From: Escherichia coli | Lineage (GTDB): Bacteria > Pseudomonadota > Gammaproteobacteria > Enterobacterales > Enterobacteriaceae | Strand: one strand, 5' to 3' | Length of the DNA stretch: 64,000 bases | Assembly (NCBI RefSeq): GCF_048403405.1 | Contig: NZ_CP183129.1 | Shown: in pieces, positions 1 through 64,000 of the stretch | Numbering within the stretch: position 1 is the first letter of the stretch | Layout of the letters: each line of letters begins with the position of its first letter | The notes under the pieces: generated by a model | Seen by the model: the letters and a program-made list of their open reading frames with translations, nothing else | Told to the model about the DNA's origin: nothing | Databases searched by the model: none | Position numbers and translations under genes: made by a program

Positions 1-3000
1 TTGCCCGTTCAGTGTCACCGTAATAGTGGTGCCCGCTGGCTGATTGCTGGTGCCGGAAATTTGCAGATCCGCGCCTTTTTCGGTGGCGTTAATTATGTCA
101 TCGGTAGCGATGGTGTTAATGCCAATGGTTGGCGCGGTAAGGTTAACGGTGACCGTGTGCGTTTCGCTGTCGCTATTACCTGCCGCATCGGTAACGGTCG
201 CCATCACGGTTTGCGGGCCGCTACCCAGCGCCGTGACATCCGCCGCCGGAACGCCGACGCTCCAGTTGCCGGAGGCATCCAGCGTCGTGGTGTAGGTTTT
301 ACTGTTTAGCGTGACGGTGACGACATCCCCCGCTTCTCCGCCAGTGCTGGAACCGGAAATCACCAGCGCCTGCCCGTGTTCGGCGGCGTTAATAATATCG
401 TCGCCCGCAATGGTGTTGATGGTAAGTACCGGAACGGTGAGATCCACCGCCAGATTATGCGTGGTGCTCGCCGGGTTGCCCGCTTTGTCATTGACCGTGG
501 CGGTCAGGGTGTGGCTGCCATCGGTCAATGCCTCAAGATCTGCCGCCGGAATATTAATACTCCAGCTACCGTCGGCCTGTACCGTTGCCTGATACGTCTG
601 CACGGTCGGGCTATTGAGCGTTATCGTAACAATCTGCCCTGCCTCGGCAGTGGTGCTGCCGCTCACCGTCACACCCGCATCGGCTTCGCTGGCGTTGACG
701 ATATTGTCGCTGGCAACGGTATTGATAATGATGGTCGGGGCACTGCTATCGACGCTGTAGTTATGCACCGCCGAGGCGCTATTGCCATTAATATTGCTGA
801 CGCTGGCCTGCGTGGAGGCGCTGCCATCGGTTAATAACGCTAAATCGGCAGCGGGAACGGTGGCACTCCAGCTACCATCGCTCGCCACGCTGGCAGTGTA
901 ATTTTTCCCGCCAAAGGTGACGGTGACCGTTTGCCCGGCTTCTACATTTGTGGTGGTGCCGGAAAGGGTTAAATCAGCGCCTTTTTCTGCGCCGTTAATC
1001 ACATCGTCCGTGGCGATAGTGTTGATGGTAATAGCCGCCGGAGTGAGATCCACCGTTACCGGATGCGTAATGCTTATCGGATTTCCGGCGCTACTTTCCC
1101 CGGACACGGCAATATTAATCGTCCCCGCAGGCCAGGCGCTAACCTGCGCCGCCGTGACGCCCACGCTCCAGCTACCATCGGCCTGCACCGCAGTGGTGTA
1201 TTCCACATTATTAATTGTGACGGTAAGCGGCGTGCCTTCAGCCAGCCCCGAGCTGCTGCCGCTGACCACCAGCGCCTGCCCGTGCTCGATGATATTGACC
1301 ACATCATCGCCTGCCACCGTATCGATCCGCAGACCGGGCAGATTGGCGTCGATGGTGATATCCCGCGTGCCGCTGCCGGTGTTGCCGTTTTGATTGGTGA
1401 CCGAGGCGCTCACCGTTAAATCGCCATTACCCAGCGCCTGAATATCTGCCGCCGGAACGCTCACGCTCCAGGTGAGATTGCTGCCCACCGTCGCCGTATA
1501 AGTATTACCGCCCAACGTAATAGTTACCGTGTCGCCATCTTCCGCTCCAGTAACCTGCCCGCTGATGGTTTGCGCGACGCCCGCTTCGGCGGCGTTAATA
1601 ATATCGTCGGTTGCCACCGGGTTAATGGTCACGCCGGGCAGCGCGCTGTCAACCAGCACGTTATGGCTGGCGGTGTTGCTGTTGCCGATACTGCTGGTTA
1701 CCGCCGCCGTTACCGTGTAGTTGGCCTGGCCCAGTGCGGTTACCGCCGATGCCGGAACGGTGACGCTCCAGTTGCCGGAGGCGTCGGTCGTGGTGGTGTA
1801 ATTTTGCCCGTTCAGCGTCACGGTGATGGCGGTATTAACAGGCTGATCGCTGGTGCCGGTAATCTGGACATCGGTTCCTTTTTCGCTGGCGTTAATCACA
1901 TCATCGCCCGCAATGCTGTTAATGCCGATAAGGGGCGCTGCGGTATTGACCGTGACGGTCAATGACTGGCTGCCGCTGTTTCCTGCGCGGTCGGTTACCG
2001 AGACGCTGACAGGATAACTGCCGTCCACCAGTCCGCTGACAACGGAAGCCGGAACACCCAGACTCCAGTTGCCGGAACCATCCACCACCGTGGTGTAATC
2101 GGAATTATTTAACGTAACGGTGACAATATCGCCCGCCTGCGCGCCAGTAACCGTGCCACTGATGATTTGCGCCTGGGTGTGTTCCGGCGTGTTGATGACG
2201 TTATCGGTCGCCACCGGATTAATGGTCACCACCGGAGGCGTGGCATCGACCAGCGCCACCCGTGAAACGCTGGTCGGGTTACCGGCGACATCGTTCACGC
2301 TGGCGGTGACCGTGGCGTTGCCGTCAGCCAGTGCGTCAACATTGGCGGCGGGAACGGTCACGCTCCAGGTGCCGTCGGACTGCACGATGCCCTGATAGGT
2401 TTGCCCATTCAACGTAACGGTCACCGTCTGCCCCGGCTGAGCGTCGGTGGTGCCGGTGATGGGCAAATCCTGCCCGCTTTCGGCGGCGTTAATGATGTTA
2501 TCAGCGGTCAGTGGATCGATGCTCAACGCCGGGGCCTGGCTGTCGACGGTAATGGTGCGGGAGGTGTTGCCGGTATTGCCGCTGAGATCCGTCACAGAAG
2601 CGGTAATCGCCACCGCGCCGTCAGGCAGATTTCCCATCGCGGCGGCAGGTACCGTCAGACTCCAGGAGCCATCAGCCTGCACGGTAGTGGTAAAACTCTG
2701 TCCAGCCAGGGTTACTGTGACGGTTTGTCCTGTCTCGGCCTGTTGAGTGCTACCGGTAAGGGTCAGTGGCGCACCTTTTTCTGCGCCACTGATAATGTCA
2801 TCGCCGGAGACGGTGTTAATGGTGATCAACGGAGAAACACCGACCAGCGTGATTGCTCGAGACGCCGCGCCAGTATTTCCTGCAGCATCTGTCACGGTGA
2901 CGAAAATCGTATTGGCTCCGCGATCCAGCGTGCGGGTTACCGCCGGGTCCAGCGCCACATTCCAGCTGCCATCTGCCAGCACGATGCCCGTCAGGACATG

Positions 3001-3740
3001 AGTGCCCAATTTCACCGTTACCGTATCGCCAGGAGAAGCACCGCTGACTTGTCCGGAGATGATCTGCGCGACGGCCTGCTCGGCATTATTAAGAATATCG
3101 TCGCCCGCCACGGTGTTAACGCTGACCACGGGTGCTGAGGTGTCTACCGTGAAATTCGCGCTGTGGCTGGTGGTGTTTCCTGCCCGATCGCTGACACTGG
3201 CATTGACAGCATAATTACCCTCCGCCAGTGCCTGGACTTCCGTGGCAGGCAGCGTCACTTGCCAGGTTCCGTCGCTACCGACGGTTGCTGTATGGCTTTT
3301 CCCGTTGACGGTCAGTGTTACGGTTTGCCCCGCTTCTGCATTCGACGTGCCGCTCAGTACCAGCGCGACGTTATGTTCCGCAGCACTGATGATGTTGTCC
3401 TGAGCGATGGTGTTGATGGCAAGCGTTGGCGGTTGGGTATCGACCGTTAGCAGCTGCGCGCCGGTGACCGTATTGCCTGTGGCGTCTTTCCCACTGACCA
3501 GCACCGCCTGATTCCCTTCGCCTAACGCCTGTGCATCGGCGGTCGGCACCTGCACGCTCCAGGCACCGTTAGCGCCTACGCTGGTGGTGTAGGTTTTGCC
3601 GTTTAGCGTAACGGTGAGTTCTGTTCCCTGCGCCAGATGGCTACTGGTGCCAGAAAGCGTAAACCCGGCGGCCTGTTCGCTGGCGTTAATAATGTTATCG
3701 CCTGCGGTGGTGGCAACCTGCACGCTGGCCTGACTATTGT
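1..3740 (-). repeat. Tandem array of ~300-bp coding repeats (Ig-like domains) inside the adhesin gene; repeats diverged (~40-60% aa identity by eye)
   Basis: Recurring ~100-aa motif in the hand translation; array start approximate. Confidence 0.7.
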
Positions 3741-4548
3741 CGATGGTTAACGTTATCGAACCGGCGTCAGTGATGGTACTGCCGACAATTTGCACCACTG
3801 ACCAGGTATGTTCACCTGCACTTTGCGTGGGTAACGAGACACTCCAGTGACCGTTGTTGTCTACCTGAGTACTGGCAATAGTATTGCCGTTACTGTCTTT
3901 AATCTGAATAGTCGCCCCCGCCTGCCCGCTGCCGCTAAAGGTTGGCGTGGTGTCATCGGTGATGTCATTGGTGGCGAGAATGCCGCGCTGATCGCCCTGA
4001 TTATCGGTAACTAAGAATGATGGTGTGGCGTTGCCAGGCTCAGCGGGTGGCGTAGGGTTATTAATCACTTCCGTTTTCGAGTCGCCATCACCACCGCTTG
4101 CCAGCAGTGCACCAAGCGCACCACCACCTACCGCCGCCCCCGCCAGCCAACCCCACGGGAAGGCGCTGGTCTGAGCAACGGTATCAAGAAATGGCGCAAT
4201 GCTTTCAATCGCGGTGGTCTGGGCAGTCAGTTCTACGGGGGCTAATCCACCCGCAGCAGTATCGGCAAAGGTGACGTGGGTGAGCTGTTGTCCATCGGCA
4301 AACACCAGTTCCGATTGTTCAGCGGTATTCGCCGCTTGCAGGAAATAACCGTTGCAACGGATCACCGTGCCGTCCTGCATATAGATCAGCAGGTCATTTC
4401 CTTCACGGACGTAACGCGAAACGGCAGAGGCCTGAGCATGAACCTGCACCACGGAAGGCTCATAAATAACAACCGTGACGTCGCCAGGATTAATCAGCGT
4501 TTGTTTGACGGATGTTTTACGCGAAATAACATCAATAATCAGGCTCAT
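1..4548 (-). CDS. Giant surface adhesin / type I secretion substrate, N-terminal ~1515 codons (3' end beyond window start); BapA-like N-terminal domain followed by tandem Ig-like domains
   Basis: Minus-strand frame open from ATG at 4546-4548 (AGGAAT RBS 6 nt upstream) to position 1 with no stop. Hand translation: MSLIIDVISRKTSVKQTLINPGDVTVVIYEP..., then 13 or more ~100-aa repeats (TINTIAGDDIINAAE..ISGTS..GQTVTVTLNG.TYTATV.ADGSWSV.VPAAD..AL.DG..TV.ASVTD.AGN). Plus-strand track ORFs here are antisense artefacts. Confidence 0.85.
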   Translation of the reverse strand, partial: MSLIIDVISRKTSVKQTLINPGDVTVVIYEPSVVQVHAQASAVSRYVREGNDLLIYMQDGTVIRCNGYFLQAANTAEQSELVFADGQQLTHVTFADTAAGGLAPVELTAQTTAIESIAPFLDTVAQTSAFPWGWLAGAAVGGGALGALLASGGDGDSKTEVINNPTPPAEPGNATPSFLVTDNQGDQRGILATNDITDDTTPTFSGSGQAGATIQIKDSNGNTIASTQVDNNGHWSVSLPTQSAGEHTWSVVQIVGSTITDAGSITLTIDNSQASVQVATTAGDNIINASEQAAGFTLSGTSSHLAQGTELTVTLNGKTYTTSVGANGAWSVQVPTADAQALGEGNQAVLVSGKDATGNTVTGAQLLTVDTQPPTLAINTIAQDNIISAAEHNVALVLSGTSNAEAGQTVTLTVNGKSHTATVGSDGTWQVTLPATEVQALAEGNYAVNASVSDRAGNTTSHSANFTVDTSAPVVSVNTVAGDDILNNAEQAVAQIISGQVSGASPGDTVTVKLGTHVLTGIVLADGSWNVALDPAVTRTLDRGANTIFVTVTDAAGNTGAASRAITLVGVSPLITINTVSGDDIISGAEKGAPLTLTGSTQQAETGQTVTVTLAGQSFTTTVQADGSWSLTVPAAAMGNLPDGAVAITASVTDLSGNTGNTSRTITVDSQAPALSIDPLTADNIINAAESGQDLPITGTTDAQPGQTVTVTLNGQTYQGIVQSDGTWSVTVPAANVDALADGNATVTASVNDVAGNPTSVSRVALVDATPPVVTINPVATDNVINTPEHTQAQIISGTVTGAQAGDIVTVTLNNSDYTTVVDGSGNWSLGVPASVVSGLVDGSYPVSVSVTDRAGNSGSQSLTVTVNTAAPLIGINSIAGDDVINASEKGTDVQITGTSDQPVNTAITVTLNGQNYTTTTDASGNWSVTVPASAVTALGQANYTVTAAVTSSIGNSNTASHNVLVDSALPGVTINPVATDDIINAAEAGVAQTISGQVTGAEDGDTVTITLGGNTYTATVGSNLTWSVSVPAADIQALGNGDLTVSASVTNQNGNTGSGTRDITIDANLPGLRIDTVAGDDVVNIIEHGQALVVSGSSSGLAEGTPLTVTINNVEYTTAVQADGSWSVGVTAAQVSAWPAGTINIAVSGESSAGNPISITHPVTVDLTPAAITINTIATDDVINGAEKGADLTLSGTTTNVEAGQTVTVTFGGKNYTASVASDGSWSATVPAADLALLTDGSASTQASVSNINGNSASAVHNYSVDSSAPTIIINTVASDNIVNASEADAGVTVSGSTTAEAGQIVTITLNSPTVQTYQATVQADGSWSINIPAADLEALTDGSHTLTATVNDKAGNPASTTHNLAVDLTVPVLTINTIAGDDIINAAEHGQALVISGSSTGGEAGDVVTVTLNSKTYTTTLDASGNWSVGVPAADVTALGSGPQTVMATVTDAAGNSDSETHTVTVNLTAPTIGINTIATDDIINATEKGADLQISGTSNQPAGTTITVTLNGQ

Positions 4549-4656
4549 AATGGCATTCCTGATAAATGGCGCATATCCTTAGCGAGTCCATTTATCTAAA
4601 TAAGACAAAGGTAATCACTTAACAACGAGGCATACCTGATATTAATAATGGCAGGA

Positions 4657-6012
4657 TTATTTCAAGTCGGGTAAGTCGTTGTATAAGCCCTGTTTAATTC
4701 CCGCTAATGGAATAAGGTTATTCACCGCAGCGGCATAATTTACGGCGGCGACCCAGCCATCATAATTGGCATTTATTTCAGCCGATTGCGCCTGAAAGAC
4801 ATCTTGCTCGACGGTTAATAGATCATTCAGACTGCGTTTGCCCAATTTATATTCATTTTGGTACACATCTCGCGTTTTGTGCGCACTTTCGGATTGTGCT
4901 AAACCGGCTTCTTCGCGACCCCGTGCGCCTGTCCAGTTGGCATATGCCACAGACGCTCGTTGCAGCACATCCAGTTTTGCCTGTTCGACCTGCGAGGCAG
5001 AGATTTTTTGTTGCCCTTCGGCCTGTTGCACCTGGGCAGAAACCGCGCCGCCCTGATACAGCGGCGCGTTAACGTTCAGTTGTAGCTGATCATCCCAATA
5101 CGAGCGGTCGCTGGTCTGGTAGCGCGTTTTGCCCCCCTGAATACTCAGCGTTGGCCAGTATTGCGCTTTCGTTTTTTCCACGCCGTACTGTGCTGACTGG
5201 CGTAAGTTTTCTGCCGCCAGCACCAGCGGGATGGACTGGTAATCAATATTTTTCAGCGATACCGGCTGCTCGGCTAATTCAGCAGGTGGCGCGGCTATCG
5301 CCTCCGGCTGTACGCCAGTGAGCACCGCCAGTTGCGCTTTGGCGCTTGCCATCTGCGCCTGATATTGCTCCAGCGTTGAGCGCATTCCGGCAATGCGCGT
5401 CTGGGCCTGTAATTCATCCGACGACGAGTTCAGGCCAGCGTTAGCACGCAATGCTGCCATGTTGTAGACGTTTTCCAGCGAGTGAATATTGCGTTGAGCC
5501 GCATAGCACAAAGCCTGATAACGACTGACTTCCATATAGGCAGTTGCCGTTTTCTCTGCAACATCGGTTAATGTTGCCATCAATTTAAAGCGGTAGCTGT
5601 CACGGGCGGCAGTTTGCAGTTTGATATCGTTGTTAGTTTTACCAAAGTCATACACCAGCTGTGTCAGGGTTATGCCATACGAAACGTTGTTATCAAGCCT
5701 GCCACTGGAGTCCGTTTGTCGGGACGGTCCCGCATTGCCGGTTAATCCAACGTGCGGATACCAGGCACTTTTGGCTTCATCAATTTGCGCTTCGCCAATA
5801 CCTATCTGCGCCGCCTGTTGAGTGACGTCGGGATTTCGCGCAAAGGCGCGTAATATACTTTCCTGTAAAGATAATTGGGCAACTGGCGTTACCGCTGGGG
5901 CATTCGCCCATTGTGGCAGCGGTGCAGCAATTGCAGCTTCTCCCATCACCATAAAACTTATTAAAAAAATAAACCCATTATTTTTACGGCTTTTAAACTG
6001 GAATCGCGCCAT
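4657..6012 (-). CDS. TolC-family outer-membrane efflux/secretion protein, 451 aa, with N-terminal signal peptide; likely the outer-membrane component for the adjacent adhesin
   Basis: Complete ORF; basic n-region then hydrophobic FIFLISFMVMG and AIA-A signal-peptidase-like site; TolC/OprM-like composition; 108 bp upstream of the adhesin start on the same strand. Confidence 0.75.
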   Translation of the reverse strand: MARFQFKSRKNNGFIFLISFMVMGEAAIAAPLPQWANAPAVTPVAQLSLQESILRAFARNPDVTQQAAQIGIGEAQIDEAKSAWYPHVGLTGNAGPSRQTDSSGRLDNNVSYGITLTQLVYDFGKTNNDIKLQTAARDSYRFKLMATLTDVAEKTATAYMEVSRYQALCYAAQRNIHSLENVYNMAALRANAGLNSSSDELQAQTRIAGMRSTLEQYQAQMASAKAQLAVLTGVQPEAIAAPPAELAEQPVSLKNIDYQSIPLVLAAENLRQSAQYGVEKTKAQYWPTLSIQGGKTRYQTSDRSYWDDQLQLNVNAPLYQGGAVSAQVQQAEGQQKISASQVEQAKLDVLQRASVAYANWTGARGREEAGLAQSESAHKTRDVYQNEYKLGKRSLNDLLTVEQDVFQAQSAEINANYDGWVAAVNYAAAVNNLIPLAGIKQGLYNDLPDLK

Positions 6013-6300
6013 AGATAAGTCACTTCCTTCCAGGTCATTATTTTAACTGGTTTTTATAACCAGTCTCATTTTATTAAGAAGGGTAATAACTTGTGCATCT
6101 CTTTTGTCGATCATTGATATTGGCAAAGAAATGCAGCTAAAAAGCTTATACGTTATTTATTTAGAATACACTACGACTTTTAGATTACCATCATACACAT
6201 TAAGAATAATCCACGGTAATAAGTGATTAGCATCACAGATTTATCGCGTATATATCATTTTTTTGTGACTTATTTATTAAAGGAATAAGAAAGGTAATTT

Positions 6301-6338
6301 GAATTAAAGACAAAGGCGCAGTACAGGCTGTACTGCGC
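6301..6338 (-). terminator. Intrinsic terminator downstream of ybaT
   Basis: Inverted repeat GCGCAGTACAG/CTGTACTGCGC at 6316-6338, 12 nt past the ybaT stop, followed on the minus strand by a U-rich tract. Confidence 0.6.
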
Positions 6339-6349
6339 ACAGAGAGGTG

Positions 6350-7642
6350 TTATACGGTTTTATTGCGCTTCATGACCATTGCCACAATAAGGCTGAGTAA
6401 GATTGCACCAATAATCCATATCAACGCACGGCTGCCCTGGGACCACAGGCTGTAGATAAAGCCAACGATCACCAACAACATCACCAACGTACCAACGATA
6501 AGAATCGGCAACGAGGCGTGAATATCATGACGCAGGCGGATCGCCACCACAAACACCGCCAGATAGCAGATCAAAAAGGTGGCGCTGGCAACGCTGGCGA
6601 GTGAGCCTAAATTCAGCGCCGCCGTCATCAGCATAATCAGCACCACGACAATGATGTTGCCCCAGGTACTCTGCCGCCACAGGGATTTATTCATTAGCTT
6701 CGGCAGTTCGCGTTCGCTGCCCATGTTGTCCATGATGTTAAACACGGCGAACAGGTTCGCGTTGATGGCTGAAGCCGTCGCCAGTAAAGCGCCGATGACG
6801 ACGATCACATAACCCACATGCCCGAGCAGCGGAGAAGCTGCCTGCGCTACGGCGGTATCGGCATATTTTTCTAACTCTAATGCCGATACATCGCTAAGCA
6901 AAACCAGCGCCAGCGAGATATAAAGCAACGTGGTAACGCCAATCGCCACCAGAAACGCCCGTGGCATAATGACCTGCGGATCTTTCACTTTATCCGCCGC
7001 GTTCGCCATCATGCCAAAGCCCGCATAGGCAAGGAAGGTTATCCCGATACAGGAGAAGAACGCACCGGAGCTGGGGGGCGCAGAGACGGAAATATGCGCC
7101 GGTTGCAGCGACCAGACACCTGCAATGATCAGCAATAACAGGATCATCATTTTAATGCCGACGAGGATCACTTCCAGCCGCCCTACCGCATGGTTGCTTA
7201 AGGAGTTGAAAAGCGTCATCACCGCAATGATCCCCAACGCGTAGAGCAATATAAGGTGCTCCTCCTGACTGCCTTCATGCAAAAACTGCACGGCATAAGC
7301 GCCAAAAGCACGGGCGACCATGGCGATGCTCACCGCCAGCGTCAACAGGTACAATAACGAGAGTGCCAGCGAAAAGACGCCGTTGCCTAATCCGCGACGA
7401 AAGAAGTCGATAATACCGCCATTGCTGGGATAGCTCGCCCCTAGGCGCGCATAGGCATAACCGGAAAACATCGCCACAATACCGCCAAAAGCAAAGGCGA
7501 CCCAGGTCGAGGCTTCCATTAGCAACGCAGCCTGCCCCAGCAGCGCGAAGATCCCCGCCCCCACCATTGCCCCAATACCGATGGAAACGACGTTCCATAG
7601 ACCGAGGGGTTTGTTATCGTTATTACCTTCCGTGTTCATCAT
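6350..7642 (-). CDS. ybaT: APC-family amino acid transporter YbaT (430 aa)
   Basis: Complete ORF; polytopic membrane protein sequence; 2 nt downstream of glsA. Confidence 0.9.
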   Translation of the reverse strand: MMNTEGNNDNKPLGLWNVVSIGIGAMVGAGIFALLGQAALLMEASTWVAFAFGGIVAMFSGYAYARLGASYPSNGGIIDFFRRGLGNGVFSLALSLLYLLTLAVSIAMVARAFGAYAVQFLHEGSQEEHLILLYALGIIAVMTLFNSLSNHAVGRLEVILVGIKMMILLLLIIAGVWSLQPAHISVSAPPSSGAFFSCIGITFLAYAGFGMMANAADKVKDPQVIMPRAFLVAIGVTTLLYISLALVLLSDVSALELEKYADTAVAQAASPLLGHVGYVIVVIGALLATASAINANLFAVFNIMDNMGSERELPKLMNKSLWRQSTWGNIIVVVLIMLMTAALNLGSLASVASATFLICYLAVFVVAIRLRHDIHASLPILIVGTLVMLLVIVGFIYSLWSQGSRALIWIIGAILLSLIVAMVMKRNKTV

Positions 7643-7644
7643 GA

Positions 7645-8577
7645 TCAGCCCTTAAACACGTTATAGCCGAGTTGCTTAGCGACCGATGCCACCATTTTTT
7701 GACCGCGAACACTGTTACCTTCTTCGTCCAGCGGTGGTGAGAACGCGGCAATTCCCATCACGCCAGGGACGACCGCCAGAATACCGCCACCTACACCGCT
7801 TTTGCCCGGTAAACCAACGCGATACGCCCAGTCACCGGAGCGACCATACAGCCCTTCCATCATCATTTCAGCCAGAATGTACGGCACGTTGTCGGCCTGA
7901 AGAACGCGTTTATGCGTCAGCGGATTCACACCCCCCGCCGCCAGCGTCGCGCCAAGCGTTGCCAGTTCAACAGTATTGATGAGCGTGGAGCACTGACGGG
8001 TGTACACGTCACAGGCTTCCATTGCATCACAATAGAGATATCCGGCGGAGTACAGCAGCCAGGCAATGGCCCGGTTATGGAAGTTGGTTGTTTGTTCCGA
8101 CTGGTTTACTTCGTCAGAGAGCGCTACCTGCTCACCAGCCAGTTGTTGTTGGATATGTAAAATTCGCTGCCAGCGTTGTTCGGCATTTTCAGCGTTAATC
8201 AGGCTGGTGGTGGCAATAGCGCCAGCATTTACCAGTGGCGACAGCGGTTTACCGCCATGCAACTCTAAGGCGATAACTGAGTTAAAGGGCAATCCGGTCG
8301 GGTCAGCGCCAATTTTGTCCTGTACCGCCTGCGGGCCGACATCTTCTAACGCAAGGGCTAACGTACAGACTTTCGAGATGGATTCCAGCGCAAAGCGGTA
8401 ATCACTATCACCCGCGCGATAGATGTTGCCATCGCAGGTCACAATAGCCACTGCTGCCAGTTGACCAGGTACATTCGCCAGAAAGGGAATGTAGTCGGCA
8501 TTTTGTCCGCCGTTAAGTGAGTGAAATTGGGTGTAAGCCTGATCCACTGCCTGCTGTAATTTGTTTGCATCTAACAT
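7645..8577 (-). CDS. glsA: Glutaminase 1 (310 aa)
   Basis: Complete ORF; sequence recognisable as YbaS/GlsA glutaminase; forms glsA-ybaT operon. Confidence 0.92.
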   Translation of the reverse strand: MLDANKLQQAVDQAYTQFHSLNGGQNADYIPFLANVPGQLAAVAIVTCDGNIYRAGDSDYRFALESISKVCTLALALEDVGPQAVQDKIGADPTGLPFNSVIALELHGGKPLSPLVNAGAIATTSLINAENAEQRWQRILHIQQQLAGEQVALSDEVNQSEQTTNFHNRAIAWLLYSAGYLYCDAMEACDVYTRQCSTLINTVELATLGATLAAGGVNPLTHKRVLQADNVPYILAEMMMEGLYGRSGDWAYRVGLPGKSGVGGGILAVVPGVMGIAAFSPPLDEEGNSVRGQKMVASVAKQLGYNVFKG

Positions 8578-8768
8578 CTTTTGTTAACTCCTTTTTATAG
8601 ATGCGGGAGGTAATTCCTCACCCCGGTGCCGATTTTCAGGCATCCTGATTTAACTTAGCACCCGCAACTTAACTACAGGAAAACAAAGAGATAAATGTCT
8701 AATCCTGATGCAAATCGAGCCGATTTTTTAATCTTTACGGACTTTTACCCGCCTGGTTTATTAATTTC

Positions 8769-8799
8769 TTGACCTTCCCCTTGCTGGAAGGTTTAACCT
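8769..8799 (+). promoter_or_regulatory. copA promoter with CueR (MerR-type) operator: -35 TTGACC, 19-bp spacer containing dyad CCTTCC-N7-GGAAGG
   Basis: TTGACCTTCCCCTTGCTGGAAGGTTTAACCT read directly 41-71 nt upstream of the copA ATG. Confidence 0.8.
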
Positions 8800-8839
8800 T
8801 TATCACAGCCAGTCAAAACTGTCTTAAAAGGAGTGTTTT

Positions 8840-9051
8840 ATGTCACAAACTATCGACCTGACCCTGGACGGCCTGTCCTGCGGTCACTGCGTTAAACGCG
8901 TGAAAGAAAGTCTCGAACAGCGCCCGGATGTTGAGCAGGCGGATGTGTCTGTCACTGAAGCGCACGTTACCGGGACTGCCAGTGCAGAACAGCTGATCGA
9001 AACCATCAAACAAGCGGGTTATGACGCATCTGTAAGCCACCCAAAGGCTAA
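8840..9051 (+). CDS. copA: CopA(Z) copper chaperone, 70 aa, produced by programmed -1 ribosomal frameshift within copA
   Basis: Slippery heptamer C-CCA-AAG at 9040-9046 (codons 68-69); the -1 frame reads CCC AAA GGC TAA, ending ...SHPKG. Confidence 0.75.
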
Positions 9052-11344
9052 ACCGCTGGCGGAGTCATCAATCCCGTCGGAAGCACTGACAGCGGTTTCT
9101 GAGGCGCTTCCGGCAGCGACCGCCGATGACGATGACAGCCAGCAGTTGCTGCTGAGCGGCATGAGCTGCGCCAGCTGTGTCACCCGCGTACAAAATGCGC
9201 TGCAAAGCGTACCGGGCGTCACTCAGGCACGGGTAAACCTGGCGGAGCGTACTGCGCTGGTGATGGGCAGTGCCTCCCCACAAGATTTAGTGCAGGCGGT
9301 GGAAAAAGCGGGCTACGGCGCGGAAGCGATTGAAGATGACGCTAAACGCCGCGAGCGCCAGCAAGAAACCGCCGTCGCTACGATGAAGCGCTTCCGCTGG
9401 CAGGCGATTGTCGCACTGGCGGTGGGTATCCCGGTGATGGTCTGGGGGATGATCGGCGATAACATGATGGTCACCGCCGACAACCGCAGCCTGTGGTTGG
9501 TTATCGGCCTGATAACCCTGGCGGTAATGGTTTTCGCCGGCGGGCATTTTTACCGCAGTGCATGGAAAAGCCTGCTGAACGGCGCGGCGACAATGGATAC
9601 GCTGGTGGCGCTGGGTACGGGCGTGGCGTGGCTCTATTCGATGAGCGTCAACCTGTGGCCGCAGTGGTTCCCGATGGAAGCGCGACATCTTTATTACGAA
9701 GCCAGCGCGATGATTATCGGTCTGATCAATCTCGGCCATATGCTGGAAGCGCGCGCGCGTCAGCGTTCTTCTAAGGCGCTGGAGAAATTACTCGATTTAA
9801 CCCCACCGACGGCGCGCCTGGTCACTGACGAAGGTGAAAAAAACGTGCCGCTGGCAGATGTTCAGCCAGGTATGTTACTGCGCCTGACGACCGGCGACCG
9901 TGTGCCGGTAGATGGTGAGATTACTCAAGGCGAAGCGTGGCTGGATGAAGCGATGCTGACGGGCGAACCTATCCCGCAGCAAAAAGGCGAAGGCGATAGC
10001 GTCCATGCCGGGACAGTGGTACAGGACGGCAGTGTGCTGTTTCGTGCCAGTGCGGTCGGCAGCCATACTACGCTGTCACGGATCATTCGCATGGTGCGAC
10101 AGGCCCAGAGCAGCAAGCCAGAAATCGGTCAACTGGCGGATAAAATCTCCGCCGTGTTTGTGCCGGTAGTGGTAGTCATTGCGCTGATCAGTGCGGCAAT
10201 CTGGTATTTCTTTGGTCCGGCACCGCAGATTGTCTATACCCTGGTGATTGCCACCACGGTGCTGATTATCGCCTGTCCGTGTGCGCTAGGACTGGCGACG
10301 CCGATGTCGATTATTTCGGGCGTCGGGCGGGCGGCTGAGTTTGGTGTGCTGGTGCGGGACGCCGACGCGCTGCAACGCGCCAGTACGCTCGACACCGTGG
10401 TGTTCGATAAAACCGGGACGCTGACCGAAGGGAAGCCGCAGGTTGTCGCAGTAAAAACATTTGCTGATGTTGATGAAGCGCAAGCATTGCGTCTGGCGGC
10501 GGCGCTGGAGCAAGGTTCCAGCCACCCGCTGGCACGGGCGATCCTCGATAAAGCAGGTGATATGCAGCTACCGCAGGTCAACGGTTTCCGCACATTGCGC
10601 GGGCTGGGTGTGAGCGGTGAAGCAGAAGGTCATGCGTTGTTGCTGGGTAATCAGGCGTTGTTAAATGAGCAACAGGTTGATACCAAAGCTATCGAAGCGG
10701 AGATTACTGCTCAGGCATCGCAAGGGGCAACGCCTGTGCTGCTGGCGGTTGACGGGAAAGCGGTAGCCCTGCTGGCTGTACGCGATCCGTTGCGTAGTGA
10801 TAGCGTGGCGGCGCTGCAACGCCTGCATAAAGCGGGATATCGTCTGGTGATGCTAACCGGGGATAACCCAACCACCGCCAATGCGATCGCCAAAGAAGCA
10901 GGGATTGATGAGGTGATAGCCGGGGTGCTACCGGACGGTAAAGCCGAAGCGATCAAACGTCTGCAAAGTGAAGGACGTCAGGTGGCAATGGTGGGCGACG
11001 GCATTAACGACGCGCCAGCGCTGGCTCAGGCGGATGTCGGTATTGCGATGGGTGGCGGCAGTGATGTTGCCATTGAAACCGCGGCGATTACCCTGATGCG
11101 CCATAGCCTGATGGGTGTTGCAGATGCGCTCGCGATTTCCCGCGCAACGCTGCGCAATATGAAGCAGAACCTGCTCGGCGCGTTTATCTACAACAGTATC
11201 GGTATTCCGGTCGCCGCCGGTATTTTGTGGCCGTTCACTGGAACACTGCTTAACCCGGTGGTTGCCGGAGCGGCAATGGCGCTCTCGTCGATTACCGTAG
11301 TGAGTAACGCTAACCGGTTGCTGCGGTTTAAACCGAAAGAGTGA
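8840..11344 (+). CDS. copA: Cu(I)-exporting P1B-type ATPase CopA (834 aa)
   Basis: Complete ORF; two N-terminal metal-binding motifs (GLSCGHC, GMSCASC), CPC and DKTGT motifs. Confidence 0.95.
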
Positions 11345-11435
11345 TTGGTATTTACTTAATGCGTTTGTGAGATCCAGTTCTTGTTGCGCTCCTTTTATGA
11401 GTCATGCCATATAAAGTGACTGGCGCAGGGAGCGC

Positions 11436-11467
11436 GCAGGGGGCGGCCAATCGCCGCCGCCCCCTGC
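11436..11467. repeat. Perfect 12-bp GC-rich hairpin (GCAGGGGGCGGC / GCCGCCCCCTGC, 8-nt loop) within a GC-rich non-coding segment
   Basis: Read directly; no U-tract on either side, so not a canonical terminator. Confidence 0.6.
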
Positions 11468-11772
11468 ACCCCCGGGCTCTGGCGAACAAAATCGCCGCTG
11501 CGCGGTACCCTCAGCTTATCCCTTGCGGCTACCGGGTCGGGCGCGAGGTAACATCCCTGTAAAACGCGCCCTCAGCCCACATCCATGTGGGCTGCCCCGG
11601 CCTTCAGGGAACGCCTCGGCGATTTTGACGCCACCAACACCGGTGCAGTCTTTCGTTTCAAAGCAAAAACAATTTTTCGATCATATTTAAGCTACCACTG
11701 AACAAGCCTCATAACTCCATTTGCGCCATCCCTCCCCGCGCGCTAGCATGATATTTCACAAAGGGAGGTCGT

Positions 11773-12567
11773 ATGGATCTGTTGTACCGGGTAAAAACGC
11801 TTTGGGCCGCGCTGCGCGGTAATCATTACACCTGGCCTGCTATCGATATCTCTCTTCCCGGCAATCGCCATTTTCATCTGATTGGCAGTATTCATATGGG
11901 CAGCCACGATATGGCTCCCCTGCCCACCCGTTTGCTCAAAAAGCTCAAAAACGCCGATGCGCTGATCGTCGAGGCGGATGTTTCCACCAGCGATACGCCT
12001 TTTGCTAATTTGCCTGCCTGCGAGGCGCTGGAAGAGCGCATTAGCGAGGAGCAACTCCAAAACCTGCAGCACATTAGCCAGGAGATGGGCATTTCTACCT
12101 CACTCTTTTCTACCCAACCGCTGTGGCAAATCGCGATGGTTCTTCAGGCGACGCAGGCACAAAAACTGGGGCTGCGGGCAGAATACGGTATCGATTACCA
12201 GCTATTGCAGGCGGCGAAGCAACAACATAAACCCGTGATTGAACTGGAAGGGGCTGAAAACCAGATTGCCATGTTGCTCCAGCTCCCTGACAACGGACTG
12301 GCGCTGCTGGACGATACGCTGACCCACTGGCACACCAATGCACGGTTGCTGCAACAAATGATGAGCTGGTGGCTGAATGCGCCGCCGCAAAATAATGAAA
12401 TAACGCTGCCTAATACGTTCAGTCAGTCGCTGTATGATGTGCTGATGCATCAGCGAAATCTCGCCTGGCGGGACAAATTATGCGCCATGCCGCCGGGGCG
12501 CTATGTGGTCGCAGTCGGTGCACTACACCTGTATGGAGAAGGGAATTTGCCGCAGATGTTGCGCTAA
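11773..12567 (+). CDS. ybaP: TraB-family protein YbaP (264 aa)
   Basis: Complete ORF with AGGGAGG RBS; sequence recognisable. Confidence 0.9.
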   Translation: MDLLYRVKTLWAALRGNHYTWPAIDISLPGNRHFHLIGSIHMGSHDMAPLPTRLLKKLKNADALIVEADVSTSDTPFANLPACEALEERISEEQLQNLQHISQEMGISTSLFSTQPLWQIAMVLQATQAQKLGLRAEYGIDYQLLQAAKQQHKPVIELEGAENQIAMLLQLPDNGLALLDDTLTHWHTNARLLQQMMSWWLNAPPQNNEITLPNTFSQSLYDVLMHQRNLAWRDKLCAMPPGRYVVAVGALHLYGEGNLPQMLR

Positions 12568-12649
12568 AAAAATGGCCAATATCGCTATTGGCCCGTCAAA
12601 GAGGAATTTCATATTTTTATTATTATGCCGTCACTTTAAGCGACGGTGT
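12566..12649 (-). ncRNA. chiX: ChiX (SroB/MicM) small regulatory RNA, 84 nt
   Basis: Reverse complement reads ACACCGUCGCUUAAAGUGACGGCAUAAUAAUAAAAAUAUGAAAUUCCUCUUUGACGGGCCAAUAGCGAUAUUGGCCAUUUUUUU with the CCUCUUUGACGGG seed and terminator hairpin; lies between ybaP and ybaK. Confidence 0.85.
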
Positions 12650-12769
12650 AACTCGATTGTCGCTCAATCTCACCATCCTGCCAATACTCTTAGGCAAGAT
12701 GACTCTTTTTTTGGACCGCCATCAGGCGTATGCTTGCTTCGTTTTTTTGTTTAAGGCAGGAAAATTACC

Positions 12770-13249
12770 ATGACACCCGCAGTTAAATTACTCGAAAAAA
12801 ACAAGATTTCGTTTCAAATCCATACCTACGAGCACGATCCGGCTGAAACCAATTTTGGCGATGAAGTCGTCAAAAAATTAGGTTTGAATCCGGATCAGGT
12901 CTACAAAACGCTGCTGGTCGCAGTGAACGGTGATATGAAACACCTTGCCGTGGCCGTTACGCCGGTCGCAGGTCAACTGGATCTTAAAAAAGTAGCAAAA
13001 GCGCTGGGTGCCAAGAAAGTTGAGATGGCCGATCCGATGGTTGCGCAGCGTTCGACGGGATATCTGGTTGGGGGGATTAGCCCTCTGGGGCAGAAAAAAC
13101 GTCTGCCAACGATTATCGACGCCCCCGCACAAGAATTTGCCACTATTTATGTTTCCGGTGGCAAGCGCGGACTGGATATCGAACTGACGGCAGGCGATCT
13201 GGCGAAGATCCTCGATGCCAAATTTGCTGATATCGCCCGCCGCGATTAA
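12770..13249 (+). CDS. ybaK: Cys-tRNA(Pro)/Cys-tRNA(Cys) deacylase YbaK (159 aa)
   Basis: Complete ORF; sequence recognisable. Confidence 0.92.
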
Positions 13250-13254
13250 GCATT

Positions 13255-13278
13255 GTGCCGGATGCGAACATCCGGCAC
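13255..13278. terminator. Hairpin between convergent ybaK and ushA (REP-like, bidirectional terminator)
   Basis: GTGCCGGATG-cgaa-CATCCGGCAC, with TTT on the plus side. Confidence 0.6.
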
Positions 13279-13285
13279 TTTCGGA

Positions 13286-14938
13286 TTACTGCCAGCTCAC
13301 CTCACCTTTCGGTTCATAAACACTCACATCCAGCGGCGAGCTTTTCTGGATATACGCTTTCAGCACTTCGGCATCAATAAAGCCGGTATTCACATAGCCC
13401 GGTTTGTTATCAAGGCGCGGATATCCATCACCGCCGGTGGCATTGAAGTTTAATGTCGCCATGCGGTAAGTTTTCGCCGGATCGACCGGTTCGCCGTTGA
13501 TTTTCAGGTCGTTGAGTTTGCCGTCTTTCGCCACAAAGCTAACGTTGGCAAATTGCGGGTAGGCACCTGAATCTGGCTTCATTTGTGCGACGGCGGTCAG
13601 GTAATCAATCACCTCTTTACCGGTCATGTCGGCATACACCACCACATTGCCGAATGGCTGCACTTTCAGCACGTTTTTATAGCTGATATCGCCTGCTTCG
13701 ATAGAATCACGAATTCCGCCTCCACTCATCACCGCAAAGTCAGCACCAGTGCGATCCATTTGGGCTGCCAGAATTAACCGCCCCATATTGGTCTGTACAA
13801 AACGCACTTTGTCACGATCGCCTTCCAGACGACCATTGGTTTCGCCTATTTTCACGTCCAGCTGCGCTTTGCCTTTGTTCTGGAACGGCGATAACAGCGA
13901 GATCATTTGCTGGTTTTCAGCGATTTCAGGGGTGTACAGCACGCGCTCGCTTTTCCCGTCTTCCCAGGTCACTTTCTTCTTCAGGTTCACCGGAATCAGC
14001 TGGTAGTTAACCATTTTCATTTCGCCATTACGAAACTCAAAATCAGCCCGTCCCACGTATTTGCCCCACTCATGCGCCTGCACAATCCAGATGCCGTTTT
14101 GTTGATCTGGTTTGCATGGCGTACCCGGCACGTAATCGACCTGTTTTTTGTTTTCTGCCGCCATGCAGACCGGATCTTGCGAGTGACCACCGACGATCAT
14201 CGCCAGCGATCTGGCAGGCAGCGCGCGTGCCATCTCCACATCGCCCGGTGCATTAGAGCCGTGCTCACCATTGTCGTAATGCCCCATATGGGTCGCCGCG
14301 ATAATAATGTCTGGCTTTTCTGTCTGTTGCAGCTCCTGAATCACCAGCTTCGCTTCATCGGCGGGCTTACGGAACTCAATATCGGTGAAGTTTTCTGGGT
14401 TGCCTAACTTCGCTGTGTCATCCGTCGTCAGGCCAATAACGGCAATTTTCAGATCCTGACGCTTAAACAGCGCCCATGGTTTAAACAGGCGCTCGCCGGT
14501 ACTTTTCTGGTAGATATTGGCAGAAAGTAACGGGAACTTTGCCCACTTTTCCTGCTGACGTAATACGGTGAGCGGGTTATCAAATTCATGATTACCGATT
14601 GCCATCGCATCGTAACCCACCAGATTCATGCCGCGAAAATCAGGTTCGGCATCCTGTAAGTCAGACTCGGGCACGCCAGTGTTAATGTCGCCACCGGAAA
14701 GTAGCAACACGCTACCGCCTTCAGCCGCAACCTCTTTGCGGATACCATCCACCAGCGTTTTTTGCGCCGCCAGACCATATTCGCCATATTCATTGCGCCA
14801 AAAATGCCCATGATGATCATTGGTATGCAGAACTGTAATTTTGTAGGTTTTATCCTGCTCATACGCCAGAGCAGTTTCACTCGCCAGTGTAAATGTGGTT
14901 AACAGTGCTAACGCCACGCCCCGCTGCAATAATTTCAT
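13286..14938 (-). CDS. ushA: Periplasmic 5'-nucleotidase / UDP-sugar hydrolase (550 aa)
   Basis: Complete ORF; signal peptide and metallophosphatase motifs (e.g. GNHEFD). Confidence 0.95.
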   Translation of the reverse strand: MKLLQRGVALALLTTFTLASETALAYEQDKTYKITVLHTNDHHGHFWRNEYGEYGLAAQKTLVDGIRKEVAAEGGSVLLLSGGDINTGVPESDLQDAEPDFRGMNLVGYDAMAIGNHEFDNPLTVLRQQEKWAKFPLLSANIYQKSTGERLFKPWALFKRQDLKIAVIGLTTDDTAKLGNPENFTDIEFRKPADEAKLVIQELQQTEKPDIIIAATHMGHYDNGEHGSNAPGDVEMARALPARSLAMIVGGHSQDPVCMAAENKKQVDYVPGTPCKPDQQNGIWIVQAHEWGKYVGRADFEFRNGEMKMVNYQLIPVNLKKKVTWEDGKSERVLYTPEIAENQQMISLLSPFQNKGKAQLDVKIGETNGRLEGDRDKVRFVQTNMGRLILAAQMDRTGADFAVMSGGGIRDSIEAGDISYKNVLKVQPFGNVVVYADMTGKEVIDYLTAVAQMKPDSGAYPQFANVSFVAKDGKLNDLKINGEPVDPAKTYRMATLNFNATGGDGYPRLDNKPGYVNTGFIDAEVLKAYIQKSSPLDVSVYEPKGEVSWQ

Positions 14939-15155
14939 ACTTCTCTCCCTGACCTGATTTCAACGTGTTGAAAAATAGTATGACGCGACATCATAGACAA
15001 GTCTGCGTCCGGTGAAGATAAATCTGCATCCAGATTAGAAATTCTGTATTCAGCGTTGAGACTTCCTTCAGGCGACGCATACAGGTATGTTAGTCGGGTA
15101 ATAATCACAAATAAGATCATTCTTTACATCGCAACCCTGAAAAAGTGACTTTCCT

Positions 15156-16376
15156 ATGGCAATGAGTGAACAAACCCAGCCTGTGGCGGGCGCGGCTGCG
15201 TCAACGACCAAGGCCCGAACATCGTTTGGTATTTTAGGTGCTATCAGCCTCTCACATCTGCTGAACGACATGATCCAATCGCTGATTCTGGCGATTTATC
15301 CGCTGCTTCAGTCAGAATTTTCTCTGACATTTATGCAGATTGGCATGATAACCCTCACCTTCCAGCTCGCCTCTTCGCTACTGCAACCAGTGGTCGGCTA
15401 CTGGACCGATAAATATCCGATGCCGTGGTCGTTGCCAATTGGCATGTGCTTTACCTTAAGTGGTCTGGTGCTGCTGGCGCTGGCGGGCAGTTTTGGCGCA
15501 GTTCTGCTGGCGGCGGCGCTGGTCGGTACCGGTTCATCGGTCTTTCATCCGGAATCTTCTCGCGTGGCCCGTATGGCGTCCGGCGGGCGGCATGGCCTGG
15601 CACAATCTATCTTTCAGGTCGGCGGCAACTTTGGCAGCTCCCTGGGCCCCTTGCTGGCGGCGGTGATTATCGCGCCTTATGGCAAAGGCAACGTTGCCTG
15701 GTTTGTGCTTGCGGCACTGCTGGCGATCGTGGTGCTGGCGCAAATCAGCCGCTGGTACTCGGCACAGCACCGAATGAATAAAGGAAAACCCAAAGCGACG
15801 ATTATCAATCCACTGCCGCGCAACAAAGTGGTACTGGCGGTCAGCATTCTGTTAATCCTCATTTTCTCGAAATATTTCTATATGGCGAGCATCAGCAGCT
15901 ATTACACCTTTTATCTGATGCAAAAATTCGGATTATCTATCCAGAATGCCCAGCTTCATCTGTTTGCCTTCCTGTTTGCCGTTGCGGCAGGTACGGTGAT
16001 CGGCGGGCCTGTAGGGGATAAAATTGGACGGAAATATGTGATTTGGGGCTCTATCCTCGGCGTTGCGCCGTTTACGCTGATTTTACCCTACGCCAGCCTG
16101 CACTGGACGGGGGTTTTAACGGTGATTATTGGATTTATCCTCGCTTCGGCATTCTCTGCCATTCTGGTCTACGCTCAGGAGCTACTTCCGGGACGTATCG
16201 GTATGGTTTCTGGACTCTTTTTCGGTTTTGCTTTTGGCATGGGAGGTCTGGGAGCAGCAGTTCTGGGGCTTATCGCCGATCACACCAGCATCGAGTTAGT
16301 CTATAAAATCTGTGCTTTCCTGCCACTATTGGGGATGTTGACCATATTCCTGCCTGATAACCGGCATAAAGACTGA
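15156..16376 (+). CDS. fsr: Fosmidomycin resistance MFS transporter (406 aa)
   Basis: Complete ORF; 12-TM MFS-like sequence recognisable. Confidence 0.9.
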   Translation: MAMSEQTQPVAGAAASTTKARTSFGILGAISLSHLLNDMIQSLILAIYPLLQSEFSLTFMQIGMITLTFQLASSLLQPVVGYWTDKYPMPWSLPIGMCFTLSGLVLLALAGSFGAVLLAAALVGTGSSVFHPESSRVARMASGGRHGLAQSIFQVGGNFGSSLGPLLAAVIIAPYGKGNVAWFVLAALLAIVVLAQISRWYSAQHRMNKGKPKATIINPLPRNKVVLAVSILLILIFSKYFYMASISSYYTFYLMQKFGLSIQNAQLHLFAFLFAVAAGTVIGGPVGDKIGRKYVIWGSILGVAPFTLILPYASLHWTGVLTVIIGFILASAFSAILVYAQELLPGRIGMVSGLFFGFAFGMGGLGAAVLGLIADHTSIELVYKICAFLPLLGMLTIFLPDNRHKD

Positions 16377-16383
16377 TTTCTTT

Positions 16384-16417
16384 GCAGCCAAAGGCAAACT
16401 TTGGCTGCATCGTTTTA
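16384..16417 (+). terminator. Intrinsic terminator after fsr
   Basis: GCAGCCAAAG-gcaaa-CTTTGGCTGC followed by a T-rich tract, 8 nt after the fsr stop. Confidence 0.6.
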
Positions 16418-16613
16418 CAGTCGCCATAAGCCTTTCCTCTGTTAAACCGCCTTCAGTTTTCCGATCCGTGCTTTTTTTGCAGCTAATTCCATTTTTCTGC
16501 AAAATTCAACAATTATTCATAAACATCATCAATGAAATTGTCATAAACTATTACCTGTAATTTTGGTTTTCCCGGCCAAAAATGGACAATAACCACCAGG
16601 AAAAGGAGACGGA

Positions 16614-18290
16614 ATGCATCACGCCACCCCGCTTATCACCACCATTGTTGGCGGCCTTGTGCTCGCCTTTATCCTCGGCATGCTGGCCAATAAACTACGT
16701 ATTTCTCCTCTGGTGGGATATCTGTTAGCGGGTGTGCTGGCAGGACCATTCACTCCGGGCTTTGTTGCCGATACCAAGCTTGCGCCGGAACTGGCTGAAC
16801 TGGGCGTCATTCTGTTGATGTTTGGCGTCGGTTTGCACTTTTCGCTGAAGGATTTGATGGCGGTAAAGGCCATCGCCATTCCCGGTGCGATCGCCCAGAT
16901 AGCCGTGGCGACGCTGCTGGGTATGGCGCTCTCCGCCGTGCTGGGCTGGTCGTTAATGACCGGTATCGTGTTCGGCTTATGCCTTTCCACCGCCAGTACC
17001 GTGGTGTTACTGCGCGCACTTGAAGAACGGCAATTAATAGACAGTCAGCGTGGGCAAATCGCCATCGGTTGGTTGATTGTGGAAGACCTGGTAATGGTTC
17101 TGACGCTGGTGTTGCTGCCCGCAGTGGCAGGAATGATGGAACAAGGCGATGTGGGCTTTGCCACTCTTGCTGTCGATATGGGGATCACCATCGGCAAGGT
17201 GATCGCATTTATCGCCATTATGATGCTGGTAGGTCGCCGTCTGGTGCCGTGGATTATGGCACGCAGCGCAGCAACCGGTTCCCGTGAGCTGTTTACCCTG
17301 TCGGTGCTGGCGCTGGCGTTAGGGATTGCCTTTGGTGCGGTGGAGCTGTTTGATGTCTCCTTTGCACTCGGTGCGTTCTTTGCCGGGATGGTACTGAACG
17401 AGTCTGAACTGAGTCACCGTGCCGCCCACGATACGCTGCCATTGCGCGACGCGTTTGCGGTGCTGTTTTTTGTCTCCGTCGGGATGTTGTTTGATCCGTT
17501 AATTCTGATTCAGCAACCGCTGGCAGTGCTGGCGACGCTGGCGATTATTCTGTTTGGTAAGTCGTTAGCCGCGTTTTTCCTGGTGCGACTGTTTGGTCAC
17601 TCCCAACGTACGGCATTAACTATCGCCGCCAGCCTGGCGCAAATTGGTGAGTTCGCGTTTATCCTGGCGGGACTGGGCATGGCGCTGGATCTGTTGCCGC
17701 AAGCCGGGCAGAACCTGGTACTGGCAGGGGCGATTTTGTCGATTATGCTCAACCCGGTCCTGTTTGCGCTGCTGGAGAAATATCTGGCGAAGACCGAAAC
17801 GCTGGAAGAGCAGACGCTGGAAGAGGCTATCGAAGAAGAGAAGCAGATCCCAGTGGATATTTGCAACCATGCGCTACTGGTAGGTTACGGTCGTGTAGGC
17901 AGCCTGCTGGGGGAGAAATTGCTCGCCTCTGATATTCCTTTAGTGGTGATTGAGACGTCACGAACCCGTGTTGATGAACTGCGAGAGCGCGGGGTCCGCG
18001 CAGTATTGGGCAATGCGGCGAACGAAGAAATTATGCAACTGGCGCATCTGGAATGTGCTAAATGGCTGATCCTGACGATTCCCAACGGTTATGAAGCGGG
18101 CGAGATTGTGGCATCTGCCCGCGCGAAAAATCCGGATATTGAGATTATTGCCCGCGCCCATTATGACGATGAAGTGGCGTATATCACCGAACGTGGGGCA
18201 AATCAGGTAGTGATGGGTGAGCGTGAAATTGCTCGTACTATGCTGGAACTGCTAGAAACGCCACCGGCGGGTGAGGTGGTGACGGGGTAA
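16614..18290 (+). CDS. ybaL: CPA2-family cation:proton antiporter YbaL (558 aa)
   Basis: Complete ORF; membrane domain plus C-terminal Rossmann/TrkA-like domain. Confidence 0.9.
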   Translation: MHHATPLITTIVGGLVLAFILGMLANKLRISPLVGYLLAGVLAGPFTPGFVADTKLAPELAELGVILLMFGVGLHFSLKDLMAVKAIAIPGAIAQIAVATLLGMALSAVLGWSLMTGIVFGLCLSTASTVVLLRALEERQLIDSQRGQIAIGWLIVEDLVMVLTLVLLPAVAGMMEQGDVGFATLAVDMGITIGKVIAFIAIMMLVGRRLVPWIMARSAATGSRELFTLSVLALALGIAFGAVELFDVSFALGAFFAGMVLNESELSHRAAHDTLPLRDAFAVLFFVSVGMLFDPLILIQQPLAVLATLAIILFGKSLAAFFLVRLFGHSQRTALTIAASLAQIGEFAFILAGLGMALDLLPQAGQNLVLAGAILSIMLNPVLFALLEKYLAKTETLEEQTLEEAIEEEKQIPVDICNHALLVGYGRVGSLLGEKLLASDIPLVVIETSRTRVDELRERGVRAVLGNAANEEIMQLAHLECAKWLILTIPNGYEAGEIVASARAKNPDIEIIARAHYDDEVAYITERGANQVVMGEREIARTMLELLETPPAGEVVTG

Positions 18291-18324
18291 ACGGTGGTTG
18301 CCGGATGTAAAATATGAAAAATAT

Positions 18325-18408
18325 GTAGGCATGATAAGACGCGCCAGCGTCGCATCAGGCATCGAGAGCCAAATGCCAGATGCGGCGTGAACGCCTTATC
18401 TGGCCTAC
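18325..18408. repeat. Two REP units in opposite orientation (BIME) between ybaL and gsk
   Basis: GTAGGCATGATAAGACGCGCCAGCGTCGCATCAGGC and GCCAGATGCGGCGTGAACGCCTTATCTGGCCTAC match the enterobacterial REP pattern. Confidence 0.8.
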
Positions 18409-18422
18409 GAACCGACGATAAC

Positions 18423-19727
18423 TTAACGATCCCAGTAAGACTCTTCCAGGCTGTCTTCACGCTCCGGTAAGCCGCGCGTTAAACGAGGTGAATGCTGGTT
18501 CAGTACCTGATAGCTCACACGGTTAGCATATTTACACACCTGCGCTAACGATGAATAAGTTAACCAGGTGAATTTATGTTTGCTGGAGTTTGGTACGTTG
18601 CTACGGTGATAGCTGTTGGCGGTAATGTCATGCAGCAACGCTGCCAGTGCGCCATCCCCCGCTCCGTTGGTGTTCATGATTTTTTCCGGCCCGCCCATAT
18701 ACGGCGCAATGTGCGAATAGACACGCAGCGGATTCTGGCAATCCTTGTGGCGCATGGCACGGCTAAACTCATACTGGTTAAATTCCGCTATAGCGCCCGG
18801 CAGCAGCGGATGCTGGGTTTTACGTTTCGCTTCGTCTTCGGTAAAGCCCGCCATATACAAGCCGATTGGCCCTGCGGTGCACAGCACCAGATCAACCCAG
18901 TCCAGCGCCTTGTCAGATGCCAACAACGGATCGCTTTCTCCGGTCAACGCTTCGGCCTCATCTTCGTTCATCGCAAGGATAGAAACGTGATCTTTGAGGA
19001 ATTGCTGCCACCACTGCGGGTTCTCGGCAATGACAAACTTGGTGCCCAGCGTCAGCACCACCGGTACGTTATATTTTTTCGCGTACTCAATGGCTTTCAT
19101 GGTTGCTTCCGGCATGGGTTCACCCGGCTTGCAACGCACCAGATAAGAGGTGAGAACCAGTGCCGAGGCTCCGGCAATCACATCTTCCGGAATACTTTCA
19201 GCCCGCAGCTGGTTCATGTGGCCAGGGCTGATAGCAAAGGTACGTTCCCCGGACTCGCCAATCAGCGTAAAGCAACGACCAATCGGGCCATCCACGCCTT
19301 GTAGATAGTTAAGATCGGTACGGCTGGAGGTATTACACAGGTAACGATAGGCATAGCTGCCAATTTCAATATTGCTGCACATGACGCCCAGCAGCACCGA
19401 ACGGTCGTCCGCGAGCACCGAGTAGTTGTGCATGGTGTTACCAATAGTGCCACCCGCAAATTGATGGGTAATCAGATTTTTCTGTTTTAGTTCCTGATAA
19501 AGCGCTTCGGCTACGTCATCCTCAATCACCAGTGAATGCCCGGCGCTTAATCCATAACGCTCAATGAATTCATCATCCACTTTCGCTTCAATATCGACCA
19601 GCGTTTGATCGATACCCACTACCCAGGCGGCGCTGGTTTCGTTTTCTGGCTGGAATTGCTGAAGCAGCGGATCGCGTGCGTTTACGGGGAAGTAATGTTT
19701 GGATTTACGTTTACCGGGAAATTTCAT
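18423..19727 (-). CDS. gsk: Inosine-guanosine kinase (434 aa)
   Basis: Complete ORF; sequence recognisable. Confidence 0.93.
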   Translation of the reverse strand: MKFPGKRKSKHYFPVNARDPLLQQFQPENETSAAWVVGIDQTLVDIEAKVDDEFIERYGLSAGHSLVIEDDVAEALYQELKQKNLITHQFAGGTIGNTMHNYSVLADDRSVLLGVMCSNIEIGSYAYRYLCNTSSRTDLNYLQGVDGPIGRCFTLIGESGERTFAISPGHMNQLRAESIPEDVIAGASALVLTSYLVRCKPGEPMPEATMKAIEYAKKYNVPVVLTLGTKFVIAENPQWWQQFLKDHVSILAMNEDEAEALTGESDPLLASDKALDWVDLVLCTAGPIGLYMAGFTEDEAKRKTQHPLLPGAIAEFNQYEFSRAMRHKDCQNPLRVYSHIAPYMGGPEKIMNTNGAGDGALAALLHDITANSYHRSNVPNSSKHKFTWLTYSSLAQVCKYANRVSYQVLNQHSPRLTRGLPEREDSLEESYWDR

Positions 19728-19878
19728 GGTTGTTTTTACGGGTGGTTAACTGAGCGGCGAATGTTAACACAATCTGACGGGAGCGCGCGAGACGCAGCCA
19801 GTTTCAATATCAGCAGGCGGGATCGCATTTTCATGGCAGTGGTTCCTTACAATGACGTAATTTGAAAGGAGTTTTTGC

Positions 19879-20838
19879 ATGAAGCCGGAAAACAAATTAC
19901 CCGTTCTGGACCTTATTTCTGCTGAAATGAAGACCGTTGTGAATACTCTTCAGCCGGATTTACCGCCCTGGCCCGCAACGGGAACGATTGCTGAGCAACG
20001 ACAGTATTACACGCTTGAGCGCCGATTCTGGAATGCGGGCGCTCCAGAAATGGCAACCAGAGCTTACATGGTTCCAACAAAATATGGGCAGGTGGAAACA
20101 CGTCTCTTTTGTCCGCAGCCAGATAGCCCGGCGACGCTATTTTATTTGCATGGCGGCGGTTTTATTCTCGGCAATCTTGATACCCACGATCGCATCATGC
20201 GCCTGCTGGCAAGCTACAGCCAATGTACGGTGATTGGTATTGATTACACCCTTTCACCTGAAGCGCGTTTTCCGCAAGCGATAGAGGAAATTGTGGCTGC
20301 CTGTTGTTATTTCCACCAGCAGGCGGAAGATTATCAAATCAATATGTCCCGCATTGGCTTTGCCGGTGATTCCGCAGGTGCCATGTTGGCGCTCGCCAGT
20401 GCGTTGTGGTTGCGTGATAAACAGATCGATTGCGGTAAAGTTGCGGGCGTTTTGCTGTGGTATGGGCTTTACGGATTACGGGATTCCGTGACTCGTCGTC
20501 TGTTGGGCGGTGTCTGGGATGGCTTAACGCAACAGGATTTACAGATGTATGAAGAGGCGTATTTAAGCAACGACGCGGACCGCGAGTCGCCGTATTACTG
20601 CCTGTTTAATAATGATCTCACTCGCGAAGTTCCGCCCTGTTTTATTGCCGGGGCGGAGTTCGATCCGCTGCTGGATGACAGCCGTCTGCTTTACCAGACG
20701 TTAGCGGCGCATCAGCAGCCCTGTGAGTTCAAACTCTACCCAGGCACGCTGCACGCCTTTTTGCATTATTCACGGATGATGAAAACCGCCGACGAGGCTC
20801 TTCGCGACGGCGCTCAATTCTTTACCGCTCAGCTTTAG
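19879..20838 (+). CDS. aes: Acetyl esterase (319 aa)
   Basis: Complete ORF; alpha/beta hydrolase with HGGGF and GDSAG motifs. Confidence 0.93.
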
Positions 20839-21797
20839 CGATACGCGGCAACAAGATTAGCCATCATTTCAATATGTTCCGGCGTGGCATTAAGCGCCGG
20901 AATATATTCGTATTTTTTCCCGCCCGCACCGAGGAAGACCTCACGGTTTTGCTCGGCAATCTCTTCCAGCGTCTCCAGACAATCCGCAGCAAAGCCCGGG
21001 CACATCACCTGAATATGACCTACGCCTTTTTCTCCGAGCATTTTCAGCGTTTCGTCGGTATAAGGCATCAGCCAGGGTTCCCGCCCAAAGCGCGACTGAA
21101 AGGTCATCATCACTTTTTCCGGTGCCATCCCCAGTGCGGAAGCCAGTTCGCGAGTCGTTGTGCGGCAACGTTGCGGATAATCATCGCCTTCATCTGCATA
21201 ACGCTGGGGAATGCCATGATAAGAGAGCAGCAGCAGATCCGGTTCGCCATGTTTAGCGAAAGAAGCACGTACGCTGTTCGCCAGTGCATTAATGTAATCG
21301 TGGTTATCGGCGTAATCACGAATAAACGATATCCCCGGAATGCTACGTTTGCGCGCCAGAATGCGTGCCAGTTCATCCCATACCGCACCGACCGTTGAAC
21401 AGGAGTATTGCGGATAAAGCGGCAGTACCACAATATGATCTACATGCTCTGCCAGGAGTTCATCTACGGCGCTTTCCAGTGATGGCGAGCCGTAGCTCAT
21501 TCCCAGCGCTACGGGCGTCTCCGGTAAACGTTGTGCCAGCGCCTGCTGTTGCTGGCGGCTGTAAACCATCAGCGGCGAGCCACCTTCCATCCAGACAGAG
21601 GCATACAGCTTCGCCACACGCGGCGAGCGCAGCGGCAAAATCACGCCGCGCAGCAACGGCCACCATAACAACCGTGAGGTATCAACCACGCGTCTGTCGC
21701 TTAAAAATTGTTTCAGATAGCGTTTTACCGCTTCAGGTGTGGGGGCATCGGGCGTACCCAGGTTTGCCAGCAGGATACCGGTTTTAGTCTGACGCAT
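20835..21797 (-). CDS. hemH: Ferrochelatase (320 aa)
   Basis: Complete ORF; 4-nt convergent overlap with aes. Confidence 0.93.
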
Positions 21798-21928
21798 TAC
21801 CGCCTCTTATCGATTCAACTTGTTGATAATTGTAGCGGAAAAGTGAAGAAGAAGAACTAATTGCTGTGAGAGGTATTGCCTGAGGAGGATGAGCAGACCT
21901 GCCCGAAAGCAGATCTGCTGCGGCTTGA

Positions 21929-22645
<717 letters not shown>

Positions 22646-22710
22646 TCAAGAAAGGCACCTGGGGCTGAAACGGTTAATGGCGAGATAATTTGCGGAAAGT
22701 ACAGATGATG

Positions 22711-22749
22711 AAAAGAAAAATGCCGGATGACACGAAGGTCATCCGGCAT
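22711..22749 (-). terminator. Intrinsic terminator of htpG
   Basis: 12-bp stem ATGCCGGATGAC/GTCATCCGGCAT immediately after the htpG stop, followed on the minus strand by a U-rich tract. Confidence 0.7.
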
Positions 22750-22753
22750 GACA

Positions 22754-24628
22754 TCAGGAAACCAGCAGCTGGTTCATACGACGAATAAACAGGTTCGGAT
22801 CTTCCAGCGTGCCGCGTTCTGCCAGCAGCGCCTGATCCAGCAGCAGTTCTACCCACTCGCTGAACTTCGCTTCATCTTCAGTATCTGCCGCACGTTTCAC
22901 CAGTACGTGATCCGGGTTCAGTTCGAAGATGTATTTCACTTCTGGCACTTTCTGGCCCGCCGCAGCGAACAGTTTCGCCATCTGAGTGCTCATTTCGTCC
23001 GCGTCGGTCGAAACGATCGCTGGCGTATCGGTCAGACGGTGAGTCAGACGGACATCTTTCACGCGCTCGCCGAGCAGGGCTTTCACACGGTCGATGAACG
23101 GAGTCAGTGCTTTCTCCGCTTCTTTCGCGCTCTCATCAACTTCGTCAGCCAGTTTTTCCAGCGACTCGTCAACTTTAGACACCGACTGGAACGGTTTACC
23201 GTCGAACTCAGTCAGATAGTTCATCATCCACTCATCGATGCGGTCGGAAAGCAGCAGAACTTCGATGCCTTTCTTACGCAGCAGTTCCAGGTGCGGGCTG
23301 CTCTTCGCTGCCGCATAGCTGTCTGCGGTGATGTAGTAAATTTTCTCCTGCCCTTCTTTCATGCGGGAAACGTAGTCTTCCAGAGACACGGTCTGCGCAG
23401 AAGAATCGGTATGGGTAGAAGCAAAACGCAGCAGTTTGGCGATCGCTTCCTGGTTAGCGAAATCTTCCGCCGGACCTTCTTTCAGTACCAGGCCAAACTG
23501 TTGCCAGAAGGTCTGGTATTTTTCCGCATCGTCTTTCGCCAGTTTTTCCAGCATTTGCAGCACACGCTTGGTCAGCGCATTGCGCAGGTTACGCGTTACC
23601 GTGCTGTCCTGGAGGATTTCACGGGAAACGTTCAGCGGCAGATCGCTGGAGTCAATCAGACCACGCACGAAGCGCAGATAGTTCGGCATGAACTGTTCTG
23701 CGTCGTCCATGATGAACACACGCTGAACATACAGTTTCAGACCGTGTTTATGATCGCGGTTCCACATATCCCACGGTGCCTGAGACGGAATGTACAGCAG
23801 GCTGGTGTACTCCTGCTTACCTTCAACACGGTTGTGGCTCCAGGTCAGCGGATCGTTAAAGTCGTGGGCGATGTGTTTGTAGAACTCTTTGTACTCTTCA
23901 TCGGTGATTTCCGACTTGTTACGAGTCCACAGCGCCTGCGCTTTGTTGATTTTTTCCCAGGAGATAACGGTTTCGCCGTCTTTCTCTTCGCGTTTTTCGA
24001 TCTCTACCGGCAGCGCGATATGGTCGGAGTATTTGCTGATGATGGAACGCACGCGCCAGTCATCGAGGAACTCGTCTTCGCCTTCACGCAGATGCAGGGT
24101 GATTTCAGTACCACGATCTTCTTTGGTGATATCGGCAACGGTGTATTCACCTTCGCCAGCCGATTCCCAGAAGACGCCATTTTCTGGTTTTTCGCCTGCC
24201 GCGCGAGTACGCACGGTCACTTTGTCGGCCACGATAAACGCAGAGTAGAAACCAACACCAAACTGACCGATCAGCTGGCTGTCTTTCGCCTGGTCAGAAC
24301 CCAGGGATTCGAGGAATGATTTGGTGCCGGATTTAGCGATAGTCCCCAGATGGTCAATCACTTCGTCGCGGGTCATCCCCACGCCGTTATCGGAGATGGT
24401 CAGCGTGCGCTTGTCTTTATCGAAAGAGACACGAACGCGCAGTTCGCCATCACCTTCGTACAGGTCCGGGTTAGAGAGCGCGCGGAAACGCAGCTTGTCC
24501 GCCGCATCGGAGGCGTTAGAGATAAGCTCACGCAGGAAGATTTCTTTATTGGAATAGAGAGAATGGATCATCAGGTGCAGAAGCTGCTTCACTTCTGACT
24601 GAAAACCACGAGTTTCTTGTCCTTTCAT
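22754..24628 (-). CDS. htpG: Hsp90-family chaperone HtpG (624 aa)
   Basis: Complete ORF; sequence recognisable. Confidence 0.96.
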
Positions 24629-24679
24629 GTAGGTCTACCTCAATAATGCCATTTTAAGGTTAAAAACAGGATGAGGGAG

Positions 24680-24708
24680 AGATGGGGACAAGGGGGAATA
24701 ATTTCAAG
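24680..24708 (-). promoter_or_regulatory. sigma32 heat-shock promoter of htpG
   Basis: Minus strand reads CTTGAAA-N14-CCCCATCT, about 50 nt upstream of the htpG ATG. Confidence 0.75.
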
Positions 24709-24737
24709 CGAGAGCAGGTGATCCTGCTCTCGTTTGC

Positions 24738-25342
24738 TTAAAAACGAATCTTATGACGCCCGGCAAGGGAGTGTGACAGCGTGGTGCCATCGACCATTTC
24801 CAGTTCGCCGCCAACCGGTACGCCATGAGCGATTCGGCTGGCTTCCACGTCATATTGCGCGCAAAGCTCGGCAATGTAGTTAGCGGTAGCTTCACCTTCA
24901 ACCGTGGGGTTGGTGGCGAGGATCACTTCAGTGATTTTTTCCTCTGCCAGACGCTGTTCCAGACGATCAAGCCCGATATCATCCGGACCGATGCCGTCCA
25001 GCGGTGACAGGTGCCCCATCAACACAAAATAACGGCCTGAAAACTGCCCCGTCTGCTCAATGGCGTAGATGTCCGCCGGACTCTCCACCACGCAGATTTG
25101 ACCGTTTTCCTGACGACGCGGATTCGAACAGATGTTACAGACTTCCTGTTCGGTGAAGGTGCGGCAATCGGCGCAGTGGCCGATTTCCGACATCGCCCGG
25201 GTGAGCGCCTGCGCCAGACGCATCCCGCCGCTACGATCGCGCTGAAGTAGCGTGAACGCCATACGCTGCGCCGACTTCGGGCCAACGCCCGGCAGACAGC
25301 GCAGTGCTTCCATAAGCTGTGTTAACAGCGGGCTGGTTTGCA

Positions 25343-25343
<1 letters not shown>
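24738..25343 (-). CDS. recR: Recombination protein RecR (201 aa)
   Basis: Complete ORF; C4 zinc finger and Toprim region recognisable. Confidence 0.95.
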
Positions 25344-25687
<344 letters not shown>

Positions 25688-25724
25688 TCACGTTAAGGAT
25701 GACGAACGTAAGCTGTGCTTACGA

Positions 25725-27656
25725 TCAAATGGGGCGGATACTTTCTTCATCCAGCTCCGCATCGAAGAATCGACGCAGGGTCTGAATATTATTATCCGCA
25801 ATAATGGACTCGCGCGCCTGCGCAAGTTTTTCTTCGTATATCGCCTGACGCCATTCCAGCGGCGTACGCACCGCGGGATTATCATCTTCAACGATAGTCA
25901 GTTCAACCGTTGAACCTTTTAACGTGCTCAACGCTTCAGCCAGTTTTTGCTGTGCGCCGCGGTTGTTCAAATGCCGCTGAGAGGAGCGCAAATGCAGACA
26001 TACTGCGTTGTCGCTCTCCTCTTTCCAGGCATTTAACGCCACCTGTTCGACCAGTTTTGGTAGCGAAAGTTGACTCACCTGTGCCGCCCACGGGTCGCGC
26101 TCAATGGCTTCTGCTGCCAGCTTCGCCGCCAGTTCCGGCGTTTTTTCATGTTCCAGCGCTTTTTTCAGCGCCTTCGGCGTGGCGACCACTTCTTTTTGCT
26201 GCATCACTGGAGTGGTCGCCTTCCAGCGATACGCTTCTTTTTTGGCTGGCGCTTTTTCCAGCGCCGATGGCACCGGACGCGCCTGAACGCGATCGGTGAC
26301 CGAAGCCAGTCTTTCCAGCGCAGCGTTATTCACCGGCCGCGCGCGGGTAGCGGCTGCCGGTTCACTCTTTTTTGCTTTGGTTGCTCCCTGCACGCGCTGC
26401 AACTGCTGGCGCGCCGCCAGCACCTGGCTGGTGGTTTCCGGGAGCGGTACAGTCGGTGCCTGCTGCGGCGCTGATTGCGGTTGCGGCGGCACCTGGGTTG
26501 GCGTCATTACTGCCGTTGGCGCGACGGGCGCAAAGGACTGGCGTGGCACTTCTGGCTCAGGTAGCGGCATACGCGGATGGAACGCCAGAGCGCGAAGCAG
26601 CGTCATCTCAACGCCCATACGGCGGTCTGGCGCATACGGTAATTCTTTGCGACCAATCAACAGCGTCTGATAGTAAAGCTGAATATCCGTCGGCGGTATG
26701 GTGCGCGCCAGTTCACGCATCCGCAGCTCGATAGCGGCCATGTCGTTGCCAAGTGCAGCAGGCGAAAGTTGTACCATCGCAATACGATGCAACAGGCCGA
26801 GCATTTCCACCAGCAACGCTTCCCACTCGATACCACGGGCAGCGGCTTCATTAATCAGCGCCATTACGCGCTCGCCGTTGGCCTCGACCATCGCTTCAAC
26901 CAGCGACAGCGCCTGATCGTCGTCAAGCGTACCCAGCATCGCACTGACCGCCTGAGTTGAAACCTGGCCGTCACCGCTGGCAATCGCCTGGTCGGTCAGA
27001 CTTAAGGCATCTCGCAGGCTGCCTTCAGCGGCGCGCGCCAGTAATTGCAACGCCCGCGGCTCGTGAGCGATATGTTCTTCGTTGAGGATGTGCTCAAGCT
27101 GATGGCGAATTTGCTCGACATCCAGCGCCTTGAGATGGAATTGCAGACAGCGCGACAAAATCGTCACCGGCAATTTCTGCGGATCGGTCGTCGCCAGCAG
27201 AAACTTAACGTGCTCCGGCGGCTCTTCAAGGGTTTTTAACAGTGCGTTAAAGCTGTGGCGCGACAGCATATGCACTTCGTCGATCAGATAAACTTTGAAA
27301 CGACCACGCGCCGGAGCGTACTGGACGTTATCCAGCAGGTCGCGAGTGTCTTCAACTTTAGTGCGCGAGGCGGCGTCGATTTCAATCAGATCGACAAAGC
27401 GCCCCTGCTCGATTTCACGACAGTTATCGCACACGCCGCACGGCGTCGCGGTAATGCCGGTTTCGCAGTTTAGCCCCTTCGCCAGCAGTCGGGCGATAGA
27501 GGTTTTTCCGACGCCACGGGTGCCGGAAAAAAGATAAGCATGATGAATACGCCCTAACGACAAGCCGTTCGCCAGTGCGGTCAGCACATGTTCCTGGCCG
27601 ACGACGTCAGCAAAGGTTTGTGGGCGCCATTTTCGGGCTAAGACCTGATAACTCAT
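25725..27656 (-). CDS. dnaX: DNA polymerase III tau subunit (643 aa, full-length product)
   Basis: Complete ORF; AAA+ clamp-loader motifs. Confidence 0.96.
   Translation of the reverse strand: MSYQVLARKWRPQTFADVVGQEHVLTALANGLSLGRIHHAYLFSGTRGVGKTSIARLLAKGLNCETGITATPCGVCDNCREIEQGRFVDLIEIDAASRTKVEDTRDLLDNVQYAPARGRFKVYLIDEVHMLSRHSFNALLKTLEEPPEHVKFLLATTDPQKLPVTILSRCLQFHLKALDVEQIRHQLEHILNEEHIAHEPRALQLLARAAEGSLRDALSLTDQAIASGDGQVSTQAVSAMLGTLDDDQALSLVEAMVEANGERVMALINEAAARGIEWEALLVEMLGLLHRIAMVQLSPAALGNDMAAIELRMRELARTIPPTDIQLYYQTLLIGRKELPYAPDRRMGVEMTLLRALAFHPRMPLPEPEVPRQSFAPVAPTAVMTPTQVPPQPQSAPQQAPTVPLPETTSQVLAARQQLQRVQGATKAKKSEPAAATRARPVNNAALERLASVTDRVQARPVPSALEKAPAKKEAYRWKATTPVMQQKEVVATPKALKKALEHEKTPELAAKLAAEAIERDPWAAQVSQLSLPKLVEQVALNAWKEESDNAVCLHLRSSQRHLNNRGAQQKLAEALSTLKGSTVELTIVEDDNPAVRTPLEWRQAIYEEKLAQARESIIADNNIQTLRRFFDAELDEESIRPI
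26362..27656 (-). CDS. dnaX: DNA polymerase III gamma subunit (431 aa) made by programmed -1 frameshift in dnaX
   Basis: Slippery A-AAA-AAG at codons 428-430 (plus 26367-26373); the -1 frame reads AAA AAA GAG UGA, adding one Glu then a stop at 26362-26364. Confidence 0.85.
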
Positions 27657-27784
27657 TGGCAGGCTCTGAAACGCTGGAAGGTGGATTCACGAAGGGGTAA
27701 TGCTAACACAGCCCCGTCAGAACGGCGAGGCTGAATGCATATCTTGTGCTGTCCGTAGCGTGGGCAGCACAAGACTGGCGATGA

Positions 27785-28336
27785 TTAATGGCCCGGGAAC
27801 GGAACAAGGCTGTAGCTGGTAATGCCCTGTTTTTCGAGACGCTGTTCGCCGCCGAGATCGAACAGATTGATAATGAACGCAGCGTCAGCCACTTCACCAC
27901 CCAGACGACGGATCAGTTTAACGGTCGCTTCGATAGTGCCGCCGGTTGCCAGCAGATCGTCCACCACCAGAACTTTGTCGCCCGGTTTGATGGCATCAAC
28001 GTGGATTTCCAGCTGATCGGTGCCGTATTCCAGATCGTAAGTTTCACTGATGGTCTCACGCGGCAGTTTGCCCGGTTTACGGACCGGTACAAAGCCAACG
28101 CCCAGACCCAGAGCTACCGGAGCGCCAAACAAGAAGCCACGCGCTTCGGTGCCGACAACTTTGGTAATGCCCGCATTTTTGTAACGCTCAACCAGCAAGT
28201 CGATGCTGAGAGCGTAAGCTTTCGGGTCTTCCAGTAAGCTGGTGACATCACGGAAAAGAATGCCGGGTTTTGGGTAGTCCTGAATGCTTTTGATGCTATT
28301 TTTGAGATACTCAAGCTGCTGTGCAGTCGCGGTCAT
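27785..28336 (-). CDS. apt: Adenine phosphoribosyltransferase (183 aa)
   Basis: Track ORF trimmed to the ATG giving [16 protein letters not shown]. Confidence 0.93.
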
Positions 28337-28488
28337 AAGTGTATGCCTGCTTGTTACGGTGGTACTCACGGCGCGTTTTAAACGTATCAAAAGTAACAGT
28401 TGTTTAACCTTTGACCGCCTGCGCCTGTGCTCGAAAACGCCAGAATGTACTGGCTGTACGCAATAATTGCAACTGCGATTGTTGTGCT

Positions 28489-28866
28489 TCAGTGCTTTTC
28501 TTGCTTTTCATCAATCACCGGAATTCGCCACATATAAAAAAGCAAACAGGCGAGAATTACCAGCAACATGATGCGCACCCATGGCATCTGGACGAACCAC
28601 AGAGAAAGTGCAAACGTGAGCAAAATAAGCAAAATCGCCCGCGGTTTGACGCCGCGCGGCATCGCATGATGTTTCTGCCAGAAACGTAGATAGCTGCCAA
28701 ACCATGAGCGGTACAGCAACCAGGCGTGAAAGCGCGGGGAAGAACGGGCAAAGCACCAGGCCGCCAGCAGGATAAACGGCGTCGTCGGTAATACCGGTAA
28801 TACCACGCCCAGCGTACCCAGCACTACCGCCAGCCAGCCAATGATGATTAAAATGATTCGTTGCAT
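28489..28866 (-). CDS. ybaN: Inner-membrane protein YbaN (DUF454, 125 aa)
   Basis: Complete ORF; hydrophobic small membrane protein. Confidence 0.85.
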
Positions 28867-28935
28867 ATTGAGTGTTGTCAGCTTACAGAGTTGCTACTTT
28901 AGCATAACAATTATCATTTTCATTGAGGTCTTATC

Positions 28936-29463
28936 GTGAAAACCGCCCTGCTGCTGGAAAAACTGGAAGGACAGCTCGCCACGCTGCGTCAGCGTTGTGC
29001 CCCGGTAGCGCAATTTGCCACGCTAAGTGCCCGTTTTGACAGGCACCTTTTTCAGACCCGTGCGACAACACTGCAGGCTTGTCTCGATGAGGCGGGCGAT
29101 AATCTGGCTGCGCTTCGTCATGCGGTTGAGCTGCAACAGCTGCCGCAAGTGGCCTGGCTGGCAGAACATCTGGCGGCGCAACTGGAGGCTATAGCGCGTG
29201 AAGCCACAGCCTGGTCGCTACGCGAGTGGGATAGCGCGCCACCGAAAATTGCCCGCTGGCAGCGTAAACGTATTCAGCATCAGGATTTTGAGCGGCGGCT
29301 AAGTGAGATGGTTGCTGAACGTCGAGCCCGCCTGGCGCGGGTGACCGATCTCGTGGAACAGCAAACGCTGCATCGTGAAGTGGAAGCCTATGAAGCGCGC
29401 CTGGCACGCTGCCGCCATGCGCTGGAAAAAATCGAAAACAGGCTAGCGCGCTTAACCCGCTAG
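28936..29463 (+). CDS. priC: Primosomal replication protein N'' (175 aa)
   Basis: Complete ORF; sequence recognisable. Confidence 0.9.
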
Positions 29464-29476
29464 CAATGGAGAGAGT

Positions 29477-29641
29477 ATGTCACTGGAAAATGCCCCTGAC
29501 GATGTCAAACTGGCTGTCGATTTGATTGTGCTGCTGGAAGAAAATCAGATCCCAGCCCGCACCGTGCTGCGCGCGCTGGATATTGTGAAGCGTGATTATG
29601 AAAAGAAGTTACAGAGCGATGAGGCTTCGCAAAGCGAGTAA
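29477..29641 (+). CDS. ybaM: Small protein YbaM (54 codons)
   Basis: ATG 13 nt after the priC stop; translates [54 protein letters not shown]; below the ORF-track length cutoff. Confidence 0.7.
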
Positions 29642-29646
29642 AAAAT

Positions 29647-29672
29647 AAAGGGCGGCATCACTGTCGCCCTTT
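29647..29672. terminator. Bidirectional terminator hairpin between ybaM and mscK
   Basis: AAAGGGCG-N10-CGCCCTTT flanked by A-rich and T-rich tracts. Confidence 0.65.
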
Positions 29673-29679
29673 ATTGTCC

Positions 29680-32600
29680 TTACCCTACCGCTGGTGTCGG
29701 ATCGTCGCCTTTGTAGTCGCGTTTTACTTCCGTCACCTCATCGCCCTTCTCGTTGTGCAGATGCACTTCAAGCTGGTTAAAGGCAATATTGATGTCATTT
29801 TCACGGCACAGCTGATCGATAGTACGGTTCAGCTCATCGACAGTACGGCTACGGTCACGCAGTTCACGCACATACAGACGCAGCTCATGATCCAACGTGC
29901 TGGCACCAAACGCCGTAAAGAAGACTTCCGGCATTGGTTCGTGCATCACCCTTGGGTGCTCAGTCGCCGCCTTCAGTAACACTTTACGCACTTTTTCCAG
30001 ATCGGAGCCATAGGCCACGCCGAGACGGATCACCAGACGCGTAGTAGTGTCAGTCAACGACCAGTTGATCAGACGCTCGGTAACAAACGCTTTGTTCGGG
30101 ATGATCACTTCTTTGCGATCGAAATCGGTAATCGTTGTCGCACGAATACGGATCTTACTTACCGTCCCCGAGAAGCTACCAATGGTTACCGTATCGCCAA
30201 TGCGCACCGGACGTTCGAACAGAATGATCAAACCGGAGACGAAGTTACCGAAAATTTCTTGTAAACCAAAACCAAGACCTACGGATAATGCTGCTGCCAG
30301 CCACTGGAGTTTATCCCAAGAGACGCCCAGCGACCCGAACACCGTCATCGCACCAACGGCAATAATGATGTAGTTAAGGATGGTAGTAATGGCATACGAC
30401 GCGCCCTGGCGCATATTCAGTCGCGAGAGCACCAGCACTTCCAGCAAACCAGGCAGGTTGCGAATCAACGCCCAGGCCACCATTGAGGCGATAATCGCAA
30501 ACAACAGACTGCCCATGGTGACGTTTTTCACCACCGCAGCACCAGCTTCAGTACCGTTGTAATGCCAGAGCGTAATGCTGTCCAGATAGCTGAACACGGT
30601 GATCAAATCGGACCAAATTGCCCAGAACATGACACCAAACAGCGCAAACATCAGCAACATGGTAATACGCAGCGTCTGCTGGTTAACCTGCTCCAGTGCA
30701 ATGGTGGGTTCTTCCGGCGGTTCAGCACCTTCTGCGCCCTCTTTCACCAGATTCTGCCGACGCGCCAGCGCACGACGCCAGGCGATACGCCGCGCCGCCA
30801 CGCTTAAGCCACGCAGTACTGTCTGGTACAGCAGGTTCCAGATGATCACCAAATAAACGGTTTCAATCCAACGCCCGGAGAGGCGCAGCGTGGTGTAGAA
30901 ATAACCCGTGGCGGTCAGCACCATCAACGCAATCGGGATAATCGACAGTACGGTAATGGTGACCAGTCGCATGGTGTGCGACTCTTTATCACGCCAGCTT
31001 TCGCGGCACATCGGCCATACCAGGAAGGCAATCAGCAGCAGGTTGAAGAAAATCATAGCCTGCCCCAGCACATCATCCATCAGATGCAGCGGGGAAAGTT
31101 CTGCCACCACAGACCAGAAATGGATAGGCAGCAATGCGAGACTGATGCGGACAATTTGCCGACGCCAGTGGCTGGTCTGCTGTTCCGGCATACCAAAGTG
31201 ACGCACGGCAACGCCGTTTTTCTCCAGTACCTTCCAGCACAGGCCAAACACCAGCCAGAAAATCGCCAGTTTTTTACTGAACGACCATAGCAGTTCGCTG
31301 ATGTTGAGCTGCATGGTCAACAGAATCAGGCCAACCGCGAGAATAATCAGGCACACCGGCAGCGCACGGATCAGGTCGATAAGGATCGCTTTTGGTGTGT
31401 TGAGCTGGCTGTCGTTACGCAGGGAACCCACAGCGGAAGCCAGTTTTTGTTGATACGCTTTCAGCCAGCCCAGACGCCAGTGGATCAGCCCGGCAATCAA
31501 CAGCAGCGGCAAACCGGCGAGGAAAGCGATAAAAACGGCAGGCCAGGCTTTTTCCCAGTTCACCGTGATTTTCATCGACTTAAATTCATCTTTCAGGCTT
31601 TGCGGGAACGCTTTGATCCAGTCCCAGTCCATTGGACGGTTACTGTTCACCCAAAAGATTTGCTGAGTCAGGATGGATTTCAGGTTTTTCGACACACTCA
31701 TTAACTGCTGCTGGTTGATTTGCAGGTTAATGGCCATCATCAGCTGGTTACCCAACTGTTTGTTAAGCTGATCCAGCAATTCGCGACGCATATCAACTAC
31801 TTGCAATAACGCATCGTGAACTTCGCTGTTGACTTCGTTGGTGTGACCTTCTTCCAGTTTGTTGACGAACGCATCGCTCTGGAAGAGTGCATCACGCTGC
31901 TGGTTAACTTCAAACTGTTCGAGACGCAAATCCGCGATGCGGTTGGTCATGTTTTCCAGTTCATCCGCCGAGGGCAGCGTTTGTTGTTGCTGGTAAAGGA
32001 TACGAGACAACAGCAGGCTGCCCTTCAGGACGGCAATCTGCTCTTTAATATTGCGTTCCGATTGAAGCGCCCGCTCCAGCCAGTTTTTGACTTTAATGTT
32101 TTGCTGCATCAACTGATTACCGTTTTCAGTCGCTGTAATCAGACGCTGACTTAACTGCTGGTTAATTTCCAGTTCCTGCTTCACCAGCGGATTAGCCTGA
32201 ATACGCGCGGCTTCATCCGGGGAGACGGCTTCCTGCGCCGTTTTTTCGGTTAAAGTCAGGCGCTTGCTGTTTACTGCTTCTTGCAACAGCTGCAACTGGT
32301 GCTCCAGACGGGCGCTGTTCGCCGTCACGTAATCCCGTTGCTTTTGCAAGGTATCCTGTAAGACTGTGTTCCCTTCCAGGCTTTTACGCTGCTGGTCAAT
32401 CTCGGCATTCAGCAAAGCCTGCTGAGCCTGCATTAACACTTTCTGGCTGGGACGTAAGGCAGTCTCGCCGACATCAGTCCCATCCAGACGACTGCGAATT
32501 TGTTGCAGCTGCTGCGAAGCGTTATACATCGCATTTTGCACGCGTTCGGGCTGCGTCTGTAACGAAACCAACTGGCTGTTATAAGACGCCAGATCGTTTT

Positions 32601-33042
32601 GTGCGTTTTGCAAATCGTCCAGCGCCTGGGCAACGCGAGTTTCCAGCTGGCGCAACGAAAGCGTACTCAGAATTTTGCGCGTTTCTTCGTCGTTATCGAC
32701 ATCGCTAAGTGCTGTTAACGCCGCGGTCGCCTGGCGCATTTTTTCCGGCGCTTCAGCGACTTTTTGCCGTAGCTGAACTGTCTCTTCTTTTACGCGATCG
32801 ATTTTATCGAGGGTGGCTAATGTATCTGTCAGATCCTGCTGCACCAGTTTGTCCTGAGCAGAAAGATCTTTTTGTTTATTTAGTGAGTCAAGTTGTGCCT
32901 GCAGGTCCGCTTTTGTCGGCAGATCACCATTCGATGACGCCCGCGCAAACGCCGTGTTCTGGCATAACAAGACAAAAACAAAAGCAATAAATGCTGAAAA
33001 AACAAAATGCCGTGATCGTTTGTAATACTGGAACATAGTCAT
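29680..33042 (-). CDS. mscK: Potassium-dependent mechanosensitive channel MscK (1120 aa)
   Basis: Complete ORF; long coiled-coil periplasmic domain plus MscS-like C-terminal channel domain. Confidence 0.95.
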   Translation of the reverse strand: MTMFQYYKRSRHFVFSAFIAFVFVLLCQNTAFARASSNGDLPTKADLQAQLDSLNKQKDLSAQDKLVQQDLTDTLATLDKIDRVKEETVQLRQKVAEAPEKMRQATAALTALSDVDNDEETRKILSTLSLRQLETRVAQALDDLQNAQNDLASYNSQLVSLQTQPERVQNAMYNASQQLQQIRSRLDGTDVGETALRPSQKVLMQAQQALLNAEIDQQRKSLEGNTVLQDTLQKQRDYVTANSARLEHQLQLLQEAVNSKRLTLTEKTAQEAVSPDEAARIQANPLVKQELEINQQLSQRLITATENGNQLMQQNIKVKNWLERALQSERNIKEQIAVLKGSLLLSRILYQQQQTLPSADELENMTNRIADLRLEQFEVNQQRDALFQSDAFVNKLEEGHTNEVNSEVHDALLQVVDMRRELLDQLNKQLGNQLMMAINLQINQQQLMSVSKNLKSILTQQIFWVNSNRPMDWDWIKAFPQSLKDEFKSMKITVNWEKAWPAVFIAFLAGLPLLLIAGLIHWRLGWLKAYQQKLASAVGSLRNDSQLNTPKAILIDLIRALPVCLIILAVGLILLTMQLNISELLWSFSKKLAIFWLVFGLCWKVLEKNGVAVRHFGMPEQQTSHWRRQIVRISLALLPIHFWSVVAELSPLHLMDDVLGQAMIFFNLLLIAFLVWPMCRESWRDKESHTMRLVTITVLSIIPIALMVLTATGYFYTTLRLSGRWIETVYLVIIWNLLYQTVLRGLSVAARRIAWRRALARRQNLVKEGAEGAEPPEEPTIALEQVNQQTLRITMLLMFALFGVMFWAIWSDLITVFSYLDSITLWHYNGTEAGAAVVKNVTMGSLLFAIIASMVAWALIRNLPGLLEVLVLSRLNMRQGASYAITTILNYIIIAVGAMTVFGSLGVSWDKLQWLAAALSVGLGFGLQEIFGNFVSGLIILFERPVRIGDTVTIGSFSGTVSKIRIRATTITDFDRKEVIIPNKAFVTERLINWSLTDTTTRLVIRLGVAYGSDLEKVRKVLLKAATEHPRVMHEPMPEVFFTAFGASTLDHELRLYVRELRDRSRTVDELNRTIDQLCRENDINIAFNQLEVHLHNEKGDEVTEVKRDYKGDDPTPAVG

Positions 33043-33169
33043 GATGAATGAAGGTTTCTGAACCTGAAGAACGACCTGAAAAAGTCAAACCGCAAGAATA
33101 TCACGACGCAGTGAACCAGAATAGCAACGACGAAAATGTCCAGGAAAAATCCTGGAGTCAGATTCAGGG

Positions 33170-33817
33170 TTATTCGGTAATGGCAGGGTTACGAAGCGTG
33201 GGACACAGGAGATACATCTCCAGTAAGATGGCGACGTAATCGCGGGCTTCTTTTTTAAGATCAAAAGATTGCGGGGCAAAGAGCCAGTTTTCCATCAGGC
33301 CGGAAATATAGCCGCGCATAATAATTGCTGCCCGACGCGTCATTAAATCCGCAGGCAACATTTTCGCTTCAATACAATGTTTTAACGTTTGTTCTATACG
33401 GTCATAACTTTCCAGACAGAGATTACGTTGTGCCTGTTGCACAACAGCCATTTCTCCGACAAATTCGCATTTGTGGAATATAATCTCCATCAATAATCGA
33501 CGCCGTTCTTCTGTCACCGTGGATTCAAGAACATGAATTAATATCTCTCTTAATACTGAGAGTGGATCGCCAGGGAATTTTGCCTGATACTCAAGCTCTA
33601 GTTCACCAATATTGGATTCTGACAGTTCCCAGATCTCACTGAACAAATCCGACTTGTCTTTAAAATGCCAGTAGATTGCACCGCGCGTAACGCCAGCTGC
33701 TTTTGCAATCTCGCCCAGCGAGGTGGATGATACCCCCTGCTGTGAGAAAAGACGTAGAGCCACATCGAGGATGTGTTGGCGCATTTCTTGCGCTTCTTGT
33801 TTGGTTTTTCGTGCCAT
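33170..33817 (-). CDS. acrR: TetR-family repressor AcrR (215 aa)
   Basis: Complete ORF; divergent from acrAB. Confidence 0.95.
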
Positions 33818-33845
33818 ATGTTCGTGAATTTACAGGCGTTAGATT

Positions 33846-33869
33846 TACATACATTTGTGAATGTATGTA
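33846..33869. promoter_or_regulatory. AcrR operator: 24-bp palindrome TACATACATTTGTGAATGTATGTA in the acrR-acrA intergenic region
   Basis: Palindrome read directly, 29 nt from the acrR start and 90 nt from the acrA start. Confidence 0.85.
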
Positions 33870-33958
33870 CCATAGCACGACGATAATATAAACGCAGCAA
33901 TGGGTTTATTAACTTTTGACCATTGACCAATTTGAAATCGGACACTCGAGGTTTACAT

Positions 33959-35152
33959 ATGAACAAAAACAGAGGGTTTACGCCTCTGGCGGTCGTTCTG
34001 ATGCTCTCAGGCAGCTTAGCCCTAACAGGATGTGACGACAAACAGGCCCAACAAGGTGGCCAGCAGATGCCCGCCGTTGGCGTAGTAACAGTCAAAACTG
34101 AACCTCTGCAGATCACAACCGAGCTTCCGGGTCGCACCAGTGCCTACCGGATCGCAGAAGTTCGTCCTCAAGTTAGCGGGATTATCCTGAAGCGTAATTT
34201 CAAAGAAGGTAGCGACATCGAAGCAGGTGTCTCTCTCTATCAGATTGATCCTGCGACCTATCAGGCGGCATACGACAGCGCGAAAGGCGATCTGGCGAAA
34301 GCCCAGGCTGCAGCCAATATCGCGCAATTGACGGTGAATCGTTATCAGAAATTGCTCGGTACTCAGTACATCAGTAAGCAAGAGTACGATCAGGCTCTGG
34401 CTGATGCGCAACAGGCGAATGCTGCGGTCACTGCGGCGAAAGCTGCCGTTGAAACTGCGCGGATCAATCTGGCTTACACCAAAGTCACCTCTCCGATTAG
34501 CGGTCGCATTGGTAAGTCGAACGTGACAGAAGGCGCATTGGTACAGAACGGTCAGGCGACTGCGCTGGCAACCGTGCAGCAACTTGATCCGATCTACGTT
34601 GATGTGACCCAGTCCAGCAACGACTTCCTGCGCCTGAAACAGGAACTGGCAAATGGCACGCTGAAACAAGAGAACGGCAAAGCCAAAGTGTCGCTGATCA
34701 CCAGTGACGGCATTAAGTTCCCGCAGGACGGTACGCTGGAATTCTCTGACGTTACCGTTGATCAGACCACCGGGTCTATCACCCTACGCGCTATCTTCCC
34801 GAACCCGGATCACACTCTGCTGCCGGGTATGTTCGTACGTGCACGTCTGGAAGAAGGGCTTAATCCAAACGCTATTTTAGTCCCGCAACAGGGCGTAACC
34901 CGTACGCCGCGTGGCGATGCCACCGTACTGGTGGTTGGCGCGGATGACAAAGTGGAAACCCGTCCGATCGTTGCAAGCCAGGCTATCGGCGATAAGTGGC
35001 TGGTGACAGAAGGTCTGAAAGCAGGCGATCGCGTAGTAATAAGTGGGCTGCAGAAAGTGCGTCCTGGTGTCCAGGTAAAAGCACAAGAAGTTACCGCTGA
35101 TAATAACCAGCAAGCCGCAAGCGGTGCTCAGCCTGAACAGTCCAAGTCTTAA
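33959..35152 (+). CDS. acrA: RND efflux periplasmic adaptor AcrA (397 aa)
   Basis: Track ORF trimmed to MNKNRGFTPLAVVLMLSGSLALTGC (lipoprotein signal peptide). Confidence 0.95.
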   Translation: MNKNRGFTPLAVVLMLSGSLALTGCDDKQAQQGGQQMPAVGVVTVKTEPLQITTELPGRTSAYRIAEVRPQVSGIILKRNFKEGSDIEAGVSLYQIDPATYQAAYDSAKGDLAKAQAAANIAQLTVNRYQKLLGTQYISKQEYDQALADAQQANAAVTAAKAAVETARINLAYTKVTSPISGRIGKSNVTEGALVQNGQATALATVQQLDPIYVDVTQSSNDFLRLKQELANGTLKQENGKAKVSLITSDGIKFPQDGTLEFSDVTVDQTTGSITLRAIFPNPDHTLLPGMFVRARLEEGLNPNAILVPQQGVTRTPRGDATVLVVGADDKVETRPIVASQAIGDKWLVTEGLKAGDRVVISGLQKVRPGVQVKAQEVTADNNQQAASGAQPEQSKS

Positions 35153-35171
35153 CTTAAACAGGAGCCGTTAA

Positions 35172-38324
<3,153 letters not shown>

Positions 38325-38341
38325 TACAACGTGTAATCACT

Positions 38342-38365
38342 AAGGCCGCGCAAGCGGCCTTTTTT
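38342..38365 (+). terminator. Intrinsic terminator of acrAB
   Basis: AAGGCCGC-gcaa-GCGGCCTT followed by TTTTTT, 18 nt after the acrB stop. Confidence 0.8.
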
Positions 38366-38869
38366 ATGCATAACCTACGAACATTAAGGAGTCATTGAAC
38401 CACCAACTCAGGATCTCATACGAAAACCAGTATTAAACACGTATAAAATTCATAAAAAATACTGATTGTTAGTTAATTTATATTAAGTAGCGCTAATAGA
38501 TTTAATAATCCATAATCATTTAGAGGCTATTCTTAATTATTTGCGGTAATTCTTTATTCATTCCTCGGTTATTACGTCATATTCAGAGCAATCCTGGTAT
38601 TAGTGTTACCAATTTCATCTGGCGATAATCCTGAAATGTTATGAACAGTTCGAGCAAACTGCTTTTACCTGCTGCGGGTTAGTGCTAGTATGAAAAAGTA
38701 AGTCCTGTCCCGCTTCCTTCCTAATTGTAATTTTTCGTAATAATGCGATGAAAACCTGCAAAGAGTGGCTTATAGTTAAGCTAACAAACGAGAGGGCAAG
38801 TCCAGGTCAGTAAGTTTTTTCCATCCCGAAAGGTGTCCGTTAGTTCAACCACTAAGAAGGGGACGCGTT

Positions 38870-39244
38870 ATGGATGAATACTCACCCAAAAGACATGATA
38901 TCGCACAGCTTAAGTTTCTCTGTGAAACCCTGTATCATGACTGTCTTGCAAACCTTGAAGAAAGCAATCATGGCTGGGTTAACGACCCAACCTCGGCGAT
39001 CAACCTCCAGTTGAATGAACTGATTGAGCATATTGCGACCTTCGCACTTAATTACAAAATTAAGTATAATGAAGACAATAAGCTCATTGAGCAGATCGAC
39101 GAATATCTGGATGACACCTTTATGTTGTTCAGCAGTTATGGTATTAATATGCAGGATCTTCAGAAATGGCGGAAGTCAGGTAATCGACTATTCCGTTGTT
39201 TTGTCAATGCGACGAAAGAGAATCCTGCGAGTTTATCTTGTTAG
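38870..39244 (+). CDS. tomB: Hha toxicity modulator TomB (YbaJ, 124 aa)
   Basis: Complete ORF; immediately upstream of hha. Confidence 0.9.
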
Positions 39245-39269
39245 AATTATTACAACCATGGGTAGAAGT

Positions 39270-39488
39270 ATGTCCGAAAAACCTTTAACAAAAACCGATT
39301 ATTTAATGCGTTTACGTCGTTGCCAGACAATTGACACGCTGGAGCGTGTTATCGAGAAAAATAAATACGAATTATCAGATAATGAACTGGCGGTATTTTA
39401 CTCAGCCGCAGATCACCGCCTCGCCGAATTGACCATGAATAAACTGTACGACAAGATCCCTTCCTCAGTATGGAAATTTATTCGCTAA
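39270..39488 (+). CDS. hha: Haemolysin expression modulator Hha (72 aa)
   Basis: Track ORF 39024..39488 trimmed to the ATG giving [27 protein letters not shown]. Confidence 0.93.
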
Positions 39489-39659
39489 TAAATAATTCGC
39501 TTTCGGAGCTATAACCAGCTGTTTATTAAGAATTTTATACTTTTTCGCCATGAAGACGTACCCTATGTGATCTTTATCACACAGATGTAATGGGAACGTT
39601 CTCTTCACTGACTTTTCATCTTACTGTGTTGCCGCATTTTCAGCAACCGGAGGTCAGTA

Positions 39660-40211
39660 ATGAGCACAGAAAAAGAAAAGATGATTGCTGGTGAGTTGTA
39701 TCGCTCGGCAGATGAGACGTTATCTCGCGATCGCCTGCGCGCTCGTCAGCTTATTCACCGATACAATCATTCCCTGGCGGAAGAGCACACATTACGCCAG
39801 CAAATTCTCGCTGATGTATTCGGTCAGGTGACAGAGGCTTATATTGAGCCAACGTTTCGCTGTGATTATGGCTATAACATTTTTCTCGGCAATAATTTTT
39901 TCGCCAACTTCGATTGCGTGATGCTTGATGTCTGCCCTATTCGCATCGGTGATAACTGTATGTTGGCACCAGGCGTTCATATCTACACGGCAACACATCC
40001 CATCGACCCTGTAGCACGTAATAGCGGTGCTGAACTGGGGAAACCCGTCACCATCGGTAATAACGTCTGGATTGGCGGACGCGCGGTCATTAACCCTGGT
40101 GTGACCATTGGTGATAACGTCGTGGTAGCCTCAGGTGCAGTTGTCACAAAAGATGTCCCGGACAACGTTGTCGTGGGCGGTAATCCAGCCAGAATCATTA
40201 AAAAATTGTAA
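39660..40211 (+). CDS. maa: Maltose O-acetyltransferase (183 aa)
   Basis: Complete ORF; hexapeptide-repeat acyltransferase. Confidence 0.93.
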
Positions 40212-40326
40212 CCAGTTTTTCGCAACTGTTATGCAAAATCGTGGCAAATCTGTTACTTTCCCTCTACTATTCCCACGTTAAAATAGGGTGTTCCCTGGAA
40301 AGTTGCAGATACCACGAAGGCAAACG

Positions 40327-40797
40327 ATGACCGAAATACAACGCCTGCTGACCGAAACAATTGAGTCTCTAAATACCCGCGAAAAACGCGACAACAAACC
40401 CCGCTTTAGTATCAGTTTTATCCGTAAACATCCGGGGCTGTTTATCGGTATGTATGTTGCTTTTTTTGCCACCCTGGCGGTGATGTTGCAGTCCAAAACG
40501 CTTTCAGGCTCTGTCTGGCTACTGGTTGTATTATTTATCCTGCTTAATGGTTTCTTCTTTTTCGATGTCTACCCACGCTACCGCTATGAAGATATCGACG
40601 TGCTGGATTTCCGCGTTTGCTATAACGGCGAATGGTACAACACGCGCTTTGTACCTGCCGCGCTGGTTGAAGCCATCTTGAACTCTCCGCGTGTCGCGGA
40701 TGTTCAAAAAGAACAACTGCAAAAAATGATCGTCCGTAAAGGTGAATTGTCTTTTTACGATATTTTTACCCTTGCTCGCGCCGAATCAACATCTTAA
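40327..40797 (+). CDS. ylaC: Inner-membrane protein YlaC (156 aa)
   Basis: Track ORF trimmed to [16 protein letters not shown]; two TM segments. Confidence 0.85.
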
Positions 40798-40954
40798 GTT
40801 AGAGTTACATACCAGGCGTAAAGCTCTGCGCCTGGTCAAATGACAACGTTCGTTTCCACCCATCACTTGATGAAATACCGGCTCTACCTCCTTATCTCCT
40901 GCCAGCCTTTTTCCACAATCGGATATACTTTCTCTACACTGTGTTAATAAGGAT

Positions 40955-42511
40955 ATGCTGGTGAGAACACGACATCTGGTCGGCCTTATTTCGGGAGTAC
41001 TGATTCTTTCAGTATTGCTGCCTGTCGGCTTAAGCATCTGGCTGGCCCATCAGCAGGTAGAAACATCATTTATTGAAGAGCTGAATACCTATTCCTCCCG
41101 CGTCGCTATTCGGGCCAATAAGGTGGCGATACAAGGGAAAGATGCACTGCAAGAGCTGGAAAGATGGCAAGGCGCTGCCTGTAGCGAAGCCCATCTCATG
41201 GAAATGCGTCGGATATCTTACAGTTATCGCTATATTCAGGAAGTGGTTTATATCGATAACAACGTTCCCCAGTGTTCGTCTCTGGAGCATGAAAGCCCGC
41301 CCGATACCTTCCCCGAGCCAGGTAAAATTTCGAAAGATGGTTATCGTGTCTGGTTAACATCGCATAACGATTTAGGCATTATCCGTTACATGGTTGCCAT
41401 GGGAACGGCACATTATGTCGTCATGATCGACCCCGCTTCCTTTATTGATGTCATTCCCTATAGCTCATGGCAAATTGATGCCGCCATTATTGGCAATGCC
41501 CATAACGTTGTGATAACCAGCAGCGATGAAATTGCTCAGGGAATTATTACCAGACTACAAAAAACACCCGGTGAGCATATCGAAAATAATGGAATCATTT
41601 ACGATATCCTGCCCTTCCCGGAAATGAATATTTCGATCATCACCTGGGCTTCAACGAAAATGTTGCAGAAAGGCTGGCATCGGCAAGTCTTTATTTGGTT
41701 ACCGCTCGGGTTGGTGATTGGCCTGCTGGCAGCGATGTTTGTGCTGCGTATTTTGCGCCGTATCCAGTCACCGCATCATCGGCTGCAGGATGCTATCGAA
41801 AATCGTGATATTTGCGTGCACTATCAGCCGATTGTCTCCTTAGCCAATGGCAAAATTGTCGGTGCTGAGGCACTGTCGCGCTGGCCGCAGACAGACGGTA
41901 GTTGGTTGTCACCAGATAGTTTTATTCCGCTGGCACAGCAAACGGGCCTTTCTGAGCCATTGACGCTACTGATTATAAGAAGCGTCTTTGAAGATATGGG
42001 CGACTGGCTGCGTCAGCATCCGCAGCAGCATATTTCGATCAATCTTGAATCCACCGTGCTCACCTCGGAAAAAATCCCGCAATTGCTGCGTGAAATGATC
42101 AATCACTATCAGGTTAATCCCAGACAGATCGCGCTTGAACTCACTGAACGCGAGTTTGCTGATCCGAAAACCAGCGCCCCGATAATTTCTCGCTACCGGG
42201 AGGCGGGCCATGAAATTTATCTTGATGATTTTGGTACGGGGTATTCAAGTTTAAGTTATTTACAGGATCTGGATGTCGACATTCTGAAGATAGATAAATC
42301 TTTCGTTGATGCGCTGGAATATAAAAATGTCACGCCGCATATCATCGAAATGGCAAAAACACTGAAACTGAAAATGGTAGCGGAGGGAATCGAAACCAGT
42401 AAACAAGAAGAGTGGTTACGCCAGCATGGCGTGCACTACGGTCAGGGCTGGCTCTACAGCAAGGCATTACCGAAAGAAGATTTCTTACGCTGGGCCGAGC
42501 AACATTTGTGA
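40955..42511 (+). CDS. pdeB: c-di-GMP phosphodiesterase PdeB (YlaB), CSS sensor plus EAL domain
   Basis: Complete ORF; EAL-domain motifs in the C-terminal half; start uncertain by 2 codons (ATG 40955 versus GTG 40961). Confidence 0.88.
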   Translation: MLVRTRHLVGLISGVLILSVLLPVGLSIWLAHQQVETSFIEELNTYSSRVAIRANKVAIQGKDALQELERWQGAACSEAHLMEMRRISYSYRYIQEVVYIDNNVPQCSSLEHESPPDTFPEPGKISKDGYRVWLTSHNDLGIIRYMVAMGTAHYVVMIDPASFIDVIPYSSWQIDAAIIGNAHNVVITSSDEIAQGIITRLQKTPGEHIENNGIIYDILPFPEMNISIITWASTKMLQKGWHRQVFIWLPLGLVIGLLAAMFVLRILRRIQSPHHRLQDAIENRDICVHYQPIVSLANGKIVGAEALSRWPQTDGSWLSPDSFIPLAQQTGLSEPLTLLIIRSVFEDMGDWLRQHPQQHISINLESTVLTSEKIPQLLREMINHYQVNPRQIALELTEREFADPKTSAPIISRYREAGHEIYLDDFGTGYSSLSYLQDLDVDILKIDKSFVDALEYKNVTPHIIEMAKTLKLKMVAEGIETSKQEEWLRQHGVHYGQGWLYSKALPKEDFLRWAEQHL

Positions 42512-42552
42512 ATTGTAGGGCTGACGGCACGCCGCACAGCCCGTCACGCTAC

Positions 42553-42906
42553 CTATTCGTCGATGATTGACTCGAATCCGCCATAAATCATTCGCTTACC
42601 ATCAAACGGCATGGACTCGCCGAACTCTTTCATCCGTGGGTCCGACATCATCTTTTGATTAGCAGCGTCGCGGACCTCTTTTGAGGGGTATTCAATCCAG
42701 CTAAAGACAACCTCTTCATTCTCTTCAGCTTTTACCGCCATACGAAAATCGGTCACTTTGCCATCCGGTACATCGCTGGCCCAGCATTCGACAATACGAA
42801 GCGCGCCAAACTCTTTAAACAATGGCGCAGCCTTAGCAGCCATTTCCCGATAGGCATCCTTTTTATCGGCAGGAACGGCAACCACAAAACCATCAACATA
42901 CTTCAT
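42553..42906 (-). CDS. ybaA: DUF1428 protein YbaA (117 aa)
   Basis: Complete ORF; sequence recognisable. Confidence 0.88.
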   Translation of the reverse strand: MKYVDGFVVAVPADKKDAYREMAAKAAPLFKEFGALRIVECWASDVPDGKVTDFRMAVKAEENEEVVFSWIEYPSKEVRDAANQKMMSDPRMKEFGESMPFDGKRMIYGGFESIIDE

Positions 42907-43016
42907 CAGACATACCTCCGAAGCGTACTGCGCAGCCAGACAATTCTTGCGACGTCAGTTGTGGTTAAAGTTTAGCCATGTTGGGATTTTTTGACGAAAC
43001 GGGGGGAGGCAGAAAT

Positions 43017-43130
43017 GGGTGGGGGCCCTGCCAGCTACATCCCGGCACACGCGTCATCTGCCTTGGCTGCTTCCTTCCGGACCTGACCTGGTAAACAGAG
43101 TAGCGTTGCGGGAGAACCAACAGAGCCCCC
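43017..43130 (-). ncRNA. ffs: 4.5S RNA (signal recognition particle RNA), 114 nt
   Basis: Reverse complement reads GGGGGCUCUGUUGGUUCUCCCGCAACGCUACUCUGUUUACCAGGUCAGGUCCGGAAGGAAGCAGCCAAGGCAGAUGACGCGUGUGCCGGGAUGUAGCUGGCAGGGCCCCCACCC. Confidence 0.95.
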
Positions 43131-43206
43131 ATTGAGAGCGTTGAGAACCAACGCGCAGGCGCATTATCACTGCTGCCCCGGCTAATTGCAACCCATTGCG
43201 TGCCGG

Positions 43207-43596
43207 ATGCTGGTTTCTTGCGCAATGCGGCTTCACTCGGGCGTTTTTCCAGATTATGCTGAAAAATTACCTCAGGAAGAAAAGATGGAAAAAGAAGATT
43301 CATTTCCCCAACGCGTCTGGCAAATCGTCGCCGCTATTCCCGAAGGCTATGTCACCACTTACGGTGATGTGGCGAAACTGGCAGGATCGCCCCGCGCCGC
43401 GCGCCAGGTGGGCGGTGTGTTAAAGCGTCTCCCCGAAGACAGCACCTTACCCTGGCACCGGGTGGTTAATCGCCACGGCACAATTTCGCTAACCGGACCG
43501 GATTTACAGCGTCAACGACAGGCATTACTGGCAGAAGGTGTGATGGTATCGGGAAGCGGGCAAATCGACTTGCAGCGTTATCGCTGGAACTACTAA
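43207..43596 (+). CDS. atl: Alkyltransferase-like DNA base-flipping protein Atl (YbaZ, 129 aa)
   Basis: Track ORF trimmed to the ATG giving MLVSCAMRLHSGVFPDYAEKL. Confidence 0.88.
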   Translation: MLVSCAMRLHSGVFPDYAEKLPQEEKMEKEDSFPQRVWQIVAAIPEGYVTTYGDVAKLAGSPRAARQVGGVLKRLPEDSTLPWHRVVNRHGTISLTGPDLQRQRQALLAEGVMVSGSGQIDLQRYRWNY

Positions 43597-43626
43597 CCCT
43601 CTCCGGGCGGAGAGGGTTAACTGCGC

Positions 43627-44199
43627 TTAATATTGCGTAGGAGCTGGAACTGCCGAAGACGGATTCACCTGAGTTGGTGAAGTCGAAGGTACGGTAGTCG
43701 TTGCGCCACCGCTGGCCTGAACCGGCACGGCGGTTTGCTGCACCGGCACCAATGTCAGGTCGGCTTTAGTTCCGCCCTGGTTGATCACCGGCTGAACGGT
43801 ATCGGTAATAAATACCAGTTTGTCATTCACGGTAATCGCCGCACTCAACAGAATACGCGCATTCGGCTGAACATCTGCCGGGTTAAATGGCAGAACAAAG
43901 CTGAATGGTGACTGTTTGCCTTCGGTACGCACCGCTTTCTGCGCCAGTACTTTTGACGGTGCATCGGCTAACGACGCGTCAGAAAGTGTCACGGTCAGCA
44001 CAGCATCAGGCGGCAGTGCGACTTTCTGACGGATCCAGACGGTACCGGAGACATTCGGTTGCTGGATAGCAGGTTGTTGTGTTGCTGAAATAGACGTATT
44101 TGCAGCCGGTGCTGGCGTCTGAATATCCGCGCTTTTATCTGCGCAAGCCGCCAACGCAATCGCAACCGCTAAACCACTGGCCATGTGCACGAGTTTCAT
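43627..44199 (-). CDS. ybaY: Lipoprotein YbaY (190 aa)
   Basis: Complete ORF; lipobox LAACA with Cys. Confidence 0.88.
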   Translation of the reverse strand: MKLVHMASGLAVAIALAACADKSADIQTPAPAANTSISATQQPAIQQPNVSGTVWIRQKVALPPDAVLTVTLSDASLADAPSKVLAQKAVRTEGKQSPFSFVLPFNPADVQPNARILLSAAITVNDKLVFITDTVQPVINQGGTKADLTLVPVQQTAVPVQASGGATTTVPSTSPTQVNPSSAVPAPTQY

Positions 44200-44415
44200 T
44201 CACTTCTCCTTATTATCAATGCACCAGCGGGCTAACTTTCCTCGCCGGAGAGTGGTTAACAAAATAGTAACGTCAACAAGTGTGGCACACATCACGCATT
44301 TCTGCCTGTAATTAGCCCGTAATTCAGACCATTGCACCCATCGGACCAGTGGCAAATTTGCGTTATACTCAACTCACTTTGGCTTGCTGCGGCAGCTTTG
44401 TTACTGGAGAGTTAT

Positions 44416-45276
44416 ATGAGTCAGGCGCTAAAAAATTTACTGACATTGTTAAATCTGGAAAAAATTGAGGAAGGACTCTTTCGCGGCCAGAGTGAAGATT
44501 TAGGTTTACGCCAGGTGTTTGGCGGCCAGGTCGTGGGTCAGGCCTTGTATGCTGCAAAAGAGACCGTCCCTGAAGAGCGGCTGGTACATTCGTTTCATAG
44601 CTACTTTCTTCGCCCTGGCGATAGTAAGAAGCCGATTATTTATGATGTCGAAACGCTGCGTGACGGTAACAGCTTCAGCGCCCGCCGGGTTGCTGCTATT
44701 CAAAACGGCAAACCGATTTTTTATATGACTGCCTCTTTCCAGGCACCAGAAGCGGGTTTCGAACATCAAAAAACGATGCCGTCCGCGCCAGCGCCTGATG
44801 GCCTGCCTTCGGAAACGCAAATCGCCCAATCGCTGGCGCACCTGCTGCCGCCAGTGCTGAAAGATAAATTCATCTGCGATCGTCCGCTTGAAGTCCGTCC
44901 GGTGGAGTTTCATAACCCACTGAAAGGGCACGTCGCAGAACCGCATCGTCAGGTGTGGATCCGCGCAAATGGTAGCGTGCCGGATGATCTGCGCGTTCAT
45001 CAGTATCTGCTCGGTTACGCTTCTGATCTTAACTTCCTGCCGGTAGCTCTACAGCCGCACGGCATCGGTTTTCTCGAACCAGGAATTCAGATAGCGACCA
45101 TCGACCATTCCATGTGGTTCCATCGCCCGTTTAATTTGAATGAATGGCTGCTGTATAGCGTGGAGAGCACCTCGGCGTCCAGCGCTCGCGGCTTTGTGCG
45201 CGGTGAGTTTTATACCCAGAATGGCGTGCTGGTTGCCTCGACCGTTCAGGAAGGGGTAATGCGTAATCATAATTAA
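44416..45276 (+). CDS. tesB: Acyl-CoA thioesterase II (286 aa)
   Basis: Track ORF trimmed to [24 protein letters not shown]. Confidence 0.93.
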
Positions 45277-45314
45277 AAAAATAGCCGGAGGTGAAAACCG
45301 TCCGGCTGTTTTTT
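45275..45314. terminator. Bidirectional intrinsic terminator between convergent tesB and amtB
   Basis: AGCCGGA-N11-TCCGGCT flanked by AAAAAAA upstream and TTTTTT downstream. Confidence 0.8.
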
Positions 45315-45324
45315 GCAGTGCTTG

Positions 45325-46611
45325 TTACGCGTTATAGGCATTCTCGCCGTGGCTGTTGACGTCCAGCCCTTCTCGCTCCTGTTCTTCAGGCACACGCAGA
45401 CCAACCGTCAGATCCGCCAGTTTGTAGCCAATAAACGCCACCACACCGGACCAGACAATCGTAATGGCAATGCTTTCCAGCTGTACCAGCAACTGATGGC
45501 CCATCGTCACACCTTCAGCGAAGCCCACGCCGCCCAGCGAGCTGGCGGCAAAAATCCCGGTCATGATACAGCCGACAATGCCACAAACGCCGTGCACACC
45601 AAAGACATCGCAGGGATCATCCACCCGCAGCAAGCGTTTGAGCATGGTAACGCCCCACAAGCCCGCTAGACCCGCTACCACGCCGATAATCAACGCGCCG
45701 CCAACACCAATGTAGCCACAGGCTGGCGTCACGCCGACCAGACCGGCAATCGCGCCAGAACACGCTCCCAGCAGTGAAGGCTTTCCGCGCAGCGCCCATT
45801 CACCGAAGATCCAGCCAAGAATTGCTGCCGCCGTTGCGACCACAGTATTCACAAATGCCAGTGCCGCGATTTCATTCGCCGTGCCCGCTGACCCGGCGTT
45901 AAAGCCAAACCAACCGATATAGAGAATGGCAGTCCCGGTGAAGACCATCGGCAGGTTGTGCGGTTTAAACGCCTCTTTACCGAAGCCCACGCGTTTGCCT
46001 ATCAGATATGCGCCCACCAGACCGGCGATTGCGGCGTTAATGTGCACCACCGTGCCACCCGCGAAATCCAGCGCACCGTGAGAAGCCAGCAAACCACCGC
46101 CCCACACCATATGCGCAATCGGAATGTAGGAGAGCGTCAGCCATACCACCACGAAAATCAACACAGCTGAGAAGCGGATTCGTTCCGCCAGCGCCCCAAC
46201 TATCAAGCCTACGGTAATGCAGGCAAACGATCCCTGAAACGCTACGTGGATATACTGATAAATGCTGCCCATCACCGCCGTCAGTTCGATGTTTTTCAGC
46301 ATCAGCCAGTTAATGTTGCCGAAGAAGTTGTTGCCCTCACCAAACGCCAGCGAGTAACCGTAAACCACCCAGAGAATACAGACCAGTGCAAACGTCACCG
46401 TCACCTGCGTCAGCATCGACAGCACGTTTTTGCCGCGAATCAACCCACCGTAAAACAGGGCAATCCCCGGAATAGTCATAAACAGCACCAGCGCAGTACA
46501 GATCATCATAAACGCATTGTCGGCTTTATCGGCCACCGCAGGTGCAGCCATTACCAGTCCCGGCAGCATCGCCAGTGAAGCAAGCCCAGTTTTTATCGTC
46601 GCTATCTTCAT
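45325..46611 (-). CDS. amtB: Ammonium transporter AmtB (428 aa)
   Basis: Complete ORF; signal peptide plus 11-TM Amt fold sequence. Confidence 0.96.
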   Translation of the reverse strand: MKIATIKTGLASLAMLPGLVMAAPAVADKADNAFMMICTALVLFMTIPGIALFYGGLIRGKNVLSMLTQVTVTFALVCILWVVYGYSLAFGEGNNFFGNINWLMLKNIELTAVMGSIYQYIHVAFQGSFACITVGLIVGALAERIRFSAVLIFVVVWLTLSYIPIAHMVWGGGLLASHGALDFAGGTVVHINAAIAGLVGAYLIGKRVGFGKEAFKPHNLPMVFTGTAILYIGWFGFNAGSAGTANEIAALAFVNTVVATAAAILGWIFGEWALRGKPSLLGACSGAIAGLVGVTPACGYIGVGGALIIGVVAGLAGLWGVTMLKRLLRVDDPCDVFGVHGVCGIVGCIMTGIFAASSLGGVGFAEGVTMGHQLLVQLESIAITIVWSGVVAFIGYKLADLTVGLRVPEEQEREGLDVNSHGENAYNA

Positions 46612-46640
46612 TTTTCGTTCCTGTTGCTGTGTGCCAGAGA

Positions 46641-46979
46641 TTACAGCGCCGCTTCGTCGGCTTCGCCGGTACGAATACGAATGACGCGTTGCAATTCAGC
46701 GACGAAGATTTTGCCGTCGCCAATTTTTCCGGTGTAAGCCGCCTTACTGACGATATCGATCACTTCATCGAGTTGGTCATCAGCAATCGCCACATCAATT
46801 TTTACTTTTGGCAGGAAGTTGACGCTGTATTCCGCTCCCCGGTACAGCTCGGCATGCCCTTTCTGACGCCCGAAACCTTTCACTTCGGTGACGGTCAGGC
46901 CCTGAATACCAATGGAAGATAACGCTTCACGAACGTCTTCCAGCTTGAATGGTTTGATTATCACGGTCACCAGCTTCAT
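46641..46979 (-). CDS. glnK: Nitrogen regulatory protein PII-2 GlnK (112 aa)
   Basis: Track ORF trimmed to MKLVTVIIKPFKLEDVREAL; uridylylation-loop Tyr51 context (RGAEY) present. Confidence 0.95.
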   Translation of the reverse strand: MKLVTVIIKPFKLEDVREALSSIGIQGLTVTEVKGFGRQKGHAELYRGAEYSVNFLPKVKIDVAIADDQLDEVIDIVSKAAYTGKIGDGKIFVAELQRVIRIRTGEADEAAL

Positions 46980-47031
46980 AGATCCCCTCCGGTCAGAATT
47001 CGGTAATGGTTCTGCTACACGAAGAAGGTAT

Positions 47032-47047
47032 TGCAAGCGGTGTGCCA
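47032..47047 (-). promoter_or_regulatory. sigma54 (-24/-12) promoter of glnK-amtB
   Basis: Minus strand reads TGGCAC-ACCGC-TTGCA about 50 nt upstream of the glnK ATG; TGCAC-containing repeats (likely NtrC sites) at ~47100-47140. Confidence 0.8.
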
Positions 47048-47159
47048 GAAATGAAAAACGAGAAAGAGAGCAGGAAGTTAAGAAGATTGAAAATGAAAAC
47101 GCACTATGACAGTGCACAGTGCGTTACATTTTTGCACCAACGATGAAATATTGCGCTAT

Positions 47160-50706
<3,547 letters not shown>

Positions 50707-50735
50707 GCGTTGTGTCCTGACCTGATTCTGGATAT

Positions 50736-51194
50736 TTATTCGATGGGTAAAGAAGTGGTGTATTTAATCTGTTCCATCGCGAAGCTGGAAGTGACGTCCG
50801 ACAGCCCCGGCACGCTGTTTACCAGACGCTTATAAAACTCGTCGTAGCGTTTCATGTCGGCAACCTGGACGCGCATCAGATAATCGTATTCACCGGCCAT
50901 GCGCCAGAACCCCAGCACTTCTGGCATTTCGGTAACCACCGTGACAAAGCGGCAATACCATTCGCTGCTGTGATGTTGCGTTTTTATCAGCACAAAGGCG
51001 GTCAGGCCGAGGCCTATTTTTTCCGGATCCAGCAGGGCGACTTTGCCGATAAGGATACCGTCGTCCTCCAGCCGTTTCAGACGCTTCCAGCACGGGGTGG
51101 TTGTCAGATTAACGGCTTCAGCCAGTGCCTGCAAAGAGAGGGTGCAATCCTGCTGTAGTAAGGCCAGCAGCTTACGGTCAATTTTATCTAACAT
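50736..51194 (-). CDS. decR: Lrp/AsnC-family regulator DecR (YbaO, 152 aa)
   Basis: Track ORF trimmed to [28 protein letters not shown] (HTH). Confidence 0.88.
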
Positions 51195-51346
51195 AGCCCT
51201 TCCACGGAGAATTTTTTTCTCTTTTAATTCTATTTTAAAGGTGAAATCGCGACAATTTATTCTGTGCGGTTTAAACACCACGGCACAAAATGACAAATTC
51301 AACGCAAAAAAAACCGGGCAATTGCCCGGTGCTGGAAGGGATCTCG

Positions 51347-52165
51347 TTATTCGGGGGAATAAGGTAGATGTGGATAGTCCAGCCAGTGCGTCAAATAGTG
51401 AGAGACAGCCTGATTTCGGCAATGTCCAATCACCGGTAAATGCGGGAGCTCCGCGCGCAATTGCGGCATCGCATTGCCCATAATAAATCCGCTACCGACG
51501 CTGCCTAACATTTCGCGATCGTTCATCGCATCACCAAAGGCCATGCAATCGCGCAACGATAAACCTAAATGTTGGGTCAGCACCGTCAATGCAGCGCCTT
51601 TATTGCAGCCCACCGGCAGCACTTCGAGGCAATCCGTGGCGGAAAAACACAAATGTGCACGCTCGCCTAATGCTTCGTATAGCTGGATCTGCAAGTGTGT
51701 AAGATCGTCGTGATCGCCACAGAAGCAGATCTTGGTGACGCTGCCGAGTGGCATTTTTTTGACATCGATTATCTGATAACGAAAACCGCTATAGACAAAT
51801 GCCTGCAACAACGCAGGGATCTCTTTCCCGGTAAACCAACCATCGTCATTGAAGATATGCATGCTGGCTCGGGTATCCCATTGCTGATACAGCACCAGCT
51901 CCGCGACATCCGCAGGTAAATCATCACGATGTAAAAGTTCACCTTCCAGAGAATGTACGCGCGTTCCGTTGCCAGTAATCAAATATGCATCCAGCGATAG
52001 CGCCCCGAGAATATGCTGCATCTCCAGCGCATGACGCCCCGTGGCAAAAGTGAGGGTAATGTCGCGTTCACGCAGCCGCGCCAAAGTAGAGAGGGTTTTC
52101 TCACCTAAATGATGGTCAGGCATCAATAAAGTGCCATCCATATCAAATGCTGCCAGACGAGCCAT
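51347..52165 (-). CDS. cof: HAD-family phosphatase Cof (272 aa)
   Basis: Track ORF trimmed to [14 protein letters not shown] (DxDGT motif). Confidence 0.9.
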
Positions 52166-52264
52166 TTCTTTCTCCACTCTGTGACACGGTTAATGGTGAT
52201 TGAGTATCACCTGATATATACGGAAGTAATAGTGAATAGTTAAATAATATTGTTCCGGGTTTAT

Positions 52265-53965
52265 ATGCGACTGCTCAACCGTCTTAACCAGTATCAACGT
52301 CTGTGGCAACCTTCCGCCGGAAAGCCGCAAACCGTCACCGTCAGCGAACTGGCCGAACGCTGTTTTTGCAGCGAACGCCATGTTCGTACGCTGTTGCGTC
52401 AGGCACAGGAGGCGGGATGGCTGGAGTGGCAGGCGCAGTCAGGACGCGGAAAGCGCGGACAATTACGCTTTCTGGTCACGCCAGAATCGCTACGCAATGC
52501 GATGATGGAAAAGGCACTGGAAACCGGAAAGCAGCAAGATGTGCTGGAGCTGGCGCAACTGGCCCCAGGTGAGCTGCGCACTCTGTTACAGCCGTTTATG
52601 GGTGGACAATGGCAAAACGATACACCCACGTTGCGTATTCCCTACTATCGCCCGCTCGAACCGCTACAACCGGGCTTTTTGCCCGGCCGTGCCGAGCAGC
52701 ATCTCGCCGGGCAGATATTTTCCGGCCTGACCCGCTTCGATAATAATACCCAGCGCCCGATTGGCGATTTAGCGCATCACTGGGAAACCTCTACTGAGGG
52801 GTTACGCTGGGACTTTTATCTTCGTTCAACCCTACACTGGCATAACGGCGATGCAGTAAAAGCCTCCCACTTACACCAGCGATTATTGATGCTGTTACAA
52901 CTGCCAGCACTGGATCAATTATTTATTAGCGTGAAGCGTATTGAAGTCACCCATCCGCAGTGTCTGACCTTCTTTTTACATCGCCCTGATTACTGGCTTG
53001 CGCACCGGCTGGCGAGCTATTGCAGCCATCTGGCGCATCCGCAATTCCCACTGATCGGCACGGGTCCTTTTCGCTTAACACAATTCACAGCGGAGCTGGT
53101 GCGCCTGGAAAGCCATGATTATTACCATTTACGTCATCCGCTGCTTAAAGCGGTTGAGTACTGGATAACTCCGCCGCTTTTCGAAAAAGATTTGGGAACC
53201 AGTTGTCGGCATCCCGTGCAAATCACCATCGGCAAACCGGAGGAGCTGCAACGGGTCAGCCAGGTCAGTAGTGGCATCAGTTTAGGTTTTTGCTATTTAA
53301 CGTTGCGCAAAAGTCCCCGACTGTCCCTCTGGCAGGCGCGAAAAGTGATCTCCATTATTCATCAATCCGGTTTATTACAAACGTTAGAAGTTGGAGAAAA
53401 CCTGATCACCGCCAGTCATGCATTACTGCCAGGCTGGACTATTCCGCAATGGCAAGTACCGGATGAGGTCAAACTACCGAAAACCTTGACACTGGTTTAT
53501 CACCTACCGATAGAACTTCATACCATGGCAGAACGTCTACAGGCGACACTGGCAGCGGAAGGCTGTGAACTCACAATTATTTTTCATAACGCAAAAAACT
53601 GGGACGACACGACCCTACTGGCACACGCAGACCTCATGATGGGCGACAGATTAATTGGCGAAGCACCGGAATATACCCTGGAGCAATGGCTGCGTTGCGA
53701 TCCACTATGGCCACATGTTTTCGACGCTCCAGCATATGCACATTTGCAATCGACACTGGACGCGGTGCAAGTAATGCCTGATGAGGAAAACCGATTTAAT
53801 GCCCTAAAAGCGGTTTTTAGCCAGTTAATGGCAGACGCGACGCTGACGCCGCTATTCAACTATCACTATCGCATTAGTGCCCCTCCCGGCGTGAACGGTG
53901 TGCGACTGACACCGCGCGGCTGGTTTGAATTTACCGAAGCCTGGCTTCCCGCGCCGTCGCAATGA
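52265..53965 (+). CDS. ybaE: Solute-binding-protein-like YbaE (566 aa)
   Basis: Track ORF 52250..53965 trimmed to MRLLNRLNQYQRLW; the start is uncertain by 5 codons. Confidence 0.85.
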   Translation: MRLLNRLNQYQRLWQPSAGKPQTVTVSELAERCFCSERHVRTLLRQAQEAGWLEWQAQSGRGKRGQLRFLVTPESLRNAMMEKALETGKQQDVLELAQLAPGELRTLLQPFMGGQWQNDTPTLRIPYYRPLEPLQPGFLPGRAEQHLAGQIFSGLTRFDNNTQRPIGDLAHHWETSTEGLRWDFYLRSTLHWHNGDAVKASHLHQRLLMLLQLPALDQLFISVKRIEVTHPQCLTFFLHRPDYWLAHRLASYCSHLAHPQFPLIGTGPFRLTQFTAELVRLESHDYYHLRHPLLKAVEYWITPPLFEKDLGTSCRHPVQITIGKPEELQRVSQVSSGISLGFCYLTLRKSPRLSLWQARKVISIIHQSGLLQTLEVGENLITASHALLPGWTIPQWQVPDEVKLPKTLTLVYHLPIELHTMAERLQATLAAEGCELTIIFHNAKNWDDTTLLAHADLMMGDRLIGEAPEYTLEQWLRCDPLWPHVFDAPAYAHLQSTLDAVQVMPDEENRFNALKAVFSQLMADATLTPLFNYHYRISAPPGVNGVRLTPRGWFEFTEAWLPAPSQ

Positions 53966-54029
53966 ATAGCTGGTCCGGGTTAATCGCAGGCGTTACCATA
54001 ACGTTTTTATTGTTCAAGCAGGATTATCT

Positions 54030-54725
54030 ATGAAACGTGCTGTCGTTGTGTTCAGTGGAGGCCAGGATTCCACCACCTGTCTGGTGCAGGCATTACAACA
54101 ATATGATGAAGTCCATTGCGTGACGTTCGATTACGGTCAGCGGCATCGCGCAGAAATCGACGTGGCACGCGAACTGGCGCTGAAACTGGGGGCACGCGCG
54201 CATAAGGTGCTGGATGTCACCCTGCTCAACGAGCTGGCGGTCAGTAGCCTGACGCGTGACAGCATTCCGGTGCCTGATTATGAACCTGAAGCCGATGGTA
54301 TCCCGAATACGTTTGTCCCAGGGCGTAATATTTTGTTCCTGACGCTGGCGGCAATATATGCGTATCAGGTAAAAGCAGAAGCCGTAATTACCGGCGTCTG
54401 TGAAACGGATTTCTCCGGCTACCCGGATTGCCGCGATGAGTTTGTGAAAGCACTAAACCATGCCGTCAGTTTGGGCATGGCGAAAGATATTCGTTTTGAA
54501 ACGCCGCTGATGTGGATTGATAAAGCGGAAACCTGGGCGCTGGCAGATTATTACGGCAAACTGGATTTAGTCCGTAACGAAACGTTGACCTGCTATAACG
54601 GCATTAAAGGCGACGGTTGCGGTCATTGTGCGGCATGTAATTTACGCGCCAACGGTTTGCATCATTATCTGGCCGATAAACCGACGGTGATGGCAGCGAT
54701 GAAGCAGAAAACCGGGTTGAAGTAA
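54030..54725 (+). CDS. queC: 7-cyano-7-deazaguanine synthase QueC (231 aa)
   Basis: Complete ORF; SGGxDS PP-loop and C-terminal Cys zinc cluster. Confidence 0.95.
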
Positions 54726-54776
54726 TTATTCCGGGTGTCGCCGGATGCGGCTTGAGCATCCGGCACCACAAAACGT

Positions 54777-55175
54777 TTACTTAACCATCTGCTCCAGCTT
54801 TTCGCGCAATTCCCCTTCCAGAGCTAACGCTTTCTGCGTTTTAAGATCAATACAAACAAACGTAATAAGCGCATCCGCTACCACCTGCCCTTCCGGCTCC
54901 AGTGTAATGACCTGGCTTAAGATGCCGCTTTTACCGTTTAATTGCTGCAACTGACTGGTAATGGTTAACAGGTCGCTTAATACCGCCGGGCGACGATAGT
55001 TAATATTGATATTGACCACGACGAAGGCGATGTTATGGGCCGTCATCCACTGAAAACTGTCGCTATTTTCCAACCCATCCCAGCGGGCTTCTTCGAGAAA
55101 CTCCAGATAGCGGGCGTTATTAACGTGCTGGTAAACATCGAGATGATATCCACGAACTTTGATTTGTGTTTGCAT
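54777..55175 (-). CDS. fadM: Long-chain acyl-CoA thioesterase FadM (YbaW, 132 aa)
   Basis: Complete ORF; hotdog-fold sequence recognisable. Confidence 0.9.
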   Translation of the reverse strand: MQTQIKVRGYHLDVYQHVNNARYLEFLEEARWDGLENSDSFQWMTAHNIAFVVVNININYRRPAVLSDLLTITSQLQQLNGKSGILSQVITLEPEGQVVADALITFVCIDLKTQKALALEGELREKLEQMVK

Positions 55176-55216
55176 AGCGCGAGAACCTTACGTTGTTGTT
55201 ATAAGTACAGAGGTCA

Positions 55217-55676
<460 letters not shown>

Positions 55677-55696
55677 TTAACGGCAGTGAAAACAGG

Positions 55697-57662
<1,966 letters not shown>

Positions 57663-57853
57663 GGTGTAACAACACTCCGCTGTAGATGACTGTGTACCTC
57701 ACGCAACGTATCGATGCGCGCAAAGGCCTATTGTGACAAGAAACGGGGGCAATTGTCAGCCCACAAGACGCAGAAAGTCACCGAATACAAATAAAAAAGG
57801 CACATCAGTAGATGCGCCCTTGAACTTCGTCACATCCCCACTGGGGACAACGC

Positions 57854-58126
57854 TTAGTTTACCGCGTCTTTCAGTGCTTTACCTGCACGGAAGCTCGGTA
57901 CTTTAGCGGCAGCGATGGTGATCTCTTTACCGGTCTGCGGGTTGCGGCCAGTACGGGCAGCACGCTCTTTAACGGCAAAAGTACCAAAACCTACCAGTGC
58001 TACATCATCCCCTTCTTTCAGAGATTCAGTTACGGAAGCAATAATAGCATCTAACGCACGGCCAGCCGCAGCTTTAGAGATATCAGCCCCTGCAGCAATC
58101 TTGTCGATCAATTGAGATTTATTCAC
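57854..58126 (-). CDS. hupB: DNA-binding protein HU-beta (90 aa)
   Basis: Complete ORF; [29 protein letters not shown]. Confidence 0.97.
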
Positions 58127-58265
58127 TCTTCTCTTCCTCTTTATAATTTATATCGCACTTGAATCCTTCAAGGTACGAACGCGCAGCAGTTATATCAGGC
58201 CAGCCATCCCCTTACAACACCCCTTAATAAGGGCAAGCCCGATCCGCCATCTAACTTAGCGAGAC

Positions 58266-58302
58266 AAAAAAAGGCTGGCAAGCCCGAATTAGCCTGCCAG
58301 CC
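58266..58302 (-). terminator. Intrinsic terminator of lon
   Basis: GGCTGGCA...TGCCAGCC stem followed on the minus strand by UUUUUUU, 33 nt after the lon stop. Confidence 0.8.
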
Positions 58303-58334
58303 CTGTTTTTATTAGTGCATTTTGCGCGAGGTCA

Positions 58335-60689
58335 CTATTTTGCAGTCACAACCTGCATGCCAGACGGTTCATTTTGCAGCGCCAGAGTCAGAACTTCCTC
58401 AATGCGCTTCACAGGATGAATGTCCAGATCGGCAATTACGTTGTCAGGAATCTCTTCCAGATCGCGTTTATTTTCGAACGGAATTAGCACTGTTTTAATC
58501 CCGCCCCGATGCGCTGCCAGTAGTTTTTCTTTCAAACCACCGATCGGCAGTACCTGACCACGCAGAGTGATCTCACCGGTCATTGCCACATCGGCACGAA
58601 CCGGGTTACCGGTCAGGCAAGAAACCAGCGCGGTGCACATAGCAATACCGGCACTCGGACCATCTTTCGGCGTCGCACCTTCCGGTACGTGGACGTGGAT
58701 GTCGCGTTTTTCGTAAAAATCAGGGTTGATCCCCAGTTTTTCCGCACGCGCACGAACCACCGTTAACGCTGCCTGAATGGACTCCTGCATCACTTCGCCA
58801 AGCGATCCGGTATAGGTCAGTTTGCCTTTACCCGGAACGCACGCGGTTTCAATGGTCAGCAAGTCACCGCCCACTTCCGTCCACGCCAGACCAGTTACCT
58901 GACCGACACGGTTTTCGTTATCAGCGCGTCCATAGTCGAAACGCTGAACACCGAGGTAGTCATGCAGGTTATCACCGTTAATTTCGATATGTTTTAATGA
59001 CTTATCGAGCAGTAACTGCTTAACCGCTTTGCGACACAGTTTGGAGATTTCACGCTCCAGACCACGCACGCCCGCCTCACGGGTGTAATAACGAATAATG
59101 CCGATAATGGCGCTATCGTCGACGGTCAGCTCACCTTTTTTCAGTGCATTACGTTCAATCTGCTTCGGCAACAGGTGACGTTTGGCGATGTTCAGTTTTT
59201 CATCTTCGGTATAACCGGAGAGGCGAATCACTTCCATACGATCCAGCAGCGGTGCCGGAATGTTCATGGAGTTCGACGTCGCGACAAACATCACGTCGCT
59301 GAGATCGTAATCCACTTCCAGGTAGTGGTCGCTGAACGCTACGTTCTGCTCTGGATCCAGCACTTCAAGCAGTGCGGAGGCCGGATCGCCACGCATGTCA
59401 GAAGACATTTTGTCGATCTCATCGAGCAGGAACAGCGGGTTTTTCACGCCCACTTTCGCCATTTTCTGGATCAGTTTACCCGGCATAGAACCGATGTAAG
59501 TACGGCGGTGACCACGGATTTCCGCTTCATCACGCACGCCGCCCAGCGCCATACGGACATATTTACGCCCGGTGGCTTTGGCAATGGACTGACCAAGAGA
59601 GGTTTTACCTACCCCTGGCGGCCCTACCAGGCAGAGGATCGGTCCCTTGATTTTGTTGACACGGCTTTGAACCGCAAGATACTCAAGGATGCGATCTTTC
59701 ACGCGCTCCAGACCATAATGGTCGGTATCAAGGATTTCCTGCGCCTGACGCAGGTCTTTTTTGACCTTGCTGCGCGCATTCCACGGCACCTGTACCATCC
59801 AGTCGATATAACCACGCACTACGGTCGCTTCTGCCGACATCGGAGACATCATTTTCAGCTTCTGCAACTCTGCTTCCGCTTTCTCTTTTGCCTCTTTCGG
59901 CATTTTCGCCGCGTCAATTTTGCGCTTCAGGGCTTCGTTTTCGTCCGGCGCGTCGTCCATTTCACCGAGTTCTTTCTGAATAGCTTTCATTTGCTCGTTC
60001 AGATAGTACTCACGCTGGGATTTCTCCATCTGCTTTTTAACGCGGTTGCGAATGCGTTTCTCAACCTGCAGCAGATCGATTTCCGATTCCATCATTGCCA
60101 TCAGATATTCCAGACGTTCGTTAACGTCGGACATCTCCAGAACGGACTGTTTGTCAGCCAGTTTCAGCGGCATATGTGCAGCAATGGTATCCGCCAGACG
60201 CGCCGGGTCGTCGATGCTATTCAGCGACGTCAGCACTTCTGGTGGGATTTTTTTGTTCAGCTTGATGTAGCCTTCGAACTGGCTGATTGCAGTACGCACC
60301 AGCACTTCCTGTTCCCGCTCATCAATGGTCGGCGACTCCAGATACTCCGCCTTCGCAGAAAAGTGTTCGCCATTGTCAGAGAGCGCAGAAATACGCGCGC
60401 GCTGTAACCCCTCGACCAGCACTTTGACGGTGCCGTCTGGCAGTTTCAGCATCTGCAATATAGAGGCCACGGTCCCGACGGTGAAAAGATCGTTTACACC
60501 CGGCTCATCCGTTGAAGCTTCTTTCTGCGCGACCAGCATAATTTTTTTATCATGGTCCATCGCCGCTTCCAGACAACGGATAGATTTTTCCCGCCCGACA
60601 AATAAGGGGATGACCATGTGCGGATAAACCACCACATCGCGCAGCGGCAATACGGGGATTTCAATGCGTTCAGAACGCTCAGGATTCAT
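58335..60689 (-). CDS. lon: ATP-dependent protease Lon (784 aa)
   Basis: Track ORF 58335..60734 trimmed to [25 protein letters not shown]. Confidence 0.96.
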
Positions 60690-60772
60690 AGAGCTCTCTC
60701 TTAGTTTAATTTCCGCCAGGTAATCAGATGACACGACTGTGCTTCACGCCATCTATTAACATGTACGTCAGT

Positions 60773-60799
60773 ATATGGGGATGTTTCCCCCACATTCAA
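60773..60799 (-). promoter_or_regulatory. sigma32 heat-shock promoter of lon
   Basis: Minus strand reads TTGAAT-N13-CCCCATAT, about 85 nt upstream of the lon ATG. Confidence 0.75.
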
Positions 60800-60876
60800 C
60801 GCCGAGAATAGAGGAAAAATTAAAGGGGAGATAAAATCCCCCCTTTTTGGTTAACTAATTGTATGGGAATGGTTAA

Positions 60877-62151
60877 TTATTCACCAGATGCCTGTTGCGC
60901 TTCCGGCTTGCCATAAATCAGCAACGGCTTGCTTTGACCATCAATTACCGATTCGTCGATAACCACTTTTTCGACGTCTTCCATGGACGGCAGATCGTAC
61001 ATGGTATCGAGCAGTGCGGCTTCTACGATGGAACGCAGGCCACGGGCACCGGTTTTACGCGCCATCGCTTTCTTAGCGATAGCATCCAGCGCCTCGTCAC
61101 GGAATTCCAGATCCACGCCTTCCAAATTAAACAGCGCCTGATACTGCTTGGTCAGGGCGTTTTTCGGCTCTTTGAGGATCTGAATCAGAGCTTCTTCGCT
61201 CAGTTCATTCAACGTTGCGACAACCGGCAGACGACCAATGAACTCAGGGATCAGACCAAACTTGATCAGATCTTCCGGTTCAACCTGCGCCAGCAGCTCG
61301 CCTTCGCTTGCTTTGTCGGACTTCGCTTTTACCGTCGCGCCAAAACCAATGCCGGAGCCGGTTTCTACACGATGGGAAATGACTTTATCCAGACCAGCGA
61401 ACGCACCACCACAAATAAACAGGATCTTAGAGGTATCTACCTGCAAGAACTCTTGCTGCGGGTGTTTACGCCCGCCCTGCGGTGGAACGGCGGCAACCGT
61501 ACCTTCAATCAGTTTCAACAGTGCCTGCTGTACGCCTTCACCGGAAACGTCTCGGGTAATGGACGGGTTGTCTGACTTACGAGAAATCTTGTCGATTTCA
61601 TCGATGTAGACAATCCCGCGCTGCGCTTTCTGTACGTCGTAATCGCACTTTTGCAACAGCTTCTGAATGATGTTTTCAACGTCTTCGCCCACATAACCGG
61701 CTTCGGTCAGCGTGGTTGCGTCGGCCATGGTGAACGGGACGTCCAGCAGGCGCGCCAGCGTTTCGGCCAGCAGCGTTTTACCGGAACCGGTCGGACCGAT
61801 CAGCAGAATGTTACTTTTGCCCAACTCGACACCATTGCTGGTATCGCCGTTGCGCAGACGTTTGTAGTGGTTGTATACCGCGACCGCCAGCACTTTTTTC
61901 GCCTGTTCCTGGCCGATAACGTAATCGTCCAGGTGGTTACGAATTTCATGCGGCGTCGGTAGCGCACTGCGTTCACGATGCGGTGCAACTTCTTTAATCT
62001 CTTCGCGAATGATGTCGTTACATAAATCAACACATTCGTCGCAGATATACACGGATGGACCGGCAATCAGCTTGCGCACTTCATGCTGGCTTTTGCCGCA
62101 AAAAGAGCAATACAGCAATTTGCCTGAGCCATCTTTGCGTTTATCTGTCAT
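60877..62151 (-). CDS. clpX: ATP-dependent Clp protease ATPase subunit ClpX (424 aa)
   Basis: Complete ORF; N-terminal C4 zinc finger, Walker A GPTGSGKT. Confidence 0.97.
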
Positions 62152-62276
62152 GGGTCAAAACCTCTTCTTTGTTCTTTGTGCCGCACACGACGACGCAAAT
62201 GCCATTCTCAGGCGCAAGCCGCTTACAGCGTTGTGCCGCCCTGGATAAGTATAGCGGCACAGTTGCGCCTCTGGCA

Positions 62277-62900
62277 TCAATTACGATGGGTCAGAATCGA
62301 ATCGACCAGACCGTATTCCACCGCTTCAGGGGCGGAAAGGAAGCGATCGCGCTCGGTATCACGTTCAATCTGTTCTAATGATTGACCCGTATGAAGCGCC
62401 ATAAGTTCATTCATGCGCCCTTTAACTTTCAGAATTTCACGGGCATGAATTTCGATATCGGTCGCCTGGCCCTGGTAGCCGCCCAACGGCTGGTGAATCA
62501 TCACGCGCGAATTCGGCAGGCAGAAACGTTTACCTTTTGCCCCTGCAGTCAGCAAGAAAGCGCCCATCGAAGCCGCCTGGCCCATACAGATGGTGCTGAC
62601 ATCAGGCTTGATAAACTGCATGGTGTCATAGATAGACATCCCGGCAGTGATCACCCCGCCTGGGGAGTTAATGTACAGATAGATATCTTTTTCTGGGTTT
62701 TCTGCTTCCAGGAACAGCATCTGCGCCACAATCAGGTTAGCCATATGGTCTTCAACCTGGCCAGTCAGAAAAATGACGCGTTCCTTAAGTAGACGAGAAT
62801 AGATATCAAAAGAGCGCTCACCACGTGAGGTCTGTTCAATGACCATCGGCACCAGCGCCATATGGGGTGCAAAGTTATCTCGTTCGCCGCTGTATGACAT
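62277..62900 (-). CDS. clpP: ATP-dependent Clp protease proteolytic subunit ClpP (207 aa)
   Basis: Complete ORF; catalytic Ser context GQAASMGA. Confidence 0.97.
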
Positions 62901-62978
62901 TTCCGTCTCCTGGATAAAATTGAAAAAACCTGCTGTACCGATTGTAACCTTATGGACGGATTATCAGCTAGTCCCTGT

Positions 62979-63008
62979 GTTATGGGTACGGCATCACCAT
63001 ATTTCAAG
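62979..63008 (-). promoter_or_regulatory. Probable sigma32 promoter of clpP-clpX
   Basis: Minus strand reads CTTGAAA-N15-CCCATAAC, about 80 nt upstream of the clpP ATG; the -10 is an imperfect match. Confidence 0.55.
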
Positions 63009-63145
63009 CATAACAATCTTTTGTTGTTACGCTAACACCGAAAGAGGCTTTTCGCACGGTTCCATGCAAAATTCATGACAAAAAAAAGCCCACCACCTGG
63101 CGGTGACGGGCCTTTGTGCGAATTTAGCGCGTTATGCTGCGTAAA

Positions 63146-64000
<855 letters not shown>

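Follow-up and report, generated by a model that had tools for sequence, protein, structure and literature searches.

The first 6349 positions of the window (the whole stretch of 64,000 nucleotides of Escherichia coli DNA analysed here) very probably represent the ybaT-proximal end of the siiEA locus, or O-island 28 (OI-28), which would encode an RstA-activated type I secretion system (T1SS) adhesin and would be ancestral at its site and deleted in K-12-type genomes. Judged from sequence, the locus is an already known system, of which the right-hand end is seen. Gene content, domain content, conservation and the identity of the locus are established here. The cluster, five genes in ~25.8 kb, is flanked by ybaT and cueR and runs from the TolC-family channel through siiEA and the ABC transporter to the HlyD-family adaptor. 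The sequence-only reading, which preceded this analysis, had described an accessory island for a type I-secreted adhesin, a description that agrees with its absence from K-12 and its presence in ~17% of complete E. coli genomes.

Of the adhesin gene, the window includes only the 5' 22%, and the ABC transporter and adaptor genes lie wholly outside it; the remainder was read from E. coli TUM1226, whose sequence is identical at window positions 1-12712 (1-9000 at 100%) and differs beyond them, the first mismatch being at 12713. According to its genome annotation, the order in TUM1226 is TolC-family gene, siiEA, type I secretion ABC transporter, HlyD-family adaptor and cueR. All five genes of the cluster are intact in this strain, and siiEA (20,778 nt, 6925 codons) has no internal stop. 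The transporter matches the LssB-type model TIGR03375 (837.4 bits, cut-off 693) as well as the Pfam families ABC_membrane and ABC_tran, with a weak N-terminal C39-like match (E 0.029), and the adaptor matches the HlyD model TIGR01843 (327.7 bits, cut-off 209). Family models thereby recognise every part of a T1SS with its own outer-membrane channel: the TolC-family outer-membrane protein (OMP), the ABC transporter, the adaptor and a substrate with a C-terminal signal. The stop codon of the adaptor gene and the cueR start codon overlap (ATGA). The transporter and its membrane-fusion partner (MFP), which had been said to lie outside the window, are both found leftward in the window-identical TUM1226. 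Two outcomes had been named as counting against the sequence-only reading, namely leftward sequence lacking a C-terminal secretion signal and T1SS genes, or the same arrangement in K-12; signal and genes are both present leftward in TUM1226, and the arrangement in K-12 is a different one. A role of the island proteins in anti-phage defence was rejected after a PADLOC scan, which returned only the generic ATPase similarity of the ABC transporter.

The TolC-family gene (4657-6012, minus strand), which had been anticipated past an AT-rich spacer, encodes an outer-membrane channel of 451 aa homologous to tolC28/Z0608. Its product scores 414.9 bits against TIGR01844 (TolC family, cut-off 225) and begins with a signal-peptide-like segment, and the gene shares 97.9% nucleotide identity with the O157 copy. 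The spacer that separates it from siiEA (4549-4656, minus strand) measures 108 bp, with 37% GC, and no terminator-like site was found in it. On the 5' side of the TolC-family gene lies the AT-rich regulatory spacer (6013-6349, minus strand), which had been put at ~300 bp and measures 337 bp, with 32.3% GC versus 52.3% for the whole window and 98.8% identity to the O157 spacer. It includes promoter-like hexamers at 6097-6068 and 6069-6040, which are consensus matches only, and an exact RstA box, TAATTCAAATTACC, at 6293-6306 (minus strand; -294 to -281 from the start of the TolC-family gene). This box is the sole match in the window, versus 0.02 expected by chance, and agrees in sequence and position with that published for O157:H7 (PMC12758282). 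An Rfam scan of window positions 1-12000 returned no structured RNAs at gathering thresholds.

The first conserved backbone gene is ybaT (6350-7642, minus strand; 97.8% identity to K-12). Its intrinsic terminator occupies 6316-6338 (minus strand) as a hairpin, read from 6338 to 6316, with the stem GCGCAGTACAG/CTGTACTGCGC followed by CTTTGTCTTT. The end of the conserved backbone had been placed at this terminator, and homology to island-less E. coli, including K-12, indeed stops at ~6322, inside the hairpin.

The adhesin gene occupies positions 1-4548 on the minus strand, with its ATG at 4548, and leaves the window on the left after 4548 nt (codons 1-1516 of 6925) without a stop, in keeping with the ~4.5 kb of a giant Ig-repeat adhesin gene reported from the sequence alone. 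RefSeq names the gene siiEA in TUM1226, and residues 1-230 match the NCBIfam model NF047714 (adhesin_SiiEA) with 505.8 bits (cut-off 425). The N-terminus carries a BapA prefix-like domain at aa 5-132 (4153-4536, minus strand; Pfam PF22783 BapA_N, E 3.3e-19; 66.2 bits to NF033677 biofilm_BapA_N), which is followed by a Gly/Ala-rich hydrophobic stretch at aa ~130-153. By analogy with LapA- and MpIBP-type adhesins, this domain is presumed to be a retention or anchor module. The sequence TAAG, a di-alanine-type motif, occurs at aa 97-100; four residues may arise by chance, and it may be either a coincidence or a lead.

Tandem Ig-like extender repeats of ~100 aa follow (1-4023, minus strand), ~13-14 of them in the window and ~52 in the whole protein, of which they make up ~75%. 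Their motif anchors are spaced by 99-102 aa, and the windowed part comprises 14 Ca2+-stabilised repeat units, corresponding to 14 stretches matched by NF033510 (Ca_tandemer), and 13 Ig-like units. The extenders match the Pfam families Big_13 and Big_6 and are homologous to region II of MpIBP, the ice-binding adhesin of Marinomonas primoryensis (PDB 4P99, the region II tetra-tandemer, E 1e-66; also 5IRB and 6XI3 'Lap'). Tandem Repeats Finder reported one short array only, because the repeats have diverged in DNA and their periodicity is visible in the protein.

The C-terminal region of SiiEA, read from TUM1226, contains Big_13, three FG-GAP_3 repeats and an RTX nonapeptide match (Pfam), and ends in a type I secretion target domain (TIGR03661, 36.1 bits, cut-off 17.6), the kind of C-terminal signal whose absence would have counted against the sequence-only reading. 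The RTX content is small, amounting to one PF00353 match (E 2.1e-4) and two matches to the pattern G[GSN]xGxD. When the C-terminal 700 aa were modelled with AlphaFold (pLDDT 65.9), a propeller of moderate confidence resembled CRTAC1 (E 8e-14), a Psathyrella lectin and integrin alpha, and the tail resembled the serralysin RTX roll; a sequence search of solved structures with the C-terminal 799 aa returned CyaA RTX blocks only.

From these components, a working model of the system can be proposed. Transcription of the cluster would start in the AT-rich spacer 3' of the ybaT terminator and would be activated by RstA acting on the box at 6293-6306. A type I secretion conduit, assembled from the ABC transporter, the adaptor and the dedicated TolC-family channel, would recognise the C-terminal secretion domain and export the 6925-residue adhesin C-terminus first. 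Extracellular Ca2+ would then fold the RTX repeats and stiffen the ~52 extender domains into a long rod. By analogy with related adhesins, we infer that the BapA-prefix module retains the protein at the surface, where it probably remains lodged inside or beneath the outer-membrane channel, so that the rod is tethered to the cell. The FG-GAP beta-propeller (aa ~6226-6570), which immediately precedes the RTX repeats, is the likeliest candidate for a ligand-binding head.

The same gene and comparable systems have been described under several names. 'BapA-related adhesin SiiEA' (NF047714) is the NCBI annotation name of the same gene, which corresponds to siiEA of E. coli UMN026 (ECUMN_0527). The name siiEA is used in PMC3256949, where 'Adhesin for cattle intestine colonization' stands as its product label in a table, a label that appears to derive from Salmonella SiiE. 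The name that SiiEA shares with SiiE denotes analogy, not orthology. SiiE of Salmonella SPI-4 (siiABCDEF) is likewise a giant adhesin with tandem Ca2+-binding Ig domains and type I export (compare PMC6272769 and PMC5466336), whereas the five genes of the siiEA island do not include the proton-channel accessory genes for SiiA/SiiB (MotAB-like), and SiiEA differs in its BapA-type N-terminus and in the FG-GAP propeller of its C-terminal region. With Salmonella BapA/BapBCD it shares the BapA-type N-terminal prefix, the Ig-like repeats, the C-terminal type I signal and a dedicated OMP, ABC transporter and MFP. However, BapA-type loci, such as that of S. enterica subsp. arizonae L080, are ordered adhesin, OMP, ABC, MFP, while the siiEA locus has the OMP first, and the identities between these two loci (56% for the MFP, 48% for the ABC transporter and 29% for the OMP) are not at orthologous level. 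The layout of MpIBP and of Pseudomonas LapA-type adhesins, with N-terminal anchor, rod, ligand-binding modules, RTX repeats and secretion signal, is also shared, although the ligand-binding module of SiiEA is a candidate FG-GAP propeller instead of their set of ice-, sugar- and peptide-binding domains. Control by the LapG protease and the c-di-GMP receptor LapD was considered and rejected, as a search of the island, and of the sequence following its closest counterparts in Enterobacter sp. Ag1 and Cedecea neteri, found neither gene. E. coli SiiEA is not among the proteins treated in a 2026 preprint on RTX adhesins.

In O157:H7, OI-28 is the same locus, with the same ybaT-cueR site, the same gene order and an identical RstA box at -294. 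The window locus is 93.5-98.8% identical by segment, at the nucleotide level, to that of O157 strain 493/89 and syntenic with ECs_0540-0544 of strain Sakai and with Xuzhou21, which bears out the similarly placed O-island 28 named in the sequence-only reading. In O157:H7, the genes Z0608, Z0609, Z0615, Z0634 and Z0635 correspond to tolC28, rtxA28, rtxB28, hlyB28 and hlyD28, respectively (Niu et al. 2025, PMC12758282). Deletion of OI-28, or of any of its genes, lowers adherence to Caco-2 cells and colonisation of mice by O157:H7 (PMC12758282). RstA binds the spacer, and the island is an adherence and colonisation system under RstA and Ca2+ control, with a role shown for O157:H7 and O145:H28 only (PMC12758282). 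Because the locus has a documented role in colonisation by enterohaemorrhagic E. coli, its correct recognition matters for annotation. Codon 1462 of siiEA is GAA (Glu) in the window (163-165, minus strand) and a stop codon in O157:H7 Sakai and Xuzhou21, where it splits the adhesin gene into ECs_0541/Z0609 and ECs_0542/Z0615. The resulting ORFs, an N-terminal one of 1461 aa and another of 5291 aa, have been described as two RTX proteins, whereas the window and TUM1226 have one intact ORF of 6925 codons. The functional data come from O157:H7, with its split adhesin gene, and bear only indirectly on intact SiiEA.

The history of the site can be read from the island-less genomes. Among 5426 complete E. 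coli genomes, ~17% carry the island (left end in 958, right end in 944) and 82% (4458) have the K-12 junction. In K-12 MG1655, ybaT is followed by a 124-bp spacer and cueR, as the sequence-only reading had stated, but its conclusion that the locus is therefore an insertion is unsupported as it stood. Far from being empty, the K-12 spacer still contains ~100 bp from the 3' end of the island hlyD-family gene, translating as ..VVAVDIRTGKK, a 1-nt frameshift and VLEYLLKPFNKAQEALRER*, which corresponds to the C-terminal 32 residues of the adaptor. The motif is also conserved at the C-terminus of homologues in other genera without a neighbouring cueR. The comparison of the ybaT-distal junction with K-12 that had been suggested gives the breakpoint at 6322 and, on its other side, not an empty insertion site. 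K-12, LD93-1 and ATCC 25922 have one common junction with the frameshifted hlyD C-terminus, whereas a divergent Escherichia genome labelled E. coli has a different deletion, internal to the island. The hlyD-cueR adjacency is also found in E. whittamii and Escherichia sp. E1V33, and in other species of Escherichia this site is occupied by the island or by its decayed remains. As the K-12 spacer encodes the frameshifted end of the adaptor, K-12 is taken to be a deletion derivative. Literature searches (cueR + ybaT + RTX) found no earlier description of this relic.

The opposite explanation, a recent horizontal insertion of foreign DNA into an empty, K-12-like ybaT-cueR backbone in this lineage, could account for the absence of the island from 82% of the genomes and is in keeping with the AT-richness of its spacer and the 60% GC of its adhesin gene; acquisition is also assumed in the published study of OI-28 (PMC12758282). 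In addition, homologous clusters, with adaptors 67-73% identical, occupy other sites, without cueR, in Enterobacter, Cedecea, Lelliottia, Pluralibacter and Rahnella, which means that the cluster has moved between genomes at some time. We nevertheless consider such a recent insertion very unlikely, given the adaptor relic at the supposedly empty site, the overlap between cueR and the adaptor gene, and the presence of the island at this site in E. whittamii and another Escherichia species. The hallmarks of a mobile genomic island (attachment site, mobility genes, flanking repeats and a clean empty site) are not seen either: no tRNA gene was found in the island, its annotation includes no integrase or mobility genes, and a scan of each border region separately found no repeats except the terminator hairpin. 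These absences, together with the island or its remnants in other Escherichia, point to a deletion of ~25.8 kb as the origin of the K-12 state. The GC and codon comparison proposed in the sequence-only reading revealed a composition step that is real but modest (GC of 60.5% in siiEA, 57.1% in the ABC gene, 56.9% in hlyD, 51.2% in tolC and 53.6% in ybaT). Much of the excess GC of the adhesin gene comes from the second codon position (0.54 versus ~0.40), because the protein is rich in Thr, Ala, Val, Gly and Ser, and GC3 in the island genes (0.716 in siiEA) is like that of ybaT (0.673) and cueR (0.676), so that composition gives no support to a recent foreign origin. Strains with and without the island share 94-96% identity in cueR, which is no more divergent than copA (95-97%) and is therefore uninformative on this history. 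Altogether, the sequences indicate that the locus was at its site before E. coli diversified and that K-12-type genomes lost it, keeping the adaptor relic before cueR; the acquisition that remains implied would have taken place in an ancestor within Escherichia and not in this strain.

Losses of this kind raise the question of whether the locus is decaying in the present strain too, non-functional and on its way to the K-12 state. Apart from the full deletion in 82% of genomes and the internal one in the divergent Escherichia genome, O157:H7 has its nonsense codon at 1462, and the sorbitol-fermenting O157 strain 493/89 has a different one at 6009 together with a tolC frameshift. Here, however, the 1516 windowed codons of siiEA are open, with GAA at 1462, the five genes are intact in TUM1226, identical to the window, and the RstA box and spacer are conserved, which makes ongoing decay very improbable. 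It is scarcely credible that SiiEA is an RTX cytotoxin instead of an adhesin, as older annotations of Z0609 and Z0615 ('RTX toxin/exoprotein') would have it. The protein does match the RTX nonapeptide model and has a type I secretion signal, and the 2025 paper uses 'RTX toxin' and adhesin interchangeably (PMC12758282), but the nonapeptide blocks number only one or two, most of the protein consists of extenders homologous to the rod of the Marinomonas adhesin, the N-terminus is a BapA-type prefix domain, the island annotation includes no hlyC-type acyltransferase gene, and the published phenotype is a loss of adherence, not of cytotoxicity (PMC12758282).

With the locus read as an ancestral adhesin system lost from K-12-type genomes, the present analysis goes modestly beyond the literature in three points, namely the K-12 scar, the cueR overlap and the split-gene nature of the O157:H7 version, and leaves the classification unchanged. 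As a deletion scar, the K-12 ybaT-cueR junction would reverse, for this island, the usual reading of an O-island as acquired. The siiEA gene seen here is the intact form and a better subject than the split O157:H7 version for work on anchoring and on the ligand of the FG-GAP propeller. A further, tentative possibility, which we regard as rather unlikely, is that the ancestral Escherichia operon ends in cueR, co-transcribed and translationally coupled with the RstA- and Ca2+-controlled adhesin secretion genes in ~17% of strains, and that the O157:H7 phenotype is that of a released adhesin. If so, the 'two RTX proteins' of O157:H7 would be the halves of one adhesin, parted from its own anchor module, the phenotype would reflect released instead of tethered adhesin, and strains with intact siiEA would behave differently. 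In K-12-type strains, in turn, cueR expression would originate from the deletion scar, and the same deletion would have cost them the ybaT terminator. Because cueR and the final gene of the cluster overlap, expression of the copper regulator may not be the same in strains with and without the island.

The conserved backbone in this part of the window, made up of copA (8840-11344), glsA (7645-8577) and ybaT (6350-7642, minus strand), gives way at a terminator-like hairpin at the ybaT end (6338-6316) to an AT-rich, minus-strand spacer of 337 bp, with 32.3% GC versus 52.3% for the whole window. Beyond it lie two minus-strand ORFs separated by 108 bp: one of 451 codons (4657-6012), whose product is a TolC-family channel (TIGR01844, 414.9 bits versus a cut-off of 225), and the 5' part of a large adhesin gene, which starts with an ATG at 4548 and runs for 1516 codons without a stop past the window edge. 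Coordinates and description agree with the sequence-only reading, all elements lying where it had placed them. The adhesin opens with a BapA prefix-like domain (Pfam PF22783, E 3e-19) and its first 230 residues match the curated NCBI SiiEA model (505.8 versus a cut-off of 425), while the rest of the windowed part consists of 13-14 Ig-like repeats of ~100 aa each, of the class 'Ca2+-stabilised repeat', with clear homology to the rod of the Marinomonas ice-binding adhesin (PDB 4P99, E 1e-66). Just past the core of the prefix domain, residues 97-100 (4249-4260) form a TAAG motif, a position comparable to that of the LapG di-alanine cleavage site of LapA-type adhesins.

The remainder of the island was taken from E. 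coli TUM1226, which is 100% identical to the window over 1-9000. The first difference appears at 12713, so the window strain is not TUM1226, and its leftward sequence is probably, not certainly, the same. In TUM1226 the adhesin gene is a single intact ORF of 6925 codons, encoding a protein with zero cysteine in which ~52 repeats of ~100 aa are followed by Big_13 domains, three FG-GAP_3 repeats, an RTX nonapeptide block and a type I secretion C-terminal target domain (TIGR03661, 36.1 versus a cut-off of 17.6). An AlphaFold model of the last 700 residues, built with 21 homologues and of moderate confidence (pLDDT 65.9), predicts an FG-GAP beta-propeller closest to CRTAC1, a Psathyrella lectin and integrin alpha subunits, and after it a serralysin-like RTX roll. 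On the 3' side follow the genes for an LssB-type type I secretion ABC transporter (TIGR03375, 837 bits versus 693) and an HlyD-family adaptor (TIGR01843, 328 bits versus 209). The type I secretion reading, which had depended on a secretion signal and on ABC and membrane-fusion genes outside the window, is thus upheld, since TUM1226 has the TIGR03661 domain together with the ABC and HlyD-family genes. Directly after the adaptor comes cueR, whose ATG overlaps the adaptor TGA (ATGA; 433-436 of the TUM1226 locus, left of the window). Given this overlap, cueR appears to be the final gene in the secretion cluster; no consensus promoter for cueR was found in either the island-bearing or the K-12 arrangement.

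This locus is already known. RefSeq names the large gene 'siiEA: BapA-related adhesin SiiEA', a name in use in PMC3256949, and the whole shares synteny with the O157:H7 strains Sakai (ECs_0540-0544) and Xuzhou21, and 93.5-98.8% identity by segment with O157 strain 493/89. By synteny and sequence identity it is O-island 28, which the sequence-only reading had named as a similarly placed island. Niu et al. 2025 (PMC12758282) reported that loss of the island, or of any one of its five genes, reduces Caco-2 adherence and mouse colonisation, that RstA binds the box TAATTCAAATTACC at -294 to -280 from tolC28, and that island expression rises with Ca2+. A mismatch-free copy of this box, for which 0.02 matches are expected by chance, lies on the minus strand at 6293-6306, 294 nt upstream of the TolC-family ATG.

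The form of siiEA varies among strains. In Xuzhou21 and Sakai (4674-24833 and 6355-26823 of the O157:H7 loci L087 and L089), a nonsense codon at 1462 splits the gene into ORFs of 1461 aa (ECs_0541/Z0609), comprising the anchor module and ~12 repeats without a secretion signal, and 5291 aa (ECs_0542/Z0615), which correspond to the 'two RTX proteins' described in PMC12758282. Codon 1462 in the window (163-165) is GAA, and the window version is therefore intact, with the N-terminal anchor module joined to the secreted rod in a single polypeptide. In the sorbitol-fermenting O157 strain 493/89 (4565-26799 of its locus), a nonsense codon at 6009 interrupts siiEA ahead of the part for the propeller, the RTX repeats and the secretion signal, and tolC is frameshifted; these mutations inactivated the locus independently within the O157 group.

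Among 5426 complete E. coli genomes, the right end of the island (window 1-9000) was found in 944 and the left end (cueR-hlyD-ABC) in 958, the K-12-type ybaT-cueR junction in 4458, and other arrangements in about ten. One rare rearrangement at this junction is that of the dog isolate CUVET21-PYO5, in which ybaT is truncated by a prophage with tail-fibre genes and a recombinase (1-4973 of its locus). In a scan of one genome per species, hlyD-cueR adjacency was confined to Escherichia (E. coli, E. whittamii and Escherichia sp. E1V33).

The direct succession of ybaT and cueR in K-12 had suggested an insertion. In island-less genomes, homology to the island ends at window 6322 on one side and reaches 96 nt upstream of the cueR ATG on the other, and one identical junction is shared by K-12, LD93-1 and the B2 strain ATCC 25922. 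The 124-bp K-12 spacer (4870-4997 of the K-12 locus) encodes VVAVDIRTGKK and, after a 1-nt deletion, VLEYLLKPFNKAQEALRER and a stop in another frame, the intact adaptor ending in MVATVDIRTGKKSVLDYLLKPFNKAQEALRER. The same C-terminal motif ends the adaptor homologues of Enterobacter, Cedecea, Pluralibacter, Rahnella, Alkanindiges, Acinetobacter, Variovorax and S. enterica subsp. arizonae, none of which adjoins cueR, and the K-12 spacer is therefore adaptor-gene sequence, a relic that PGAP likewise flags as a frameshifted partial pseudogene. In agreement with a deletion, the island contains no tRNA gene or mobility genes, its borders have no repeats except the terminator hairpin, its GC3 resembles that of neighbouring genes, and hlyD-cueR adjacency is, in the one-genome-per-species scan, confined to Escherichia. 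Thus, of the sequence-only reading, the observation and the identity stand and the polarity is reversed, the 'empty' K-12 site holding the adaptor relic: the best reading is that the island already occupied the ybaT-cueR site when E. coli began to diversify, and that the K-12 arrangement arose by a deletion of ~25.8 kb. With it the ybaT terminator would have lost its 3' arm, and the K-12 junction has no terminator-like site left. Homologous clusters in other genera occupy unrelated sites, with adaptors 67-73% identical, and therefore an older acquisition by an Escherichia ancestor remains likely. A divergent Escherichia genome that bears the label E. coli SCPM-O-B-8794 (2051-7523 of its locus; ybaT 88% identical) likewise agrees with deletion: an independent internal deletion there has left most of hlyD but only fragments of tolC, of the 5' end of siiEA and of the ABC gene.

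Other variable sites lie nearby, and variable adhesin loci flank cueR on either side. Island-bearing O157 genomes have a second small accessory block between cueR and ybbJ, outside the window (1-819 of the 493/89 locus; 30769-33021 of L089), with genes for a hypothetical protein, a lipoprotein and a YadA-family autotransporter adhesin; at least the hypothetical gene is seen at the edge of the TUM1226 stretch (1-25), and in K-12 ybbJ is directly next to cueR. The copA-ybaP spacer (11345-11772), which measures 429 bp both in the window and in TUM1226, has no ybaQ, the HigA-family antitoxin gene that K-12-like and O157 genomes carry at this point, one strain together with a pseudogene for a RelE/ParE toxin; ybaQ is replaced by a GC-rich stretch that resembles a repeat element and contains numerous short inverted segments.

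By analogy with MpIBP, LapA, SiiE and BapA, the adhesin would be exported C-terminus first and would fold and stiffen with Ca2+, its N-terminal module being tethered in the TolC-family channel and its distal FG-GAP propeller acting as a putative ligand binder. Neither the locus nor its nearest homologues are accompanied by LapG or LapD genes, the island lacks the SiiAB accessory genes known from SPI-4, and its gene order is unlike that of BapABCD; the E. coli system works like LapA-, SPI-4- and BapABCD-type systems, yet is a member of none. Locus identity, components, domains and conservation are established here, the role in adherence and colonisation and the control by RstA/Ca2+ having been established in O157:H7 by others (PMC12758282). 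The system is an E. coli family of its own, already named; minor additions worth recording are the relic in K-12, the overlap of cueR with the adaptor gene, and the intact versus split adhesin.

Follow-up and report, generated by a model that had tools for sequence, protein, structure and literature searches.

The tandem repeats at the start of a 64,000-nucleotide Escherichia coli window are the beginning of the Ig-like stalk of SiiEA, an already known giant surface adhesin

The closest described system is the RTX adhesin SiiEA of E. coli, carried on O-island 28 (OI-28; z0609/z0615, 'RtxA28/RtxB28'; ECUMN_0527; Ec042-0527-0530). This is apparently the same gene as the one described here, at the same chromosomal site, as judged by position and gene content. 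O157:H7 and O145:H28 strains from which the apparently orthologous island has been deleted adhere less well and colonise mice less, a Ca2+-responsive effect (PMC12758282). Region II of the Marinomonas primoryensis adhesin MpIBP/MpAFP (4P99, 4KDV) is built of homologous Ca_tandemer units of ~100-104 aa with a DDxINAxE junction motif. MpIBP contains ~120 identical repeats, each subunit is ~45 Å long, and Ca2+ bound at the inter-repeat linkers rigidifies the rod (PMC4083281). Salmonella BapA and the BapA/Bap/LapF prefix family have in common with SiiEA, at the level of family models, a BapA prefix-like N-terminus, tandem Ig-like repeats and a dedicated T1SS; NCBI keeps a separate 'exception' model for SiiEA, apart from BapA. 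Salmonella SiiE (SPI-4), the source of the gene name, is a giant T1SS-secreted, Ca2+-binding adhesin of tandem BIg domains. Pseudomonas LapA, an RTX adhesin whose retention is under LapG/LapD control, likewise has a retention module at its N-terminus and an extender, and repeats of its type (6XI3) are matched in SiiEA.

The window is a stretch of 64,000 nucleotides from E. coli contig NZ_CP183129.1 (assembly GCF_048403405.1). A preliminary description had placed at least 13 tandem Ig-like coding repeats of an adhesin at its beginning. These repeats are the start of the Ig-like stalk of SiiEA. The gene begins with an ATG at window position 4548, which is also the start annotated in RefSeq, and the frame runs off the window at position 1. 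Frame errors had been named as a possible source of a false pattern; the 1,516 codons contain no stop, and their product is 100% identical to the N-terminus of WP_114281893.1 (strain 4621; RefSeq name siiEA). The NCBIfam model adhesin_SiiEA (NF047714, a 229-aa N-terminal model with a curated cutoff of 425 bits) scores 505.8 bits, residues 1-230 aligning with model positions 1-229. In the strain 4621 allele, the full frame is intact and measures 20,778 nt, or 6,925 residues, which corresponds to a protein of ~700 kDa. The window holds 22% of the gene, and the array continues past its edge. The two genes concerned are the following.

Positions 1 to 4548, minus strand: 5' part of siiEA, codons 1-1516 of 6925 (open frame without stops; RefSeq identity; NCBIfam adhesin_SiiEA).
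Positions 4657 to 6012, minus strand: gene of a TolC-family outer-membrane protein, the first of the operon (Pfam OEP, 162 bits; RefSeq annotation).

The operon order is tolC-like, siiEA, ABC, HlyD, and the flanking genes are ybaT and cueR. The ABC (ABC_membrane + ABC_tran) and HlyD genes lie directly downstream of siiEA. Pfam confirmed the OEP, ABC_membrane + ABC_tran and HlyD assignments; the adjacent dedicated T1SS (OMP, ABC, MFP) is present and intact in all three genes. The operon and its ybaT/cueR flanks are the same as those of the OI-28 adhesin, and by position and gene content the locus appears to be O-island 28 of O157:H7. No siiA/siiB-like accessory genes are annotated between ybaT and cueR; the locus consists of the genes for the OMP, the adhesin, the ABC protein and the MFP alone. 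A recent horizontal origin of siiEA from a high-GC donor was considered, as the gene has 60.5% GC, and rejected: its GC3 of 0.65-0.67 matches that of ybaT and copA, and the excess GC results from a Thr/Ala/Val/Gly-rich composition.

A unit HMM, built from the units of the window itself, resolves the array into directly adjoining units, the first at aa 278-377, the next at 378-476 and the last complete one at 1377-1476, with scores of 92-128 bits.

Positions 3418 to 3717, minus strand: canonical unit R1 (aa 278-377; unit HMM 94.8 bits).
Positions 3121 to 3417, minus strand: unit R2 (aa 378-476; unit HMM 125.0 bits).
Positions 2821 to 3120, minus strand: unit R3 (aa 477-576; unit HMM 110.8 bits; allele mapping).
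Positions 2521 to 2820, minus strand: unit R4 (aa 577-676; unit HMM), weakly phase 3 of the super-repeat.
Positions 2224 to 2520, minus strand: unit R5 (aa 677-775; unit HMM), weakly phase 4 of the super-repeat.
Positions 1924 to 2223, minus strand: unit R6 (aa 776-875; unit HMM), phase 5 of the super-repeat.
Positions 121 to 1923, minus strand: units R7-R12 (aa 876-1476; each 114-128 bits by unit HMM), which form the first complete super-repeat of six units, with internal unit boundaries at 1627, 1327, 1027, 727 and 421.
Positions 1 to 120, minus strand: unit R13 (aa 1477-1516 of 1477-1575; unit HMM), truncated by the window edge.

The count of at least 13 repeats is thus borne out as 12 complete canonical units and a thirteenth, partial one. 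Unit length had been estimated at 96-103 aa and is 99-102 aa. The start of the array had been put at about residue 270 (window 3740); the first unit in fact begins 8 residues further on, at aa 278 (window 3717). The proposed motif agrees with the computed consensus, INTVAGDDIINAxExGxALTISG...TVTVTLNGxxYTxTVxAxGxWSVxVPAAD...ASVxDxAGN, in which D7, E14, G23 and W53 are invariant and N11 is invariant or nearly so. Self-comparison, suggested as a check, gave a periodicity far above chance. When the protein is shifted against itself by 100, 199 and 299 aa, identity reaches 0.25-0.31, whereas the background is 0.089 and none of 200 shuffles exceeded 0.136; DNA identity peaks at lags of 300, 597 and 897 (0.41-0.43 vs. 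0.26). A seeded repeat search recovered 12 copies of a conserved 50-nt segment, spaced 297-306 nt apart. Tandem Repeats Finder, run on window 1-4600, missed the ~300-nt array, whose copies are too unlike for it (<70%).

The Ig-like identity of the units is supported by three lines that agree: family models, homology to solved extenders and a confident beta-sandwich model. In the window protein, NCBIfam Ca_tandemer covers 14 stretches (1,156 bits, cutoff 50), Pfam Big_13 covers 12 stretches and NCBIfam Ig_like_ice scores 515 bits. By sequence, the units are homologous to the solved extenders 4P99 (E=6e-57), 5IRB and 6XI3. The AF2 model of units R8-R9 is all-beta with a pLDDT of 96.6, in line with the fold that had been expected of a single unit, and its top Foldseek matches are 4P99, 5IRB, 6XI3, 6XI1 and SiiE 2YN3. 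MpIBP 4P99 ranks first, with 33% identity, and its DDxxNxxE motif aligns with that of the SiiEA units. The resemblance to SiiE is more distant: 2YN3 comes after the MpIBP and Lap extenders, at rank seven (23% identity, TM 0.38), and is absent from the sequence-level PDB matches of the units. SiiE differs from SiiEA in domain family and also in its N-terminus, the BapA prefix being that of SiiEA. The name siiEA reflects resemblance to Salmonella SiiE, not orthology.

While the repeats of MpIBP are identical, the 52 canonical units of SiiEA are diverged and organized in a six-unit super-repeat. Pairwise identity among the window units is 27-58% at the amino-acid level (mean 42.5%) and 42-62% at the nucleotide level; across all 52 units, the mean amino-acid identity is 47%. 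Neighbouring units are ~44% identical, with no identical or near-identical adjacent pair, and exact DNA repeats reach at most 44 nt in the whole gene and 25 nt among the window units. Fourfold-degenerate third positions are identical at 0.51 between paralogous units of the same phase, 0.43 between units of different phase and 0.87 when the orthologous units of two alleles are compared. Synonymous sites between paralogous units are near saturation, and this divergence sustains the earlier argument against a recent expansion.

The six-unit order is visible as amino-acid identities of 0.59-0.66 at offsets of 6, 12, 18, 24 and 30 units, vs. 0.44 at the others. Compared with the units that lie 6, 12, 18 and more places further downstream, R7-R12 each show 55-88% identity. 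At the DNA level, repeat D6 (1-195 vs. 1804-1998; 1,803-nt spacing, 71% identity) pairs R13 and the last part of R12 with R7 and the last part of R6. The array is very probably ancient and arose by duplication of a six-unit block in which each position has stayed distinct; its unit number now changes only rarely. Six extender types are each still recognisable despite the near-saturated synonymous sites. Neither this super-repeat nor the 22% share of the gene had been recognised in the preliminary description.

Among eight alleles examined, the canonical units number 46, 50, 51, 52 or 55, so repeat number does vary between strains, as had been anticipated. The 46-unit allele is without exactly R23-R28, a single six-unit block, and the 51-unit O157 allele is without R25. 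The six-unit breakpoint was placed by per-unit mapping and 30-nt identity profiles; BLAST gave no placement of it, as its alignments extend through paralogous blocks. In both of these in-register differences, the junction lies at a unit start within the conserved DNA segment (identical runs of 25 nt and 12 nt). In the 55-unit alleles, three additional units separate R3 from R4; most of the variation falls outside the window.

Five unit counts in eight alleles, and breakpoints that both fall in the conserved segment, could be read as the mark of a contingency locus, where repeats would be gained and lost so often that size or antigenicity would change rapidly, both among strains and inside one strain. 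This is highly improbable. The comparison across strains used the E. coli complete-genome collection: of 60 genomes sampled evenly among 959 carriers, 29, at 94-100% identity, retain the locus length of the 52-unit form to within 8 nt. The low identity of adjacent units, the shortness of the longest exact repeats and the failure of Tandem Repeats Finder to detect an array also speak against it. Moreover, the variant array lengths each appear fixed in their own lineage; WP_001550748.1, for instance, occurs unchanged in a Dutch and a UK isolate. The variation in unit number is modest and lineage-specific.

Some alleles are interrupted, and one of the interruptions maps to the window.

Positions 163 to 165, minus strand: codon 1462, which reads GAA; O157:H7 EC4115 has TAG at the orthologous position, which splits the gene there (allele comparison).

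The EC4115 gene is a pseudogene of 51 units, with this stop and a frameshift; the predicted O157:H7 products measure 1461, 4448 and 833 aa. PGAP also annotates siiEA as a pseudogene in ETEC6334 and in E500002 and 7CC, whose 55-unit alleles carry frameshifts that, in these CM-prefixed WGS chromosome records, may be sequencing errors; the gene is deleted in GDSC2227PM, and frameshifts were noted in O157 and EAEC 042 (PMC2808357). As the gene is disrupted in several lineages, it is dispensable in many backgrounds. The locus could be a decaying remnant, whose repeats no longer yield a working protein in this strain either. However, this is very unlikely: here, the 52-unit allele has its 20,778-nt frame and all three T1SS genes intact, and an intact frame so large cannot persist without selection. 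The amino-acid identity of paralogous units is, furthermore, far above their synonymous-site identity.

Ahead of the canonical units, three regions can be distinguished.

Positions 4183 to 4548, minus strand: BapA prefix-like domain (aa 1-~122), presumed cell-surface retention module (Pfam BapA_N, NCBIfam biofilm_BapA_N).
Positions 4033 to 4182, minus strand: low-confidence linker (aa 123-172; pLDDT <50) with the conserved hydrophobic Gly/Ala segment PWGWLAGAAVGGGALGALLA.
Positions 3718 to 4023, minus strand: first Ig-like domain, of Big_6 type and unlike the canonical units (aa 176-277; Pfam Big_6; AF2 block pLDDT 82-93).

The prefix domain is recognised by Pfam BapA_N (PF22783; 66.3 bits, cutoff 27) and by NCBIfam biofilm_BapA_N (NF033677; 66.2 bits, cutoff 35). 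The AF2 model of the N-terminal part is moderate (mean pLDDT 70, with aa 123-172 below 50); the prefix domain is beta-rich in it, with block pLDDT values of 63-88. Foldseek returned weak matches from the Ig part (best E=2.8e-4, TM 0.30), and no solved retention domain was linked to the model; a retention role is suggested by analogy with the BapA prefix family. In the linker, W134, A136, G142, G143 and G146-L149 are invariant among 15 Enterobacterales sequences, and W132 and G133 are nearly so. Pfam Big_6 occupies aa 176-256, just upstream of the canonical units, with its best stretch at 195-252. Homologues of the N-terminal module, 51-59% identical, occur in Enterobacter, Pseudocitrobacter, Pluralibacter and Apirhabdus; the search, made with the N-terminal 277 aa, yielded only assembly fragments of <500 aa and was used solely as an alignment for modelling. 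A LapG cleavage site at 'TAAG' (aa 97-100) was considered and rejected, since it is found in E. coli sequences only and the homologues read AGEASG. The di-alanine motif of LapA-type release by LapG is not conserved among the homologues, and neither lapG nor lapD is annotated at the siiEA locus.

Beyond the window, the 52 canonical units are followed by variant Ig domains (Big_13 variants), FG-GAP repeats (FG-GAP_3 x3) and RTX nonapeptides. In strain 4621, whose full-length gene is identical, the RTX match (PF00353; 24.1 bits, cutoff 23) falls at positions 1328-1362 within the last 1,485 residues, and the C-terminus reads ...LLANHQLMVV. Like MpIBP, SiiEA has the architecture of a T1SS RTX adhesin, with an N-terminal anchor, an extender, a ligand-binding region and RTX repeats; the distal domains differ, as SiiEA has FG-GAP repeats and is without the ice-binding domain of MpIBP.

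Window 1-3717 (minus strand) is thus very probably the proximal extender, or stalk, of a 6,925-residue RTX-type fibrillar adhesin that would act as follows. SiiEA would be exported by the surrounding T1SS (TolC-like OMP upstream, ABC permease/ATPase and HlyD adaptor downstream), C-terminus first, as directed by the C-terminal RTX repeat region and a predicted secretion signal. Extracellular Ca2+, held by the acidic residues of the DDxxNxxE motif at the unit junctions, would then allow each ~100-residue unit to fold as an Ig-like beta-sandwich; this expectation comes from the conserved motif and the biophysics of 4P99. The 52 canonical units and ~6 variant Ig domains would stiffen into a rod of roughly 0.25-0.3 µm, at ~4.5 nm per unit. 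This rod would keep the distal FG-GAP and variant-Ig region, the putative ligand-binding part, away from the cell, and the BapA-prefix domain would tether the protein at the outer-membrane channel.

The 2025 study of OI-28 reports a partial rescue of adherence and colonisation by truncated constructs that retain just two Ig-like domains (PMC12758282). On this view, the repeats would themselves be adhesive and not purely spacing, each unit or super-repeat contributing to a multivalent binding of host ligands in place of a passive Ca2+-stiffened spacer. The phase-specific sequences, kept despite saturated synonymous sites, point in the same direction, as their conservation suggests selection on more than the bare fold. 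Adhesive units are nevertheless unlikely: their closest solved homologues, 4P99, 6XI3 and 6XI1, are extenders with no reported ligand; the separate distal FG-GAP and variant-Ig region occupies the usual ligand-binding position; and the conserved positions belong to the core (W, G) or to the DDxxNxxE junction and form no surface patches. A spacing stalk, as proposed above, is the preferred reading.

The repeat finding is correct but ordinary, and it leaves the understanding of RTX adhesins unchanged; its practical value lies in annotation and in the reading of recent literature. Because the adhesin gene, 20.8 kb long, extends past the edge of the window, the features in 1-4548 represent only 22% of the real object. 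This diverged array changes rarely, and its in-register changes concern whole units or a six-unit block at the conserved junction segment. It is rather doubtful that the super-repeat is functional and not a fossil of block duplication. If it were, it could impose a higher-order period on the stalk, such as a defined twist or a lateral association surface; the enforced dissimilarity of neighbouring domains could prevent misfolding during Ca2+-driven folding outside the cell; and stalk length could be adjusted in steps of six units (~27 nm). The 6,925-aa ExPEC-type allele, which is intact, and the interrupted O157:H7 allele are one gene, and this bears on the reading of the "two RTX proteins" of OI-28: an N-terminal fragment ending at codon 1461 lacks the C-terminal T1SS signal.

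One long frame is open on the reverse strand of window 1-4800 in translation, with an AGGA 9 nt upstream of its start codon. Several complete E. coli genomes are 100% identical to window 3600-9000, and the gene is annotated there as siiEA, 'BapA-related adhesin SiiEA'. Together with the operon member that precedes it, it is placed as follows:

siiEA, 5' part: minus strand, from the ATG at window 4548 past window position 1; 1,516 codons, no stop
tolC-like OMP gene: window 4657-6012; Pfam OEP; operon member before siiEA

The range in which the preliminary description had seen its repeats, window 1-3740, corresponds to residues 270-1516 of the minus-strand siiEA. In strain 4621, a complete genome, this gene measures 20,778 nt (fetched locus L001, 172-20949, minus strand) and encodes 6,925 aa (WP_114281893.1). 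The 1,516 residues of the window are identical to the N-terminus of that protein; hence, the window holds 22% of siiEA. The NCBIfam SiiEA model scores 505.8 bits on the N-terminus (cutoff 425) and Ca_tandemer 1,156 bits on the repeats, while Pfam matches BapA_N and Big_13 in the window-encoded protein. The operon, inserted between ybaT and cueR, is ordered tolC-like OMP, siiEA, type I secretion system (T1SS) ABC permease/ATPase and HlyD adaptor, the transport genes being identified by Pfam (OEP, ABC_membrane and ABC_tran, HlyD). siiEA is an annotated gene of a well-understood class and the finding is already known; experiments have been done on its apparent counterpart in O157:H7. In carrier strains, a second adhesin-type gene set adjoins the island: a small cluster outside the window and beyond cueR, between cueR and ybbJ (L002 4566-6987), contains three hypothetical genes alongside one for a YadA-family autotransporter adhesin of 338 aa.

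The canonical Ig-like units, numbered from the N-terminal side, were delimited by an HMM trained on ten of the window's own units:

Big_6 Ig domain, of a type distinct from the canonical units: aa 176-256, minus strand (Pfam); precedes R1
R1-R4: aa 278-377, 378-476, 477-576, 577-676, minus strand (unit HMM)
R5-R8: aa 677-775, 776-875, 876-974, 975-1074, minus strand (unit HMM)
R9-R12: aa 1075-1174, 1175-1274, 1275-1376, 1377-1476, minus strand (unit HMM)
R13: begins at aa 1477, cut by the window edge, minus strand (unit HMM)

Tandem Ig-like repeats of ~100 aa are confirmed by this HMM and by protein self-identity, which reaches 0.25-0.31 at lags of 100, 199 and 299 residues (background 0.089; shuffle maximum 0.136, n = 200). 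R1-R12 are contiguous and 99-102 aa long. The earlier start and count, at least 13 repeats, needed small corrections: the first canonical unit begins at aa 278 (window 3717), and 12 complete units and a truncated one are present. The motif read from the sequence is reproduced by the consensus of 34 two-unit segments, in which D7, E14, G23 and W53 are invariant. Clear in the protein, the periodicity is weak at the DNA level: no ~300-nt array was reported by TRF, and a seeded repeat search recovered a conserved 50-nt segment in 12 copies, spaced by 297-306 nt.

The repeat region (window 1-3717) lacks cysteine codons, and the invariant W53 is the only tryptophan of each unit. Its composition (15% Thr, 13% Ala, 11% Val) accounts for the 59% GC of this region, and its GC3 of 0.67 is like that of the neighbouring core genes, so a compositional sign of recent transfer is absent.

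Across the full protein, mean unit identity is 0.66, 0.65, 0.62, 0.62 and 0.59 at offsets of 6, 12, 18, 24 and 30 units, and ~0.44 at all other offsets. This reveals a higher-order period missing from the preliminary description: a super-repeat of six units (~598 aa, ~1.8 kb), represented in the window by R7-R12 (121-1923). The pattern is clear from R7 on; R4-R6 weakly match phases 3-5 (positions within the super-repeat), and R1-R3 are unclassifiable. Within the window, units share 27-58% aa identity (mean 42.5%) and 42-62% nt identity; exact DNA repeats reach at most 25 nt there and 44 nt across siiEA as a whole. At fourfold-degenerate third positions, identity is 0.51 between same-phase units and 0.43 between different-phase units, against 0.34 expected from composition only and 0.87 between orthologous units of two alleles. 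It follows that the block duplications are far older than the divergence seen among E. coli alleles, and that selection has conserved the protein sequence of the units. The low unit identity and the fourfold-site comparison both support the earlier view that the array did not expand recently. R12-R15 and R18-R21 (83-86% nt identity) form a younger segment, with only R12 of the former inside the window.

The island was found in 959 of 5,426 complete E. coli genomes. Length was sampled in 60 records, evenly spaced down the match ranking for a 22.4-kb query. The whole query is covered in one piece by 29 of them (94-100% identity, spans of 22,392-22,400 nt), so these records have the same unit number. 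Variation among strains, as had been anticipated, is evident among the alleles inspected, with 46, 50, 51, 52 and 55 units:

Unit number in inspected siiEA alleles
4621 (the window's allele): 52 units; intact, 6,925 aa; reference
98203: 52 units; intact, 6,819 aa; variant-Ig region at the C-terminal side shorter by 318 nt
RIVM_C039227 and 190693 (both encoding WP_001550748.1): 46 units; intact, 6,324 aa; one super-repeat absent, precisely R23-R28
O157:H7 EC4115: 51 units; pseudogene; lacks R25; TAG at codon 1462, frameshift near nt 17,650
E500002 and 7CC: 55 units; flagged frameshifted; three additional units between R3 and R4, a position within the window-equivalent region
ETEC6334: 50 units; pseudogene; out-of-frame net loss of 799 nt in the R8-R11 region
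GDSC2227PM: none; deletion that begins in the prefix domain and ends in the ABC gene

Of the three extra units in the 55-unit alleles, the middle one clearly belongs to phase 1 (0.68 identity); the frameshifts in these two records may or may not be real. Two in-register differences, those of the 46- and 51-unit alleles, were examined (unpolarised). In both, the register switches where a unit begins, within the conserved segment that encodes INTxAxDDxINxAE, with identical runs of 25 nt (R23/R29) and 12 nt (R25/R26) at the switch points. Change in unit number is rare and lineage-fixed, not a rapid size variation. The clean deletion in GDSC2227PM (L008 2369-4463) takes essentially the whole adhesin and keeps the tolC-like and HlyD genes.

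The full protein carries 52 canonical units (aa 278-5466, unit HMM), followed up to the C-terminus by six Big_13-variant Ig domains, three FG-GAP repeats and RTX nonapeptides. Sequence comparison shows the units to be homologous to 4P99 (E = 6e-57), an extender stabilised by Ca2+ that forms region II of the ice-binding adhesin of Marinomonas primoryensis, and to match 5IRB, 6XI3 and 4KDV as well. An AlphaFold2 model of R8-R9, built on an alignment of the protein's own two-unit segments, agrees with an Ig-like fold: it is all-beta (pLDDT 96.6), and its top adhesin matches in the PDB (Foldseek) are 4P99, 5IRB, 6XI3, 6XI1 and Salmonella SiiE 2YN3. In 4P99, whose subunit is ~45 Å long, acidic residues at the inter-repeat linkers bind Ca2+ and the chain becomes a rigid rod (PMC4083281). 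The DDxxNxxE junction motif is common to 4P99 and the SiiEA units, where it is nearly invariant. From this homology and the common motif, the window repeats can be read as the portion nearest the cell of a stalk stiffened by Ca2+. Taking ~4.5 nm for each unit, a length of ~55 nm would result for the 12.4 units within the window and ~0.25-0.3 µm for the whole extender, which would project a distal binding region (FG-GAP and variant-Ig). Retention at the outer-membrane channel would fall to the BapA-prefix domain at the N-terminus. The N-terminal model is of only moderate confidence, and searching with its fold was uninformative.

A hydrophobic Gly/Ala-rich segment, PWGWLAGAAVGGGALGALLA (window ~4090-4160, aa ~130-152), separates the BapA-prefix domain from the first Ig domain. 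It is almost invariant in Enterobacter, Pseudocitrobacter, Pluralibacter and Apirhabdus homologues and of very low AlphaFold confidence; it may be lodged in the outer-membrane channel or be membrane-interacting. A di-alanine 'TAAG' (window 4249-4260, aa 97-100) resembles a LapG cleavage site, and its spacing from the N-terminus is the one expected. As a LapG site it was rejected: it is unconserved, homologues reading AGEASG, and the locus has no lapG or lapD.

At window 163-165 (codon 1462), GAA stands where the orthologous codon of O157:H7 EC4115 is TAG. The EC4115 siiEA (L005 8858-29007), a PGAP pseudogene with ORFs of 1461, 4448 and 833 aa, is one interrupted gene. The EAEC 042 genome paper (2010) described this T1SS/RTX locus as syntenic between 042 and O157:H7, with the substrate gene frameshifted in both (PMC2808357). 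According to a December 2025 paper, O-island 28 (OI-28) comprises tolC28, rtxA28/z0609, rtxB28/z0615, hlyB28 and hlyD28, is activated by RstA, responds to Ca2+ and is needed by O157:H7 and O145:H28 for adherence and mouse colonisation; z0609 and z0615 are treated there as two RTX adhesins, and a pseudogene is never mentioned (PMC12758282). We infer that the EC4115 ORFs correspond to z0609/z0615; an N-terminal siiEA fragment would lack the C-terminal T1SS signal. A 2025-26 preprint on RTX adhesins, which does not treat E. coli, describes two themes as common: isoforms that differ in extender number, and sets of dissimilar extenders that are repeated. The details added here, of modest specialist interest, are the six-unit super-repeat, an allele differing by exactly one block, and EC4115 siiEA as one interrupted gene.

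Follow-up and report, generated by a model that had tools for sequence, protein, structure and literature searches.

Does an Escherichia coli locus that encodes a giant adhesin bring along an outer-membrane channel of its own, or does the adhesin leave the cell through the chromosomal TolC? The question is raised by a window of 64,000 nucleotides, the whole stretch of DNA analysed here, in which a TolC-like gene stands directly upstream of the adhesin gene siiEA. An earlier note on this DNA had read the arrangement as an island with a dedicated channel used in place of chromosomal tolC. The channel gene itself is already known: it carries a RefSeq annotation, a 2007 study counted it among secretion components, and genetic tests followed in 2025. 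What can be asked anew is how far its sequence, its neighbours and the published genetics of an orthologue support dedication to the adhesin, and whether other roles have to be considered.

The window is E. coli chromosome, and several complete genomes share its bases 4000-8600 with 100% identity. RefSeq gives the same coordinates (4657-6012) for the gene in these identical strains, under the label ‘TolC family outer membrane protein’. The open reading frame described in the earlier note was recovered unchanged, intact on the minus strand, with an ATG start and 451 codons; the features of the locus are collected in Table 1. Three antisense open reading frames on the plus strand (4838-5056, 5621-5821 and 5822-6046) were treated as chance occurrences, being short and overlapping a strongly supported gene. 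An Rfam search of 4300-6600 gave no RNA family match at E <= 1, and a search for an anti-phage defence role gave no PADLOC matches.

Table 1. Coordinates of the channel gene and its surroundings in the window.
Feature	Position	Strand	Evidence
siiEA, 5' 1516 codons; BapA-related giant adhesin, runs off the window edge	1..4548	-	Open frame, NF047714
Junction from tolC-like stop to siiEA start, 108 bp, 37% G+C, no terminator	4549..4656	-	Terminator scan, RNA fold
TolC-family outer-membrane channel gene, 451 aa; orthologue of Z0608/ECs0540/tolC28	4657..6012	-	ORF, profiles, AlphaFold2 model, identity, RefSeq
Predicted Sec signal peptide, codons 1-29, no lipobox	5926..6012	-	Sequence and hydropathy inspection, homologue conservation, pLDDT
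Shine-Dalgarno-like GGAAGGAAG, 10 nt before the ATG of the tolC-like gene	6023..6031	-	Read from sequence
AT-rich regulatory region, ybaT stop codon to tolC-like start	6013..6349	-	G+C, 99% O157 identity
RstA box TAATTCAAATTACC, -294 to -281 from the ATG	6293..6306	-	Exact match to O157 box
ybaT intrinsic terminator, hairpin 6316-6338 plus T-tract, 10-bp stem GCGCAGTAC...GTACTGCGC	6306..6338	-	Terminator scan

Profile searches, which had been proposed as a check on the family assignment, place the protein in the TolC family with scores far beyond chance. NCBIfam TIGR01844 (TolC family, type I secretion) matches with 414.9 bits (E = 3.8e-124; curated cut-off 225.15 bits) and aligns residues 46-445 to profile positions 2-412 of 414, and Pfam recognizes two tandem OEP repeats of PF02321 at residues 49-233 (E = 8.9e-27) and 264-430 (E = 1.6e-20). 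An AlphaFold2 model built with 20 homologues as input (pLDDT 81.9) shows the duplicated strand-strand-long-helix-long-helix arrangement of a TolC protomer, with strands at residues 87-94, 110-121, 288-299 and 304-315 and helices at 125-191, 197-232, 321-389 and 395-429. Searched against the PDB with Foldseek, this model finds TolC of E. coli, Salmonella and Klebsiella as its best matches, with TM values of 0.64-0.71, E-values of 1e-23 to 5e-25 and about 21% identity. The TolC/OEP fold is thus confirmed at the level of the predicted structure, and by analogy the protein would form a trimeric outer-membrane channel needed for substrate export.

The signal peptide ascribed to the protein is likewise present, with n, h and c regions and an A-I-A site; the peptide and its cleavage site were assigned by inspection and hydropathy alone. 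The N-terminus reads MARFQFKSRKNNGFIFLISFMVMGEAAIA, followed by APLP after the predicted cleavage. A basic n-region (RFQFKSRK) precedes the h-region GFIFLISFMVMG, whose hydrophobic core covers residues 13-24 and reaches a Kyte-Doolittle maximum of 2.55, and the A-I-A motif stands before Ala30. Among the homologues conservation sets in at about residue 29 (AAPLPxWA), so that cleavage after Ala29 fits well. In the AlphaFold2 model residues 1-38 have a pLDDT below 50. A lipobox cysteine was sought in the protein and is absent, the sole cysteine being residue 169.

How does this channel relate to the TolC that nearly every E. coli already has? The two proteins share the fold, the two OEP repeats and a Sec signal peptide devoid of lipidation, and serving as exit duct in type I secretion is common to E. 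coli TolC (b3035; PDB 1EK9) and the channel of the window. However, identity to K-12 TolC is only 25% by BLASTP, the channel is 42 residues shorter, and its gene lies within the operon of its substrate, whereas tolC is a stand-alone gene that serves many pumps. Two other assignments were tried and rejected: the protein fails the TolC equivalog model NF007002, scoring 67.5 bits where 495 are required, and it fails the NodT/OprM-type lipoprotein model TIGR01845 with 92.1 bits against 210, its signal peptide moreover having no cysteine. By these alignments chromosomal tolC and the channel gene are deep paralogues, and the latter is no recent copy. Chromosomal tolC is found in 5422 of the 5426 complete E. 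coli genomes. Together with its flanks, the channel gene occurs in 958 of the same set (~18%, about one in six), always as a single chromosomal copy with 92.8-100% nucleotide identity, and because tolC is near-universal these carriers own two TolC-family channels.

This coexistence is what speaks for a redundant channel, in which chromosomal TolC would serve the secretion system just as well and the copy at the locus would be a dispensable leftover of an ancestral operon. All carriers also have tolC, and the HlyBD system of E. coli is served by chromosomal TolC. The conservation of the gene argues against such a leftover. Between E. coli channel alleles dN/dS is 0.04-0.07, which points strongly to purifying selection, and the gene is covered to at least 80% in 958 of 958 carriers, with the TolC family label on every one of the matches listed. 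A divergent allele, that of strain E600003 (92.8% nucleotide identity), is accompanied by a siiEA flagged as frameshifted.

The downstream neighbour gives the channel a plausible substrate. The earlier description of two co-directional genes 108 bp apart is accurate: siiEA begins with an ATG at 4548, the gap spans 4549-4656, and both genes are on the minus strand. The siiEA frame is open through all 1516 codons up to the window edge and identical to the SiiEA of strain 4621. The N-terminal 230 residues match NF047714 (adhesin_SiiEA) with 509 bits, and a BapA_N domain (residues 5-69) is followed by Ca2+-stabilised Ig-like tandem repeats (Ca_tandemer). Strain 4621, a blood isolate (NZ_CP103479.1), matches window bases 1-12712 with no mismatch and departs from the window by an indel at about 12712. 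Genes of the locus beyond the window, namely those for the ABC exporter and the adaptor, were read from this strain. Its gene order is tolC-like gene, siiEA, ABC exporter and HlyD-family adaptor. There siiEA measures 20.8 kb and encodes 6925 residues; the C-terminal end of the protein carries RTX-like repeats and the type I secretion target domain TIGR03661. The LssB-type ABC exporter has 720 residues (TIGR03375, 837 bits) and the HlyD-family adaptor 391 (TIGR01843, 328 bits), and the stop codon of the adaptor gene overlaps the start codon of cueR. As predicted from these assignments, the locus is a complete four-gene type I secretion operon between ybaT and cueR.

Whether channel and adhesin are made together depends on the stretches of DNA before and between them. 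The earlier note had placed the promoter in the AT-rich region ahead of the channel gene, and this placement is supported by experiments on its counterpart in enterohaemorrhagic E. coli O157:H7: the O157 region, 99% identical to 6013-6349, is active as a promoter in a lacZ fusion and is bound by RstA. G+C falls to 32.3% in 6013-6349 compared with 52.3% for the whole window. Consensus-like sigma-70 sites are predicted at 6097-6068 and 6069-6040. The -35 and -10 elements given by Niu et al. in 2025 are BPROM predictions and correspond to about 6194-6189 and 6171-6163 in the window (PMC12758282). In O157 the lacZ activity of the upstream region responds to RstA and Ca2+, and the RstA box was mapped to -294 to -280 by EMSA, ChIP and lacZ fusions, its removal abolishing RstA binding in EMSA (PMC12758282). 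The window contains one exact match to this box where 0.02 would be expected by chance; the exact box is absent from the divergent allele of E600003. At the other end of the region the ybaT terminator separates transcription of ybaT from that of the operon, and the variable locus has its left edge there; the operon promoter must therefore fall within the AT-rich region.

Regulation beyond the promoter is shared as well. In strain EDL933 expression of Z0608, the channel gene, is 55-fold and that of Z0609, a part of the adhesin gene, 20-fold RpoS-dependent (PMC2907692), and in an rstA deletion mutant all five genes of O-island 28 go down by 3.25-4.85-fold (PMC12758282). In the junction a scan of 4549-4656 on the minus strand found no terminator-like site. 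A structured RNA was considered there and rejected, the fold being no better than that of shuffled sequences (z = 0.53); the O157 allele of the junction differs from that of the window by a 6-bp indel. The terminator-less junction, the common dependence on RpoS and rstA and the layout of terminator and promoter upstream together make co-transcription of the tolC-like gene and siiEA likely. The words ‘operon’ and ‘co-transcription’ are absent from the text of Niu et al. (PMC12758282). A literature search for ‘SiiEA’ yielded an annotation mention only, and one for ybaT, cueR and type I secretion found nothing relevant.

The strongest evidence on function comes from O157:H7. The protein of the window is identical to Z0608 at 445 of 451 residues, leaving six amino-acid substitutions, and Z0608 (ECs0540) occupies the same slot between ybaT and siiEA behind an identical RstA box. 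By this correspondence the locus of the window is O-island 28 of EHEC O157:H7. The annotation as a dedicated channel goes back to the O157 genome papers; Ogura et al. had ECs0540 among the secretion components in 2007, described as ‘CyaE-like’ (PMC2323221), and Niu et al. named Z0608 tolC28 in 2025 (PMC12758282). Deletion of tolC28 in O157 lowers adherence to Caco-2 cells, pedestal formation and colonisation of mice, and complementation restores them; mutants in hlyB28, hlyD28 and the adhesin have like defects that are also restored, and no alteration at chromosomal tolC is described for the tolC28 mutant strains (PMC12758282). A redundant channel is hard to reconcile with a defect that arises and is complemented where tolC is not described as altered, and complementation in trans argues against a polar effect of the deletion on siiEA. 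The genetics of the O157 orthologue, with adherence and colonisation as read-out, thus show a diverged paralogue whose loss chromosomal TolC does not fully make up for.

The adhesin of O157 is itself a special case. Its gene, flagged by PGAP as a pseudogene, is open except for a single in-frame stop at codon 1462, whereas the copy in the window has no stop up to codon 1516. It follows from this stop that RtxA28 and RtxB28 (Z0609 and Z0615) are the two parts of a single siiEA, of which the N-terminal one has no C-terminal secretion signal. The substrate in the O157 experiments differs from the intact siiEA that is expected in the window strain.

Comparison across genera adds a further line of support. 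Homologues with 57-69% identity to the channel protein are present in Enterobacter, Salmonella enterica and Budvicia, and in each of these three genera the homologue lies directly upstream of, and co-directional with, a gene for a giant BapA_N adhesin, with flanks that are otherwise unrelated. The JGI label of several homologues (61-62% identity) is ‘adhesin transport system outer membrane protein’. This synteny with the adhesin gene is a further point against redundancy, which we regard as very improbable. The claim that the locus uses its own channel instead of chromosomal tolC is in turn supported by the low identity to TolC, the conserved pairing, the constraint on the gene and the O157 deletion phenotype.

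The history of the locus can also be read from genomes that do not have it. K-12 is one of these, and its 124-bp spacer between ybaT and cueR keeps about 95 bp with ~90% identity to the 3' end of the HlyD-family gene. On the left side the similarity to K-12 ends within the hairpin of the ybaT terminator. The K-12-type junction occurs in 4459 genomes, which together with the 958 that have the locus account for 5417 of 5426. Niu et al. suggest a recent insertion (PMC12758282). Given the HlyD remnant and the K-12-type junction in 4459 genomes, the ‘island’ looks instead like an ancestral locus that was lost by one deletion.

Taken together, these lines favour the reading of the channel as the outer-membrane part of a type I secretion system, encoded by a four-gene operon, that exports the giant adhesin SiiEA, to which we assign a probability of about 0.88. 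Transcription would start within the 337 bp of AT-rich DNA ahead of the channel gene and would probably run on into siiEA across the 108-bp junction, which has no terminator. The channel precursor would be exported by Sec, cleaved after Ala29 and assembled in the outer membrane as a trimeric TolC-type β-barrel with an α-helical tunnel. The complex of ABC exporter and adaptor would engage the C-terminal secretion domain of SiiEA and then dock onto the channel, and SiiEA (~700 kDa) would be threaded out with its C-terminus first and fold on meeting extracellular Ca2+.

Similar solutions are found in other bacteria, which we compare here by description. The RTX-type adhesin operon of uropathogenic E. 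coli (tosRCBDAEF) has its own TolC-like protein, TosC, encoded upstream, at a different locus and for a different adhesin (TosA). In Pseudomonas fluorescens LapE, part of the LapA/LapBCE system with LapG and LapD, is also a TolC-family channel that serves a giant RTX adhesin as its dedicated exit. Likewise, SiiC of Salmonella SPI-4 (siiABCDEF) is a TolC-like channel in a type I secretion locus for a giant Ig-repeat adhesin, and siiC mutation abolishes secretion of the substrate (PMC12607715). The gene orders differ, since siiC precedes siiD in SPI-4 whereas the channel gene of the window precedes the adhesin gene, and the MotAB-like SiiA and SiiB of SPI-4 have no counterpart at the window-type locus.

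The Lap system also suggests an extension of export by the channel. LapA with LapE and the ice-binding adhesin of Marinomonas are precedents for the retention of an adhesin in a TolC-like pore, and in the same manner the BapA_N domain of SiiEA may lodge in or under the pore and tether the adhesin to the cell surface. Such an anchor would account for a co-evolved paralogue beside the adhesin gene, and it would extend the export reading, not replace it. It is consistent with the conserved pairing of channel and adhesin genes and with a BapA_N domain and a Gly/Ala-rich hydrophobic stretch (about residues 132-153) of SiiEA that are conserved in four genera. The Lap precedent does not carry over entirely: the LapE system has LapG and LapD, whereas lapG and lapD are absent from the window-type locus, and the di-alanine motif of SiiEA (TAAG, residues 97-100) is not kept in the homologues of Enterobacter, Salmonella and Budvicia. 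With neither the genes nor a conserved motif at hand, a release switch by LapG-type processing is not supported, and we hold surface anchoring as a tentative possibility that the evidence leaves somewhat short of even.

A different addition to export of SiiEA is a second job that has nothing to do with the adhesin, either as a stationary-phase duct for ABC, RND or MFS pumps or as a surface receptor. The channel gene is intact and constrained where siiEA is annotated as interrupted, by the stop at codon 1462 in O157 and by the flagged frameshift in E600003, and the 55-fold RpoS-dependent expression would fit a stationary-phase role. The interruptions are less telling than they appear, however: the O157 adhesin has just one nonsense codon and both of its pieces are reported to be needed for adherence, while the frameshift in E600003 could be an assembly error in the repeats. 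There is also no evidence for any other partner, and a second job appears quite unlikely. More broadly, that the channel does more than let SiiEA pass, be it as a surface anchor for BapA_N or as an RpoS-dependent exit duct for other exporters, we consider unlikely; if true, such a role would explain why the channel stays intact in lineages with an interrupted adhesin gene.

Read as the exit of an adhesin exporter, the channel gene of the window makes the adhesin secretion system self-contained, and this system has a part in the early adherence of EHEC in the gut. Among its carriers are isolates from the bloodstream, the strain matching the window being one of them. Strains like that of the window, in which siiEA is uninterrupted, offer a cleaner model than O157 to study the specificity of the channel and the retention of the adhesin.

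K-12-type genomes lack the T1SS locus, but upstream of cueR they retain a remnant of its HlyD-family gene, about 95 bp from the 3' end. PGAP annotates a 'hypothetical protein' across this scar.

Aligned with the 3' end of the HlyD-family gene, the scar remnant in the K-12 ybaT-cueR spacer is roughly 90% identical over its ~95 bp. The K-12-type junction occurs in 4459 complete E. coli genomes and the T1SS locus in 958, together 5417 of 5426. One common junction carrying an HlyD-family remnant argues against insertion: the 'island' looks like an ancestral locus that was removed by a single deletion.

Coordinates of the deletion scar and of further features of the locus and its surroundings
Feature	Sequence	Position
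K-12 ybaT-cueR spacer (scar)	K-12 locus (L007)	2870-2993
HlyD-family gene 3' end matching the scar	operon distal end (L002)	~11395-11500
Left breakpoint of the locus, inside the ybaT terminator	window	~6306-6338
TAAG motif, SiiEA residues 97-100	window	4249-4260
Gly/Ala-rich stretch, SiiEA residues ~132-153	window	4090-4155
copA-ybaP spacer	window	11345-11772
Adaptor stop/cueR start overlap	operon distal end (L002)	11395-11398

In O157:H7 strain TX 376-2 (L003 1-20000, the counterpart of window 1-4548 and beyond), siiEA is flagged as a pseudogene and contains one in-frame stop, at codon 1462. This single stop indicates two pieces of one gene, and by this sequence comparison RtxA28 and RtxB28 (Z0609/Z0615), the 'two RTX adhesins' of Niu et al. 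(PMC12758282), are fragments of siiEA. The window copy is uninterrupted through codon 1516, and the gene is intact (6925 aa) in blood isolate 4621, which is identical to the window over bases 1-12712.

Near its N-terminus, SiiEA carries a LapG-like TAAG di-alanine motif, which is not conserved among the homologues from Enterobacter, Salmonella and Budvicia. Conserved in the homologues are the BapA_N domain, compared in the same three genera, and a Gly/Ala-rich hydrophobic stretch.

Beyond the locus, the copA-ybaP spacer shows no relation to what O157 has in this position: O157 has ybaQ, a HigA-family antitoxin gene, together with REP-like repeats, and the window instead holds ~360 bp of other sequence, part of it a G+C-rich palindrome-like stretch. 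ybaQ is likewise missing from the genes listed for strain 4621. A small indel shifts the alignment with this strain at ~12712, and only four mismatches were found over window 27998-63998. The rest of the sequence consists of ordinary core genes of E. coli: ushA, acrRAB, hha-tomB, ffs, lon, clpXP, and dnaX, which contains its frameshift element.

Among the tolC-like alleles, that of strain E600003 diverges most, at 92.8% nucleotide identity, and its upstream region shows 16 substitutions across 337 bp. The exact RstA box is absent from this regulatory region (L009 4465-4801), so control by RstA may not extend to all carriers of the tolC-like gene. At the distal end of the operon, beyond the window, the HlyD-family adaptor gene ends within the start codon of cueR, the stop and start codons sharing the sequence ATGA. 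Given this overlap, cueR is perhaps expressed with the adhesin operon, and in locus-bearing strains this copper regulator may be, in transcription or translation, the operon's last gene.

Follow-up and report, generated by a model that had tools for sequence, protein, structure and literature searches.

The AT-rich stretch at positions 6013-6349 of the 64-kb piece of Escherichia coli DNA analyzed here (the window) is very probably the region that controls transcription and translation of the O-island 28 (OI-28) operon, which starts directly after the ybaT terminator. The stretch is the 337-bp spacer that separates the ybaT stop (6350) from the tolC28 start (6012, minus strand). The original prediction had placed it between G+C-rich island genes and the ybaT terminator, and both the ORFs and a terminator scan agree. 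It had also assigned the promoter region of the island operon to this DNA, and a published tolC28 control region indeed covers the same stretch (PMC12758282).

The locus is the type I secretion/giant-adhesin operon of O-island 28 of EHEC O157:H7 (EDL933 Z0608-Z0635, Sakai ECs0540-0544). The window sequence shares 100% identity with E. coli TUM14771 and 98.5% with O157:H7 genomes. Read on the minus strand, the operon has the order tolC28, siiEA (rtxA28/rtxB28), hlyB28, hlyD28, and then cueR. Its first gene, tolC28 (Z0608/ECs0540; 4657-6012), encodes a TolC-family outer membrane protein (Pfam OEP, E = 1e-47; PGAP). Next comes the 5' part of siiEA (1-4548, minus strand, open at the window edge), a giant adhesin of the BapA/SiiE type by annotation and by its Pfam domains BapA_N, Big_13, and Big_6. 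In the 100%-identical genome, the DNA from ybaT to cueR carries the TolC family gene, siiEA (20.8 kb), a T1SS permease/ATPase gene, and an HlyD adaptor gene. On the other side of the spacer lies ybaT (6350-7642, minus strand), an APC family permease gene according to its ORF and the PGAP annotation of the identical genome, and beyond it are glsA and then copA. The ATG of cueR overlaps the hlyD28 stop codon (ATGA; locus sequence L003:27452-27455). Thus, in island-bearing strains, this copper regulator gene is the last cistron behind the T1SS operon.

In one relative (L036:3465 onward), the adhesin is a single 7222-aa ORF, and the annotation of TUM14771 marks it as frameshifted. For EDL933, two proteins have been described, RtxA28 and RtxB28, and these may be pieces of one gene. 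Two short metagenome-assembled contigs assigned to distant taxa also carry parts of the locus. A Collinsella contig (L004) holds a 99%-identical TolC28 together with the 3' end of ybaT, and for this reason is very probably mis-binned E. coli. A Bacillota contig (L033) has a TolC28 homologue that matches only residues 41-182, with 57% identity, and therefore looks like mis-binned enterobacterial DNA.

The OI-28 operon contributes to early adherence and gut colonization by EHEC O157:H7 (PMC12758282), and this role gives the control region some medical interest. The control region and three of its regulators have already been published, and nothing reported here changes their understanding in a major way. 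What our analysis adds is a corrected evolutionary picture involving one deletion, a conservation map of the spacer, candidate PhoB and CRP sites, and a candidate translational leader.

Base composition, published expression and H-NS

The stretch was predicted to be strongly AT-rich, and windowed G+C values support this description fully. The whole spacer (6013-6349) has 32.3% G+C, and 6013-6315 has 29.0%. The 300-bp segment with the lowest G+C content in the entire 64 kb, 28.7%, is 6011-6310. For comparison, 300-bp segments across the window have a mean of 52.3% (sd 5.0), and just 0.07% of them have a G+C content as low as 30.3%. The run of A and T that had been singled out earlier is located at approximately 6154-6213. 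TpA steps make up 11.9% of the dinucleotides in the stretch versus a window mean of 4.3% (top 0.4%), a frequency that is not above the 12.6% predicted from local base composition. Only one other trough below 36% G+C occurs in the window, at approximately 38.3-38.8 kb, and corresponds to the acrB-tomB spacer. This second spacer (38259-38795, 31% G+C) lies upstream of tomB-hha and is among the most curved sequences predicted in the 64 kb.

The activity of the operon has been documented under several conditions. Niu et al. (2025) cloned 320 bp upstream of tolC28, and found by using a tolC28-lacZ fusion and qRT-PCR in DMEM that activity depends on RstA and Ca2+ (PMC12758282). In the same study, RstA was enriched upstream of tolC28 in ChIP-qPCR experiments and caused an EMSA shift that required the box TAATTCAAATTACC, located at -294 to -280. 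The genes ecs0540-0544 are described as PhoB-activated members of the Pho regulon by Yoshida et al. (2010; Mol Genet Genomics 284:197), as cited in two later papers (PMC3978041, PMC12846084). Dong and Schellhorn (2009) measured 55-fold RpoS dependence of Z0608 in LB at an OD600 of 1.5, with array signals (log2) of 10.8 in wild-type EDL933 versus 5.0 in an rpoS mutant (PMC2907692). Finally, Bergholz et al. (2007) found ECs0540 and ECs0541 upregulated by log2 3.5-4.1 (11-17-fold) in cells entering stationary phase in glucose minimal medium (PMC2241611). Taken together, these data on RstA, PhoB, RpoS, and growth phase indicate that the operon is conditionally active in the wild type, and not silent.

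This conclusion bears on the possibility that H-NS polymerizes on the AT-rich stretch and keeps a foreign operon off in standard culture, such that expression requires removal of H-NS. We regard this as a serious alternative, but one that has somewhat the smaller share of the probability. Its appeal begins with the composition itself, which at 71% A+T over 300 bp is the maximum of the window and is accompanied by a high TpA content. Strong RpoS dependence and activators of the OmpR/PhoB family are also common features of H-NS-repressed promoters. Moreover, H-NS binds the giant-adhesin operon of Salmonella SPI-4, where HilA acts as a counter-silencer (PMC12607715), and it represses Vibrio RTX operons and hlyCABD (PMC12846084). 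In EHEC Sakai as a whole, about 440 loci bound by H-NS were detected by ChIP-chip (PMC4764244).

However, wild-type cells express the operon in LB at stationary phase (log2 10.8), during the growth transition in minimal medium, and in DMEM. The original prediction that it is probably silenced under standard conditions is therefore contradicted by wild-type expression published for LB, minimal medium, and DMEM. Among the features expected for an H-NS-repressed promoter, the stretch has an AT content much higher than that of the genome, whereas little or no wild-type expression is not what the literature describes. The searchable text of the literature contains no H-NS binding or hns-mutant data for Z0608/ECs0540. 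Searches of the DNA for an H-NS signature also argue little in favor of silencing. The match to the 10-mer H-NS motif TCGATAAATT at 6238-6247 carries 2 mismatches, and is uninformative because 81 matches with at most 2 mismatches are present in the window, a number not above chance. The curvature prediction, which used the Bolshoy wedge model with parameters validated solely by comparing phased with unphased A-tracts, gave a moderate value at about the 7th percentile, well below that of the region upstream of tomB-hha. Furthermore, an H-NS filament would have little room to spread, because the stretch is only ~300 bp long and its flanks have 50-60% G+C. Binding of H-NS to the stretch is nonetheless plausible on the basis of composition and the analogy with SPI-4. 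Within a control region of the OI-28 operon, H-NS may coat the DNA and be countered by the activators of the operon.

Conserved blocks, candidate promoters and a candidate leader

Six Escherichia sequences, among them E. coli, E. ruysiae, E. whittamii, and a cryptic clade, were aligned across the spacer. Third codon positions of ybaT, which are ~73% identical between species, served as a near-neutral yardstick. Relative to this value, the spacer is a mosaic. A core block of 65 bp (6130-6194) is near-invariant, with 92-95% identity across species, as is a proximal leader of 85 nt (6013-6097), with 93-98%. A Pho-like block at 6265-6293 retains 83-90% identity. The DNA at 6098-6129 appears to be unconstrained (50-56%). 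The least conserved part of the spacer is the published RstA box (6293-6306), which is only 42-47% identical in sister species and has a 5-bp indel nearby, although the blocks that surround it are conserved. Because the box lies in this variable part, the contribution of RstA may be restricted to E. coli, or may have less weight than the published work implies (PMC12758282). Upstream regions from Pseudocitrobacter and from an Enterobacterales MAG could not be aligned with the stretch. All spacer elements described below lie on the minus strand.

Three candidate promoters can be discerned within the spacer, with inferred or predicted starts near 6242, 6156, and 6061. The most distal one would be of the Pho type. 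The RstA box TAATTCAAATTACC (6293-6306) is an exact match to the published box, and is situated 281-294 bp from the ATG at 6012. Adjacent to it is a candidate PhoB site that consists of Pho-box-like 11-bp direct repeats CTTTCTTATTC / CTTTAATAAAT / AAGTCAC (6265-6293), recognized by matrix score. Within these repeats, CTTTAATAAATAAGTCAC (6265-6282) has the top Pho-box-like score in the whole window according to a matrix built from Pho-box sites, and another repeat unit is located 11 bp upstream. This candidate box matches 14 of 18 consensus positions, and 2% of local shuffles yield a match of this quality. Matches with 4 mismatches are not enriched across the window (3 found versus 2.0 expected), and no match with at most 3 mismatches to the Pho-box consensus was detected.

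In the phoA and pstS promoters, the Pho box replaces the -35 element and lies 10 nt upstream of the -10 element. Here, a candidate extended -10 element, TGATATATA (6249-6257), was read from the sequence exactly 10 nt downstream of the Pho-like box, and its TATATA is invariant in the 6 Escherichia sequences. A distal promoter composed of the repeats at 6265-6293, the 10-nt gap, and TGATATATA would start near 6242, and relative to this start the RstA box would span about -64 to -51. Such a location would be more usual for an activator of the OmpR family than one ~140 bp upstream of the promoter predicted by BPROM.

The BPROM promoter reported previously, with its -35 ATGATG and -10 GTGTATTCT (PMC12758282), provides the middle candidate. 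Its hexamers fall within the core block 6130-6194, at 6189-6194 and 6163-6171, respectively. The TATTCT at 6163-6168 resembles a -10 element of the sigma-S type. A pattern search of the 64 kb identified a candidate CRP-like palindrome, TGTGA-TGCTAA-TCACT, at 6222-6237. The pattern TGTGA-N6-TCAC occurs at only two sites in the 64 kb, which count as 3 matches (0.54 expected by chance) because the second site is palindromic and scores on both strands. Half-sites of the CRP-like element are invariant among species, while the 4 nt at its center differ. The sigma-S-like -10 element could belong to a second promoter, which would be served by the CRP-like site centered ~72-73 bp upstream of the expected start. 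Elsewhere in the window, a perfect CRP-type palindrome, TGTGATCTTTATCACA, is found between hha and maa (39566-39581). A promoter scan yielded 2 sigma-70-like matches versus 2.4 expected, and hence no enrichment.

The proximal leader contains a promoter-like sequence, TGCACA-18-TAAAAT (6068-6097), which is followed by a hairpin, ACTGGTT-ATAAA-AACCAGT (6046-6064), and by the Shine-Dalgarno sequence GGAAGGAAG (about 6017-6028). In the predicted fold, the Shine-Dalgarno region is base-paired with CCUUCU and AAGUUAUU, which lie upstream of it (z = -2.6, 1 of 200 shuffles), and GGAAGGAAG itself is predicted to pair with the upstream CCCUUCUU. The conserved leader could thereby sequester the Shine-Dalgarno sequence. 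Changes in the apical hairpin across species are exclusively one-sided and wobble-compatible. The lack of compensatory pairs can be attributed to the fact that the leader sequence hardly varies. On this model, the leader at 6013-6097 may be a translational control element of tolC28. A separate 13-nt long-range pairing, between 6265-6277 and the start-codon region at 6011-6023, was considered and rejected because a G-to-T change in the sister species is uncompensated.

No ops/RfaH element was found in the leader. An ops-like sequence, GGCGGTAGGTGG, is present at 4124-4135 (minus strand) on the sense strand, ~420 nt inside siiEA. The only nearby copy of the ops 8-mer GGCGGTAG is the one inside siiEA. 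It is probably not meaningful, given that the window contains 6 copies of the 8-mer versus 1.2 expected.

The tolC28 gene is broken into three ORFs in E. whittamii (L008:4001-5356), and is shortened to 394 aa in E. ruysiae (L038), and in both species the leader upstream is still 93-98% identical to that of E. coli. In E. coli SCPM-O-B-8794 (L030:3775-4060), a deletion extends from approximately window position 6140 to approximately codon 168 of tolC28, and takes out both the proximal leader and the start of the gene.

Conservation of this kind could in principle reflect a hidden small gene or small RNA, and the two near-invariant blocks (65 and 85 nt), the short ORFs of 21-40 codons, and the leader fold (z = -2.4 to -2.6) might be cited for such an element. 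We consider it very unlikely to be the main reason for the conservation. An Rfam scan of 5700-6700 matched no family even at E <= 1, and the sole short ORF on the same strand (6043-6126, TTG start) crosses the unconstrained DNA at 6098-6129. Moreover, the conserved blocks coincide with elements of tolC28 that resemble promoters, regulator sites, and a Shine-Dalgarno sequence.

If the elements of the control region are combined, they might form a compact multi-input switch, in which PhoB and RstA act at a distal Pho-type promoter located just past the ybaT terminator, sigma-S and CRP act at a second promoter, a near-invariant 85-nt mRNA leader sequesters the Shine-Dalgarno sequence and thereby gates translation of tolC28, and H-NS serves as a baseline repressor to be overcome by these inputs. 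We offer this complete arrangement only tentatively, and judge it rather unlikely as a whole. If it is true, the published BPROM assignment, 140 bp from the RstA box, is wrong or incomplete.

The island boundary and the K-12-type deletion

The ybaT gene ends in an intrinsic terminator (6306-6338, minus strand) that was identified by terminator scan and as an inverted repeat. Its stem, GCGCAGTACAG/CTGTACTGCGC, occupies 6316-6338, and its T-rich tail occupies 6306-6315. Five other Escherichia sequences retain the stem but differ in the loop, and the changes are wobble-compatible. Homology with island-free (K-12-type) E. coli ends at 6321/6322, as determined by megablast and junction alignments. 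In every island-free genome among 30 rows sampled across the megablast ranking, homology starts at query position 523. The boundary between core and island thus falls within the stem of the ybaT terminator, and consequently the AT-rich DNA belongs entirely to the island.

The K-12-type allele is a deletion of ~25.8 kb whose other end is 100 bp before the hlyD28 stop codon. To the left of the breakpoint, K-12 has the terminal 100 bp of hlyD28, in which a 1-bp deletion shifts the reading frame, and these run straight into cueR (L002:2901-3001). Because 100 bp of hlyD28 remain, the island-free allele is a deletion rather than an empty insertion site. The same scar is carried by 4458 of 5426 complete E. 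coli genomes, and the island is present in 958 of them. In E. ruysiae, E. whittamii, and a cryptic-clade Escherichia, the island is likewise found at ybaT, and this shared location makes its presence look ancestral in the group. As judged from these sequences, O-island 28 is ancestral DNA that has since been lost, and not an insertion into a K-12-like site.

The deletion also took the promoter-distal arm, half of the ybaT terminator hairpin, in K-12. A terminator scan of the corresponding K-12 DNA (L002:2850-3100) detected nothing resembling a terminator downstream of ybaT on the same strand. With this arm lost, ybaT transcription may read through into cueR in K-12.

The earlier view that repeats and integrase remnants are absent holds up: no direct or inverted repeat of at least 9 bp links the two island ends, a tRNA search detected no tRNA gene, and no integrase is annotated. 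An attachment site, flanking repeats, and an integrase, which would mark an integrase-mediated island junction, are thus all missing. The proposal that the stretch is a junction of acquired DNA fared less evenly. Its AT-richness was upheld, but its status as a junction was not, as AT-rich DNA accompanies the operon in other genera as well. In 25 of the 25 related enterobacterial loci examined, the tolC homologue is preceded by an AT-rich stretch, whose lowest 300-bp G+C content is 20-38%. In the most distant locus kept, from Pseudomonas, the upstream minimum is 43%. These comparisons of sequence indicate that the low G+C content is inherent to the 5' control region of the operon and not a by-product of an insertion junction.

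It is accordingly highly improbable that the stretch is a passive scar of horizontal insertion, that is, a functionless remnant of AT-rich donor DNA or an attachment site, even though the island genes have 58-61% G+C versus ~51% for E. coli and the stretch abuts the end of K-12 homology, since large blocks are conserved far above neutral sites across Escherichia species, the AT-rich DNA travels with the operon, tRNA gene, integrase, and flanking repeat are lacking, the island-free allele is a deletion, and published reporter and binding data demonstrate a regulatory function (PMC12758282).

Comparison with known systems

The control region of the OI-28 operon can be compared with several characterized systems. 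The candidate distal promoter resembles Pho regulon promoters such as those of phoA and pstS in that phased 11-bp repeats are followed, after exactly 10 nt, by a -10-like TATATA. The operon is also reported to be PhoB-activated, as are Pho regulon genes (PMC3978041, PMC12846084). Unlike those promoters, it has a box that agrees with only 14 of 18 consensus positions. The middle candidate is similar to class I CRP-dependent promoters with a site near -72.5. The TGTGA-N6-TCACT core matches at 9 of 10 positions, and the induction of the OI-28 operon when glucose runs out (PMC2241611) would fit such a promoter. It differs in that the -72.5-type position is relative to a predicted promoter.

The siiA promoter of SPI-4 (siiABCDEF) offers a parallel for the operon as a whole. 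Both systems combine a giant Ig-repeat adhesin (SiiE in SPI-4) with a T1SS in an operon that has one upstream control region. The SPI-4 region is bound by H-NS, is counter-silenced by activators, and has an ops/RfaH element (PMC12607715), whereas the OI-28 leader is without an ops element. The TolC-family gene comes first in OI-28, in contrast to SPI-4, and the regulators are RstA, PhoB, and RpoS instead of HilA and SprB.

The closest counterpart is the tolC28/ecs0540 region of OI-28 in EHEC O157:H7. The window DNA is from a strain other than O157 (TUM14771, the best match, is a human fecal isolate), and in function the two regions have no difference. They share the same locus, the RstA box, and the -35 and -10 strings of the BPROM promoter.

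Follow-up and report, generated by a model that had tools for sequence, protein, structure and literature searches.

The closest described counterpart of the element analyzed here is the programmed -1 ribosomal frameshift in the copA gene of Escherichia coli K-12 (Meydan et al. 2017, Mol Cell 65:207; Drees et al. 2017, Mol Microbiol 106:635), which involves the same gene, heptamer, -1 stop and 70-aa product, denoted CopA(Z). In the literature, copA is described as undergoing efficient -1 frameshifting that yields a 70-aa putative chaperone (PMC5009743), by a mechanism in which a slippery sequence is combined with an mRNA pseudoknot and the nascent chain as stimulators (PMC7558416). According to another source, the copA frameshift is well backed by ribosome profiling, with a density drop in E. 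coli copA, its independent confirmation is credited to Drees et al. 2017, and the refuted part is only the extension to human ATP7B (PMC9548414). These same three papers report the 70-aa protein as made in K-12 (PMC5009743; PMC7558416; PMC9548414). Single-molecule assays with the copA pseudoknot and with two variants of its stems showed stalling of ribosomes that scales with frameshift efficiency (PMC6182138), and CopA(Z) is regarded as a copper chaperone (PMC6771820; PMC6747150).

Two other known systems are similar to copA in different respects. The dnaX gene of E. coli (tau/gamma) also involves a chromosomal -1 shift, with an X-XXY-YYZ heptamer ending in AAG (tRNA-Lys) and a downstream RNA structure, and its product is likewise shortened, terminating about one codon past the shift. 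The dnaX heptamer is A-AAA-AAG, the downstream structure is a stem-loop instead of a pseudoknot, and the stimulators include an upstream internal Shine-Dalgarno sequence. No conserved Shine-Dalgarno-like element was seen upstream of the copA site, and copA is reported to use the nascent chain in place of this stimulator (PMC7558416). The two genes have been named together as E. coli cases of -1 frameshifting (PMC10861913). The second relevant system is the stand-alone CopZ of Enterococcus hirae and Bacillus subtilis which, like CopA(Z), consists of one HMA domain, about 70 aa long and equipped with a CxxC motif, and delivers Cu(I) to CopA; in contrast, CopA(Z) is encoded inside copA, with no separate gene.

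The DNA analyzed here is a 64,000-nt stretch of the E. coli contig NZ_CP183129.1 (hereinafter, the window) which contains the following features of the copA locus.

8769..8799, + strand: copA promoter with a CueR (MerR-type) dyad, ACCTTCC-N7-GGAAGGT, recognized by sequence and identical to K-12
8840..11344, + strand: copA, encoding zero-frame CopA, a Cu(I)-exporting P1B-type ATPase (834-aa ORF, ATG at 8840)
8840..9051, + strand: CopA(Z) coding region, read in frame 0 at 8840-9046 and then in the -1 frame at 9046-9051, with the product ending in ...SHPKG
8879..8890, + strand: CxxC copper-binding motif C14-G-H-C17 of metal-binding domain 1 (MBD1), invariant in all orthologues
9040..9046, + strand: slippery heptamer C-CCA-AAG in the X-XXY-YYZ phase, with codons 68-69 in the P and A sites
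9049..9051, + strand: -1 frame stop TAA, one codon past the shift, as given by translation from 9040

The cassette lies in the gene of the Cu(I) P1B-ATPase CopA, which carries two HMA domains at its N-terminus. The ORF matches the NCBIfam equivalog NF007952 over residues 1-834 (1749.9 bits, cutoff 1316), and the Pfam matches comprise HMA twice, E1-E2_ATPase and Hydrolase. In 5422 of 5426 complete E. coli genomes, the locus falls under the annotation 'copA: copper-exporting P-type ATPase CopA', with an identity of 95-100%. Upstream of the gene, the elements TTGACC (8769-8774) and TAACCT (8794-8799) are separated by a 19-bp spacer, with the dyad in between; from established knowledge, we take this region to be the CueR-dependent PcopA. 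A generic sigma-70 scan, which allowed spacers of 16-18 bp, called no promoter at 8769..8799, as expected because the spacer here is 19 bp long.

Direct reading of the sequence agrees with the first-pass annotation, which had placed C-CCA-AAG at codons 68-69 of copA: codon 67 is CAC (9038-9040), codon 68 is CCA (9041-9043) and codon 69 is AAG (9044-9046), with the heptamer in the phase that had been given for it. The -1 reading proposed there, CCC AAA GGC UAA, is reproduced by translation from 9040, which gives CCC AAA GGC TAA, that is, P K G and a stop; base 9046 is read twice, and the product consists of M1 to K69 followed by G70, 70 aa in total. This product had been claimed to contain the first metal-binding domain and does hold a complete HMA domain (Pfam PF00403, residues 8-62, 52.1 bits against a cutoff of 24.8) that covers positions 3-62 of the 62 in the model and includes the CxxC motif. 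CopA(Z) stays below the NCBIfam cutoffs for CopZ (60.4 vs 85 bits for NF047957, 39.4 vs 95 for NF033794 and 38.1 vs 91 for NF033795), and its best NCBIfam match is the N-terminus of the CopA model; its nearest solved small relatives are 2roe and 3fry. CopA(Z) works like CopZ, yet is the MBD1 of CopA by descent. Transcriptional slippage at this site was considered and rejected, the A-run being only 3 nt long.

The heptamer as such is not unusual. The window contains 4 copies of CCCAAAG, whereas 8.4 ± 3.0 are expected, so that the bare motif is no more frequent than it would be by chance, and the case rests on context and conservation. This lack of over-representation fits an explanation under which the heptamer and the stop co-occur by chance and any constraint on this segment comes from another overlapping function, such as a pause for MBD1 folding or membrane targeting, with no productive frameshift. 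Among the 4 copies, that in copA alone has the X-XXY-YYZ phase relative to a real long ORF; the heptamers at 15789 and 21084 fall in phase 0 of the respective ORFs, and that at 11800 runs antisense to ybaP. It is the joint occurrence of the phase, the immediate -1 stop, the position at a domain boundary, the downstream pseudoknot and the conservation across genera that goes beyond chance; the last two of these are addressed below.

Alignment with K-12 MG1655 indicates that the window is identical to this genome from 8952 to beyond 9200, a span that takes in codons 39-69 with the heptamer, followed by the -1 stop and some 150 nt further downstream, including the whole RNA structure. In the K-12 RefSeq record, a two-piece joined CDS of the same extent, 212 nt from the copA start, is annotated as 'soluble Cu(+) chaperone' (YP_009518752.1); this curated annotation also speaks against a chance origin of the site. 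Together, the identity and the joined CDS support the earlier suggestion that the site matches the described CopA(Z) mechanism. All differences from the K-12 cassette are upstream, and none is inside it: two synonymous changes (CTC/CTT in codon 25 and CGC/CGT in codon 28), the I38V substitution in MBD1/CopA(Z) (GTC vs ATC, 8951-8953), which is the only protein difference in the comparison, and an additional A in the 5'UTR, just upstream of the Shine-Dalgarno sequence GGAG (8826-8829, AAAA vs AAA). At the level of sequence, the element in the window is the K-12 copA/CopA(Z) cassette itself, intact and already known. Of 5422 E. coli genomes, 5404 carry the 100-nt cassette with an identity of at least 99%.

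The presence of both I38V and the extra A in the window raises the question of whether the cassette, while intact, differs from that of K-12 in frameshift efficiency or chaperone activity, the more so as the nascent chain is reported to add to efficiency (PMC7558416). Such a difference is very unlikely. Residue 38 is 31 residues away from the P site, and in orthologues with a preserved cassette this position is taken by V, I, L or Q, whereas the last 31 codons, and with them residues 39-69 of the nascent peptide, as well as the heptamer and the pseudoknot, are identical to those of K-12. Furthermore, the 601 nt that carry the extra A and I38V were found at 100% identity in other E. coli genomes; therefore, this is a common allele. 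We infer that frameshifting and synthesis of CopA(Z) proceed in this strain as in K-12; the efficiency, the stimulation by the pseudoknot and the nascent chain, and the chaperone role would be expected to carry over from the literature on the identical K-12 sequence.

Divergence from K-12 further downstream begins in the last codon of copA. The segment between the copA stop (11342-11344, in the GAG TGA end) and ybaP, which starts at 11773, that is, 11345-11772, is unrelated to K-12, where the gap contains three REP-like repeats and ybaQ and spans 795 bp vs 429 bp in the window; no ybaQ ORF was found in the window. Only 351 of the 5426 E. coli genomes contain the full 356-nt version of this segment, and parts of it are repeated within a genome, with a median of 3 and a maximum of 8 occurrences.

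Folding of the RNA downstream of the heptamer, which had been proposed as a check in the first-pass annotation, gave a mixed outcome. The plain minimum free energy fold of 9047-9130 (-30.1 kcal/mol, z = -0.99) is no more stable than those of shuffled sequences and lends no support, whereas the pseudoknot-aware scan and the comparative data do. The plain fold is uninformative because the stimulator is a pseudoknot, which is invisible to nested folding. The scan was for H-type pseudoknots, with stem 1 starting 3-9 nt after the heptamer, and used ViennaRNA duplex energies of the two stems. The best candidate pairs 9053-9058 with 9090-9095 (S1) and 9076-9084 with 9106-9114 (S2), so that its arms are as follows.

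9053..9058, + strand: predicted pseudoknot S1 5' arm, CCGCUG, from the scan, with a possible extension in E. coli to 9050-9052 (AAA)
9076..9084, + strand: predicted pseudoknot S2 5' arm, GUCGGAAGC, within the S1 loop, from the scan and the alignment
9090..9095, + strand: predicted pseudoknot S1 3' arm, CAGCGG, from the scan, with a possible extension in E. coli to 9096-9098 (UUU)
9106..9114, + strand: predicted pseudoknot S2 3' arm, GCUUCCGGC, from the scan and the alignment

The summed stem energy of this pseudoknot is -27.1 kcal/mol, compared to -12.8 ± 4.0 for dinucleotide shuffles, only 1 of 300 of which reached this value. The G+C-rich core of S1 is located 6 nt past the heptamer. When CCA occupies the P site, this distance would put S1 at the mRNA entry channel, as is canonical for stimulators of -1 frameshifting, and this spacing is a further argument against a chance origin of the site. 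Thus, the window contains a predicted stimulatory mRNA pseudoknot a few nucleotides downstream of the slippery sequence, and the modelled stems presumably are those of the published copA pseudoknot. Two other helices were tried and rejected: the outer helix of the nested fold (9057-9062 with 9120-9125), for which only 57% of the cells are paired across the orthologues, so that S1 was preferred, and a third helix between GUCAUC (9064-9069) and GAUGAC (9125-9136), where the partner is an Asp-codon sequence with low synonymous conservation. A scan against Rfam 15 at E <= 10 returned only chance-level matches and no family for the copA element.

The stable structure just downstream of the site would also be compatible with a different origin of the protein, namely, that a truncated copA transcript or the proteolysis of CopA is the main source of the MBD1 polypeptide. 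The heptamer would then matter little, and the role of the RNA structure would be in the processing, termination or stability of the transcript. A short transcript may contribute alongside frameshifting, as suggested by the title of Drees et al. 2017. As the main source of the protein, truncation or proteolysis is nevertheless highly improbable. A truncated mRNA that lacks a stop codon would not account for a defined product of 70 aa with a C-terminal Gly. On the + strand at 8840-9500, no hairpin resembling a terminator with a T-run was detected, and ribosome profiling shows the density drop in E. coli copA (PMC9548414). Moreover, the -1 stop is kept one codon past the heptamer while residues 70-71 vary, which only frameshifting explains. 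This last observation comes from the comparison of orthologues.

For this comparison, a protein search and contig retrieval yielded 13 orthologous N-terminal copA sequences which, together with the window, make 14 sequences from at least 9 genera. They come from Citrobacter werkmanii, Enterobacter sp. Bisph1, Enterobacter sp. EA-1, Klebsiella michiganensis, Cronobacter dublinensis, Buttiauxella, Pluralibacter gergoviae, Mixta gaviniae, the loci L089-L092 and a contig with a protein named Salmonella enterica by NCBI; several of these sequences stem from error-prone assemblies. The heptamer CCCAAAG is present in 13 of the 14 aligned sequences, the exception being the Pluralibacter assembly with CCCAAAA, and all 13 sequences with CCCAAAG have a -1 stop, either TAA or TGA, at the same position. 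Thus, at least 8 genera retain the heptamer in this phase together with the -1 stop. The zero-frame residues 70-71 vary among these orthologues (AK, AN, SD, AE and PD), and residue 71 is always K, N, D or E, all of which have codons starting with AA or GA; matches available only as proteins agree with this pattern.

Synonymous codon use also points to a strong constraint that is sharply localized. Among sequence pairs that share an amino acid, in the 10 of the 14 sequences used for this analysis, the codon is also the same in 51% of the cases within codons 1-66; this share rises to 92.5% over codons 67-92 and is 66% over codons 93-112. The best 26-codon window of synonymous constraint begins exactly at codon 67 (Mann-Whitney p = 1e-8). 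The mean pairwise amino acid identity, calculated in an earlier run with 11 sequences that included one frameshifted assembly, is 0.65 in codons 67-92 vs 0.75 in codons 1-66. Amino acid identity is no higher in codons 67-92, and therefore, conservation at the protein level fails to explain the synonymous peak. 

The predicted stems are nearly invariant, with S1 paired in 100% and S2 in 96.8% of the cells across the 14 sequences. The changes that do occur are one-sided and all keep the pairs, those in S2 being U-G to C-G or U-A, G-C to G-U, and A-U to G-U. Two-sided compensatory changes were not found in the 14 sequences, and the covariation statistics are at background because the stems vary so little. 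The predicted RNA structure is supported by conservation and not by covariation.

The lack of two-sided changes can be counted in favor of a chance arrangement or an unrelated overlapping constraint. Against this explanation are the persistence of the heptamer, phase and -1 stop in at least 8 genera, the start of the constraint peak exactly at codon 67, and the published experiments on the identical sequence (PMC9548414, PMC6182138, PMC7558416, PMC5009743). With this evidence, the probability of such an explanation is practically negligible, and the site in the window is very probably the cassette already known from E. coli copA for programmed -1 ribosomal frameshifting.

The 17-nt loop 1 of the modelled pseudoknot (9059-9075, GCGGAGUCAUCAAUCCC) is unpaired in the model yet near-invariant at synonymous sites across genera, with 100% same-codon use at TCA TCA and CCG, and no pairing partner was found for this sequence. 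There is an outside chance that the cassette holds an extra element, for example an undescribed tertiary interaction of loop 1, such as base triples between loop and stem, or else a binding site through which the pump-to-chaperone ratio is adjusted. Alternatively, the pseudoknot model might simply differ from the published one.

Several orthologous loci show peculiar arrangements. The most divergent cassette is that of L089 (1177-1270, GCA_039593615.1, 56% identity to the query), which keeps the heptamer, a -1 TGA and S1 with one U-G pair but has imperfect S2 arms; a pairing of CAGGAG with CUCCUG might replace S2 in this case. In the Pluralibacter gergoviae locus L087 (1198-1220, UGTG01000002.1), the sequence reads CAC CCA AAA AAC TGA, with a zero-frame stop after 70 codons, which divides copA into an ORF of 70 aa and a remainder of 635 aa. 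A protein of the same species (P0056) reads HPKTEPLTE, implying an A5 run, the heptamer C-CCA-AAA and the -1 stop TGA; therefore, L087 carries one extra A, without which it would have TGA at the conserved position of the -1 stop. The extra A could be an error in a homopolymer; alternatively, it is a genuine mutation by which the chaperone becomes the product of the zero frame. In addition, five proteins from Salmonella, other enterobacterial and further public assemblies (P0073, P0078, P0082, P0086 and P0093) are 70-aa gene calls ending in ...PPKG, where upstream indels shift translation to the -1 frame, which then ends at the conserved -1 stop. These calls are artefacts of assembly or mutation and do not represent annotated CopA(Z).

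The CopA of Photorhabdus (71% identity) has neither the linker nor the frameshift site. A scan of a genome collection with full-length CopA included at least 3 Enterobacterales loci among the matches listed, and no comparable site was seen in those of the remaining 77 distant CopA loci, among the matches listed, whose linker could be aligned.

Taken together with the published work, these observations are best explained by the following scheme. A ribosome that reaches codons 68-69 of copA would have its P-site and A-site tRNAs on C-CCA-AAG, while S1, 6 nt downstream, would sit at the mRNA entry channel and resist unwinding. In a fraction of the ribosomes, both tRNAs would then re-pair one base back, on CCC AAA; the shifted ribosomes would read GGC (Gly70), stop at UAA and release the 70-aa CopA(Z), that is, the first HMA/CxxC domain as a free cytosolic Cu(I) chaperone. 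The unshifted ribosomes would make the full 834-aa CopA pump. Both products would be expressed under the CueR-controlled promoter, and therefore, copper would be expected to induce both together.

The comparative results are modest additions to this picture and may largely repeat the analyses of the original paper. They include the constancy of the -1 stop despite the changing residues 70-71, the peak of synonymous constraint in codons 67-92, and the presence of the cassette in Mixta in contrast to its absence in Photorhabdus. The presence of the cassette in this strain is relevant for annotation, as most RefSeq records of E. coli give only copA, without CopA(Z). Altogether, the analysis confirms that the copA frameshift site in the window is real and intact, is present in essentially all E. 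coli and is already known; this strain, as essentially all E. coli surveyed, carries the intact copper arrangement in which two products come from one gene.

Follow-up and report, generated by a model that had tools for sequence, protein, structure and literature searches.

The closest described relatives of the sequence analysed here are the TRIP1 intergenic repeats, a family that is traced to Rudd (1999) in Li et al. 2024 (Genes 15:236, PMC10888264). Li et al. distinguished five TRIP1 types in E. coli, one of which, TRIP1e, is 265 bp long and 94% identical to TRIP1a, is located 38 bp past the stop of copA and 124 bp ahead of the start of ybaP and was found in 232 of 6725 genomes (PMC10888264). 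The same work reports 156 rearrangements mediated by TRIP1, among them TRIP1a/1e and TRIP1e/1c junctions. Pham et al. (NAR 2023, PMC10287960; NAR 2024, PMC11194060) described TRIP1 as Replication Risk Sequence (RRS), on which further literature is available (Kusi-Appauh et al. 2026, bioRxiv). RRS-lysO and RRS-dusC, which correspond to TRIP1a and TRIP1c, are 222-bp repeats that lie ~650 kb on each side of dif and flank Ter (PMC10287960, PMC11194060). With the G4 strand as lagging-strand template, polymerases are blocked and gaps of up to 2 kb arise that are coated with RecA and SSB; both proteins pile up on ~2 kb of the lagging-strand template adjoining each RRS (PMC10287960, PMC11194060). Insertion of an RRS at three new loci with the G4 strand on the lagging template gave a new RecA/SSB peak at each of them and the peak was absent with inverted copies (PMC10287960, PMC11194060); in RRS-lysO, the G4 sits on the lagging-strand template (PMC11194060). 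In single-molecule assays, a gap was formed in vitro at almost every replisome encounter in the native orientation. The authors proposed that the gaps serve as topological relief valves and reported additional RRS copies in some species (PMC10287960, PMC11194060). In K-12, a clean deletion of both RRS-lysO and RRS-dusC is not possible.

The published evidence on RRS is at the DNA level, whereas TwoAYGGAY (RF01731), the second described family to which the locus can be compared, is an RNA motif. TwoAYGGAY reportedly goes back to Weinberg et al. in 2010. It was proposed to be a CsrA-binding sRNA by Gardner and Eldai (2015), a proposal that was untested when made. Neither Rfam nor CsrA is mentioned in the TRIP1 paper (PMC10888264) or in the 2024 RRS paper (PMC11194060).

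The DNA analysed here is a window of 64 kb in which copA (8840..11344, plus strand, 834 codons, stop TGA) is followed by ybaP (11773..12567, plus strand, 264 codons, start ATG), encoding a protein of the TraB/GumN family. With copA ending at 11344 and ybaP starting at 11773, the interval amounts to 428 bp, as a sequence-only reading of the same DNA had stated. It is made up of a left spacer of 34 nt (11345..11378), a repeat of 271 bp (11379..11649) and a right spacer of 123 nt (11650..11772). The repeat has a G+C content of 64.2%, compared to 52.3% for the whole window, which bears out the GC-rich segment noticed before. The perfect 12-bp hairpin (GCAGGGGGCGGC/GCCGCCCCCTGC, 11436-11467, loop of 8 nt) and the second palindrome (GCCCACATCCATGTGGGC, 11575-11592) were found exactly where they had been placed. 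For each strand, the predicted fold was much more stable than those of its shuffled versions (z of about -5.9; none of 200 shuffles was equally good), and apart from the statement on open reading frames, which is taken up below, the hairpin-rich and GC-rich segment is real and far beyond chance.

The repeat belongs to the RRS family as a full-length copy; its G4 strand, which also folds better, is the minus strand. Identity to K-12 TRIP1a (aqpZ-lysO) is 94.1% over 271 bp, and to K-12 TRIP1c (dusC-yohP) 92.6%. TRIP1e is recognised by a length of ~265-273 bp, ~89-94% identity to TRIP1a, 62-65% G+C and its spacing to copA and ybaP, and the repeat falls within all of these ranges, with distances of 34 and 123 nt by the boundaries used here. 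Locus, spacing, length class, G+C content and 94% identity to TRIP1a are those of the TRIP1e of Li et al., and nothing material differs. The copA-ybaP repeat is therefore the published, already known TRIP1e and belongs to the RRS family; the earlier suggestion of an uncharacterised repeat or structured RNA holds as far as the repeat is concerned, but uncharacterised it is not. With REP/BIME elements TRIP1 has in common that it is a short, structured, GC-rich intergenic repeat after convergent or co-directional genes, but it is longer, of low copy number and without sequence relation to them, and in the K-12 allele three REP-like copies take its place. An identity as REP/BIME was rejected because the REP consensus GCC[G/T]GATGCG[A/G]CG is absent from the interval. 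ERIC was also considered as identity of the repeat and rejected.

In K-12 (TG1), the copA-ybaP interval is 794 bp long and contains, besides the three REP-like copies, ybaQ, a gene whose presence and size of 113 codons agree with the sequence-only reading. The gene runs opposite to copA and ybaP and is annotated as HigA-family antitoxin. A HigA-family HTH ORF between copA and ybaP, by which a HigBA/YbaQ cassette is recognised, is present in K-12, ATCC 11775 and UTAK-12 but not in the window. TBLASTN with K-12 YbaQ gave no significant match in the interval or the window, and with this protein and the RelE/ParE (HigB-like) toxin of ATCC 11775 as queries the best E-values in the interval and the 64-kb window were 0.2-0.6. 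Neither a K-12 interval identical to that of the window nor a YbaQ match, both named beforehand as findings against an absence of ybaQ, was obtained. Compared to the ybaQ-type alleles, divergence starts inside the final codons of copA (AAA GAG TGA in the window, AAG GAA TAA in K-12). The left spacer is allele-specific and without similarity to the K-12 interval, and on the right side homology with K-12 starts at ~11701; homology to other alleles upstream of ybaP is limited to the last 54-72 nt before the start codon, depending on the allele compared. Since the divergence spans the distance from the last codons of copA to 54-72 bp before ybaP, the interval is an alternative whole-spacer allele and not a decayed gene, in which the repeat replaces the ybaQ(higA)/higB cassette. 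Of the two events proposed earlier, replacement or decay, the first is what was found; in-place decay of ybaQ was rejected, as TBLASTN found no remnant in the interval or the whole window.

Of 5426 complete E. coli genomes, 346-347 (~6%) had the TRIP1e allele, and the full 428-bp interval was present in 346. Among the carriers are strains Ecol_316 (NZ_CP018957.1) and C4 (NZ_CP010121.1). This amounts to 6.4% of complete RefSeq genomes, compared to 3% of the 6725 mostly draft genomes of Li et al. The majority of the other complete genomes had ybaQ (higA) at the site, with or without the RelE/ParE toxin. Four types of allele were distinguished, TRIP1e, ybaQ alone, a higB-like toxin together with ybaQ, and a short deletion allele. 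ATCC 11775 has ybaQ together with a RelE/ParE-family toxin, and in another strain ybaQ was present and the REP array missing. The fourth allele was seen in the strain "capsule spontaneous mutant 21a" (L090, 746-916), a laboratory isolate according to its record, in which the interval is 171 bp long and ybaQ is reduced to its last 21 nt. A single locus that exchanges a toxin-antitoxin cassette for an RRS is a clean polymorphism for population studies; ybaQ/higBA as alternative occupant of the site goes unmentioned in Li et al. (PMC10888264), and so does the Rfam match described below.

The number of copies per genome, which the sequence-only reading had suggested to count, was determined: of the 5426 complete E. 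coli genomes, 5425 contain the repeat, with a median of 3 locations per genome. Copies elsewhere were located between aqpZ and lysO, between dusC and yohP, between alx and sstT (E. whittamii) and, in Pseudocitrobacter and Kluyvera, between mdlB and glnK, the Kluyvera position being judged from shared right flanks. A repeat search found no second copy inside the 64-kb window. A scan of species-representative genomes also revealed an incomplete TRIP1 copy in the yegH-asmA interval, covering query positions 63-247 at ~86% identity, in four Escherichia assemblies (L017, 8804-8988; L063, 8477-8611; L074, 376-560; L083, 898-1082); this locus is outside the five TRIP1 loci of Li et al. 2024 (PMC10888264). 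The assemblies are those of E. whittamii, Escherichia sp. E1V33, Escherichia sp. MOD1-EC7003 and a genome that bears the label E. coli SCPM-O-B-8794. A MAG contig of 2.8 kb (L012; 1-116, 422-690) carried copA, a 34-nt spacer identical to the left spacer of the window and a TRIP1e copy of 98.5% identity; its right flank is unlike the window and resembles the dusC side, and the contig terminates in a second, inverted partial copy. It is either a TRIP1e/1c recombinant of the type described by Li et al. or an assembly chimera. The scan of viral contigs gave just two matches, one of which (IMG/VR contig L088, 767-953) comprises aqpZ followed by a TRIP1 copy that an IS4-like transposase gene truncates at position 84. 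The DNA of this "viral" contig probably stems from the host flank and not from a phage, and a phage link of the repeat was rejected on these grounds.

The one claim of the sequence-only reading that proved wrong was that ATG-initiated ORFs of at least 20 codons are absent from the interval. Three were identified, encoding 52 aa (11404-11562, plus strand), 38 aa (11585-11701, plus strand) and 20 aa (11687-11749, minus strand). They are not credible as genes because the repeat copies compared differ by indels of 1-2 nt, which would shift any reading frame, and because RefSeq annotates nothing over the interval in the 30 listed genomes with 100% identity across it. That the interval encodes a small protein, from the 52- or the 38-codon ORF, has practically no chance of being correct: both ORFs are present in the window and other repeat copies contain similar ones, but their lengths and ends vary from copy to copy along with the frame, and both lie entirely inside GC-rich paired helices. 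With frame-shifting indels and no annotation under the match, the protein-coding reading was rejected. At the 3' end of the minus strand (window 11379-11400) and at the homologous ends elsewhere a conserved AAAGGAGCGCAAC was seen; several copies continue with ATG(ATG) and with short ORFs that are not conserved, such as MMNQHITTS* at K-12 TRIP1a. A leader of a riboswitch or of a type I toxin, to which the Shine-Dalgarno-like AAGGAG and the ATG of some copies could point, was rejected; the downstream peptides are not conserved and in the consensus fold described next the GGAG pairs with GCGCUCC (helix 13).

For the analysis of the fold, 18 copies from Escherichia, Kluyvera, Pseudocitrobacter and one other Enterobacteriaceae genome were aligned and a consensus fold of the minus strand was derived. 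It comprises 86 pairs, with 97.9% of the cells paired. Compensatory changes were found in 7 pairs, a number reached in 3 of 500 shuffles, and in 22 cells, which none of 500 shuffles reached; when the partners were slid by 1-3 columns, pairing dropped to 41-45%. The covariation across these 18 copies indicates that TRIP1 is under selection as a single-strand structure. In all 18 copies the G4 strand folded better than its complement (mean of -146.5 compared to -129.5 kcal/mol), and the consensus fold has 130 G-U cells but only 6 A-C cells. The better predicted fold of the G4 strand agrees, as weak evidence, with the published stronger block by this strand; it may merely reflect G-richness, as the z-scores against own shuffles are equal on both strands. 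A conservation peak at the palindrome 11575-11592 (hairpin 1 below) in the alignment is an ascertainment artefact, since most copies were gathered by exact search for its 18-mer, and was not used as evidence.

The published RRS G-quadruplex-forming 20-mer GGGGGTGCAGGGGGCGGCGG (PMC11194060) occurs once in the window, as an exact copy on the minus strand (11454..11473), and the 5' arm of the 12-bp hairpin on the minus strand lies within it. In the TRIP1c and TRIP1d copies two base pairs of this hairpin carry compensatory changes from C-G to A-T. As the compensatory changes keep a hairpin whose arm overlaps the G4 tract, the block could be caused by the hairpin and not by a quadruplex. A term search of the 2024 RRS paper (PMC11194060) for cation dependence, circular dichroism or a test of G4 mutants gave no result.

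Could the repeat be a functionless one, non-autonomous and mobile or spread by recombination, that replaced the toxin-antitoxin cassette by chance and acts only as a substrate for recombination? We regard this as very improbable. The polymorphism of the site, with TRIP1e, ybaQ alone, toxin plus ybaQ and a short deletion, would fit such a relic, as would the 156 published rearrangements with their TRIP1a/1e and TRIP1e/1c junctions (PMC10888264) and the multi-copy nature of related elements, which occupy at least 11 loci in Edaphovirga cremea and are present in several copies in Psychromonas. Against it, the alignment ends, read by eye, show neither terminal inverted repeats nor target-site duplications, linkage to a transposase is absent and just five or six fixed sites are occupied across thousands of genomes (PMC10888264). 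Further, copies of Escherichia and of Kluyvera/Pseudocitrobacter are 87-90% identical at different loci and carry compensatory changes, which argues for selection on the sequence, and ectopic RRS were active at every locus tested (PMC10287960, PMC11194060).

We return to RRS, with whose experimentally studied members TRIP1e shares homologous sequence (94% to RRS-lysO, 93% to RRS-dusC), predicted folds and the G4 20-mer without a mismatch. It differs from both in being a third copy that lies off the dif-symmetric pair and is present in a minority of strains. For the orientation relative to the fork we used synteny: in K-12 (TG1) copA and aqpZ share a strand, and TRIP1a is oriented to aqpZ as TRIP1e is to copA. 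The two loci presumably lie ~0.4 Mb apart on the same replichore (K-12 map). The plus strand of the 64-kb window has a GC skew of -0.023, which is weak but as expected if the minus strand serves as lagging-strand template. Synteny and this weak skew together suggest that the G4 (minus) strand of TRIP1e is most likely the lagging-strand template, so that its orientation to the fork would match that of RRS-lysO. The copA locus we take to be ~1.1 Mb from dif on the K-12 map. At this distance, and not at ~650 kb, TRIP1e would be unable to act as a boundary flanking Ter and would count among the additional RRS copies that Pham et al. noted in some species.

Identity and allele status of TRIP1e are established here, and the mechanism is borrowed from the experiments on RRS-lysO and RRS-dusC. 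By this analogy, we consider it quite probable that TRIP1e is a natural extra full-length TRIP1/RRS copy at the ybaQ site that acts as a trigger of lagging-strand gaps. When the fork unwinds TRIP1e, the G-rich minus strand would fold on the transiently single-stranded lagging-strand template, with the G4 tract GGGGGTGCAGGGGGCGGCGG embedded among GC-rich hairpins. The fold would block the lagging-strand polymerase and leave a post-replication gap, as much as ~2 kb long, to which SSB and RecA bind. With the G4 strand as the presumed lagging template, the gap would extend from ~11473 towards ybaP and the genes past it. A DNA element can do without an ORF or a promoter, in line with the lack of both at TRIP1e; a promoter and terminator scan of 11200-11900 found zero promoters and one terminator-like site, which is within copA. 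Carriers of TRIP1e are natural strains with at least three RRS, the extra copy being apparently in the active orientation, and could reveal the effect of an additional, off-position gap trigger on replication and chromosome topology without engineering.

TRIP1a and TRIP1c were observed in either orientation between unchanged native flanking genes. TRIP1a is flipped in the aqpZ-lysO interval of strain E69 (L030, 3887-4157), where the immediate spacers differ as well and the aqpZ terminator hairpin of K-12 is missing; TRIP1c is flipped in the SCPM strain (L018, 1549-1820) and in K-12 (L093, ~15611-15880) compared to U12A (L002, 2501-2771). Such in-place flips are unexplained by simple recombination between two copies. 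Natural inversions of this kind mean that orientation is not strictly constrained, and a rule that the plus strand of the repeat is co-directional with the upstream gene was dropped, being broken by the inverted K-12 TRIP1c, the E69 TRIP1a and the SCPM TRIP1c. The GC skew of flanks of up to 15 kb was evaluated as a test of whether the GGA strand is the lagging template at loci of Escherichia, Edaphovirga, Shewanella, Thiotrichaceae and Lachnospiraceae; even the Escherichia loci, which served as control, were divided 6 to 8, and the test is therefore uninformative.

The repeat also matches the Rfam family TwoAYGGAY. On the minus strand, 11489..11628 aligns to the model from end to end, with its enclosing stem and two neighbouring hairpins, at 31.5 bits (E 0.003 in a search of 321 nt), which is below the gathering score of 43 bits. 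Hairpin 1 (GCCCAC-AUGGAU-GUGGGC, 11575..11592, minus strand) has the loop AUGGAU, and hairpin 2 (GGGCGCG...ACAGGGAUGU...CGCGCCC, 11539..11571, minus strand) the variant AGGGAU; the P1 stem is present and covaries. AGGGAY loops also occur among the Psychromonas seed members of TwoAYGGAY, which are multi-copy. The Kluyvera copy of the TRIP1 repeat reached 54.2 bits, past the gathering score, and a second, inverted core beside the Pseudocitrobacter copy 49.2 bits; K-12 TRIP1a and a TRIP1c copy gave no match at E up to 0.1 in a larger search. The element shares with TwoAYGGAY a pair of neighbouring hairpins, with A(Y/G)GGAY as loops, that the G-rich strand encloses in a long stem, but differs by its lower score, by AGGGAU instead of AYGGAY in loop 2 and by the additional modules of TRIP1, the G4/12-bp hairpin and the 3' helix, which are missing from the model.

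A scan of 100,044 species-representative genomes with the 18-mer of hairpin 1 returned three kinds of place. The first are TRIP1 copies, the second elements of Lachnospiraceae that pass the TwoAYGGAY threshold with 72-79 bits and have ~26 identical nt, hairpin 1 with its flanks, in common with TRIP1. The third are repeats of Edaphovirga cremea (at least 11 loci), Shewanella and a Thiotrichaceae MAG. TRIP1 and TwoAYGGAY have a core of two GGA-loop hairpins and the closing stem in common, along with the ~26 nt identical to Lachnospiraceae, which argues for a relationship, and the core of TRIP1 is likely homologous to that of TwoAYGGAY. The above-threshold Kluyvera copy and the identical hairpin across phyla support this tie.

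One reading of the match is that a minus-strand transcript of the repeat is an RNA of the TwoAYGGAY class whose GGA loops bind CsrA, as a sponge or a local regulator. This would be compatible with a role of the DNA, but we judge it improbable. The match of 11628..11489 to the whole model and the scores of the Kluyvera copy and the second Pseudocitrobacter core speak for it, as do the covarying helices. The CsrA SELEX consensus is RUACARGGAUGU, and the loops ACAUGGAUGU and UACAGGGAUGU as well as a third, AAGGGAU, resemble it. The proposal of Gardner and Eldai (2015) points in the same direction, but the idea was untested for TwoAYGGAY itself at the time. Moreover, the window copy is below the gathering threshold, K-12 TRIP1a and TRIP1c are without a match at E up to 0.1, no promoter-like site or terminator was found for the minus strand, and covariation fits a folded single strand of DNA or RNA equally. 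In E. coli CsrA CLIP-seq, the per-gene table, which is limited to genes, reads "No" throughout for dusC and ybjE; with the K-12 TRIP1 neighbours negative in this table, the CsrA idea is unsupported in E. coli.

The relation can also be read from the side of the DNA, such that TwoAYGGAY members of Gammaproteobacteria and Clostridia would adopt their fold when the DNA is single-stranded and would program gaps during replication. If RRS/TRIP1 is a relative of TwoAYGGAY, many TwoAYGGAY "RNAs" would really be gap elements at the DNA level, or RRS would double as a CsrA-titrating transcript, and, as a corollary, the structure selected at the "G4" would be the 12-bp hairpin and not a quadruplex. We put this forward tentatively and regard it as rather unlikely as a whole. 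Still preferred for TRIP1e itself is a probable function as a gap trigger. The sub-threshold match ties a recently characterised DNA element to a widespread orphan "RNA" motif and provides a testable hypothesis for both.

Further observations were made on these relatives and on the window. The repeats with an exact GCCCACATCCATGTGGGC in Edaphovirga cremea (L040-L050), Shewanella (L007, L055, L077) and the Thiotrichaceae MAG (L035-L037) have a second GGA-loop hairpin, and none of them reaches the TwoAYGGAY gathering score; in the Edaphovirga repeats the GC hairpin module is laid out as in TRIP1. In Pseudocitrobacter (mdlB-glnK; L013, 1868-2135 and 2218-2281) and Kluyvera (L039, 9505-9764 and 9360-9423), a full TRIP1 copy is followed ~80 bp on by an inverted double-hairpin core, and the inverted cores alone score 49 and 37 bits against TwoAYGGAY. 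Positions 1-4000 of the window contain arrays of direct repeats with a unit of ~300 nt, in four families of 60-76% identity; they look like part of a large coding region, repetitive and adhesin-like, extending past the start of the window.

Follow-up and report, generated by a model that had tools for sequence, protein, structure and literature searches.

We consider it highly probable that the minus strand at positions 12566–12649 of the window (the whole 64,000-nt stretch of Escherichia coli DNA analyzed here) carries the E. coli chiX gene in the canonical ybaK–chiX–ybaP context, that the overlap of its 3′ end with ybaP is a passive product of gene packing, and that the terminator at this place serves ChiX only. 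The gene encodes an 84-nt Hfq-dependent small RNA, ChiX, also called SroB, MicM, or RybC (Rfam RF00368, K-12 b4585). The locus is real, conserved, and already present in the reference annotation, and in this respect it is ordinary.

Identity and modules of ChiX

To identify structured RNAs, we scanned the full 64 kb with Rfam 15 cmscan at gathering thresholds. Five matches reached the threshold, among them RF00368 (sroB) at 12566–12649 on the minus strand, which covered model positions 1–83 of 83 with 81.1 bits and E = 2.8e-10, the gathering score of this family being 44. Also above their gathering scores were the sRNA sraA (60761–60856, plus strand), the dnaX frameshift element (26328–26392, minus strand), the REP-derived element naRNA4 (18328–18405, minus strand), and the SRP RNA ffs (43026–43122, minus strand). 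The original prediction had placed an 84-nt ChiX sequence on the minus strand here and had named an Rfam ChiX match as its check; both Rfam and the K-12 annotation returned the same coordinates, the Rfam match being filed under the older family name. According to a table in PMC3384567, sroB is the original name, and RybC, MicM, and ChiX are later names of the same RNA. The synonymy also follows from the K-12 record, which describes the orthologous 84 nt as "small regulatory RNA ChiX" (b4585).

The sequence is identical to K-12 chiX at 83 of 84 nucleotides, and the flanks align without gaps. Orthology to b4585 is thus given by both the sequence and the ybaK–chiX–ybaP synteny. The two strains have the same gene, promoter, two hairpins, seed, U7 tail, flanking genes, and 2-nt overlap with ybaP. 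The sole difference within ChiX is nt 37 (window position 12613), where the window has U and K-12 has A, and which lies in the unpaired A-rich linker. Segment 11700–13300 is present at ≥95% identity in 5422 of 5426 complete E. coli genomes, and chiX is single-copy in the same number of genomes (5422/5426). The U37 allele is a minority allele, found in exact form in 382/5422 genomes (∼7%), and it matches other Escherichia species, occurring at the E. albertii and E. whittamii loci. Nucleotide 37 is the third position in the fourth of four consecutive A-R-N triplets of the linker. In Hfq distal-face binding the third position of such a triplet is free to vary, and we therefore expect the change to be neutral. 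Separately, U37 would add one base pair to a second block of complementarity with the K-12 chbBC spacer (UAUGAAAU : AUUUCAUA).

That the region could be a chance resemblance or a decayed remnant with no functional ChiX gene is a formal possibility, and apart from the one-base difference from the K-12 allele nothing speaks for it. We regard its likelihood as practically nil, given the match over the full model length at E = 2.8e-10, the recurrence of the same allele in 382 E. coli genomes and in E. albertii and E. whittamii, and the intact promoter, stems, seed, and tail, with the variant base falling in an unpaired linker.

The predicted fold of ChiX consists of two hairpins (nt 4–22 and nt 57–76), which leave nt 23–56 unpaired and are followed by AU7. 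At −23.9 kcal/mol (z = −3.8), this fold is more stable than that of any of 200 shuffled sequences. The 5′ stem-loop (nt 4–22; 12628–12646, minus strand) appears in both the minimum free energy (MFE) and the centroid structure. A stem-loop at this place is also seen in other genera despite diverged sequence; covariation in it could not be counted, as alignment with MAFFT across genera was not in register. The stem-loop is followed by the A-rich unpaired linker (nt 26–37; 12613–12624), with the A-R-N triplets AAU AAU AAA AAU, which, by analogy with class II sRNAs, we take to be a putative Hfq distal-face motif. The terminator hairpin (12574–12593, minus strand), identified by both the terminator scan and the fold, has an 8-bp stem GGCCAAUA/UAUUGGCC with a 4-nt loop. 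Two pairs of this stem show compensatory A-U to G-C changes, in 17/106 and 4/106 sequences, respectively. The U7 tail occupies 12566–12572. The GC-rich stem with the U7 tail is the intrinsic terminator characteristic of the ChiX family, and Hfq binding is predicted.

The seed (nt 45–58, UCCUCUUUGACGGG; 12592–12605, minus strand) was recognized by its complementarity to the chiP leader and to the chbB–chbC spacer. In particular, nt 45–56 (UCCUCUUUGACG) are a 12-nt perfect complement of CGUCAAAGAGGA, a block of the K-12 chiP leader whose end lies 7 nt upstream of the AUG, and nt 47–58 are a 12-nt perfect complement of CCCGUCAAAGAG in the K-12 chbB–chbC spacer. The seed is unpaired in the MFE fold, and it thus matches both the Shine–Dalgarno leader of chiP (ybfM) and the chbBC decoy, with both targets taken from K-12, as the window includes neither chiP nor chb of this strain. 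Shuffled targets occasionally reach 13–15 nt of complementarity through A/U homopolymer runs; the 12-nt runs are meaningful because they are located in the unpaired seed, and not by their length alone. We also tried RNAduplex with full-length ChiX against the chiP and chbBC RNAs, which yielded over-extended duplexes (for chiP, 8 of 500 shuffles were as good), and we used the count of contiguous complementarity instead.

A promoter-like site is found at 12656–12684 (minus strand), with a −35 element TTGGCA, a 17-nt spacer, and a −10 element GACAAT that ends 7 nt before ChiX nt 1. It is the only sigma-70-like match in 11600–13400, and its bases are the same in K-12. Its position relative to the annotated ChiX 5′ end suggests that it is the chiX promoter. 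Transcription on the minus strand from this near-consensus sigma-70 promoter would end at the intrinsic terminator and yield an 84-nt RNA, in which a 5′ hairpin, an A-rich unpaired linker, an unpaired seed, and a hairpin with the U7 tail would follow each other. Between the −35 element and ybaK there is a T-run (12706–12712) with seven T in the window and eight in K-12, which on the chiX strand is an A-tract ∼22 nt upstream of the −35 element.

As summarized in PMC7815308 (citing Figueroa-Bossi 2009, Overgaard 2009, and Bossi 2012), ChiX is made constitutively. The same source describes ChiX as an Hfq-binding RNA whose seed pairs with the Shine–Dalgarno region of the chiP mRNA, silencing the chitoporin; it names two antagonists that counteract or titrate ChiX, the chbBC spacer RNA and the chiP leader fragment ChiZ. 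The circuit has also been treated in Proteus (PMC4355480). As the seed and the structural modules are identical to those of K-12, we infer that ChiX of the window has the same function.

Overlap of the ChiX tail with the ybaP stop codon

The ybaP coding sequence (264 aa) spans 11773–12567 on the plus strand, in agreement between the list of open reading frames, Pfam, RefSeq, and the K-12 annotation. YbaP belongs to the TraB/PrgY/GumN family (PF01963, E = 1e-42; RefSeq name "ybaP: TraB/GumN family protein"); NCBIfam holds no model for it. The stop codon TAA is at 12565–12567, and an A7 run at 12566–12572 complements the U7 tail of ChiX, so that on the plus strand the sequence from 12559 reads TTGCGC TAA AAAAA TGGCCAATATCGCTATTGGCC CGTCAAAGAGGAATTT. 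The overlap is therefore exactly 2 nt (12566–12567), the AA of the stop codon being the complement of the last two U's. The codon that closes the ybaP frame thus consists of a T and of two A's with which the A-tract encoding the U-tail begins. The same 2-nt overlap is found in K-12 MG1655, with chiX at 507204–507287 (plus strand) and ybaP at 507286–508080 (minus strand).

Published Term-seq data for K-12 place the dominant ChiX 3′ end at 507287 on the plus strand, that is, at window position 12566, the last U of the U7 tail (Adams et al., PMC7815308, supplementary file 1). The end is classed there as "primary: chiX; antisense: ybaP", with the last U evident from the 61-nt context given, and its scores in three listings are 445,279, 552,306, and 955,394, which puts ChiX among the most abundant 3′ ends in the data set. 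These data, as well as the bicyclomycin data described below, come from K-12 and not from the strain of the window. Since the ChiX 3′ end lies inside a stop codon that any complete ybaP mRNA contains, the two transcripts physically overlap by at least 2 nt, as is required of a cis-antisense pair. The overlap is real at the RNA level in K-12, and the true transcript overlap is probably longer than 2 nt, and much longer at that. The prediction of a terminator U-tract overlapping the ybaP stop codon is therefore borne out by the sequence, and that of convergent transcripts overlapping at their 3′ ends by the K-12 data. The further wording that ChiX shares its 3′ end with ybaP stands as far as overlapping ends are concerned, but does not extend to a shared terminator, as the U-tract is present in the ChiX direction only. 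The 2-nt overlap itself is already known, being contained in the K-12 reference annotation, and the ChiX 3′ end is contained in the published Term-seq data.

To see how far this arrangement is conserved, we scanned a collection of species-representative genomes with the pattern AAATTCCTCTTTGACNGGCC, which yielded 120 loci. The loci were oriented on ChiX, homologs of ybaP and ybaK were located by tblastn, and ybaP was extended to its stop codon. Two loci were left out, leaving ∼118: one match was at a contig edge, and the other, at 5396–5415 in a Candidatus Lindowbacteria MAG, matched all 19 specified bases of the pattern and was followed by neither a hairpin nor a T-run. The latter is most likely a chance match that shows the background rate of the pattern. 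The pattern fixes the seed and the first four bases of the terminator stem, whose invariance in the set is thus by construction, and the set is comprised of ChiX variants that carry these seed and top-of-stem bases.

The order ybaK–chiX–ybaP is kept in nearly all 118 loci. In 87 of the ∼118 loci (84 distinct sequences), the ybaP TAA shares two bases with the end of the ChiX T-run; loci of Escherichia, Salmonella, Citrobacter, Klebsiella, Enterobacter, Kluyvera, Serratia, Yersinia, and Rahnella are among them. The C-terminal tails of YbaP vary among loci in both length and sequence (GNLPQMLR, LPEMLKKG, PAMLQPQG, ELLRADNQ, and others), which means that the coincidence of the stop codon with the T-run is not an alignment artefact. 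Other arrangements also occur. Four Pantoea loci have a TGA stop codon and a 1-nt overlap. At four loci (gap −17; Kosakonia, one Phytobacter, and two Enterobacter-like genomes), the U-tract is followed by G and not A, and ybaP reads on past the A-tract to a TAA within the loop of the ChiX terminator; here the overlap is 20 nt, and the last six ybaP codons and the stop codon are encoded by the sRNA terminator. At a second Phytobacter locus (gap −87), the frame-walk ORF appears to stay open for 87 nt further, across all of chiX. A spacer of 3–230 nt separates the two genes in ∼22 loci, in Pantoea, Erwinia, Buttiauxella, Rouxiella, Hafnia, and a few others. Finally, Proteus has ChiX without an adjacent ybaP, as also stated in PMC4355480.

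On the far side of ybaP lies copA (8840–11344, plus strand). The copA–ybaP spacer (11345–11772, 428 bp) is non-homologous to that of K-12, which contains three REP-like repeats and ybaQ. The spacer of the window is without ybaQ and carries at its positions 35–305 a ∼270-bp multi-copy repeat, with a median of 4 sites per genome. The repeat matches a "TRIP1e" site, 38 bp after copA and 124 bp before ybaP, described in PMC10888264. The full copA–repeat–ybaP configuration is present in 346 of 5426 E. coli genomes.

Where ybaP transcription ends

The hairpin at the junction of the two genes was scored by the consensus terminator scan on the minus strand only. The 8 nt that follow the stem read AUUUUUUU in the direction of ChiX and CGUCAAAG in that of ybaP, the latter with one U in eight; a U-tract is thus found on one strand, and a bidirectional terminator would have one on both. 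The tract CGUCAAAG complements the ChiX seed and does not vary among the 84 distinct sequences, the seed being fixed by the search pattern. The seed thus keeps the hairpin from becoming a two-way terminator. We therefore rejected a bidirectional terminator on sequence, and predict from the same features that the terminator works for ChiX and not for ybaP.

One could still suppose that intrinsic termination at the hairpin is bidirectional and sets the end of the ybaP mRNA as well, in which case the overlap would be about the size of the hairpin, ∼30 nt. The symmetry of the hairpin allows it to form on either strand, an A-tract precedes it in the ybaP direction, no other conserved ybaP terminator is found, and shared terminators of convergent genes are common, as in chiQ/fur (PMC10687069). 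Yet the single U in the eight positions after the stem, the lack of a plus-strand terminator in the scan, and the seed-complement tract, which, invariant in 84 sequences, cannot evolve into a U-tract, together with the lack of a ybaP-strand 3′ end among the Term-seq entries of PMC7815308, make such a terminator very unlikely.

In order to determine where else ybaP transcription may end, we scanned the ybaP–ybaK spacer (12568–12769, plus strand; 202 nt), whose opposite strand carries chiX together with the chiX promoter. No convincing ybaP-sense intrinsic terminator was found in 12568–12769, where the scan returned only a weak 5-bp hairpin with a T-run at 12723–12746. We rejected this site as a ybaP terminator in view of its 5-bp stem, its occurrence in Escherichia and a few Citrobacter only, and the number of such sites in the scanned region (three, with 2.1 expected by chance). 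In 107 loci, the ybaP-sense strand from the ybaP stop codon to the ybaK start had a terminator-like site in 21 cases, all of them weak and non-homologous, and none at the shared hairpin. The distance from the ybaP stop codon to the ybaK ATG is compact, with a median of 207 nt in the same 107 loci. As there is no conserved intrinsic terminator before ybaK, complete ybaP transcripts must carry antisense ChiX sequence. Transcription of ybaP would pass the hairpin and then either read antisense chiX toward ybaK or end by Rho or by head-on collision with the strong chiX transcription coming from the other side.

In the Term-seq tables of PMC7815308, the names "chiX", "ybaP", and "ybaK" occur only for the plus-strand ends 507287 and 506602, so that these tables hold no ybaP-strand 3′ end in or near chiX; low ybaP expression could account for this. 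The SMRT-Cappable-seq supplements (PMC6131387) contain no mention of ybaP, chiX, or ybaK.

Read-through in the other direction has been recorded. A Rho termination region is reported at K-12 507468 (plus strand), antisense to ybaP, where a drop in coverage is seen both without bicyclomycin (1492 to 22) and in its presence (2100 to 115), with a Rho score of 3.7 and p = 4e-10 (PMC7815308, supplementary file 2). Thus a small fraction of chiX transcription passes the terminator and proceeds ∼180 nt into ybaP before it is stopped by Rho. Transferred by the gap-free alignment, this zone of low-level read-through past the ChiX terminator corresponds to 12385–12565 on the minus strand of the window, antisense to the 3′ part of ybaP.

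Passive packing or regulation

Tail-to-tail packing with abutting or overlapping 3′ ends is commonplace, and the window contains another instance next to chiX. The gene ybaK (12770–13249, plus strand), encoding a Cys-tRNA(Pro)/Cys-tRNA(Cys) deacylase (NCBIfam NF007951, 328 bits), is co-directional with ybaP and divergent from chiX. It converges with ushA (13286–14938, minus strand) on a 36-bp spacer (13250–13285) with a single hairpin at 13255–13278, whose loop reads gcgaac in the window and gtttgc in K-12. The ushA 3′ end in K-12, at 506602, corresponds to window position 13250, one base from the ybaK stop codon (PMC7815308). Convergent pairs with shared terminators, such as chiQ/fur (PMC10687069) and ushA/ybaK, resemble chiX/ybaP in being arranged tail-to-tail with one hairpin between or inside the 3′ ends. 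They differ in that the ChiX hairpin has a U-tract on one side only, the other side being the sRNA seed, and is predicted to end ChiX but not ybaP. Another likeness is SraG, as presented in PMC5029454, an sRNA gene likewise opposite to both of its flanking genes, in the rpsO–pnp spacer. In both cases the sRNA is antisense in a short spacer between co-directional genes, which allows complementarity between it and transcripts of the upstream gene. A role of SraG in pnp regulation has been studied according to the same source, whereas for ChiX and ybaP or ybaK we found no functional link in the literature searched.

We infer that the overlap is a passive result of tight gene packing. The ybaP frame would simply run to the first in-frame stop codon, which the A-tract of the terminator supplies, and a spacer of zero length could grow but could not shrink. 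This reading is supported by three observations: ∼22 species tolerate a spacer of 3–230 nt; where G follows the U-tract, in Kosakonia and Phytobacter, the frame simply continues to the TAA in the terminator loop; and the neighboring convergent pair ushA/ybaK is equally tight. Still, an exact 2-nt overlap across families is also what functional constraint would give, and the data cannot separate the two.

The alternative is that the overlap is regulatory, and that ChiX and ybaP, and perhaps ybaK, affect each other through duplex formation with cleavage by RNase III, through sponging, or through head-on interference from the very active chiX promoter, with the ybaP 3′ region being an obligate antisense-ChiX. 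Several features would fit: the convergent arrangement is conserved in most Enterobacterales, no conserved ybaP terminator precedes ybaK at a compact and conserved spacing, the ChiX seed has a single perfect target in all 64 kb, located on the ybaP-sense strand directly behind the stop codon, the ChiX end is so abundant in Term-seq, and chiX read-through runs antisense into ybaP, where it is held back by Rho. However, such conservation is equally explained by separate constraint on each gene, about a fifth of the species tolerate inserted spacers, ChiX of Proteus does without ybaP altogether, and the undetected RNA ends on the ybaP strand suggest very low ybaP expression. Our analysis yielded no evidence for a regulatory overlap, and the literature searched contained no experimental report of one. 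We regard this alternative as unlikely.

Its narrower forms seem to us quite doubtful. One is that ybaP lacks a terminator of its own throughout Enterobacterales; all full-length ybaP transcripts would then include ChiX in perfect antisense, whole or in part, and might extend into ybaK, which would make the locus a conserved cis-antisense module. The other is that the obligate antisense relation between ybaP transcripts and ChiX has a regulatory consequence; this, too, is an improbable proposition. If either held, ChiX, abundant and constitutive, would limit the expression of ybaP and ybaK, either itself or through head-on transcription from the chiX promoter, and induced ybaP transcription could deplete ChiX, acting as a third, chromosomally linked sponge beside the chbBC spacer and ChiZ.

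The overlap has practical consequences. It leads to annotation collisions in transcriptomics, one case being a RIL-seq study in which "ybaP.EST3UTR was considered to be ChiX" (PMC10954441). In addition, knockouts of ybaP or chiX can easily damage the other gene. As it stands, the finding matters little, ChiX being among the best-studied enterobacterial small RNAs. Still, the stop codon in the U-tail in most Enterobacterales, the one-way terminator, and the lack of a conserved ybaP terminator together raise a modest and testable question, namely, whether the expression of ybaP and ybaK is coupled to ChiX.
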